DNA of 63,981 nt, counting the filler, from Octopus bimaculoides (lineage: Eukaryota): assembly GCF_001194135.2 (NCBI RefSeq). It is 5 parts of 5 records of this genome, joined end to end, with 100 filler letters (N's around TTAATTAATTAA, not from the genome) between each part and the next. Parts side by side here need not be neighbours in the genome. Positions count along the whole stretch, not along the records: positions 1 to 20,193 come from NC_069003.1; 4 more parts are not named here. One strand, given 5' to 3'. Position 1 is the stretch's first letter. Each line of letters begins with the position of its first letter. The translations under genes were made by a program, and so were the position numbers. The notes beneath the pieces are model-generated. The model worked only from the letters and a program-made list of their open reading frames with translations. It did no database searches and was not told the origin of the DNA. Shown here one piece after another: positions 1 to 63,981 of this stretch.

Positions 1-1023
1 GAGAGTGGGTATAAGAAACAGAAAACTACTTGAAACGATTGACAACAGACAAATAAATTAAAAAAAACAAAGACCCAACACTGCATTCTCCCCTGTACTT
101 GTCAAGACCCCCCCCACCAACTTGGCACCAACTTTCTATGATGTTAAGAAGTGCAGCAATCGTTGCCCCATTTGCAAGACATAGCAGCTAAATGCCTTTC
201 AAATTTGTGGCAAACCACCTTGAAAACAGATGGGATATTGATTGTTGAAAAGCTGGTCATACATCAATCCTTGTCTATCAAGGAGAGGGGGGGGGGGCTT
301 GCCCTGGTTCTGAGAAAAAACAACAACACAGCAATAAATAAATTACGTCCATGCACTTGTGGTTTCTTGATCATATCTACCATTCCCTGAAGCAAATACA
401 CTCATTTGTTAGGACCAGAGGCCTTCATATCTTTTTTTTCTATTCACTGGATCTCACAGATCAGCAATGAACGAATCAGGAACAAACGAGGATAGATGGA
501 CTGCAATTAGTAAATGAGAGCCCCATGACAAGTGTCTATTGGACGAATCAGTGGGTCACTGTATTACTTCTTCTTGAAGACCACATCAAAATGAAATTTC
601 ATTTTTTATAACCGGACACACGGACACACAGTCTCTGTAATGTTCCATTTCCTGTCAGAGTTATACCTCATGAAAGAGGAATCAGAAATTCCAGTCTGTT
701 CACATTCTTTTACTGGTTTCAATCACTGGACTATGGCCATGCTGGGACACCACCTTCAGGAAAAGTGTTAATTGTATCAAGTGTAGTGTTGGTAGTAAAC
801 TGTAATATTTTTATTGACTCCAGAAAGATGTTAGGCAAGTTTAGCTTGAATAGGATATGAACTCAGAACAGGAGGAGATAAAACCTGTTTGGTACAAAGT
901 TACAAATAACATGAAAAGAGGATGGAAGGTGGAAGTCCATAAAATAGAGAAATATTCCAACAAGTAACAAAGATGAAAGACAAGTTTTATGGCATCGATT
1001 AATGCATAAAAATTCCAACAGAC

Positions 1024-1170
1024 CTGGTTATATGTACAGTTTGTCTTCTTACACTTGCCACATTTAATGAGATCAGTGACACTTCCAGATGTCTGAGCTA
1101 TCTGATGTTCATTAATGGCTTCTTTGGTTAATTTGCTCCGCAATAACTTCATAGCGTCACTGGCCATCTC
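1024..1170 (-). CDS. TCEA1: TFIIS exon 7 (EMASDAMK...[13 protein letters not shown]); the final Zn-ribbon exon lies beyond the left edge
   Basis: 147 nt, phase 0-0, CAG acceptor and CAG|GTCTGT donor; includes the first CxxC of the Zn ribbon. No exon encoding QTRSADEP was found in 1-1023. Confidence 0.95.
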
Positions 1171-2768
1171 CTGCACAGAAACATTTATTCTGAGTTAGAG
1201 TTGTAAACGAAATATGAATTACTGGTCAATGGAAGTAGTCTCAACTTGAATGAAACAAATGAGAAAGAGAGAAGAAAGATCCACAAAATAATTATCTGAA
1301 TTTACAACAAAGTATCAATTAATTTTGTTCTTAATCAATCAGGCTGGATAATAAACCTCAAAAGCTTTCATCTTCCTCAGACATAATCCAAAATTAGAAC
1401 AATTTTTTTACAAGCTTTTACTTTCAGGTTAAAATCTACATCTGACTTTTGGTTAGACATTGGGGAACATCCACCAGTCTTCTGTTGTGTTTCTTGGAAG
1501 AAACCCACAACCCACATTTGTCTTTGGAATGGTCATATATTGTTTCAATACCATGTTGTAGATTAGCTTCTGTTCAAACCTGACCAAGCAGATCTGATTA
1601 CAAAAACATCTTTCAGATGTGAAACTGTTGTCTTTTTTAGCAAAACTTAAGATCCTATCAGGGTCTGTCATCAGAATATAGAAACCCAGTCTCTACAACA
1701 TACAGTATCCAATTTCAGAACTAGGTTGTTATGCAATTCACTGCTAAGATGGAGGTTATTTTCAATGCAGATAAAGAAACGAGATAGGACACCAAATATG
1801 AGCGATAGTAGAAGAAAAAGAAAAAAACCTATTCTGATAGAACTATGTGACAGATAAATTATGGACATGAAATTGTACAGCTAAAGAAGAGAAGAAGGAG
1901 AAGGAGAAGAAGAAGAAGAAGGAGAAGAAGAAAAAGGAGAAGAAGAAGGCGATGATGATGATGATGATGATGATGGGAGGATTCGACATACAACTGGAAC
2001 AGAAAGTGTTCTGTTGCTGAATCAGTATAGTGATTGCACAACCAAATAAAGATACAGCAGTTCCTTGTGTATGAGTTGTATTATTATCTTGTGGTTGATT
2101 AATTCAGAAAAAAACTGGGGGGGGGGGACTTATAAACAGAGCAAAACTAAAACTATGAGAGGAAAAAAATATTTTGCAGCAAGATTTAACAGCATATTAA
2201 GGGTGCAATGCATAGACAGGTAAATATATAATGCATAGACACAGGTAAATATAGTATCTTGATGAAACTGTCAATGGTTTTGCTGTTCTTTTTTTATCCC
2301 AATGTGAGCACTTTAATAATGCCAAACATCAAGAATGTTCCATGTTACAGGATCTGTCGTCCAACCTGCAGAATTCTTGGAATTCTCACCATCATCTAAT
2401 GCCCTTGTTTCATGCTGAGATGGTTTGAGAGGGTCTGATGGGCTCAAAGATTGCACCCGGCTCCACTGTCTGCTCTGGCATAGCTTCTAGGGATGGATAC
2501 TGTTCTTAACGCCAATCACTTCACAGAGTGTACTGGTGTTTTTTTGTTTTTTTTTAATGTCATCAGCACTAGGGGCCAACTTGTATGCTAGGAGAATAAG
2601 GAGTTGAGAAGGGTAAAGTATGGAAGAAACAAAGAAAAAAAAAAGGCTGGAGAAGAACAGGTTTCTTGTTGAGGAGAAGCTAAAATGACTTAGAAATGAT
2701 TTGGAAAAGTCAAGAAATAAGACAGGCAATGATTGTGGAGAATTAGAAGAAGGAATAGGTGTTGTTAC

Positions 2769-2923
2769 CTCAGCGGTCATTCCAGCCATTCGACAGGGGT
2801 CGATGATGCCCTGCAACACACTTTCCCGCAGTTGAGGGTTCTTCGGATCCTTTAGATTGGCCACACGACTTCGAACACGATTTTTGTACTTCATGTCAGT
2901 GTTTCGGAATTCTTGGTAGATAG
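2769..2923 (-). CDS. TCEA1: TFIIS exon 6 ([52 protein letters not shown])
   Basis: Highly conserved domain II sequence; GAG|GTAACA donor; 5' boundary inferred from reading frame. Confidence 0.92.
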
Positions 2924-2979
2924 TTACATTCGGTTAAGAAATACATTGAAGATCAAGTAATAAAAGACACAAAATGATG

Positions 2980-3039
<60 letters not shown>

Positions 3040-3062
3040 TACTGGACATCACAGAAGAGATG

Positions 3063-3140
<78 letters not shown>

Positions 3141-3245
3141 TATACTGGACATCACAGAAGAGATGATATGAGAGAGAGAGAGCACAGAACGTTTGCAAAT
3201 GAGTGAGTACAAAAAGTTTTAAGAAATGGTACATCTAAAGGATAT
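2924..3245 (-). other. U12-type (minor spliceosome) intron of TFIIS, apparent AT-AA termini
   Basis: 5' end ATATCCTTT (3245-3237), branch site TTTCTTAAC (2941-2933), only 9 nt from the end of the branch motif to the frame-restoring 3' end; no usable GT-AG alternative. Confidence 0.85.
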
Positions 3246-3299
3246 AATCTTCAATTTCTGAAGCAATTTCAGGCATTGGTTTGACACCAGGAGGGGGAT
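3246..3299 (-). CDS. TCEA1: TFIIS exon 5 (NPPPGVKPMPEIASEIED)
   Basis: TTTTCAG acceptor, 54 nt, followed directly by the U12 donor ATATCCTTT; joins exons 4 and 6 in frame, giving EIEDSIYQE (human QIEEAIYQE). Confidence 0.88.
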
Positions 3300-3917
3300 C
3301 TGAAAATAAAGGAGAGTTTAGCAATTAGTGCAGCAGGAATTTATTTATTGCTCACAGGGGGCTAAACATAGAGTGGGACAAACAAGGATAGACAAAGGGG
3401 TTAAGTCGATTACATCAAACCCAGTGTGTAACTGGTACTTATTTAATCGACTCCGAAAATGCTGAAAGGCAGAGTCGAACTCAGTGGAATTTCATTATCA
3501 TATCATCCACTTTCTCATGCTTGGATGGGTCACACAATTTATTGAGGCAGATTTTCTATGGCTGGATACCCTTCCTTCACTTGTTTCAAAGCAAAGTTAT
3601 ATTACCCCATGGCCAGACATGTTTTCCACAGAAGACTGGAAATGAAGGACACTGCATGAACGATGGTAACATTTGCTTACAACCACCATGCAATGTCAAG
3701 ATTAAAGCACATGCAGTGGGTTCCATACAGTTTCCATCTATCAAATCCACTCACAAAATGTTGGTTGGCCTGGAACTATAGCAGAAAGCACTAGCCCAAA
3801 GTGCCACAGAGTGGGACAGAACCTGAGAACACGTGGCTGGGAAGCAAGCCTCTTAAGCACACAGCCACACCAGTGAGTGATAGAACGAAGCAGAAATAAC
3901 AAATAAATGCCACTCAC

Positions 3918-4136
3918 TGTCTACTTTTAAAGCATTGAAGAGAAGCTCCCGGCATTTGAGACGTATAGGGTCACTTGTGTCATTTGGTTTAGTGCCAGAC
4001 TGGCCACCTTTGGCATCACCTTCCATTTTCTTGTTGACATCATGAGAATTACTGTCCGTGCTGTCACGTGAAGATTCATCTGTTTTGTTGACACTGTTGC
4101 TTCTAGCAGAAGACTGTGATGATGATGATGATGATT
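3918..4136 (-). CDS. TCEA1: TFIIS exon 4 (Ser-rich linker then TSDPIRLKCRELLFNALKVD)
   Basis: 219 nt, phase 1-1, open frame, CAG acceptor and GTGAGT donor; start of domain II (human SDSVRLKCREMLAAAL). Confidence 0.92.
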
Positions 4137-4284
4137 CTGGAGGTTAAACAAGAGGAGAAAGAAAAAAAAGAAACGATTTAAGAGATTCTGAAATCACATA
4201 TATTTAACAAGACAACAGCATGACAATGCTCACACCAACAAGAACAAGAACAAGAACAACAGCAGAGGGAATGTCGTTACTCAC

Positions 4285-4411
4285 TGGAATTTGTGCTTTC
4301 TCCTGGTAAGAGTTTCTTCCAACTTTTAATCAATGCCTTGGACAGACTGATCACCTCATCGGCATTACTGGACTTACGGAAGTTATTTACTGTCATTCCA
4401 ATTCTGGTTTT
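4285..4411 (-). CDS. TCEA1: TFIIS exon 3 ([42 protein letters not shown])
   Basis: TTTTCCAG acceptor, A|GTGAGT donor, 127 nt; carries the TRIG...LIKSWKKLL signature of domain I. Confidence 0.95.
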
Positions 4412-7176
4412 CTGGAAAATGATGGGCAGCAGTGAATATCTCTCGATAATTTGGAGTACAATAGCTTTCTTGATGCCTACAGAGCCCATGCCATATTTTA
4501 TAGAAAATCCCTACCATTCTTTCAATAAGATATTAAATGAAACAAAAAACAAAAAGGCATTAATACTGGATAATTGAATTCACATTACCTGGTGTAGCAT
4601 CTAATGTGTTGCAATATATAGTTTTTGTACTGACCTATTCAAGAAAGCTACGTCCAAACATATATGTTGTTAGAAACAGCAAAAGAATTTGAGGCAGCAG
4701 ATTTGAATATATCGTAGCAGCACCCTCTCACCATAATTCCTTCAAATTTCAACTTTTAAGTGAGGATTTGAAGTGATTTTAAATAAACTTTTATAATCAA
4801 CTGCCAGAAATCCTGTTGGTTTTTAATTAACTGTCAATAAATTTTGTAGTCAATAATTATATTTCCCCTTTTCAAATCTGATGAAAAGAAATCTTCTCTT
4901 GTAGCTTCTTAGGATTTCAGAGATTCTAACAAGAAGCAGAGAAGATTTCTGAATATCAATGTGGATGTCAACTTCAAAATCCAGCTCAGATTCTAGAAAG
5001 TCATTATTCAAAATCAGGGAACAGTCAAAAATCACTATGAAACAGCCATGTTGAGGTGACGATAAACGTTATTGTTTAATTATTGTTAAATAAGATATTT
5101 TCCATGGTTTGCATTTCAAAACTTTCACAGGAAAACAAATCCGCTTCAATTCCTCTTCTTTTTTTGATGTCATTTGAATGAAACTGCCAAATTCCCTTTC
5201 TTTGGACCAGCTGAGTTGTAATGGTAGAAGCACCAAAGATATCGCAGCAATCGCATGGGGGGGGGGGGGCATGCGCCCGTAACAGCTGCACCTACCATTT
5301 GTTGTTGATTCCTTACTAATCATGGCAGGCGACAACCCTCCCACCTATGGGTCTGTCAGTTTGGACAGTTGTGGCTGCTGAGGGGTTTGCAAGGTCAGAG
5401 TACAAGTCCAACCTGAACCTCTTTCGGTAGTCTTTTACAACACAGAGGAAATGCTGATCCCCACACAGCACTGGAGTGGTGTGAAATGGAGTGTTTTGCT
5501 CAAGAACACAACATGCTGCCCAGCCTGGGAATTGAACCCAGGATCTGGTGATCGAGATTGCAACAAGGTTCCACTTTCCTATCATTGGCAATATCCTAAA
5601 TAGATGGCATCAGTGTTACAGTAATGTGGGAAGGAGACAGCTTCAACATTTTTTTTATCATTATTTCTTAGAAACTGAAAAGAAGCCCATGGTATGTGTG
5701 TGTAGCCTTGTCTTGACTTCCTGTGATGATGCTAAATGAGCTTCAGAGCCATTCCAAGTGATGTGTTCATTTCCATTCTTCCATATGAAATATGTCAGCT
5801 ATAAGGAAACATTACCTTATTTGGAAATAGGAGAGAGGGTTGGCAACAGGAATGGTTATCTGGCTGTGGAAAATCTGCCTCAACAAATTCCCTCTGACCC
5901 ATGCCAGCACGGTAAAGTGGACATATGATGATGATGAAGAGGATGAATCTGCAGTCCACAGTTTGTGAGCCAATCTCTTTTGGCATTCATCAATGAGTGC
6001 ATCATCACACGTGATGTTTACTTTATAATACGGCACCTGTGTTGTATTCCCAATATGCAGTTTAAATGTCTAAACCATTTTTGGAATCCATGTTAATCTG
6101 TCAAATCTGATGTGCATTTATTCACATGTTTTGAATTAATCCTGCATTATCTCACAGCTTTCAGATTTCAATGACTCTTTATTCCTAGACTAATGACTAA
6201 TGATCAATCAAGCTCACACACCATCTTCCCTCTCTAAGTACAATAATTTTTTCTTTAAATGATTTGTGTTTTCACTTTTTTGGAGAGTAAACCCCTAAAA
6301 AAATCCCAGCTTTGGATCTGACATGAGTATTAAAATGGTCAAGAACTACTCGGCCAGATAGTCTGTATCTAAAATGGTTTATATTTGGTTGAATCACAGC
6401 ACAAAATTCTCAAATCAACTGCAAAAGTAGAACTACATCTTTAGAGAATGGTACTGGTGACAGAAAGGGACCCTAGCCACTCCTTCCCCACCACACATTA
6501 CAGTGTCTACCATTTTCAGGCATTCTTTTATTCATTCAATCAGTGAACTGTGGCCATGCTGGGGCACCATCATAAAAAGTTCCAGTCTATCATTATCAAC
6601 TCCAGGGCTTATTTCAAATTGTTATCAATCCCTTTAAACAGTTATCTCAGGATGTAAAGTGATGCACACACACACGTGTATCAGACATGGCTGTGTGGCA
6701 CCTTTGGCAAGTATCTTCTACACCAGCCCTCAGCTGACTAAGTGAATTTAGTAGATGGAAACTAAAAGAAGCCCAATGTGTGTGTTCATGTGTCTTTGCC
6801 TTTACATCAAGTGACTGTTGTTAATGAATGCCATTCAACTCCAATACTTTGCAAAAACATGTCTGGCCATGCGGAAACATTACCTCATTTGGAAAGAGCA
6901 ACGGAAAGGACATCTGGCTGTAGAAAGTTGGTCTGGATAAACTCGGACCGACCGATGCCAGCAAAGAAAAGATGATGAGAAATATACATAGCATATGTGA
7001 TGGGCTTCACCAACCATATTTCACGCTCAAGTCATTGGTTAGCCTGCCCACAGTGCTATGGAGTGGGACTGAACCCAGAACCATTTGATTGTGAAACAAA
7101 CTTTCAACCACATGGGCTATGCCAACCTCACACACCGAAAGAGGCTGGTCTAGTGAATGGAATGAAAGAGACTCAC

Positions 7177-7245
7177 CTGGAGCACATCTAGAGTCATAGG
7201 TAAATCCTGTAAGGATTTGAGGAGGTCTACTGAAGCAGCATGGTC
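7177..7245 (-). CDS. TCEA1: TFIIS exon 2 (DHAASVDLLKSLQDLPMTLDVLQ)
   Basis: Polypyrimidine-CAG acceptor and CAG|GTGAGT donor, 69 nt, phase 0-0; matches TFIIS domain I (ALDLLKELKNIPMTLELLQ). Not in the ORF track. Confidence 0.93.
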
Positions 7246-8573
7246 CTGTTGGAAAAAAGAGAGCAACGATTGATCAGCCTGATGCCAACAACAATAAACA
7301 AACAAAAACAAGCACATCTAATACAAATCATCCTTCTTGTTAAGACAAATTGCTCAATGCATCAGGCTCCCTAATTTTTATCAAGAGTGGGCTTGCTTCC
7401 ATGGTTTGCTAGTCCCCAGTTGAACCGTCCAACCCATTCCAGCATGGAAAACGGACATTAAACGACGATGATGGTTTTAGAGAAAGGTAAAATGTATGTG
7501 TGTGTGTGTAGCTATAGAAATGAAGAACAAGACAAAATAATTGAAGCTTGTGACAAAAAAAAAAAAAAAAAAAGTTTGCCTTTTTCCCCATTCTATTTTG
7601 AGAATGCAGAGCTGTAGGATGTTATGTCCACTTGAAATGTGAATATGACAACACTATTCTTGTCATTCAATCTCAAACGAGGAGCAGAAAAGACAATTTC
7701 CACACACACATTTATGACTGCACAGTTATAGCTATACACACGGGTGTGTGTGTATATATAGTTCATTTTTATGCCTGTTTGTCTATGCTATGTTGGGTTA
7801 ACCCAGCCATTCTCAATATTACAATATAATGAGACGTGATGTGCAGGGGCAATTTGTTCAACTATACCTTTCAAGGTGGTAGTGCCTCACAGCATGGCTG
7901 CAGTCCAATGTCTGAACAAATAAAAGAGAGGGAAAGAAGACAGTATATTGCTAAACACACTGTGCCAGAAAGGATGGGATTATAACAAGGAGAACATCTT
8001 TGATCACAGGTTTGTTATATCAAGGCTGAGATAAGATGTTACATGGTTGCTCAATGTGTTAGAAATAGCAGCCAGATCGCTCTTAAATTGCATTGTAATG
8101 TTTTTGAAAAGGAAAGATGCACTGAGTAGTCTAGCCCTTAATTGAAAAGGCAAAAGAAACTGGACTCCAGTTGGAATGTCTTTGAACACATTAATTCAAT
8201 GAAGGCTAAACAACACTGACGTCTGGTTGACAGTGGTACCTTCTGAGAGACAACATGGGAAGGATATAACTGTTCATAATTATGTGTAATGAAGTCGTCC
8301 AGGGTAGACCAGTCTACAACAATACGTTACAATTTCAAGTATTTCCTGAGAGCGGAACTGTTAGTGTTTTTTAAAGTTGAGTGATTCTTAGAAACTGAGA
8401 GATGCTCAAAGAAATTATCAGAATTAATAAGCAGAGAACTGTTCTAGGAAAGAACATTACAAAATGCGTTATCCAGGGAAGCAAGAATGCATGAGTGTGT
8501 GTGCGATTTAAAACATGTACTTCCCAACCACATGGCTCTGGGTTCAATTCCACTGTGTGGCACCGTGGGCAAG

Positions 8574-8855
8574 ACGAGGCGATGACTACGGACCGAGACC
8601 TTTGGAAATGGGCTGTGCGTGAGAAGACCCGGCAAGCCAAGTAAGATCGTTGCCAGTGCCCCTGGACTGGTTCTTGTGCGGGTGGCACATGAGATGCACC
8701 ATTTTGAGCGTGGCCGTTGCCAGTACCGCCTGACTGGCTCCTGTAGGATTTTCGAGCGAGATCGTTGCCAGTGCCCCTGGACTGGCTTGTGCGGGTGGCA
8801 CATAAAAGACACCATTTCGAGCGTGGCCGTTTTCGTGCGGGTGACACGTAAAAGC
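8574..8855 (+). mobile_element. RTE LINE 3' fragment (same family as 18363-19047), ends at a gap
   Basis: Near-identical to about 18555-18870. Confidence 0.88.
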
Positions 8856-9075
8856 NNNNNNNNNNNNNNNNNNNNNNNNNNNNNNNNNNNNNNNNNNNNN
8901 NNNNNNNNNNNNNNNNNNNNNNNNNNNNNNNNNNNNNNNNNNNNNNNNNNNNNNNNNNNNNNNNNNNNNNNNNNNNNNNNNNNNNNNNNNNNNNNNNNNN
9001 NNNNNNNNNNNNNNNNNNNNNNNNNNNNNNNNNNNNNNNNNNNNNNNNNNNNNNNNNNNNNNNNNNNNNNNNNNN

Positions 9076-9145
<70 letters not shown>

Positions 9146-10453
9146 ACACGCGCATATTGCTAAAAAAAATTAGAGAAGTATTTGAAAACCTGCACACATT
9201 AAAATGATGGCATATGTTGCTTGTGATGAAAAAGTAACGTTCAGAGAAAAGATAGCAAATTCGATAGCTTTTCGTTTTGTTTTAAAGGAGGAAATTGAAA
9301 ACATACAATTACGATATATACACTACGGGGTGTGATAGTGGAGGGTTTTATTAGTCAAATAACGAATAGCGTAACACATTTTCCCTTTCCATACAGGTTT
9401 TTGAATCTTCCAAACCATAGAATGTTTTTTCTAGTTGTTTCTCGATAATAGACCTTGAAATATTTTTGCGACACCGGCCGGAAGAAATATACTGGACCGG
9501 GACGATTAGCAATGATTTAATCAGCAATCTGCTTGGACAATCAACAGAGGGACACGCCGTGTTCCAAGCCATTTCTATTACTACTACAACTATTCTAGCT
9601 TCTATGAACACACAGAGAAGCTCTATCCTTACTGTAACTGACCTAAGACACTCGAAATTCACTTCATATCGTCACCCTTACTTGGTAGGTGTTGCGACAG
9701 CCATAACAACTTTCACAAGGACACTGATGGCGAAAATTAAGCTAATTACAAAATTAAACAGCTTGTGTGTATGTATGCGAGCGAGCTAGTGTGACATATA
9801 AACAGCCACTTCTATCTTGGTGTTCAAAAGTGCGGAACTGTACTTGAAAAGAAAAAAAGTCTGGTCTGCTACTTCCAGGCGCCCGCAAACAACCCAAACG
9901 ATGAGCGTTAACACAAACCAAGCTGAAAAGAAAAAAACTTTTTACGTCTAAACAGAAGTTCTTATTGCTAGCATCAAATATGGCACAGGTGAATCAAAGA
10001 GCGTTTCAACTCGTCCTGCACTGAATCCAAACTGGACACCCAAGATTTCAGTCGTGCAAATAATAGGAAGTTTATTAGAAAAACGAAAGAATTCAACTTG
10101 TCTAAACTTTACGCAAACTGTATTTGCTATTTTTTTTTCTCCCCTTTGTTTATTAAAGACCGGATGATTAATTTACTTCTAAACTTATCTATCTCCGTCT
10201 CTCTCTCTCTCTTTTTACCATCATATCGGACATTTCTAGTCTTAGGTATTATAACTGTGAATAAAAGACGAAGTGGTCTCGACAGGAACGTCTTTCGACC
10301 ATAGGGTTGCTCTGTCAACACTGACGTGAGACACCAATCAATAGTTATCGAATAACAACAATATAAAAGAAGAGATCCATCGATCCGCTCCAATTTGTGT
10401 TGGTTGAGGGAGTTTTATGGCGGGTGTTGTTGGGTGGAATCTAAACATTAGCT

Positions 10454-10467
10454 ACGTCACTTCCGGT
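10454..10467. promoter_or_regulatory. Composite ETS-CRE motif (ACCGGAAGTGACGT on the minus strand) in TFIIS intron 1
   Basis: Match to the overlapping ETS/CRE promoter motif, in CpG-retaining sequence; ATGGCGG nearby at 10417-10423. Confidence 0.5.
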
Positions 10468-11559
10468 ACAGCTCTATTGCTAGCATGGAGATGAGAGAAA
10501 GAAAGAAGGATTAGAAAGAAACAAGACAGAAAAACGTAGACATTTCTGAATAAAACTGACCAAGCTGTTGGCAATAAGCAACATCAAAAATAAAAGTGAA
10601 ACGGAAATAAGACCAGCTCTAATGGGTCGTCCTAAAACAAAATAAAAGGTGCGATCTGGAGTACAAAATGGGAGGAAAGGGTTTAGTTTGTAACACCCCC
10701 ACCCACAGGGAATTTGGCGAGGGGGGATGTATTTATTTATCTGGAATTTTTTTTTCAATCATACAGTGTTTCTTCGGATAATTTAAAGTGGAGTTTCTCT
10801 TCCCAGATAAATCGTATAAAAAATTTGAGTTTTGGCATTGTGAAAAGACTAGGGCTGTATTGTTACTGCGAACTGTGACATGGGTGGACTACACTGAATC
10901 GAAAGACATAGTACGTGGGCGCTTAACCTGGTGGAAATGGCAGCCAAATCTCCCTCAAATCATGCTATCACCTTCAAAGCATGCACAAATTGAACTATGT
11001 TGTCCCAAAAAGGACTACGTCCGATTAAAAAGAAAGATTAAAGAGATGGTCACAAATGGAAAGGCTTTGATCAGGTCGATCTGGAGATAAACAAACAGCA
11101 CTTTTTTGTTTGCTTGGTAGAAAGAGAGGGGGTGGGCTTAACAAACATATTAATAATTGAAATAAATAACCCTGTCCAACAAACGAACGATAGACGACAA
11201 GAGACATAGAATTACTTTAGATGTTGATTAGAAACAATTTGCAAATTAATTAAAATTGCTTTTAAATAAACAAACAGGCAAACAAAAAAAAAAGAAAAGA
11301 GTTACAACTCATTAGTAAGATGGTGAAGAGAGTTTTAGGGCTGCTTCTTCTAATTTTGTTCATTAATGTTGCAAATAGTTGAAAGACAGCCGCCCAGTCC
11401 ATAGAAGTGGAGATCAGAATGAAGCAATGCCAAACTTTACTACCAACACACACACTTAGATGTATATATGTGTGTGTGGTGTTAAAGTTATGTAGAGATA
11501 TAGGTAGATGTATTAATGCGTGCACGATCAACGTGTGTTGTGGTGGTCGTCCTACTTAC

Positions 11560-11628
11560 CGATGTTCCACTGGATATCATCTTCTCCAGTTTTTTACCAA
11601 TCTTCAATACCTCGTCTTCGCATCCCAT
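11560..11628 (-). CDS. TCEA1: Transcription elongation factor TFIIS, coding exon 1 (MGCEDEVLKIGKKLEKMISSGTS)
   Basis: ATG at 11628, 23 codons, donor G|GTAAGT, phase 0; resembles the TFIIS N-terminus (human MEDEVVRFAKKMDKM). Confidence 0.92.
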
Positions 11629-12894
11629 CTTCGTTTTTCGACCCCGCAAAAAGATACACACAGCAAAATAAGTACGGTTATCACTTCGAATGGAGAAACT
11701 GAAGGCAAATATACCAACCGTGATGATAAACAATAAGCTTAACACTACCACCGACAACAATAATAGGAAGAAGAAGCCTGCACTTCTCTCTTCGACACAA
11801 CTCGCCCGATCTCTCACACCAGATTTTTGTTTGTGGCGGACTGAGGGAGCATTGCATCATGGGAAAATGGCGCGCGGCAAATACAGACCCTGCTCCCCTC
11901 TCTCTCTATTTATTCTCTACTCCTCCTCCTCCTCTCTCTCTCTATTTATTCTCTACTACTCCTCCTCCTCTCTCTATTTATTCTCTACTACTCCTCCTCC
12001 TCCTCTCTCTTCTTCACTGCTTGCACATGCATACACAACACACACACACATAGAAAGATCTCTTGAGTTGTTTTCCTTTTTTTGTTAACTTTCAGTCTTT
12101 AGACATATATTTATCAGTCTTAACTCGTTGAAGTTTATATATATATATATATGTATATGCAGAAAGATATAACTTTACAATTCTAATTTCTGGAGCTGAC
12201 AGTTGTTGCAGCTTTATTTAATATTTCTAATATAGGGCAGAAGCTCGCATATTTTGCAGGTAGAGAATAGTTGACTGGTGCCCCCACCTCCTACAAGGAT
12301 TAAAGTGCAAGTCGACTTTGCCGTGATTTGATCTCAGAACGTAAAGCCACGTAACCAAACACCCTAAAACCCCTAAAAGGGGTCATGCATTAGCAGAATC
12401 GGGAGATCCAATTGGATATTTTACCCTCTAACAGCTGTATTTAAAATTCACTAGAGTTAACTTAGTTTTAGAAATGAAAGACTAAGCTTTAAAGGAATTA
12501 AAAGGTTCCACTGAAGATATTCTTGGTTTCGTGTCGCCTCATGTTAGAAATAAAGTGACAACAATAACACAAATAATAAAATATATATTTCGTTTATTAT
12601 TGAATTTCATGTATTAATATTTAATAAAATATGTATGTATGCTATGTTCACAAATTAACTTTTATGAAATTATGAGATATAAAAAAAAAATTGGAATTAA
12701 AATTGTTTGACCGCATTTTGGGTTCGAGATTAAAAGCTTCACTTCCGGTTATATTGTTTATTGTTGAAAAGAAGGCAAAAGTTTGTTGTCGATCGATCGA
12801 TCTGTTGTTGGAAGATGATTATTTAAAGGAAAAAATCACCTACCCATAATTAGGCAAAGCTTTGAAACTAATAGATAAACTCTATTTGTGAAAG
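11629..12894. promoter_or_regulatory. Divergent promoter and 5' UTR region shared by TFIIS and the ICAP-1-like gene
   Basis: Start codons 1.27 kb apart, head to head; CpG retained; YY1-like AAAATGGCG at 11864-11872 and ETS CACTTCCGGT at 12740-12749. Confidence 0.7.
11896..12010. repeat. About 36-bp pyrimidine-rich tandem repeat x3 (TCTCTCTATTTATTCTCTACTACTCCTCCTCC)
   Basis: Three near-identical units visible directly. Confidence 0.9.
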
Positions 12895-12951
12895 ATGTTT
12901 AAAAAAAAAGCCAAGTCGACTCCACAACAGAACGGCAGCAAAGAAAGTGTT
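12895..12951 (+). CDS. ITGB1BP1: ICAP-1-like PTB protein, exon 1 (MFKKKAKSTPQQNGSKESV)
   Basis: AAGATG start, basic N-terminus like human MFRKGKKR, donor GTAAGT, phase 0. Confidence 0.75.
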
Positions 12952-25877: not shown

Positions 25878-26025
25878 ATAATTAAGGGATCAGCAACAGT
25901 TGCTTCACCACATACCGAAGTTCAGAAATAGAAGCTAAAGTGCTGAAATTCCAACAGATAGCATTACTTGTAACTCACAAAGGCAAAACAAGAAGAAAAA
26001 ATAACGAACCAAACCAGTTGTAGTT

Positions 26026-26086
26026 TATCATAGACGCGTTTCTGGCTTAGAAGAGAAAAACCCTTCATTTCCTCATCAGTATGATA
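26026..26086 (-). ncRNA. Minimal type I hammerhead ribozyme motif
   Basis: UAUCAUA-CUGAUGA-GG...CC-A-GAAAC-GC-GUC/UAUGAUA: 7-bp helix I, palindromic helix III ACGCGU, one extra A before GAAA. Confidence 0.65.
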
Positions 26087-27004
26087 TTCCAGTTGCAAAT
26101 TCGACGATGCTAGCAATTGTGCATGCATGACCGAGCGACATCATGCATCGGCACAATTTGAAACCATCTCCGAACCTACATAGGCCAGCCAGTTCTTATC
26201 CCTCCTCAAGAATTACCATGTGCGTTACAAGCAATACCGCAGAAAATCTGCGGTTTACTATCAGGGAGTGAATAATTATTACAAATAAAAGTTAAAGTAT
26301 ATATACACACACACACATATATATACAAACATATACACAAACATACACACACACTGAAAATGTTTTGAGCTTACAGCTTACATAAGCATCTCACTGTGAT
26401 GGAAGCACATCACATCTTGAGGTCAGACATAGGTGAACATCAACAATAAACAGCATATTCATACATATTTATACAGGCCAAAATTAATAGACATCAAAAT
26501 AGTAGCATTACACAAGGAAATGGAGATTATATAAACTGATCTAACTGTATGTAGGTGCAGGCCTGGCTGTGTGGTAAGAAGCTTGCTTCCCAACCACATG
26601 GTTCTGGGTTCAGTCCCACTGCATGGCATCTTGGGCAAGTGTCTTCTACTATAGCCTCAGGCCAACAAAAGCCTTGTGAGGGGATTTGATAGATGGAAAC
26701 TGAAAGGAGCTTGTTGCAGGTGTATGTGTGTGTGTGTACACAATAAAGTTGTGTGTGTGCATGTGTTTGTCCTGCACCAATGCTACACAACCAGTGTTGG
26801 CTTTTTTATGTCCCCGTAACTTAGTAATTCAGCAAAAGTATTCAGCAATGGGACCAAACCTGGAACCATGTGTTTGGGAAGCAAGCTTCTTACCACACAG
26901 CCACACCTGATATATTTTTGTACTGGATGCAGCTCAAGGGCTGTGGCCATGCTGGGGCACCACTGTTAGCTTTGCTGCGCTTTTGCTAAACCTCCTCTGA
27001 TATG

Positions 27005-27540
27005 TGGCATTTGGTGAATGAGGGAGTTTGACGTTGCTGCCCCTATCTGCCTTTCTTGCCTTGAGGTAGGTTCATCTGGAACTCTTGACAGAAGGAGATC
27101 CAGTTTTGTTTTGAAGATGCCTACACCCACCCTATGTAGGCCTTTCAGACTTTATAGGAAGATTTTGATGAGCTGTGGACCCTTGAAACCCAAGTTGTTT
27201 TAGCATCTGGTCCTATATCCTGATGGCAATGTTGGGATAAAGGCTGTGAGCTGGCAGAAACGTTAGCATGCCGGGCGAAATGATTAGCGGTATTTCGTCT
27301 GTCTTTATGTTCTGAGTTCTAATTTCGCCAAGGCTGACTTTGCCTTTCATCCTTTTGGGGTCGATAAATTAAGTACCAGTTGCATACTGGGGGTTGATCT
27401 AATCGACTGCCCCCCCCCCTCCCCCAAAATTTCAGACCTTGTGCCTGGAGTAGAAAAGAATGTTGGGATTTTTGGTACTATGCAGTGGCGCCCCCTTCTG
27501 TTATTTGTATAACTTTCATTGATAAAAAATTTGGCATGAT
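27005..27540 (-). mobile_element. CR1/Jockey-like LINE 3' end, interrupted by a SINE
   Basis: Minus strand encodes FKTKLDLLLSRVPDEPTSRQ; a homologous copy lies at 51835-52080. Confidence 0.65.
27239..27458 (+). mobile_element. SINE with 11-bp target-site duplication
   Basis: AATGTTGGGAT at 27228-27238 and 27459-27469 flanks a GACTTTGCCTTTCATCC-core SINE. Confidence 0.85.
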
Positions 27541-28388
27541 GATACATGACAGACTTGTTTTTAATTTCTCTCTACCAAATCCACTCACAAGGTTTCGGCC
27601 GACCTGGGGCTATAGCAGAACACACTTCTCCAAGGTGCCAAAGTGTGGGACTGAACCTGGAACCATGTGGGTGGGAAGCAAAAGTCGTGCCACAATGAAA
27701 CAACAATATACTTTGTCATATTGATTGCCATATAAACACTCTGGTGTTGATAGTCAGTTCAATAACAACATTGGCTTGTTAGCAATATGCGTATGTATAT
27801 GTGTGTATATATATATATATAAATAAATAATTACATATATATATATGTATATATTTATTAGTGAAATATATGGATATACATATATATTACATGAAGCCTG
27901 TATTTAGCAAACAAGTTATTTATCAGCAATAGATATTGATAATCCTGTCATTTAGTTTGATCTATGATGGTTATTAATGTTTGGGCATCGTTAATAAAGA
28001 TTATCGCAGAAAATAATTATGGAAGATATTGTGTAATTATGGTAGGAACGCATACATCCATATATGTACTTATAGGTGTTTATACATCTTTGTGTACTGA
28101 CATAAATTAACACAATTCATCACCGTCATCATCATCATCTTATACACACACACACACACATGTATGTATATATATACACATATACGCACAATGTTCATAC
28201 GCATATGCATATATGTGTGAGTGTGTGTGTGTATGTATAGATATATGTATATAGGTATATAGATATATATGCATGTAAATACATGTGTGTATACGTCTAT
28301 AAATATATGTGAACACACATGCACACAAACTCATACACACACACATGTAGATGTGTGTGTATACGTATGTAAATAAGTTTCTATAATA

Positions 28389-28419
<31 letters not shown>

Positions 28420-29382
28420 NNNNNNNNNNTATATGTAATTACATATGTCTGTATATGCCTGCATACACAACACACACACACACACATATATACACACATA
28501 TATTAACTATCCTAAGTAACTTTACTCCTTGACTTCTTCATTTTCAACACTTCTCTCCACCATTCTGCATCATGCTATTCTTTCAGATTCTGTTTCATCT
28601 CTATACATTTCTTATCAAGCCAGTCTTTATGCTTACCAGTTGAGGGCCTTAAACACTCCGCAGTCGTGTTGTACACTATCTCAGAAAAGTACCACCCACG
28701 CCAATTCCACATCCTTGCTATTAAGCATGGTAGACTCGGAGCATTTTCCCCAAGGTGTCAGCAAATGTTTATTTAAAATTGTGGACTCGCAGTGTGTTTT
28801 TCAAGTTTTTTTGAAGAATGCTTGATGTTGCTATCCTCAACTCATTTACATTTAAGCATTTTGGTGCTTCCATTCCCTGAGTACATCTCTTGATCTGGAT
28901 GTGGAGTTTGAGTTTGGGGTCAATGAAGCAGTGCTCAATCCAACACTCACAGCCAAACATGGCCTTCATGACTCCTACATCCTACTCGTCCTCTTTGACA
29001 ATGACATAAGTGATGAGATGTCAGTGCTTGGAGTGATGGTACTTCCACAGTGGCGTGTAAAAAGCACCCACTACACTCACGAAGTGGTTGGCATTAGGAA
29101 GAGCATCCAGCTGTAGAAACTCTGCCAGATCAGATTGGAGCCTGGTGCAGCCTCCTGGCTTCCCAGACCCCAATCAAACTGTCCAACTCATGCTAGCATG
29201 GAAAACAGATGTTAAACGATGATGATGATACATATATATCTATATCTATATATNNNNNNNNNNNNNNNNNNNNNNNNNNNNNNNNNNNNNNNNNNNNNNN
29301 NNNNNNNNNNNNNNNNNNNNNNNNNNNNNNNNNNNNNNNNNNNNNNNNNNNNNNNNNNNNNNNNNNNNNNNNNNNNNNNNNN

Positions 29383-29417
<35 letters not shown>

Positions 29418-29418
<1 letters not shown>

Positions 29419-29578
29419 CGACAGGCTTCTTTCAGTTTTCGTCTACCAAATTTACTCACAAGGCTTTGGTCAGTCTGAAGCTATAGTAGAAGGCACTTGC
29501 CCAAGGTGCCATGCAGTGGAACTGAAATGGGAACCATGTGGTTGGGAAGCAAGCTTCTTACCACACAGCCACTCCTGC
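29418..29578 (-). mobile_element. SINE head copy; further copies near 3728-3871, 18219-18362, 25400-25555, 26555-26712, 37780-37920, 38070-38220, 44350-44510, 45720-45880 and 46872-47030
   Basis: Recurring GGTAAGAAGCTTGCTTCCCAACCACATGG...GGAAACTGAAAGAAGC consensus. Confidence 0.85.
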
Positions 29579-29603
29579 ATATATATATACATATACACAC
29601 ATG

Positions 29604-29817
29604 TAGAGGTGCTGGAAAGTTCCTGGCTTTAAAGGTATCACAAAAGGCCTGGTTGGAGGCCTAACATTTCGAGTTCTTTTACAGGGCTTAAGGAAAACTG
29701 AGGGACCATTGAAATAAGTGTGTGAATCTGAGAGGGGAATATGTTAAATAAGATCATATTTTACTGATCCTCATGTATTTTCTTTTACCCAAAACCAGGA
29801 ACTATTCAGCAGCTCAT
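29604..29817 (+). mobile_element. Mariner-derived non-autonomous element (MITE)
   Basis: Imperfect 25-bp TIRs (29606-29630 and 29791-29815); internal remnant of a transposase C-terminus (NKCVNLRGEYV). Confidence 0.75.
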
Positions 29818-29829
29818 CGTGGCCACCAA

Positions 29830-30310
29830 GCCTCACATACTGCACCAATTGAGCATTCTTTAACCTCAGGAAGCTTCAAGCAAAAACCATCTTCTGTTCC
29901 TAGCAGGGAGCTGGAGGTCGATGCTTGTAATTAGCAAGCCATTTTGTATACCGTTGCCATTGCTGTTTCAAGCCCCATGTTTTTCAATGTCTCCTTTCCA
30001 GGAGAAGCTGTCACAGTCAAATCTCTCATTGATCTCACCATGAAAGTTGCTCCCCCACCTTCTGTTCTGTTTCGTGTTTACAGCCATAGCCACAGATGTC
30101 CTCAAAGACACAGATACAGGAACCGGCTTCTCATACCATACTGCTTGTTCATTCTTTAACCCCGGGCGGCTTCAAGCAAAAGAACCTTGGTTGCAACAGA
30201 CACCATCTGTGTTTGCCTGTCTGATAATGACTGTGCTCTTGAAGCTGCCTTCCAAGCTGAGGTGCAGCACAGTGCAGGCAAGTTCTCCGACACTTGTAAC
30301 AACTTAGTTA
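29830..30310 (+). mobile_element. Degenerate RTE LINE reverse transcriptase remnant
   Basis: FFNPGRLQAK and LSDNDCALEAAFQAEVQHSAGKFSDTC resemble LFNLRRL and LFADDCAL of RTE RT. Confidence 0.7.
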
Positions 30311-30479
30311 AAGTCAGCTGGGGGGGTGGGGGATTAAAATACAGTATGGTTCAAATACTGGGGTCAGTATAATTGTTTGACACCCTTCTCCAAATTTGTG
30401 GCTTTGAAGCCATTTTAGAAACATTTTATTAGTTACATCATGATAGATAAATGAAGAGATAGGTAGATAAATGAAAGAA

Positions 30480-30815
30480 GGATAGATCGATAGATAGATA
30501 GATCGATAGATAGATAGATCGATAGATAGAGTGAGTGAGAGAGAGAGAGAGTGAGTGAGAGAGAGAGAGAGAGAGAGATGACAAATAGATAGATGGATAA
30601 GATGAATAGATAGACAGATAGAGGAATAAATAGATAGACAGATAGATAGATAGAGAGATAGAGAGATAGATAGGTAGATAGATAGACAGATGGATAGGTG
30701 GATGGATGAATGGATGGATGGATGGATGGATGGATGGATGGATAGATAGATAGATAGATAGATAGGCAGATGGATGGACGGATAGACAGACAGACGGACT
30801 GATTGATTGATTGCC
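30480..30815. repeat. Compound (GATA)n/(GA)n/(GGAT)n microsatellite
   Basis: Direct reading. Confidence 0.95.
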
Positions 30816-30943
30816 CCTTGAATACTGCCTTTGTAGATTTTTACATCTGAAGAATCAAAAGTTTCAGCACAATAGACATTTCATTATGTAATTTTCAAAC
30901 CAATCCTGGAATTTCCATAGGCACTGCTAATTATTATTACAAC

Positions 30944-31030
<87 letters not shown>

Positions 31031-32709
31031 TACTAGGGTGGGGATCTGGCAGAACTCTTAGCAGACTGGGTGAAGTGCATGCCATCAAAGTCACACTGGG
31101 GTACAAATATACGAAGCCCAGTATACCCATCATGACTACCCGTCTGATAAGGGTACACCAGGCACATGCATCACAACCATATGTGTGCGACATGGTGATC
31201 TCATATCAAGATAAACAGCGCATGACCTTGCAGTTGGGGCCCAGTTAGAACTTTCTTCAGGTTGAGTAGGCCATTCCGCTCAAAAGGTCCCTGAATAAGG
31301 TTTGCTTTAAGGATGATAAACAAAACACCCATGTTTCCAAAAATTTCAGGCCTTGTGCCTTTAGTAGAAAAGATTATTATTATTATTATTATTATCATTA
31401 TTATTATTATTATTAATAAAGGTGGCAAGCTGACATAATTGTTAGCATGTTGGACAAAGTGCTTAGCAGTATTTTGCCCTTGGCTAAATTCTGAGTTCAA
31501 ATTCTGCGAAGGTTGACTTTGCCATTCATCCTTTTGGAGTCGCTAAAATAAGTACCAGTTGAACACTGGGGTCGATGTAATCAACTAGTCCCCTCCCTGC
31601 AAATTTCAGACCTTCTGTCTTTAGTAGAAAGGATTGTTATTATTATTAATATTATTACCATTAAGGTGGTGAGCTGACAAAATTATTAGCATGCCATGTT
31701 TTTAGTTCTGATTTCAAACTCCACCGAGGTGACTTTCAGGGCCAATAAAATAAATACCAGTTGAGTACTTGGGTTGATGTACTCGACTTACCCCCATCCC
31801 CTGAATTTGCTGGCCTTGTGCCAAAATTTAAAACCATTTTTATTGTTGTTGTTGTTATTTTGCTCACAAAACCTCTTCTGCAGGCTGACATTCTATAACT
31901 AGATAAATTTAAACATCCTTCACTTAATAAAATTAATAGATGTTTTGATGAATACTTTCCACTGCAATTATTCATAGCCTCCGTAATTTATTTTTCTTTA
32001 TCATAAAATTTATTAATGATATCTCTATGTGGACAGTAATCACTACTCAATGTAAACGATATGATTATTGATAAACTATAAAACCATATTTTGTGGAACG
32101 AATGTAATGGTTTGTATATTTTTACTAACCAGTTAATATAGTTAATTTATTTCACATAAAAAATAGACGGAGTGTTTTCTTAGCTGGTCGAAATAACGAC
32201 GGGTGTTGTCGTCGTTGTTTCATGTCTTTCATAAGAGCTAAAAGATATATTCTGTTAAAGGGACCGCTTGAATTATTTTGTTTTTGTACATACAAGCAGT
32301 CGCGCTGATGTACACACACACACACACACACAAAATATTTCTTTGCTCTCACCTTTACCTCCTCTACTAAGCAAATGCACATCTACATACATACAGGCAT
32401 TTAGTTAATTCTTGGACAGGCTCAGAGCAGACCTTGGGGAAAAAGGGAAGCCACTGTAAAGGCCTTGAACAGCAACCGAGGGACCTTGGCAAACAAACAA
32501 CTTATCGCTTGTGTAACCAGCACATTTAACAAACGATCGATTAATTAGTTGGTTAGATATCTAACCAGTTAACTGGTTAGATATTACAGAAGTGATATCG
32601 AACCAGTGCATGTGTTATTATTAGTGAAGTGACCCTCCCAAGACACAAAGTCTTTAATTATGCTGCCGGTAAAAATTTTGTTAATCCTGCACCTACCTTC
32701 TTTTAATAG

Positions 32710-33430
32710 TAAAGACCCCCTTTCGGTCATGAATGATGGGATTGCGATTAGAAAGTTCCCCTCTGTAGTACAAGTCTGGGCAAGGTTATTTATGGAAGAC
32801 CAGCAGTTACCAATGCATACCAGCCTCCCCTCTCCCGTCTCCACACCATTATATGTACCCCCATTGGTCATGAATGACCCTGAGATTGCACCTAGAAAAT
32901 TCCCTTCTGAGGCACAAGTCCAGGCAAGGTTGTTTATGGATGACCAGTAGTCACCCATGCATACCAGCCTCCTCTCCCCACACCATTATATGTACATAGG
33001 GTAAAAGGGTAAAGACCCCCATTGATCATGAATGATTGCCAGATTGCTCTTAGAAAATTCCCTTCTGAGGCACAGGTTTGGCCATGCATACCAGCCTCCT
33101 CTCTCCACGTCATTATATGTACATGGGGTAAAGGGTAAAGATCCCCTTTGGTCATGATTGACCATGGGATTGCACTAGAAAGATCCCTTCCAAGGTACAA
33201 GCCCAGGCAAGATTTGTTTATAGAAGACCAGCAGTCATTCATGCATACCAGCCTCCATGTCACTGATGTTATCCATGGGAAAGGCAAAGGCCAATGCATT
33301 TCGGCTCCATCAGTGATGTCACAAATCATTTCTAGAGCTGAGTGAATTGGAGCAATGTGAAATAAAGTGTCTTGCTCAAGAACACAACACACAGCCTGGT
33401 CTGGGAATCGAACTCACTACCTCATAATTG
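32710..33430 (-). mobile_element. tRNA-derived SINE with a roughly 140-bp 3' unit repeated four times
   Basis: B-box and TGTGTTCTTGAGCAAGACACTT core at the right end; units start near 32711, 32858, 33011 and 33137. Confidence 0.75.
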
Positions 33431-33947
33431 TGCCGACAGCTGTTTCCATACCCAATGAATTCAATTACAGAAATAATCATATACTCAACTAATTGATATA
33501 TTTAGCTAATCTCTCCTTCACACTTTGTCTATAACATTCTCCTCCATTCACTTGTTTTTATCTATCATTCTCTCCATAATATCAATATCTTAACTACCAT
33601 AACACCATCAGTGAACTATTGAGTATCATATTTGTGCTCATGCAAATGTTGAATGTGTTTATATATATATATATATATATATATNNNNNNNNNNNNNNNN
33701 NNNNNNNNNNNNNNNNNNNNNNNNNNNNNNNNNNNNNNNNNNNNNNNNNNNNNNNNNNNNNNNNNNNNNNNNNNNNNNNNNNNNNNNNNNNNNNNNNNNN
33801 NNNNNNNNNNNNNNNNNNNNNNNNNNNNNNNNNNNNNNNNNNNNNNNNNNNNNNNNNNNNNNNNNNNNNNNNNNNNNNNNNNNNNNNNNNNNNNNNNNNN
33901 NNNNNNNNCAGAAGAATTTTTATTCATTAAGATAGAAGAAATACACA

Positions 33948-33983
<36 letters not shown>

Positions 33984-34347
33984 TAGATAAATGTATGTGT
34001 GTGTATATGTTTATTTGTCTTTGTTTGTCCCCTCCCCCCCAACATCAGTTGACAACCGATGCTGGTGTGTTTACATCCCCGTCACCTAGCAGTTCGGCAA
34101 AAGAGACCAACAGAATAAGTTCTAGGCTTACAAAAAATGAGTCCTGGGGGTGATTTGTTTGACTAAAGGCGGTGCTCCAGCATTGCTGCAGTCAAATGAC
34201 TGAAACAAGTAAAAAAGTATACATACATATATGTAGAATATAATTAAGATTCAGTTGGGTTAGGTACTTAAATTGAGGCAACAAGCCCGTTGGGTATAGT
34301 CAACACAGCTCCAAGTTAGGTGAGCAGAATGTAAATATATATATATA

Positions 34348-34420
<73 letters not shown>

Positions 34421-35509
34421 CACAGAATTTTGTCAGTGAACAGGTCGCGGTCTCAAAGCGACGAAAATATTTTGACAAATTAAATTTAAATGTTGAAGTG
34501 AATCTGACGGATTTTGTGTGTTATTTTAAATGGCTTATAAACACCTTCCACGCTGCAATTGTTTTCGTTCCAGCACACGATCTCAGATCAGGTCACTTGC
34601 TNNNNNNNNNNNNNNNNNNNNNNNNNNNNNNNNNNNNNNNNNNNNNNNNNNNNNNNNNNNNNNNNNNNNNNNNNNNNNNNNNNNNNNNNNNNNNNNNNNN
34701 NNNNNNNNNNNNNNNNNNNNNNNNNNNNNNNNNNNNNNNNNNNNNNNNNNNNNNNNNNNNNNNNNNNNNNNNNNNNNNNNNNNNNNNNNNNNNNNNNNNN
34801 NNNNNNNNNNNNNNNNNNNNNNNNNNNNNNNNNNNNNNNNNNNNNNNNNNNNNNNNNNNNNNNNNNNNNNNNNNNNNNNNNNNNNNNNNNNNNNNNNNNN
34901 NNNNNNNNNNNNNNNNNNNNNNNNNNNNNNNNNNNNNNNNNNNNNNNNNNNNNNNNNNNNNNNNNNNNNNNNNNNNNNNNNNNNNNNNNNNNNNNNNNNN
35001 NNNNNNNNNNNNNNNNNNNNNNNNNNNNNNNNNNNNNNNNNNNNNNNNNNNNNNNNNNNNNNNNNNNNNNNNNNNNNNNNNNNNNNNNNNNNNNNNNNNN
35101 NNNNNNNNNNNNNNNNNNNNNNNNNNNNNNNNNNNNNNNNNNNNNNNNNNNNNNNNNNNNNNNNNNNNNNNNNNNNNNNNNNNNNNNNNNNNNNNNNNNN
35201 NNNNNNNNNNNNNNNNNNNNNNNNNNNNNNNNNNNNNNNNNNNNNNNNNNNNNNNNNNNNNNNNNNNNNNNNNNNNNNNNNNNNNNNNNNNNNNNNNNNN
35301 NNNNNNNNNNNNNNNNNNNNNNNNNNNNNNNNNNNNNNNNNNNNNNNNNNNNNNNNNNNNNNNNNNNNNNNNNNNNNNNNNNNNNNNNNNNNNNNNNNNN
35401 NNNNNNNNNNNNNNNNNNNNNNNNNNNNNNNNNNNNNNNNNNNNNNNNNNNNNNNNNNNNNNNNNNNNNNNNNNNNNNNNNNNNNNNNNNNNNNNNNNNN
35501 NNNNNNNNN

Positions 35510-35566
<57 letters not shown>

Positions 35567-36677
35567 TTGTGTGTGTGTGTACAGACTGTGACCAGTTCTG
35601 TTGAGGAATGAAGCAGACACATGGTGACAATGTCTTTTGATGTCCTACCAACTTCACAAACATTCGCTGCTTCACAGCATTGTTTGTGATTGCCACCAGT
35701 GCAAGCAAAAATACCACCCTTTTCTTCTTCTTCTTCTTCTTCTTCTTCCAATTCTTCTTCTTCTACTCCTTCTTCTTCTTCTTCTTCCATCTTTACATAT
35801 GTGTGTGTGTTTGTGTGAGTATGTACGAATGTATTCATACAGTTATATCCTCGCATACCATTCAAATCGCATGATAAATAACCAGTATTTAGAAATCTAT
35901 GCATTCCCAGTAATATTATTGTATTCATGTTGTGAATCTGGTGTTTGAGTATGTCACAGAATACAAGAGTACATGTAGAGAACAAAACAAAATAAAACAC
36001 AGAGGGAGCTACCAGCTGTTGAACACCATCTCAACAATGGTTATATCTTCCAACAATTCAATAATCCGGTAAAACTACATATAAATGTTACACATCTCTG
36101 ATGATTTGACAGTATGTTTTGGTTATGTAATGTATATCCTGTAAGTATCAGTCCTCTCTCCCATCTCTACCACCTCTCCTCCAGTCTAATTATCTGTATC
36201 ATTATTCACCCCTGCTCCGCTGTACCTTGAGAGTGCATCTCCATCAAATTCTCTCATTTTCTTTCTCTCTCTGGTCCATTCTGTCTTTCTCACTAATTCT
36301 CTCCTTGTCTCCCTCCTTTTCCACCTGTGGTACCCTTGTTACTCTTCTACAGTCAGGCACCAGTTTCTGTCCCTCTATTTTTTCTTTCTAACCCCCTCAT
36401 CACCTGGTACAAATCACTTCCCCCAATATTACTACATTCCTAGTTGAGGGGTTTTTGCCTTGGAAGCTATTTGGGAAATGTTACTGATGCTGGTGCCACA
36501 ATAAAGGTACCCTGTACATTTACAATCTATAACATGGTTAGTGTTAGGAAGACCATCCAGCTATAGAAAGCTGAAAATAGAGCTTAGCATATTTCTCTGG
36601 CTTGCCAGCTCTTGTCAAACCATCCAACCCATGTCAGCATGGAAAACAGATGTAAAAGGATGAGGATGATAAATAGA

Positions 36678-36841
36678 TGCAGGCATGGCTGTGTGGTAAG
36701 AACCTTACTTCCCAGCTACATGGTTCCCTTTTCAGTCCCACTGCATGGCACCAAAAAACAAGTGCTCTCCTGTAGCCTCAGGCCGACGAAAGCCTTGTTA
36801 GTGGATTTGATAGATGGAAACTGAAAGAAGCCATTCGTGTT

Positions 36842-36895
<54 letters not shown>

Positions 36896-37115
36896 TACAC
36901 ACACACATGTATATTTATGTGTGTGTGTCTTTGTGTCTGTGTTTGTCTTGTCACCATCACTTGACAACTGATGTTGGTGTATTTATGTCCCCGTAACTTA
37001 GCGGTTCGGCAAAAGAGCCCGATACAAAGAATAAAAATGAGGGTCGATTTCTGAACTAAAAGACTCTTCAATGTCGTGCTCCTGCATGGCCGCAATCAAA
37101 TGACTGACAAATAAA
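36678..37115 (+). mobile_element. tRNA-derived SINE: head, internal microsatellite, tail
   Basis: A-box/B-box-like head (TGGCTGTGTGG...CAGTCCC), then (TA)n(CA)n(TG)n, then the conserved ...CCCCGTAACTTAGCGGTTCGGC... tail. Confidence 0.8.
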
Positions 37116-37916
37116 AGAAAAACGAAAAAAATTCCAAATGTAATACAATCACTGGGGTGAAACTGTCCTAGTAGACCCTTCGAGGCTGTGCTCTAGCATG
37201 GCCACAGCCTAGCGACTGAAGCATGCAAAAGCATTACACAAGTGAATATTAGTGAGAGGAAGGACTTCTGGCTGTAGTTAACTTGTTTCAGATAATCTCC
37301 TGACCCATGCAAGCATGGAAAAGTGAATGTTAAACCATGATGATGATGATGGAGGTGTGTCTGTGTGTGTGGGGGTTTCTCAAACATGCATTGGGGGTTT
37401 TGTTCGTTAAAGTTAATTAAACAATAAGGTAGCCCCTCGTAAATTGCAGGATTTCTTAATTGGATGGTTTAATGTTTGTGCAAAGTTTTAATTAGGTGGC
37501 ATTATCTTTCTAAAGTCAACTACATTTAACTAATTACACCTGTGTTTAATTGCACAAATAGGTTAACTAACCCTGCCAACAATGATGACCACCGCCGTCA
37601 CCACTGGTCCAGCTACTCACCCCTTTCCTCACATGCCCCTCCCCACGCAACCAGCTTTGTATTGCAAAGGAATTTATCCCAGCTCCATGTCATTGAAATG
37701 GGAAAAATTGAAGAGATAAAGTATCGCATGACGATCTGTAAGAAACGAAAAATTACAAAGGAAATAGATGGAGGTTGCGTGTGTGGCTGTGTGGTAAGAA
37801 TCTTGCTTCCCAGCCGAATGGTTCTGAGTTCAGTCCCACTGTGTGACACCTTAGGCAAGTACCTTCTACTATAGCCTTGTGAGTGGGTTTGGTAGAAGGA
37901 AACTGAAAGAGGCCTG

Positions 37917-37955
<39 letters not shown>

Positions 37956-38254
37956 TATGTATTTATATATACACAAACACACATATATGCATACATATAT
38001 ATATATAAAAACACACACGTATGCATATATATATGTGTGTATATATGTATATATAGAGATAGATAGATAGGTATGTGTGGTAAGAAGCTTGCTTCCCAAC
38101 TACATGGTTCTGGGCTCAGTTTCACTGCATGACACTTTGGGCAAGTGTTTTCTCCTATATTCTTTGGCTAAGCAAAGCCTTGTGAGTTGGTTTGGTAGAT
38201 GGAAACTGAAAGAAGCCTGTTGTATATATTCACATATACACACATATATACGTA

Positions 38255-38427
38255 GTTGAGCAAATCGACCCCAGGACTTATTCTTTGGATGCCTAGTACT
38301 TATTCTATCAGTCGTTTTTGCCGAACCGCTAAGTTACAGGGACCTAAACACACCACCATCGGTTGTCAAGCGATGTTGGTGGTGGGGGGGGACACAGACA
38401 CACAGACATATACACACACATACATAT

Positions 38428-38476
<49 letters not shown>

Positions 38477-38641
38477 TACGACAGGCTTCTTTCAGTTTCC
38501 GTCTACCAAATCCACTCACAAGGCTTTGTTTGGCCCGAGGCTATAGTAGAAGACACTTGCCCAAGGTGCCACGCAGTGGGAATGAACCCGGAACCATTTG
38601 GTTGGTAAGCAAGCTACTTACCACACAGCCACACCTGCTCC
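38255..38641 (-). mobile_element. Same SINE family
   Basis: Head 38641-38478, microsatellite, tail. Confidence 0.85.
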
Positions 38642-40883
38642 TATGAAATTTAATTATCCAGGTTTCAAACAGAAGTGTTTTTTTTTTTTTTACATTATGG
38701 CACCTTTTCACAGCTCAGGGCAGGGCAATTTAGAAGTTAAATGTTCAGGTTTCAAATACAAGTGGCACCTGTTTATAGCTAGGGGCCGCATAATTTTAAA
38801 ATTTTGTGGTCAGGTTTCAAACACAAGTGGGTTTATTTTACATAGTGGAGCCTGTGTTACAGGTAAGTGGACTGAGTGATTTAGAAATGAATTATCCAGG
38901 CTCCAAGAAGTGTGTTTTTGGGTTTATTTTTTTTGCCTAGTGGCACCTGTTCTACACCTAGGTGGACTGAGTAATTTCAAAGTTAATTTGTTTTGTTTGT
39001 TTTTTTTTAAAACAAAAACACAGCCTGTTGTTCTTATCCTGAAGCGTCTGTGACGTCACAGAGCTGTGGAGATCGGAACCATGTTATCACGAAGAGAAAT
39101 TCTTAATCCTTCAAGACAATTGACTTGAATCAAATTTTGCTGTTTCTTAAAGGGGTAAAAATTCTTCAAGAAGGCAGGCACCGGAGCAAAACCCTTGAGA
39201 AATCAATACCCAAACAATATAATTACAAGGGGTCACACATCAAAGGCAGAGAATTCTGTCGGATCAACAAGGCAGTTTTCCTTTCCAGATCAAAGAGAGT
39301 TAAATTCTTAGATTCCAAATTCTTGCCGTAGAATTTATTTCGCATAGCTTGTTGCTCCAGTGTCAACACGTGTAGATTTTTGGCTATCTTCCCAAGGATC
39401 GCAACCTCTAAGAATCTTCCAAAAGATGGGCGGGAGAAGGGAGGGAAAGAGGGAGGGCGGAGGCAGGGAGGTGGAAAAGGGGAAATAGAAGACGGTGCAG
39501 GTGACAGAGGCTGTGTTGTTGATGATGTTGGTGATGATGGTTTTGGTAGTGGGAGTGGTGGTNNNNNNNNNNNNNNNNNNNNNNNNNNNNNNNNNNNNNN
39601 NNNNNNNNNNNNNNNNNNNNNNNNNNNNNNNNNNNNNNNNNNNNNNNNNNNNNNNNNNNNNNNNNNNNNNNNNNNNNNNNNNNNNNNNNNNNNNNNNNNN
39701 NNNNNNNNNNNNNNNNNNNNNNNNNNNNNNNNNNNNNNNNNNNNNNNNNNNNNNNNNNNNNNNNNNNNNNNNNNNNNNNNNNNNNNNNNNNNNNNNNNNN
39801 NNNNNNNNNNNNNNNNNNNNNNNNNNNNNNNNNNNNNNNNNNNNNNNNNNNNNNNNNNNNNNNNNNNNNNNNNNNNNNNNNNNNNNNNNNNNNNNNNNNN
39901 NNNNNNNNNNNNNNNNNNNNNNNNNNNNNNNNNNNNNNNNNNNNNNNNNNNNNNNNNNNNNNNNNNNNNNNNNNNNNNNNNNNNNNNNNNNNNNNNNNNN
40001 NNNNNNNNNNNNNNNNNNNNNNNNNNNNNNNNNNNNNNNNNNNNNNNNNNNNNNNNNNNNNNNNNNNNNNNNNNNNNNNNNNNNNNNNNNNNNNNNNNNN
40101 NNNNNNNNNNNNNNNNNNNNNNNNNNNNNNNNNNNNNNNNNNNNNNNNNNNNNNNNNNNNNNNNNNNNNNNNNNNNNNNNNNNNNNNNNNNNNNNNNNNN
40201 NNNNNNNNNNNNNNNNNNNNNNNNNNNNNNNNNNNNNNNNNNNNNNNNNNNNNNNNNNNNNNNNNNNNNNNNNNNNNNNNNNNNNNNNNNGTGGTGATGA
40301 CGACAGTAGTTATGATGATGATGATGGTGTTGGTTGTGGTGGTGGCAATGATGGTGGTCGTGGAGATGATTTTGACAACGATGATCTTCATTATGATAAT
40401 GATGATGATGATGATGAGAGTGACGGATTTGATGTTTGCAAAGAAGATGGGAGATGTCGACAAAAAGAAAATGAGAGATTTAGCTCATGGTGATGGTGGT
40501 GGCGGTGGCGAGTATGGTGGTGGTGGTGGTGGTGGGGGGGCAATGGTTGCAGTGATGGCGGAGCCGGCAGGCGGGCCTTAGCTTAATCGAGACTGAAATT
40601 TGCTGATTGTAGAGGTCACATCACATATGACAGTCGATTCAACCTCTGACCATCTTCTAAGTCCTTCGTTTCAATTAATCAAACTTTGTATGTTGCTGAC
40701 TAACAGGAAATTCAAAATCTACAATGTATAACATACACACAGAGATATATATGTGGGCGTGTGTACATATGTATATGTATGCATATATGTGTAAGTATAT
40801 GTGATTGAGCGTGTGTATAAAAATATATAAATGTATATAAATATACGTCTTTAGCTATCTATTTATTTAGATAGATATGTACA

Positions 40884-40921
<38 letters not shown>

Positions 40922-41065
40922 AACTCACAAATGTGCACACACACACATAGATATATATATGTATAGAAATATAATCAAGTATACATTTATATTTATATGA
41001 TTATATGTCTGTGTTTATATAACGTATGTATATAGACAATTCCTCCTCCCTCTGTCTTTCTATCA

Positions 41066-41108
<43 letters not shown>

Positions 41109-41135
41109 NNNNNNNNNNNNNNNNNNNNNNNNNNN

Positions 41136-41202
<67 letters not shown>

Positions 41203-42049
41203 GAGAGAGAGAGAGAGAGAAATCTTTGCATATCTATCATTCTATCTATATAAACACAGGTATGTGTATGTATAGATATCTATTTATGTATCTATTTATC
41301 CATTACTCCATACACACCCACACACATGCATGTACATGCACAGACACACACATACACACAGAGATTCCTATGAAGATGAGCAGAAGCTAAAACTAATCAT
41401 CTAACCCCACCCCCAACGCATTACTGTCAGCACCTTAAAACAGACATCTATGTAATCTTTTATTAGCAGTTCACTAATTAACTTACAAAAAGAAAAGAAA
41501 ATTATTGTTTTATTAATTGCCAAGAATTCAGGCAAAACTATTTTAATGGTAATGATAATTAACAATAGATTAATTGAAGTGTAATTAGAGATGAGTCTCT
41601 GGGGGTGAAATTCATGTGACACTCCAACCAGAATCATTTGAACAGAAGGGATTAGTCAGTTGTATTAGCATTGCTATGTTTTGATTTCCTTGCCTTATCC
41701 TCATCTATTGTTACATCATCATCATCTGATTGCACAGATTCCTATGACTCTCTGTCGCTATCCAATTTGATGATATTTATCACATTCAGCATTGTGAGAT
41801 AAACCAAAATTTCATAAACCATATTGAAACAGAAGTACATGATTCTGGTTACACTGGCATAATTTAACTTTTTGGGGGATCATATTCTTTGAGTATTACA
41901 TGATGAAATATAATCTGCCTCGAATTTGGATTAATCTTGAAATATATTTAAAAATTTGGAGAGATTTAATGAAATAATTTAAGGACATTTTTTCTAAATT
42001 AAATTTATGATTTTTATATCAATTCGAGGATAGCATGGACAAACAACTT

Positions 42050-42660
42050 GTCTGATGATGAAGTGATGAATCAGGCTGCAGGAAACTGCTCCATGAGATA
42101 AGGGCCAAGCAACGGAAATTTCTTGGTCATGTAACAAGGAAAGAGGGCTTGGAGAATTTTGCGATGATCAGAAAGATTTAAGGGAAACGAAGCAGAAGAA
42201 GGAGAAGGAACGGTTGGAAGAAAGAAGCATTAATTAGCAGGAAATGAAATTCTTTAAGAAAACAAAGAGCAGAGAATTGAGGCTGGACATGATTACCCAT
42301 GTCCTACGTATGAGGGACATTGAGGAAAGCATGGACAGGCAGACTGATTTATGAAGAACTGATGACCTCGGCTGCAGAAATTGCTTTGTCTGATAAAAGC
42401 CAAACACATGAGATTTCTTGGTCATGTGATGCGGAAAGAGGGCCTGGAGAATTTAGCTACGACTGGAAAGATTGAAGGGACAAGAAGCTGAGACAGAAGG
42501 ATGGTGTAGAAGGCAAGATTGATGAACTGTTTGGAAGAAAGAGGCATTAAATATCAAAAAGTGGAACTGATGCAGAAAACAAGGAACAGGGAATTGTGGT
42601 AGAACATGATTGCTTATGTCCTTAGATTCTGGACATGGCATCTGAAGAAAGAAGGAGAGA
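42050..42660 (+). mobile_element. Two adjacent degenerate RTE LINE 3' fragments
   Basis: Two diverged copies of (R)FLGHV(T/M)RKEGLEN...(K)IEG.RSR starting at about 42074 and 42370. Confidence 0.75.
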
Positions 42661-42866
42661 TAAGTTTTGGCTTGTCGGCCCCTGCTAGCTCAGCTTTGTG
42701 TAGGCTCTCACGTAAGAACTTCACAAACAAGTTAGTCTTCAACTCTCCAGGAATTCCTCATCGGTGTTGGGTAATGACTGAAAGAGTATGATCCTGAGTG
42801 GAAGTACTTGAAATGAGGTTTCTCTGAAGGGTCTGTGGCATAATGTTACTAGACATAATGTTACTA

Positions 42867-43125
42867 GGCGGGGAGCTGGCAGAAATGTTAGTGCGCCGGG
42901 CGAAATGCTTAGCGGTATTTCGTCTGCCGCTACGTTCTGAGTTCAATTTCCGCCGAGGTCGACTTTGCCTTTCATCCTTTCGGGGGTCGATTAAATAAGT
43001 ACCAGTTACGCACTGGGGTCGATGTAATCGACTTAATCCGTTTGTCTGTCCTTGTTTGTCCCCTCTATGTTTAGCCCCTTGTAGGCAATAAAGAAATAGG
43101 TATTTCGTCTGCCGCTACGTTCTGA
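42867..43125 (+). mobile_element. SINE with GTCGACTTTGCCTTTCATCC core; further copies near 3345-3492, 22150-22340, 25160-25400, 31420-31630, 47710-47890, 48260-48470, 48770-48970 and 57342-57400
   Basis: Many dispersed copies share the consensus; this one is close to it and CpG-rich. Confidence 0.85.
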
Positions 43126-43786
43126 NNNNNNNNNNNNNNNNNNNNNNNNNNNNNNNNNNNNNNNNNNNNNNNNNNNNNNNNNNNNNNNNNNNNNNNNNNN
43201 NNNNNNNNNNNNNNNNNNNNNNNNNNNNNNNNNNNNNNNNNNNNNNNNNNNNNNNNNNNNNNNNNNNNNNNNNNNNNNNNNNNNNNNNNNNNNNNNNNNN
43301 NNNNNNNNNNNNNNNNNNNNNNNNNNNNNNNNNNNNNNNNNNNNNNNNNNNNNNNNNNNNNNNNNNNNNNNNNNNNNNNNNNNNNNNNNNNNNNNNNNNN
43401 NNNNNNNNNNNNNNNNNNNNNNNNNNNNNNNNNNNNNNNNNNNNNNNNNNNNNNNNNNNNNNNNNNNNNNNNNNNNNNNNNNNNNNNNNNNNNNNNNNNN
43501 NNNNNNNNNNNNNNNNNNNNNNNNNNNNNNNNNNNNNNNNNNNNNNNNNNNNNNNNNNNNNNNNNNNNNNNNNNNNNNNNNNNNNNNNNNNNNNNTGTGT
43601 GTGTGTGTGTGTGTTTAGATGCACATGCATAAAAGGAGAGAGACAGACAGACATTCTACATCACTAGAAGTGACACAAAAACAACCATCTACACTTTTTT
43701 TTCCGTCGTAAAAGGTTAAAACACCTAATTTTTCTGCTGTTTCCAATGCTCTACTGCATTCAAAATTTACTTTCTTGTCTGTAAAA

Positions 43787-43820
<34 letters not shown>

Positions 43821-44518
43821 GGTGCAGGCGTGGCTGTGTGGTAAGAAGCTTAGCGGTTCAGCATAAGTGACCGATAGAATAAGTACTAGGCTTACAAAGA
43901 GTAAGTCCTGGGGTTGATTTCTTTGACTAAAGGCAGTGCTCCAGCATTGCTGCAGTCAAATGGCTGTGACATCTAAGAGTAAAAGAGTAATACAAAAGAG
44001 TGAAAATGAGTGCTCAAAACTGTAATGGCAGATAAATATTCTTTATGGAGACGAGTACCAATGTTCCCATGTAACTGGGTTGATAACTGTTTTCTTAAGA
44101 GATGCCTCTTTGCATGAAACCAATGGTAGGCTTGTTAACCCACAAAGTATATGTGCGTGTGTGTGTGTGTGTGTGTAAGTATTAACAAGGAGAATGGAGT
44201 GAGCAACTCTAATTAGTCTAAAGTTATTTCATTGATATTTTACCAACAGAATTATTGCTGGAATATTATTATATTATACAAAATAGAATATTGAATCAAT
44301 ATCATTCCAGCAATGCTGGAAGATATCGACTGTTTTACATATAAATCAGTGCAGGTGTGGCTGTGTCATAAGAAGCTTGCTTCCCAAATGCATGGTTCCG
44401 AGTTCAATCCCACTGTGTGACACCTTGGGCAAGGGTCTTTTACTATAGCCTCGGGCTGACCAAAGCCTTATGAGTAGATTTGGTGGATGGAAACTGAAAG
44501 AAGCCCATCATATGTACA

Positions 44519-44550
<32 letters not shown>

Positions 44551-45421
44551 GTTTGAAGAAAAGCAACATGAATAAATGGAGCTTGTACGAAACGTACGTA
44601 CTGCTATAACCTATTGAATTTTTGTTGCTTTTCTTCAAATTTTATTCACCAAATCTCTTGATTTTGTTTTTGGTTTTTACCCTACCAAATTCTGGTGCCT
44701 CAAACATTTTAAGTACCACATTTAATCTTTTGATTAAATCTATATTATTATATATGTGATAGTGGATTTTCATCGATGAGTTCTTGAAACTTGGTTATTT
44801 TCCCTAAAACTATATATTTTATATATATTTTATCTATAAAGCTCAATTTAATTTTAATTTTTTATAAATTGATTTTAATTGAGTTTTTACCTGTAATTTT
44901 GGATTTTGCCCCTAATATTATTATATATATATATANNNNNNNNNNNNNNNNNNNNNNNNNNNNNNNNNNNNNNNNNNNNNNNNNNNNNNNNNNNNNNNNN
45001 NNNNNNNNNNNNNNNNNNGCAACATGAATAAATGGAGCTTGTACGAAACGTACGTACTGCTATAACCTATTGAATTTTTGTTGCTTTTCTTCAAATTTTA
45101 TTCACCAAATCTCTTGATTTTGTTTTTGGTTTTTACCCTACCAAATTCTGGTGCCTCAAACATTTTAAGTACCACATTTAATCTTTTGATTAAATCTATA
45201 TTATTATATATGTGATAGTGGATTTTCATCGATGAGTTCTTGAAACTTGGTTATTTTCCCTAAAACTATATATTTTATATATATTTTATCTATAAAGCTC
45301 AATTTAATTTTAATTTTTTATAAATTGATTTTAATTGAGTTTTTACCTGTAATTTTGGATTTTGCCCCTAATATTATTATATATATATATATATATATAT
45401 TTCTTTCTCTGTCTTTTACAG

Positions 45422-45649
45422 CCATACCGTTTCTTTGACAACTCCTATAAGGGATGCCATTTTGGTAACTACACGAGCAGCAGAGGATTTTACAGCATCA
45501 GCAAAGTCCCTGGTCCCGGGGAGTACAACATTACATGCGCAGCCCCAAAGAAGGTTGAGAACATCAACACCAAGCAGCCTGGCACGGTCAAATATGAAGC
45601 GCAGATCCCACGGTACCTGGACGCCATTGTCAAGAAGGAGAAGAAAATG
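45422..45649 (+). CDS. STPG2: Internal exon of a sperm-tail PG-rich repeat protein, STPG2-like
   Basis: TTTTACAG acceptor, ATG|GTGAGC donor, 228 nt, phase 0-0; YKGCHFGNYTSSR...PGPGEY...ENIN...IPRY resembles human STPG2 YKGIHFGNSSGR...PGPGQY...ENVN...IPRL (from memory). Confidence 0.75.
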
Positions 45650-46040
45650 GTGAGCAACGAAAGAGTTTCTTTTTACTTTGCAGTTTGTTTCATCACCATT
45701 ATCATCATCCCTATCATGATAGGCAAAGGCATAAGGGTGTGGTTAAGAAGCTCACTTTGTAATCACCTGGTTTCAGGTTCAGTCCCACTGCATGCCACTT
45801 TGGTTAAGTGTTATCTGTGATAGTTCCAGCCTGACCAATGCCTTGTGACAGAATTTGGTATATGGAAACTGTATGGAAGAGCATCATATATATACATGTA
45901 TATATAAGGTTGAGGAGGGTATTGGATTTAACCAAACCCCAAAAGATACAGGTAATACCGAGTAAGTGCTGTATACTGACTAGTTATGCCCCAGTCGTTG
46001 TATGAACAGGATTGGGGATTATAAGTCGTGTATTAGCGTG

Positions 46041-46157
46041 TGTATGTATAAATATATAAAAGGATAAAGAGAGCAATGGTAAAGCTGGAAATATATTTTA
46101 TGGATATTTCCAGCTTTACCATTGCTCTCTTTATCTTTTTATATATTTATACATACA
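46041..46157. repeat. Inverted repeat with 54-bp arms and 9-nt loop
   Basis: 46041-46094 and 46104-46157 are complementary except for one position (a G-U pair in the plus-strand RNA). Confidence 0.95.
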
Positions 46158-47397
46158 TGTAAATATATATATATTTCGAAATGTACAGCGTTCCGGATTG
46201 GTTCATTACCGAACTTCATAGTCTGGCATCATTAATTTGAATCATTTGCTTGATATGTTCATGATTTCAACACCATTATGATGTACGGTTGTATAACATC
46301 TCATGTCTTTTCAACTTGTTTTTTTTTGCATCTTTTCATAGGTCAACTATGAATGTTTTATATGAATGTTATCTATTTTTATTGTCTGCTTGTTACTAAT
46401 AATAATAAGGCCTTGAGGAGATGCAGTTTCCCATATTTTACAATATTTTATAATATTTTATAATATGGATGAATCAATCTGGATATTGCATCGAAATGGT
46501 CATAGGTCATTTTCATTATTATAATAAAGTATTTTCAATGGACCAGTTTTGAGCTCTCATTTAAATTGATATAAATACAAAAACTCACTTGTGAGTGTTT
46601 TGCTACGTTTGTTAACAGATACAATATTTTTGCCTAATTTTTGGTATAAAAAAATATATGAATACATATATATATATATATATATACACCACTACAATCT
46701 CTGAGTGGTTGGCGTTAGGAAGGGCATCCAGCTGTAGAAACTCTGCCAAATTAGATTAGAGCCTGGTGTAGCCATCCGGTTGCACCAGTCCTCAGTCAAA
46801 TCGTCCAACCCATGCTAGCATAGAAAGCGGACGTTAAACGATGATGATGATGATGATGATATACATATACACGACAGGCTTCTTTCAGTTTCCGTCTACC
46901 AAATCCACTCAGAAGGTTTTGGTCGGCCCGAGGCTATAGCAGAAAACACTTTCCCAAGGTGCCATGCAGTGGTACTGAACCTAGAACCATGTGGTTGGTA
47001 AGCAAGCTTCTTACCTCACAGGCACCCCTGCGCTTATACATATATCTACAATATTGATAATATGAAGACTGTTTCTTTCCAGTTAGCTTATTCATGATAA
47101 TTGTCTGACATGTATTTCGATTGTAGTAATTGCATATTGTTGCATGTTTTTATGCAGTGATTTATGCATTATTAGTGTTATCTCTTCAGGGCATATAGAT
47201 ATGACATTGTTTAGAGAGGAACTTTCATCTGTTATTAGTTTGAATTTGGCTTGGTAGTAGTAGTAAACCATGACCTTTCATTGATGAGCTGTTGTTCTCA
47301 ACTGATTGTTTGGGTAAACTTCAGCAGTAGCAGCAGCAGTGTTTGTTGAAGTTGGTAAAGTTCGCCTGGTACATACACACACATGCACACACACACA

Positions 47398-47435
<38 letters not shown>

Positions 47436-47601
47436 TATCTGTAAATATATATATGTATGTATATGTATGTATATGTATGTATATATATATATATATATAT
47501 ANNNNNNNNNNNNNNNNNNNNNNNNNNNNNNNNNNNNNNNNNNNNTTAATTAATTAANNNNNNNNNNNNNNNNNNNNNNNNNNNNNNNNNNNNNNNNNNN
47601 N

Positions 47602-47712
<111 letters not shown>

Positions 47713-48038
47713 CCTTTGTACTATAGATACAAGGCTTGAAATTTTGGGGTGAGGAGACTAGTCAATTACACCGACCCCAGTGTTTCACTGGTACTTAATT
47801 TATCGAGCTCGAAAGGGTGAAAGGCAAAGTCAACCTCGACGGCATTTGAACTCAGTTCCTAAAGGCGGATAAACCATCGCAAAGTATTTTGTCCTGATAC
47901 AGAAGGACTTAGTCACAAAAGCAACAGTTCTGATTACATCGACGCCAATAAATGGAGAGGTACTCTATTTTATTGACTTCCGAGGGATGAAAGACGAAAA
48001 ACAATGTTCACCTCGGTGGGATTTGAAGTCTAAACTTC

Positions 48039-48094
<56 letters not shown>

Positions 48095-49140
48095 GAGCAC
48101 CACAGCAAACCACAGCACATACCCAAGGCACACAGAGCTGCGCTCGGTAGTGAAGTGAAAGCACGTTATAAAATAAAACTACTGAACAATAATAATAATA
48201 ATAATAATAACAATAATAATAATAATGATAATAATGACGATAATAACGTTTTCAAATTTGGCAGAAGGTCAGCAATCTCATGGGTACGGGTAAAATCGGT
48301 AATATCGACCCCAGTGTTTGACTGGTACTTTTTCTATCGGCGCCGAAAGCATGAAAGACCAAATTGACATCGGTGACATTTGAATTCAGAACGTAAAAAC
48401 GGGCTAAATGCTTCTAAGCATTTAGCCCAACACGGTAACAATTCTGCTAGCTCGACGCCTTAGTAATTATAATGATAATCGAAAATAAAAGATAAAGATC
48501 AATTATGTTTCAACACAATACACTACACGACTTATCGCTAAGACTTCGATCAAGAAAGGTTTCGATTTAAAAGAATTATAAGAAAATGAATTTGCTGAGA
48601 CCAGATTGGATAAGCGTGGCGACCACCTATATTGATATTCCCTTAAATGGCCAATAGCTGTAGCGAAAGGCAGAAACCCTTTTTGATCTGGATCTACCAA
48701 ACAGATTTGAATGTTGCAGAAGTAACAATATTAGTGGTACAGAAGTAGGCCATTGTCACTAAATATATAGATTTCTAACAAGGCTAGCAATCCCGGGAGA
48801 GGGGATAAGTCAATTACATCAACCCCAATATTCAGCTGGGACTTATGTTATCGACCCCGAAACGATGAAAGGAAAATTCGACCTCGGCGGAATTTGAACT
48901 CAGAACGCAAAGACGGATGCAATGCCGCTAAACATTTTCCCCGGCGTGCTAATGATCCTGTCAGCTTCACATCTTTATCGCTATTAAATATATTAAGAGA
49001 ACAATGTACTATATGTTTTCAGTATATATCATTGTACCAGGTTGTTAGACGCTGTTTGATGTAACATACTCGGGTAGATGACAAATATGACCCGCGTGGT
49101 GTATATCTTGAGACATTTGGGTTTCCTTTATTACCCCGCT

Positions 49141-49564
49141 CTATTAATATCCAGTACCGCTGCCGTAGTCTCCTTTAGAGAGACTTAGAAATATTAATAT
49201 TTCTATTTTTGAAAACCAGTGGATGTATTCCACTGAATTTAAGTAAATAATCCTTCGTACAGACGGTCAGTAGCGACACCTGCTGGGTTCGGCTGCACTA
49301 CATTGATAAGAGGCAATACCTCGAAACTAGTCTGTAGATGCCAGACCAGCAAGGAGAAGCGGCTGACCTCCCCTGTTCGAAGGTTATAATGGACACAGAT
49401 TCGTGTGTCGCATAGCGAGCTAGAGGCGTTGGCCTCTTGGAGCGAATCAACGGCAGCATTCGTCCTATTTTTTGGACTGCCATGTTGGCTTGGCGATAAC
49501 TATTAATATCCAGTACCGCTGCCGTATTCTCCTTTAGAGAGACTTAGAAATATTTATATTTCTA
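49141..49564 (+). mobile_element. Candidate retrozyme: 359-nt structured unit with 65-bp terminal direct repeats and a hammerhead ribozyme
   Basis: 49141-49205 matches 49500-49564 at 63/65; many perfect stems; hammerhead at 49298-49337. Confidence 0.65.
49298..49337 (+). ncRNA. Minimal type I hammerhead ribozyme, U3-A8 core variant
   Basis: CUACA-UUGAUAA-GAGG(CAAUA)CCUC-GAAAC-UA-GUC/UGUAG: all three helices pair; predicted cut after 49332. Confidence 0.75.
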
Positions 49565-50094
49565 ACTTTTTCTTCTTTTCTACAAATTTCATACTTAACG
49601 ACCTAATAGTATCAGCGAACCTAATACTGATTGGACTCACTCGTGTAAGACACTACCTTGGAAAAATAATTCGATTACCCAAGCAAGTATATGAGTATAT
49701 ATGAGTATATGAGACTACTGTGTCCTCCCTCATTTTCTAAGACGATACTAATGTAGCTACAGGTAAACTGCTTACTATTTTTAGCACAGCATCATGAGTG
49801 ACTAACTCAAAGGCTTCCCCGTTGTTGGTGCCAGTTGTGATTTCAGTACTTAACCCATTAGTGCCCCAATCTTTTTTTATTCTTTATTACCAAAAGTCCT
49901 TTTTTTTTTGTACAAATTTATCTGATATTAGATATATAAAAAAAAAATTTTATTACAATATTTGAAAGACATTCCAGTTTTCATGACTAACTAAAGATAA
50001 CCCAGAAAAATACAGGTGTTGCAGAAATATAATGGATTAACCTTCTGGTTGTAAGAACAGGACCATGGGCGCTAATGGGTTACTGAAGATCTGT

Positions 50095-50155
50095 CATTAT
50101 TGTTGCTGTTGTTGTTGTTCTTCTTCTTTTTCTTCTTCTTCTTCTTCTTCTTCTT

Positions 50156-50245
<90 letters not shown>

Positions 50246-50290
50246 GAGGTTGTTGTTGTTGCTGTTGTTGTCATTGTTGCAATGTTGGTG
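50095..50290. repeat. Compound (TGT)n(TCT)n(TAT)n trinucleotide repeat
   Basis: Direct reading. Confidence 0.95.
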
Positions 50291-50522
50291 TAGGACCCAG
50301 CTGCTGTTGCTGTAGTTATCATTATTATTGAAAGAGATGTGCTTTAAACAGATGAAAAAATATAACTTGATATCTTTTCTAAACCAACTAATTCAAAACA
50401 AAAAAACAAAACAAACAAAATTAAATCAATTATCGATTAATAAAGTTAAACCGCAAAAAAAAACGTAATAATAGTAATAATAATAAGAAAGGAAAAACAG
50501 TGAAATCATCAAATTTAATATA

Positions 50523-50578
<56 letters not shown>

Positions 50579-51257
50579 NNNNNNNNNNNNNNNNNNNNNN
50601 NNNNNNNNNNNNNNNNNNNNNNNNNNNNNNNNNNNNNNNNNNNNNNNNNNNNNNNNNNNNNNNNNNNNNNNNNNNNNNNNNNNNNNNNNNNNNNNNNNNN
50701 NNNNNNNNNNNNNNNNNNNNNNNNNNNNNNNNNNNNNNNNNNNNNNNNNNNNNNNNNNNNNNNNNNNNNNNNNNNNNNNNNNNNNNNNNNNNNNNNNNNN
50801 NNNNNNNNNNNNNNNNNNNNNNNNNNNNNNNNNNNNNNNNNNNNNNNNNNNNNNNNNNNNNNNNNNNNNNNNNNNNNNNNNNNNNNNNNNNNNNNNNNNN
50901 NNNNNNNNNNNNNNNNNNNNNNNNNNNNNNNNNNNNNNNNNNNNNNNNNNNNNNNNNCGATCTTTATTGTCGTTTCTTATGGAAGAGAAAACAGCGACAC
51001 ATATACACACACACACGCACCAAAGAGACAGAGGAACGCAAAGACAGTAAGACACAATTTCACGTATATACTCGCTAAATTTCAACACGCATTGTACACA
51101 ATATTCACATATTCGCAACCAACCATGTGTGTGTGTGCATGTGTTTGAGCGTCATACTAATATATCCTTTTGTTGTTTACACCACTTGTCCTCGTCTGTT
51201 GTTGTTTTTTTTCGTACATTCTCCCATATNNNNNNNNNNNNNNNNNNNNNNNNNNNN

Positions 51258-51301
<44 letters not shown>

Positions 51302-63981: not shown

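What the first reader, a model, noticed from the sequence alone, without database searches (positions are those of the whole stretch)
2924..3245. Minor-spliceosome intron in TFIIS with apparent AT-AA ends and a competing AC one base away
Seen: a perfect U12 donor (ATATCCTTT) and branch site (TTTCTTAAC). Frame and homology (GAT T|CT ATC TAC, giving EDSIY) put the 3' end at ...GTAA|CT, i.e. AA. Using the canonical AC one base downstream shifts the frame and reaches TGA after 10 codons. Using the AC at the end of the branch motif adds 3 residues in frame. Known: AT-AA is a rare U12 subtype, and I recall a U12 intron in vertebrate TFIIS genes (position to be confirmed). Inference: a 1-nt acceptor choice could switch TFIIS between productive and NMD transcripts.
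Basis: partly seen in the sequence, partly recalled or inferred. Interest (0 to 1): 0.7.

Follow-up and report, generated by a model that had tools for sequence, protein, structure and literature searches.

The report
Octopus TFIIS minor intron ending AA
The octopus gene for transcription factor TFIIS carries an ancient minor-spliceosome intron whose last base changed from C to A in the octopod lineage; this is a real but already known rare intron type, and the suggested one-base splicing "switch" remains untested.

Summary
The window is Octopus bimaculoides, with a single-copy TFIIS (TCEA) gene on the minus strand. Between exon 5 (3299-3246) and exon 6 (2923-2769) lies a 322-nt intron (3245-2924). 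Its donor is ATATCCTTT and its branch site is TTTCTTAAC, 9 nt before the intron end. Only an ...AA| end keeps the reading frame (EDSIYQEF), and that model is 100% identical to RefSeq.

An assembly error is excluded. The same acceptor 26-mer is present in O. vulgaris, O. sinensis and an independent Logan assembly. Argonauta has the same ...AA|CT arrangement.

The intron sits at the same position and phase in Sepia (AT-AC, confirmed by RNA contigs), a second decapodiform, a chiton, Oryzias TCEA1 and Lingula (GT-AG U12-type). Human and mouse TCEA1-3 are listed minor-intron genes. So one C-to-A change at the last intron base occurred in the octopod stem. The "competing AC" is that new A followed by the conserved first exon base C.

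AT-AA is the commonest non-canonical U12 class, so this is a new member of a known kind. I found no octopus spliced reads, so use of the AC site and any NMD switch stay hypothetical.

The parts
3246..3299 (-). TFIIS exon 5 (54 nt, ...NPPPGVKPMPEIASEIED + first base T of the Ser codon); ends in phase 1
   Evidence: the spliced model is 100% identical to XP_014769991.1
3237..3245 (-). U12-type 5' splice site ATATCCTTT (intron +1 to +9). Read-through gives D-Y-I-L-stop (TAG at 3237-3235).
   Evidence: The same donor is present in O. vulgaris, O. sinensis, Octopus sp., Argonauta, Sepia, a second decapodiform, a chiton and Oryzias. The O. vulgaris gene model P0004 ends ...EIEDYIL.
2924..3245 (-). 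322-nt minor (U12-type) intron with AT...AA termini
2980..3182 (.). (GA)n/(CT)n microsatellite with a 103-nt duplication, filling most of the intron. It accounts for the length differences between species (191, 322, 322 and 674 nt).
2933..2941 (-). Branch-site motif TTTCTTAAC (branch A at 2934 or 2935), 9 nt upstream of the intron end
   Evidence: It pairs with the U12 snRNA GUAAGGAA found in the same genome.
2924..2925 (-). Inferred productive 3' terminal dinucleotide AA (10-11 nt from the branch A)
   Evidence: Frame and homology. RefSeq models of O. bimaculoides and O. sinensis read EDSIYQEF. The spacing equals that of the RNA-verified AC site of Sepia.
2923..2924 (-). Potential competing AC (last intron A plus first exon C). 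Its use removes one base and leads to TGA at 2893-2891.
   Evidence: usage untested
2769..2923 (-). TFIIS exon 6 (155 nt; [26 protein letters not shown]...MTAE, TFIIS central domain)
1024..1170 (-). TFIIS exon 7 ([10 protein letters not shown]...[10 protein letters not shown]). The final Zn-ribbon exon is missing; an assembly gap lies just below the window.
3918..11628 (-). Upstream exons 1-4 of the same gene (11628-11560, 7245-7177, 4411-4285, 4136-3918), all bordered by GT-AG introns

Best explanation
This is the ancient, positionally conserved U12-type intron of the TFIIS/TCEA gene, removed by the minor spliceosome.

In the common ancestor of octopods the last intron base mutated from C to A. 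That converted a canonical AT-AC intron into the known rare AT-AA subtype. The distance from branch site to 3' end (motif plus 9 nt) and the position of the junction did not change.

Productive mRNA is made by cleavage after AA (2924|2923), giving GAT T|CT = Asp-Ser. The AC one base downstream is a by-product: it is the new terminal A followed by the conserved first exon base C, the second position of the Ala/Ser codon G|CT or T|CT.

Shown here:
- the sequence, the motifs and the reading frame;
- conservation of the acceptor in five octopods;
- AT-AC at the same site in two decapodiforms (RNA-verified in Sepia), a chiton and a fish;
- U11, U12 and U6atac genes in the same genome.

Inferred: that the AA junction is the one used in octopus mRNA, and that the excision is U12-dependent.
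For: - Sequence and frame.
- The AA-spliced model is 100% identical over 280 aa to RefSeq XP_014769991.1. XP_052831953.1 and the O. sinensis models XP_029649828.1 and XP_036368443.1 also read EDSIYQEF.
- The acceptor 26-mer TTCTTAACCGAATGTAACTATCTACC is identical in O. vulgaris L013 and O. sinensis L020, and the same sequence is present in the Logan assembly L021.
- Argonauta has TTCCTTAACCGAACGCAA|CTATCTTCC. Read with an AA end this gives Ala, as in Sepia and the chiton.
- Sepia genome reads ...TTCCTTAACTAACCTTAC|CAATATACC, and four RNA-seq contigs read GAAGATG|CAATATACC.
- A second decapodiform reads ...TTCCTTAACTGAGTTCAC|CTATT.
- The chiton and Oryzias are AT-AC, and Lingula has a GT-AG U12-type intron, all at the same phase-1 position.
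- TCEA1-3 are listed as minor-intron genes in human and mouse.
- AT-AA is an established natural subtype that is known to switch with AT-AC between species.
- Genes found in G000: U12 at 129.7 bits, U6atac at 98 bits, U11 at 94.5 bits.
Against: - No octopus spliced transcript or junction read could be retrieved. All three protein searches returned only genome-derived octopus entries. The AA junction therefore rests on frame, homology and third-party gene models whose evidence I cannot inspect.
- Annotated non-canonical termini are sometimes placed by homology rather than by reads (caution in PMC7367187).
- The downstream AC has the preferred terminal base and an equally acceptable spacing, so from sequence alone it should compete.
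- The O. vulgaris annotation failed to splice this intron at all and split the gene in two.
Confidence: 0.82

Rival explanations
1. Acceptor competition as a regulatory device. The minor spliceosome uses both AA (productive) and the AC one base downstream (frameshift, stop after 10 codons, NMD), and the ratio tunes TFIIS output.
For: - The AC lies 11-12 nt from the branch A. That is inside the 11-13 nt optimum quoted in PMC3584512, which also states that U12-type 3' splice-site selection is error-prone.
- The premature stop at 2893-2891 lies upstream of at least two exon junctions.
- The AAC arrangement is kept in all five octopods examined.
- From memory, not checked here: Dietrich et al. 2001 (Mol Cell Biol) found C to be the most active terminal base and a spacing of about 12 nt to be preferred.
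Against: - No read evidence of any kind.
- The C is the second base of the Ala/Ser codon and was already present before the AA arose (Sepia, second decapodiform and chiton all have AC|C), so its conservation needs no regulatory explanation.
- TFIIS is single-copy here, so heavy loss to NMD would be costly.
- Alternative 3' site use at U12 introns is generally considered noise.
Confidence: 0.12
2. Assembly or sequencing error: a C was dropped, and the real sequence is ...TAAC|CT, an ordinary AT-AC intron.
For: The O. bimaculoides assembly is gappy near this gene (N runs; the last exon is missing).
Against: The same sequence with no extra C is found in the independent assemblies of O. vulgaris (GCA_951406725.2), O. 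sinensis (GCA_006345805.1) and a Logan assembly of SRR11869390. Argonauta hians also has ...GCAA|CTATC.
Confidence: 0.01
3. Both borders are shifted by one base (intron TATCC...GTAAC, 'TA-AC'). This keeps the frame and gives Asp-Tyr-Ile in Octopus.
For: It is arithmetically in frame in both Octopus (GAT TAT ATC) and Argonauta (GAT GAT ATC), and it uses the canonical terminal C. One gastropod has Tyr at this position (P0007).
Against: - In Sepia, RNA shows cleavage exactly before ATATCC. No U12 class with a TA start appears in the tables of minor-intron termini that I read.
- The RefSeq models read Ser, not Tyr.
- This reading would put Asp in Argonauta and Tyr in Octopus, where Sepia, squid and chiton have Ala. 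The AA reading gives Ala and Ser.
Confidence: 0.03
4. The AC at the end of the branch motif (2934-2933) is the real or an alternative acceptor, adding Asn-Val-Thr in frame.
For: It is in frame. An upstream weak branch-like sequence TTACTTGAT lies about 20 nt before it.
Against: - It destroys the only good branch site.
- The weak upstream motif is not conserved in Argonauta.
- No homologue carries a 3-residue insertion here, and all gene models lack it.
Confidence: 0.02

Closest known systems
U12-type intron of vertebrate TCEA1/TCEA2/TCEA3 (listed minor-intron genes, Olthof et al. 2019, PMC6717393)
   Same: Same gene family, same codon position and phase (just before I-[YF]-x-E-[FI], phase 1), and an A-type donor ATATCCTT(T). 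Shown directly for Oryzias TCEA1. Inferred for human and mouse from the three exon bases listed before each donor.
   Different: Oryzias TCEA1 ends in AC. The 3' termini of human and mouse TCEA1-3 were not examined here. The octopod intron ends in AA, with an AC offset by one base.
Natural AT-AA minor introns (e.g. RASGRP4, MSH3 in human; Sheth et al. 2006, PMC1557818; Larue & Roy 2023, PMC10639083)
   Same: AT start, U12 donor and branch consensus, and terminal AA. AT-AC to AT-AA switching between species is documented: MSH3 is AT-AA in human and AT-AC in mouse. AT-AA is about 1.1% of conserved animal minor introns and the commonest non-canonical class.
   Different: This is a different gene and lineage. 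Here the switch can be placed on the octopod stem, and the junction is followed by C, which creates an out-of-frame AC.
Orthologous AT-AC intron of Sepia pharaonis TFIIS
   Same: Identical donor ATATCCTTT, branch motif TTCCTTAAC, the same 9-nt spacer length and the same junction position.
   Different: The last base is C, and RNA contigs prove the junction. In octopods the last base is A and the junction is inferred.
ADAR2 self-editing that turns an intronic AA into an AI (AG-like) acceptor (recalled from Rueter et al. 1999; not checked here)
   Same: An AA dinucleotide serving as a 3' splice site, in an animal group with very heavy A-to-I editing.
   Different: That case is a U2-type site and depends on a double-stranded RNA structure. 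No such structure is predicted around this 3' end (z = +1.43). AT-AA introns are spliced without editing in other organisms.

Membership tests
U12-type (minor) intron | 5' splice site matching /RTATCCTT directly at the exon border | tested here: met
   ATATCCTTT at 3245-3237. It is the only copy in the window.
U12-type (minor) intron | Branch-site motif TTCCTTRAY close to the 3' end (optimum about 11-13 nt from the branch A) | tested here: met
   TTTCTTAAC at 2941-2933, with one U.G wobble. The branch A is 10-11 nt from the AA end.
U12-type (minor) intron | Minor-spliceosome snRNAs present in the same genome | tested here: met
   U12 at 129.7 bits, U6atac at 98.2 bits, U11 at 94.5 bits. U4atac was not searched.
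U12-type (minor) intron | Orthology to introns accepted as U12-type | tested here: met
   Same position and phase in Sepia (RNA-verified), a second decapodiform, a chiton, Oryzias TCEA1 and Lingula. Human and mouse TCEA1-3 are listed minor-intron genes.
U12-type (minor) intron | Excision depends on U11/U12/U4atac/U6atac | not testable with these tools
   Needs a minigene or snRNA-blocking experiment.
AT-AA subtype of U12 introns | The junction actually used in mRNA lies after ...AA | tested here: inconclusive
   It is required by frame and homology and matches four RefSeq models and the Argonauta model. No octopus transcript or read could be retrieved.
AT-AA subtype of U12 introns | The genomic sequence at the 3' end is genuine, not an assembly artefact | tested here: met
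   Identical in four Octopus assemblies, and the same layout in Argonauta.
TFIIS / TCEA transcription elongation factor | N-terminal TFIIS/Med26 domain (PF08711), central domain (PF07500) and C-terminal Zn ribbon (PF01096) | tested here: met
   PF08711 and PF07500 are recorded for the O. bimaculoides protein. The Zn-ribbon exon is lost in an assembly gap, but it is present in O. sinensis, O. vulgaris and Argonauta orthologues with 90-100% identical upstream sequence.
Alternative-splicing-coupled NMD switch | Both junctions are observed in RNA, and the unproductive one rises when NMD is blocked | not testable with these tools
   No read data. Only the in-silico premature stop is available.
Alternative-splicing-coupled NMD switch | Conservation of the alternative site beyond what coding constraint explains | tested here: not met
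   The C that completes the AC is the second codon base. It pre-dates the AA state (Sepia, second decapodiform and chiton have AC|C).

The most novel reading that the evidence does not exclude
Octopods have lived for a very long time with a TFIIS minor intron in which the productive acceptor (AA) sits one base upstream of an out-of-frame AC. By published in-vitro rules that AC should be at least as good a site. If both are used, octopod TFIIS output is permanently throttled by a 1-nt acceptor choice. If only AA is used, the minor spliceosome positions its 3' cleavage with single-base precision against its own sequence preference. Either result would make this a natural test case for how U12-type 3' splice sites are measured.
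Probability: 0.15. Interest if true: 0.5.

Novelty: new member of a known kind. Interest (0 to 1): 0.27.

Why it matters
The finding adds a well-anchored example of AT-AC to AT-AA subtype switching, and the change can be placed on one branch, the octopod stem.

It also explains two annotation problems. The O. vulgaris TFIIS gene is split into two models, and pipelines that forbid non-canonical termini will break this single-copy gene, which is presumably essential.

The AA|C arrangement offers a simple natural substrate for asking how the minor spliceosome picks its 3' cleavage site.

It does not reveal a new mechanism. Minor introns in TCEA genes and AT-AA termini are both documented.

Tried and rejected
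1. Direct transcript evidence in Octopus. I ran three searches of the 5.8-billion-protein collection with the full-length, 119-aa and 70-aa queries, plus cluster listing. They returned only genome-derived octopus entries. The only Logan contig (L021) is unspliced. Junction usage therefore could not be measured.

2. Assembly error: rejected.

3. An A-to-I editing or double-stranded RNA explanation for the AA acceptor. The 151 nt around the 3' end fold worse than shuffled sequence (z = +1.43), so there is no support.

4. A paralogue that might buffer frameshifted output. Only this locus matches the central domain. A 65%-identical Zn-ribbon hit on contig C10 is another gene.

5. U2-type rescue. 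There is no AG in the last 60 nt of the intron. The first AG, inside exon 6, would create T|AA, a stop. GT at intron +14 lies behind the in-frame TAG (read directly).

6. The primary papers on U12 3' site rules (Dietrich 2005, Levine & Durbin 2001) are not held in the library. What I state from Dietrich 2001 is from memory.

7. No paper on cephalopod minor introns or on this intron was found.

Full report
**What is there.** The window maps to G000:C23:37042620-37062868 of a 2.34-Gb genome. Its best protein match names it Octopus bimaculoides. A TFIIS/TCEA gene runs on the minus strand. Its exons are 11628-11560, 7245-7177, 4411-4285, 4136-3918, 3299-3246, 2923-2769 and 1170-1024. Every intron is GT-AG except the one in the finding. 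The spliced product is 100% identical over all 280 residues to RefSeq XP_014769991.1, which carries the TFIIS N-terminal and central domains. The central domain matches nowhere else in the genome, so the gene is single-copy by this search.

**Checking the observation.** Exon 5 ends GAA GAT T at 3246. The intron begins ATATCCTTT (3245-3237). TTTCTTAAC lies at 2941-2933. The intron ends ...CCGAATGTAA at 2924, and exon 6 begins CT ATC TAC.

- Splicing at AA gives EIEDSIYQEF.
- Splicing at the AC one base further gives [12 protein letters not shown] followed by a stop.
- Splicing at the AC that ends the branch motif gives [11 protein letters not shown].

Both motifs are unique in the window, against chance expectations of 0.41 and 0.67. 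They sit exactly at the borders set by homology. The branch site departs from the consensus TTCCTTAAC by one base, giving a U.G wobble with the U12 snRNA. The genome encodes U12 (129.7 bits), U6atac (98 bits) and U11 (94.5 bits).

**Not an assembly artefact.** The 26-mer TTCTTAACCGAATGTAACTATCTACC across the acceptor is identical in the independent assemblies of O. vulgaris (L013) and O. sinensis (L020). The same sequence is present in a Logan read assembly of another Octopus (L021, SRR11869390). Intron length varies because of a (CT)n microsatellite: 322, 322, 674 and 191 nt. The last 31 intronic bases, by contrast, are identical in all four Octopus sequences. Argonauta hians has GAT G|ATATCCTTTAC ... 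TTCCTTAACCGAACGCAA|CT ATC TTC. That is again an AA end followed by C, and its annotated protein reads EVEDAIFQEF.

**Origin of the AA.** The same intron position and phase occur widely:

| Species | Locus | Termini | 3' end |
|---|---|---|---|
| Sepia pharaonis | L015 | AT-AC | TTCCTTAACTAACCTTAC\|CA |
| second decapodiform | L030 | AT-AC | TTCCTTAACTGAGTTCAC\|CT |
| chiton Liolophura | L022 | AT-AC | TCCTTAACACTTTTAC\|CT |
| Oryzias TCEA1 | L023 | AT-AC | TTTCTTGACCCGCCTCCAC\|GT |
| Lingula | L024 | GT-AG, U12-type (donor GTATCTTT) | TTCCTTAAC + 11 nt |

For Sepia the junction is proven. Four RNA-seq contigs read GAAGATG-CAATATACC. Human and mouse TCEA1, TCEA2 and TCEA3 are all listed as minor-intron genes. 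Their donor contexts AAG|, AAT| and ATC|ATATCCT fit this codon position.

Decapodiforms and octopods share the same 9-nt spacer between the branch motif and the intron end. The only difference at the junction is the last base: C in decapodiforms and A in octopods. The simplest history is one C-to-A substitution in the octopod stem.

**Which acceptor is used.** The evidence for AA is as follows.

- It is the only choice that keeps the frame with an unshifted donor.
- It yields Ala in Argonauta, as in Sepia, squid and chiton, and Ser in Octopus.
- Four RefSeq models in two Octopus species use it.

The alternative of shifting both borders by one base (TA...AC) is also in frame. It would give Tyr in Octopus and Asp in Argonauta, it contradicts the RefSeq models, and it has no precedent. 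Sepia RNA shows cleavage exactly before ATATCC.

I could not obtain octopus junction reads. Three database searches found only genome-derived octopus proteins. The O. vulgaris annotation could not splice the intron at all. It ends one model at ...EIEDYIL, which is read-through to the in-frame TAG, and starts a second model at MKYKN. That behaviour is what a pipeline forbidding AT-AA would produce.

**The proposed switch.** The AC is 11-12 nt from the branch A, and the AA is 10-11 nt. A review gives 11-13 nt as the optimum and calls U12 3' site choice error-prone. Some AC use is therefore plausible, and it would give a premature stop upstream of two exon junctions. But nothing here shows that it occurs or that it is regulated. 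The conservation of the C is already explained by coding. No RNA structure surrounds the site (z = +1.43), so an editing-based explanation has no support.

**Comparison with what is known.** AT-AA is a documented natural U12 subtype. Sheth et al. counted 3 human and 4 mouse cases, and MSH3 is AT-AA in human but AT-AC in mouse. AT-AA is the commonest non-canonical class, about 1.1% of conserved animal minor introns. A-type introns as a class are spliced less efficiently and depend on CENATAC. Minor introns in TCEA genes are also known. This is therefore a new member of a known kind. It is of modest interest, mainly as a cleanly dated subtype switch, as an annotation trap, and as a possible natural substrate for studying 3' site choice.

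**Verdict.** The main explanation is held at 0.82, and interest is scored at 0.27.

Noticed in passing
L013 10001-27434 (O. vulgaris GCA_951406725.2): The O. vulgaris annotation splits TFIIS into two genes exactly at this intron. One is a 180-aa model ending EIEDYIL (read-through of the U12 donor). The other is a 117-aa model starting at MKYKN.
   Followed up: yes
window 1-1023 and L012 8900-10000 (G000:C23 just below the window): The last TFIIS exon (Zn ribbon, VQTRSADEPMTTF...RWKFC) is absent from the O. bimaculoides assembly, and an N gap abuts the window. As a result both RefSeq models have false C-termini: ...[19 protein letters not shown], and a read-through into intron 7. The only Zn-ribbon hit in the genome is a 65%-identical sequence on contig C10.
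   Followed up: partly
window 2980-3182: A (GA)n/(CT)n microsatellite with a 103-nt internal duplication fills the intron. Its expansion makes the O. sinensis intron 674 nt, against 322 nt in O. bimaculoides and O. vulgaris and 191 nt in another Octopus.
   Followed up: partly
window 3339-3400 (intron 4): A roughly 60-nt segment is a dispersed repeat, with at least 40 copies at 89-97% identity across many chromosomes of the genome.
   Followed up: no
window 8371-8850 and 18293-18900: Two copies of the same repeat, about 450-500 nt long, each interrupted by or next to an N run. Their long minus-strand reading frames are nearly identical (...QSRGTGNDLARKSY.SQSGGTGN.HAQNGASHVPPAQEPVQGHWQ...). Probably a transposable-element fragment.
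   Followed up: no
L013, L015, L020, L022, L024 (upstream of TFIIS); window above 11700: A gene with ICAP-1/PID domains lies head-to-head upstream of TFIIS in Octopus, Sepia, the chiton and Lingula. This looks like conserved microsynteny across lophotrochozoans. A PID-like exon may be at window 14309-14458 (+).
   Followed up: no
G000 genome-wide: U6atac gives 35 hits above the Rfam gathering score, from 98 down to 34.6 bits, whereas U12 gives one and U11 three. This suggests many U6atac copies or pseudogenes in this genome.
   Followed up: no
L020 (O. sinensis), protein P0122: O. sinensis RefSeq isoform X2 skips exon 2, removing DHAASVDLLKSLQDLPMTLDVLQ, which is part of the N-terminal domain.
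   Followed up: no

What the first reader, a model, noticed from the sequence alone, without database searches (positions are those of the whole stretch)
49141..49564. Candidate octopus retrozyme: 1.18 turns of a 359-nt rod-like RNA carrying a hammerhead
Seen: a 65-bp direct repeat (63/65 identical) with period 359 nt, no ORF and no obvious TSD. The hammerhead sits at the tip of a long interrupted rod: TGCTGG 49281-86 with CCAGCA 49346-51, GGTCAG 49265-70 with CTGACC 49363-68, ACAG 49259-62 with CTGT 49373-76, and CCTTCG 49252-57 with CGAAGG 49378-83. The rest also folds: CAGTGGA/TCCACTG 49217-35, GACACA/TGTGTC 49392-409, AGAGGC/GCCTCT 49422-37, ACGGCAGC 49450-57 with GCTGCCGT 49518-25, and a 20-bp palindrome at 49186-205. 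Known: animal non-LTR retrozymes are monomers of a few hundred nt with type I hammerheads that accumulate as circular RNAs. Inference: terminal redundancy that does not begin at the cleavage site is what reverse transcription slightly more than once around a circle would leave. I know of no description of this family in cephalopods but could not search.
Basis: partly seen in the sequence, partly recalled or inferred. Interest (0 to 1): 0.9.

Follow-up and report, generated by a model that had tools for sequence, protein, structure and literature searches.

The report
Dead hammerhead retrozyme copy, variant core
A 431-bp non-coding insert holds 1.2 copies of a 359-nt strongly folding unit with one hammerhead self-cleaving RNA motif like those in animal "retrozymes"; it looks like an immobile copy of a known kind of mobile element, possibly in an animal group where none has been described.

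Summary
The repeat 49141-49210 / 49500-49571 is real (63/65 identical, then a 2-nt indel and T5), with period 359. All quoted stems are at the stated coordinates, there is no ORF with homologues and no flanking TSD.

The hammerhead at 49297-49338 (+), which would cut after C49332, is well supported. A covariance model built only from four experimentally validated retrozyme hammerheads (coral, mussel, two axolotl) hits it at 25.6 bits (E about 7e-6). The next best hit in the piece scores 10.3 bits. Its architecture is the canonical metazoan type I: helix I of 5 bp, helix II of 4 bp, and a palindromic ACUAGU helix III.

Two caveats apply. The core is UUGAUAA (a U3-A8 pair instead of C3-G8, a covariation reported in Schistosoma PLE hammerheads). 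Rfam reports no hammerhead.

The fold is strong (z -6 to -7) but branched, not a simple rod. With a single hammerhead that needs a partner, this locus cannot release unit-length RNA, so it is a dead-end copy.

No second copy could be reached in any collection. Copy number, tandem arrays, circular RNA, the PLE partner and even the host species therefore remain untested. A rival reading, a 289-nt insert with a roughly 65-70-bp target duplication, is not excluded.

Verdict: probably a new member of a known kind. Interest is moderate to low.

The parts
49141..49571 (+). Whole insert: 1.2 unit lengths of a 359-nt non-coding unit (unit = 49141-49499)
   Evidence: Repeat spacing 359. Boundaries are sharp, with no homology of the flanks to the unit. 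Unit GC is 0.45 against 0.36-0.39 in the flanks.
49141..49210 (+). Upstream copy of the terminal direct repeat (certain core 49141-49205)
   Evidence: GC 0.31; folds into two hairpins, z -2.1.
49500..49571 (+). Downstream copy of the terminal direct repeat (certain core 49500-49564)
   Evidence: 63/65 identical to the upstream copy, then an AC indel and T5.
49297..49338 (+). Type I hammerhead ribozyme motif; predicted cleavage between C49332 and U49333
   Evidence: Model R1, built from 4 validated retrozyme hammerheads, scores 25.6 bits (E 6.8e-6) over the full model 1-44. It is the only descriptor hit in the piece. 20 Mb of Markov sequence gave 0 hits at this quality. Segment table.
49303..49309 (+). 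Core box UUGAUAA (consensus CUGANGA): U3 and A8 replace C3 and G8 and keep the 3-8 Watson-Crick pair
   Evidence: Read. U3-A8 covariation is reported in S. mansoni Cercyon PLE hammerheads (PMC4209133).
49310..49322 (+). Helix II GAGG/CCUC with 5-nt loop 2 CAAUA
49323..49332 (+). GAA box, then palindromic helix III segment ACUAGU (2 bp plus a 2-nt loop as a monomer; 6 bp between two copies), then C17
   Evidence: All four validated retrozyme hammerheads also have a palindromic AC...GU helix III segment. The dimer mechanism is described in PMC4209133 and PMC6155905.
49247..49387 (+). 141-nt interrupted hairpin arm with the hammerhead at its tip (stems CCUUCG/CGAAGG, ACAG/CUGU, GGUCAG/CUGACC, UGCUGG/CCAGCA, GGC/GCC, CUACA/UGUAG)
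   Evidence: The arm alone gives z -4.56.
49159..49166 (+). GCUGCCGU, 5' half of the 8-bp stem that closes the multi-branch fold of the unit (lies inside the terminal repeat)
   Evidence: An alternative local partner for its complement exists at about 49476-85.
49450..49457 (+). ACGGCAGC, 3' half of the closing stem
49167..49205 (+). Two hairpins inside the repeat: AGUCUC/GAGACU (49167-85) and the 20-nt AT palindrome (49186-205)
49217..49235 (+). Hairpin CAGUGGA/UCCACUG
   Evidence: z -4.7 for 49211-49246.
49392..49437 (+). Hairpins GACACA/UGUGUC (49392-409) and AGAGGC/GCCUCU (49422-37)

Best explanation
Positions 49141-49571 are an old, immobile genomic copy of a small non-coding retroelement of the animal 'non-LTR retrozyme' type. 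The unit is about 359 nt, strongly self-paired, and carries one type I hammerhead ribozyme (49297-49338).

Inferred life cycle of the family, none of it shown here:
1. Active members sit as tandem repeats and are transcribed as multimers.
2. Two hammerheads pair through their palindromic ACUAGU helix III segments to form a double hammerhead.
3. Each cuts after GUC (equivalent to 49332/49333), releasing 359-nt monomers with 5'-OH and 2',3'-cyclic phosphate ends.
4. The tRNA ligase RtcB closes these monomers into circles.
5. The reverse transcriptase/endonuclease of an autonomous Penelope-like element copies the circle or a multimer for slightly more than one unit and integrates the cDNA. This leaves the 65-72-nt terminal redundancy seen here.

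This locus has a single hammerhead, and its helix III is only 2 bp. It therefore cannot cut at two sites or work alone, and is a dead-end 'monomer' copy.

Shown here: the repeat, the motif, the fold, the absence of coding capacity and the sharp boundaries. Inferred: transcription, cleavage, circularisation, the PLE partner and the template form.
For: Hammerhead:
- A covariance model built only from the hammerheads of four retrozymes shown experimentally to self-cleave (sequences from Supplementary Table 2 of PMC7229834) matches 49297-49338 end to end at 25.6 bits, E 6.8e-6. The next best hit in the piece is 10.3 bits. Background in 33.7 kb of other loci is at most 12.3 bits, apart from three PLE hammerheads at 17.1 bits.
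- An independent descriptor scan finds this single site in 9 kb. It found 0 hits in 20 Mb of Markov sequence at the same stem quality and 5 at a lenient setting.
- The architecture equals that of the validated motifs and the published description of canonical metazoan type I hammerheads (PMC4209133).
- The two departures from consensus are mutually compensatory, keeping the 3-8 pair (pair existence: PMC3884650), and U3-A8 occurs naturally in PLE hammerheads.
- The two repeat copies differ at only 2 of 65 sites. Two specific substitutions after insertion are therefore unlikely (my estimate about 1e-4), so the template probably already carried U3-A8.

Element:
- Unit 359 nt, against 350-390 bp for mussel retrozymes and 170-400 nt overall.
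- GC 0.45, no ORF with homologues, and fold z -6.3 to -7.2 with unstructured flanks.
- The redundancy does not start at the cleavage site.
- A PLE fetched by chance (L003) shows the same insertion style: a 2678-nt unit with a 79-nt, 100% identical terminal redundancy.
- If the host is an octopus, active Penelope families are reported there (PMC13282606).
Against: - Only one copy was seen, so there is no family, no tandem array and no covariation among copies.
- Rfam 15 reports no hammerhead even at E<=10 on 501 nt.
- The core differs from consensus at two catalytically important positions, and activity is untested.
- Outside the hammerhead the unit has no similarity to the coral, mussel or axolotl retrozymes.
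- The repeated 70 nt has host-like GC (0.31) and only modest structure (z -2.1), so it could be duplicated target DNA.
- My descriptor was widened to U3-A8 after I had seen the sequence.
- The shortened calibration makes the model's E-value rough.
Confidence: 0.58

Rival explanations
1. Same kind of element with different anatomy. The mobile unit is the 289-nt segment 49211-49499 carrying the hammerhead. The 65-70-nt direct repeat is a long target-site duplication of host DNA made on integration, not terminal redundancy of the element.
For: - The repeat has GC 0.31, like the AT-rich flanks (0.36-0.39) and unlike the 0.49 of the unique part.
- PMC7229834 states that TSDs of animal retrozymes, when present, are larger than the 4 bp of plant ones.
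- There is no other TSD outside the repeat.
- The 8-bp stem linking the repeat to the unique part could arise by chance (my estimate: about 0.27 expected), and ACGGCAGC has an alternative local partner.
Against: - The AT-rich part continues 36 nt beyond the repeat (49211-49246, GC 0.33). The composition boundary therefore does not coincide with the repeat boundary.
- The repeat is itself folded (z -2.1, two hairpins) while the true flanks are not (z -0.8 and +0.4).
- The PLE in L003 shows that terminal redundancy of similar length (79 nt) is a normal product of this class of machinery.
Confidence: 0.17
2. Not an independent non-autonomous family. It is a fragment (solo pLTR/UTR or internally deleted copy) of an autonomous Penelope-like element of the same genome.
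For: - PLEs carry hammerheads in their terminal repeats and insert as partial tandems.
- U3-A8 cores have so far been reported in PLEs.
- Xenopus retrozymes are sister to PLE pLTRs.
Against: - There is no RT or GIY-YIG coding remnant in or next to the element.
- The hammerhead lies outside the repeated segment, whereas PLE hammerheads lie inside the pLTR.
- The motif is of the canonical type, with helix III and a 4-bp helix II. It is not the minimal PLE type, which has a long helix II and no helix III.
- The period is 359 nt.
Confidence: 0.1
3. No ribozyme element at all. It is a local partial duplication, or an unrelated structured repeat, in which a hammerhead-like string occurs by chance or as a decayed relic.
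For: - Rfam is negative.
- The core has two non-consensus bases.
- Only a single copy is seen.
- In a genome of a few Gb, the lenient descriptor would give on the order of a thousand chance hits (5 per 20 Mb).
Against: - 25.6 bits against an independent model, with 10-12 bits background.
- 0 hits per 20 Mb at the observed stem quality.
- The motif coincides with a 359-nt periodic, GC-enriched, non-coding, strongly folded insert, and sits exactly at the tip of its longest arm.
- The two core changes are compensatory.
Confidence: 0.1
4. A Pol III SINE (tRNA-derived or Sm-alpha-like) with internal A and B boxes.
For: GGTTCGGCTGC at 49286-96 resembles a B box with 2 mismatches.
Against: - That match is within chance: 16 were found against 8.2 expected, and it carries 2 mismatches.
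- No A box lies at a suitable distance.
- ARAGORN finds nothing tRNA-like.
- There is no A-rich or simple-repeat tail.
Confidence: 0.03

Closest known systems
Metazoan non-LTR retrozymes (Cervera & de la Pena 2020, PMC7229834), e.g. mussel Mg353, coral Amil224, axolotl Ax330/Ax353
   Same: - Unit size: 359 nt against 350-390 bp in the mussel.
- Non-coding, GC below 0.5, highly self-paired.
- One type I hammerhead per unit with a 4-bp helix II, a 5-6-nt loop 2, a palindromic AC..GU helix III and C17.
- Matched by a model built from their hammerheads.
   Different: - Only 1.2 units with one hammerhead, not a dimer-to-multimer array.
- U3-A8 core instead of C3-G8.
- No sequence similarity outside the hammerhead.
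- No expression or circularity data.
- The host clade (claimed cephalopod) is not among those described in the papers searched.
Hammerheads in pLTRs of Penelope-like elements (Cervera & de la Pena 2014, PMC4209133), including the U3-A8 variant of S. mansoni Cercyon
   Same: - Type I hammerhead.
- U3-A8 core covariation.
- Insertion as slightly more than one unit, with direct terminal repeats. L003 is an example: 79-nt redundancy on a 2678-nt unit.
   Different: - No RT/GIY-YIG ORF.
- The hammerhead is not inside the repeated segment.
- Canonical rather than minimal hammerhead architecture.
- No similarity to the non-coding ends of the L003 PLE.
Newt satellite 2 and Schistosoma Sm-alpha hammerhead repeats (about 330 nt), now counted among retrozymes
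   Same: Unit of about 330-360 nt with a type I hammerhead that works as a dimer through a short palindromic helix III. From memory, not tested: loop 2 CAAUA resembles the Schistosoma loop 2.
   Different: Those are high-copy tandem or dispersed families with demonstrated cleavage. Here there is a single copy with a variant core.
Plant LTR retrozymes (PMC4918200)
   Same: Non-autonomous, hammerhead-bearing, thought to spread through circular RNA.
   Different: Plant elements have type III hammerheads inside LTRs of about 350 bp, a PBS, a PPT, 4-bp TSDs and GC above 55%. None of these is present here.

Membership tests
Metazoan non-LTR retrozyme | Type I hammerhead motif with conserved core and canonical helices | tested here: met
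   R1 gives 25.6 bits over the full length. Descriptor hit. Segment table. Caveats: the core is UUGAUAA (a U3-A8 pair) and Rfam is negative.
Metazoan non-LTR retrozyme | Arranged as short tandem repeats (dimers to multimers), each unit with a hammerhead | tested here: not met
   This locus has 1.2 units and one hammerhead, with no eroded neighbours. Monomer derivatives of retrozyme families are reported, so this lowers the claim for the locus, not for the family.
Metazoan non-LTR retrozyme | Monomer of about 170-400 nt, non-coding, GC below 45-50%, no LTR/PBS/PPT | tested here: met
   359 nt, GC 0.45. ORFs are at most 61 aa and have no homologues. The repeat does not start TG or end CA, and no PBS-like site follows it (read).
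Metazoan non-LTR retrozyme | Highly self-paired RNA | tested here: met
   z -7.0 (linear) and -6.3 (circular); 61% of bases paired.
Metazoan non-LTR retrozyme | Many copies in the genome | not testable with these tools
   No cephalopod genome is in any collection. Two protein-database searches, one metagenome scan, two genome scans and four viral scans found no second copy.
Metazoan non-LTR retrozyme | Self-cleavage and accumulation as circular RNA | not testable with these tools
   Needs in vitro transcription, northern blots with RNase R, or RNA-seq.
Metazoan non-LTR retrozyme | Co-existence with autonomous PLEs in the same genome | not tested
   Literature only: 30 recently active Penelope families in O. 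vulgaris. The host of the window could not be identified.
Penelope-like element (pLTR or solo pLTR) | Direct repeats flank an ORF with RT and GIY-YIG endonuclease | tested here: not met
   There is no such ORF between or near the repeats. The only RT in the piece is a LINE-type RVT_1 fragment 6.7 kb away.
Penelope-like element (pLTR or solo pLTR) | Hammerhead lies inside the terminal repeat | tested here: not met
   The hammerhead at 49297-49338 is in the unique part, while the repeat is 49141-49210. Compare L003, where it lies inside the 79-nt repeat.
Penelope-like element (pLTR or solo pLTR) | Sequence identity to the terminus of an autonomous PLE of the host | not testable with these tools
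   No host PLE sequence is available. The unrelated PLE in L003 shows no similarity.
Plant LTR retrozyme | Type III hammerhead in each LTR, PBS, PPT, 4-bp TSD | tested here: not met
   Type I motif, single, outside the repeat; no TSD.
tRNA-derived SINE | Pol III A and B boxes or a tRNA-like head, plus a tail | tested here: not met
Rfam hammerhead families (type I/II/III, HH9, HH10) | Score reported by the curated covariance model | tested here: not met
   No hammerhead family was reported at E<=1 on 9 kb or E<=10 on 501 nt.

The most novel reading that the evidence does not exclude
Rfam and CUGANGA-based descriptors would miss such a family systematically. Retrozymes and their abundant circular RNAs would then have been overlooked in cephalopods, and possibly in other clades.
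Probability: 0.35. Interest if true: 0.5.

Novelty: new member of a known kind. Interest (0 to 1): 0.35.

Why it matters
If the family is confirmed genome-wide, three things follow.
- It would extend hammerhead retrozymes, and the small circular RNAs they produce, to a further molluscan class that has active Penelope-like elements.
- It would give a natural example of the 3-8 core pair covarying (U-A for C-G) in a canonical, tertiary-stabilised type I hammerhead.
- It would show that standard searches (Rfam, CUGANGA descriptors) under-count such elements.

The locus itself is a non-functional copy with no foreseeable effect on the host.

Tried and rejected
- Rfam 15 on the 9-kb piece (E<=1) and on 501 nt (E<=10) gave no hammerhead or any other ribozyme. 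The only hits were microsatellite-driven miRNA false positives.
- I looked for other copies through ORFs called in public assemblies, using the 61-aa ORF and the 86-aa stop-free frame. No candidates were found.
- A metagenome scan with a hammerhead pattern gave one unrelated hammerhead-like motif in L001. It shares no homology outside the core, scores 9.4 bits with R1, and Rfam does not call it.
- Exact scans of bacterial/archaeal genomes (2) and viral contigs (4) with four different segments gave 0 hits.
- I sampled related host DNA through the LINE RT fragment. The best relative is 91% identical at the protein level on a 717-bp ENA metagenome contig. Contigs L002-L006 hold no copy and do not identify the organism.
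- L003 and L004 were not available to my scripts, so I checked them with R1 and, for the PLE ends, by pasted sequence.
- Pol III boxes and tRNA-likeness were rejected.
- An LTR/TRIM reading was rejected: no TG..CA ends and no PBS.
- A search for a TSD outside the repeat found nothing, and so did a search for eroded extra units.
- MAFFT misaligned helix III in the 5-sequence alignment (A2), so I replaced it with an explicit segment table.
- Przybilski & Hammann 2007 on tolerance of 3-8 pair exchanges is not held in the library, and a search for C3U/G8A found nothing.

Full report
**Observation**

The segment 49141-49210 recurs at 49500-49571 with a start-to-start spacing of 359 nt (94% over 70-72 nt, BLAST E 7e-27). 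Base by base, 63 of the first 65 positions agree, followed by a 2-nt AC indel and a run of five T. The redundancy is therefore 65-72 nt, and the insert holds 1.18-1.20 units.

Nothing else in the 9-kb piece resembles the unit. Sensitive alignment of the 359 nt on either side to the unit gives scores at or below the shuffle mean. The boundaries are sharp, and this is not the stump of a decayed array.

The longest ORF is 61 aa and the longest stop-free frame is 86 aa; neither has any relative among 5.8 billion predicted proteins. No target-site duplication lies outside the repeat.

**Fold**

| Sequence folded | z-score |
|---|---|
| Unit, linear, + strand | -7.0 |
| Unit, linear, - strand | -7.2 |
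| Unit, circular | -6.3 |
| 141-nt arm 49247-49387 | -4.6 |
| Unique part 49211-49499 | -4.7 |
| Repeat alone | -2.1 |
| Upstream 200-nt flank | -0.8 |
| Downstream 200-nt flank | +0.4 |

The predicted shape is not a rod. An 8-bp stem (49159-66 with 49450-57) closes a multiloop. From that loop emerge one long interrupted arm with the hammerhead at its tip and five short hairpins. 'Rod-like' applies to the arm only.

GC is 0.45 for the unit: 0.31 in the repeat and 0.49 in the unique part, against 0.36-0.39 in the flanks.

**The hammerhead**

On the + strand the motif reads as follows:
- Helix I: CUACA (49298-302) pairs with UGUAG (49333-37). The A49297/A49338 pair beyond it is a mismatch.
- Core box: UUGAUAA (49303-09).
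- Helix II: GAGG/CCUC, with loop CAAUA (49310-22).
- GAA (49323-25).
- Helix III segment: ACUAGU (49326-31).

Against it, Rfam 15 reports no hammerhead even at E<=10 on a 501-nt search. The core also departs from CUGANGA at positions 3 and 8.

For it, I made three independent checks.

*First check: descriptor scan.* The descriptor required helix I, YUGANRA with a 3-8 pair, helix II, GAA, an A-U-closed helix III and a non-G at position 17. It finds exactly one site in the piece, this one. In 20 Mb of first-order Markov sequence it finds none at the observed stem quality and five at a lenient setting.

*Second check: covariance model.* The supplement of Cervera & de la Pena 2020 (PMC7229834) prints four retrozymes whose hammerheads were shown to self-cleave: coral Amil224, mussel Mg353, and axolotl Ax353 and Ax330. 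A covariance model built from those four hammerheads alone gave these results:

| Sequence searched | Best relevant hit |
|---|---|
| 9-kb piece | 49297-49338, full length, 25.6 bits, E 6.8e-6 (calibration is rough) |
| 9-kb piece, runner-up | 10.3 bits |
| 33.7 kb of unrelated loci, background | 12.3 bits or less |
| L003, three PLE hammerheads | 17.1 bits each |

*Third check: segment comparison.* A segment-by-segment table shows the same architecture as all four validated motifs: a 4-bp helix II, a 5-6-nt loop 2, a palindromic helix III segment beginning AC and ending GU, and C or A at position 17. This is the 'canonical' metazoan type I layout described in PMC4209133. It is not the minimal PLE type, which has a long helix II and no helix III.

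**The variant core**

C3 and G8 form a Watson-Crick pair in the active fold. Here both are changed, to U and A, so the pair is kept. The same U3-A8 covariation was reported in about 1,300 motifs related to Cercyon PLEs of Schistosoma mansoni.

The two copies of the terminal repeat differ at only 2 of 65 sites. Two particular substitutions arising after insertion are therefore improbable (my estimate is of the order of 1e-4). The template RNA most likely already had U3-A8. That is an inference, and activity of this core in this context is untested.

**What this locus can and cannot do**

As a monomer, helix III is 2 bp with a 2-nt loop. Such motifs are reported to cleave efficiently only when two copies pair through the palindrome to make a double hammerhead. 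The locus has one hammerhead and one cleavage site. Its own transcript could not excise a unit-length RNA.

It is best seen as a dead-end 'monomer' copy of the kind noted for vertebrate retrozyme families.

**Origin of the terminal redundancy**

The ends of the insert do not coincide with the cleavage site, so the template was not a linear self-cleaved monomer. Beyond that, several routes fit: reverse transcription for more than one turn around a circle, copying of a multimeric transcript, or the partial-tandem insertion typical of PLE machinery.

A contig fetched for another purpose illustrates the last route. L003 carries a PLE-like element with these features:
- A period of 2678 nt.
- A 79-nt, 100% identical terminal redundancy that contains a hammerhead.
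- An inverted second copy.
- A weak C-terminal GIY-YIG match.
- Insertion into (TA)n.

That is 1.03 units with a redundancy of similar absolute length to the one here.

A rival I cannot exclude is that the 65-70 nt are duplicated target DNA around a 289-nt insert. Its GC is host-like, and the stem joining it to the rest could be fortuitous. Against this rival, the AT-rich region extends 36 nt past the repeat, and the repeat is folded while the flanks are not.

**Relation to known families**

Functionally and architecturally the element matches animal non-LTR retrozymes. It fails the tandem-array criterion at this locus. The criteria of copy number, cleavage, circular RNA and a PLE partner could not be tested.

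It fails the tested criteria for a PLE pLTR: there is no RT/EN ORF, the hammerhead is outside the repeat, and the motif is canonical rather than minimal. Identity to a host PLE terminus could not be tested, and the L003 PLE ends show no similarity. It is neither a plant LTR retrozyme nor a Pol III SINE.

Outside the hammerhead it shares no sequence with the coral, mussel or axolotl elements. The hammerhead domain aligns to axolotl Ax330 at z 3.3 and shares GGCUGCAC just 5' of helix I. I treat that as a lead only.

**Limits**

No collection available here holds cephalopod genomes. Every attempt to find a second copy failed.

The host could not be identified. The nearest relative of the LINE RT fragment at the end of the piece is 91% identical, on a 717-bp metagenome contig.

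Full-text searches found no paper describing retrozymes or hammerheads in cephalopods. PLEs, including recently active Penelope families, are reported in Octopus.

If the host is an octopus, the 2/65 divergence of the repeats would suggest an insertion a few million years old on the calibration. With two events the error is very wide.

**Verdict**

The locus is most likely an immobile 1.2-unit copy of a hammerhead-bearing non-autonomous retroelement of the retrozyme type with a U3-A8 core (confidence about 0.6). It is a new member of a known kind, and interest is about 0.35. The decisive step is a simple genome-wide search for further copies.

Noticed in passing
L003 12758-15514 (+) and 3272-5662 (-) (ENA ERZ21867824 ctg96199l): A Penelope-like element. 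Its period is 2678 nt, with a 79-nt, 100% identical terminal redundancy that holds a hammerhead (R1 17.1 bits, three copies). It has a 99% identical inverted second copy, a Cys-rich motif plus a weak GIY-YIG match at the C-end of its second ORF, and it is inserted in (TA)n. It sits on both sides of a LINE whose RT is 64% identical to the one in the window.
   Followed up: partly
window 47729-47870, 48168-48397, 48778-48918: Three dispersed copies (71-76% identity) of a roughly 140-230-nt repeat, two of them next to (AAT)n runs. They look like a SINE family and are unrelated to the finding.
   Followed up: no
window 51388-51442 (+): A perfect Pol III A box (TGGCTTAGTGG) lies 44 nt upstream of a B box with one mismatch (GTTTCGATTCC), next to an assembly gap. 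This is probably the tRNA-derived head of a SINE, although ARAGORN calls no tRNA.
   Followed up: partly
window 56242-56678 (+): A LINE-type reverse transcriptase fragment (Pfam RVT_1 relatives) cut by the edge of the piece. It is 83.6% identical in DNA to a 717-bp ENA metagenome contig (L002). That suggests host DNA of a related animal in that metagenome.
   Followed up: partly
window 54646-54698 (-): A weak hammerhead-like string: CUGAUGA, a GGCU/AGCC hairpin and GAAA, scoring 10.3 bits (E 0.21) with R1. A 5-6-nt insertion before helix I and the missing UH site make it chance-level or a relic.
   Followed up: partly
window 53850-53896 and 53907-53953: Two identical 47-nt copies separated by exactly 10 N. 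This is probably an assembly gap artefact rather than biology.
   Followed up: no
L001 1804-1954 (-) (JAAUYA010262082.1): A CUGAUGA...GAAAC UAGUC string at the tip of a 58-bp, 95% inverted repeat. Neither Rfam nor R1 (9.4 bits) supports it as a hammerhead.
   Followed up: partly
window 49450-49483 (-): On the minus strand of the element, GUCC-AAAAAAUA-GGAC-GAA resembles a hammerhead helix II plus GAA box, but it lacks the CUGANGA box (R1 7.9 bits, E 1). There is no evidence for a minus-polarity ribozyme.
   Followed up: partly
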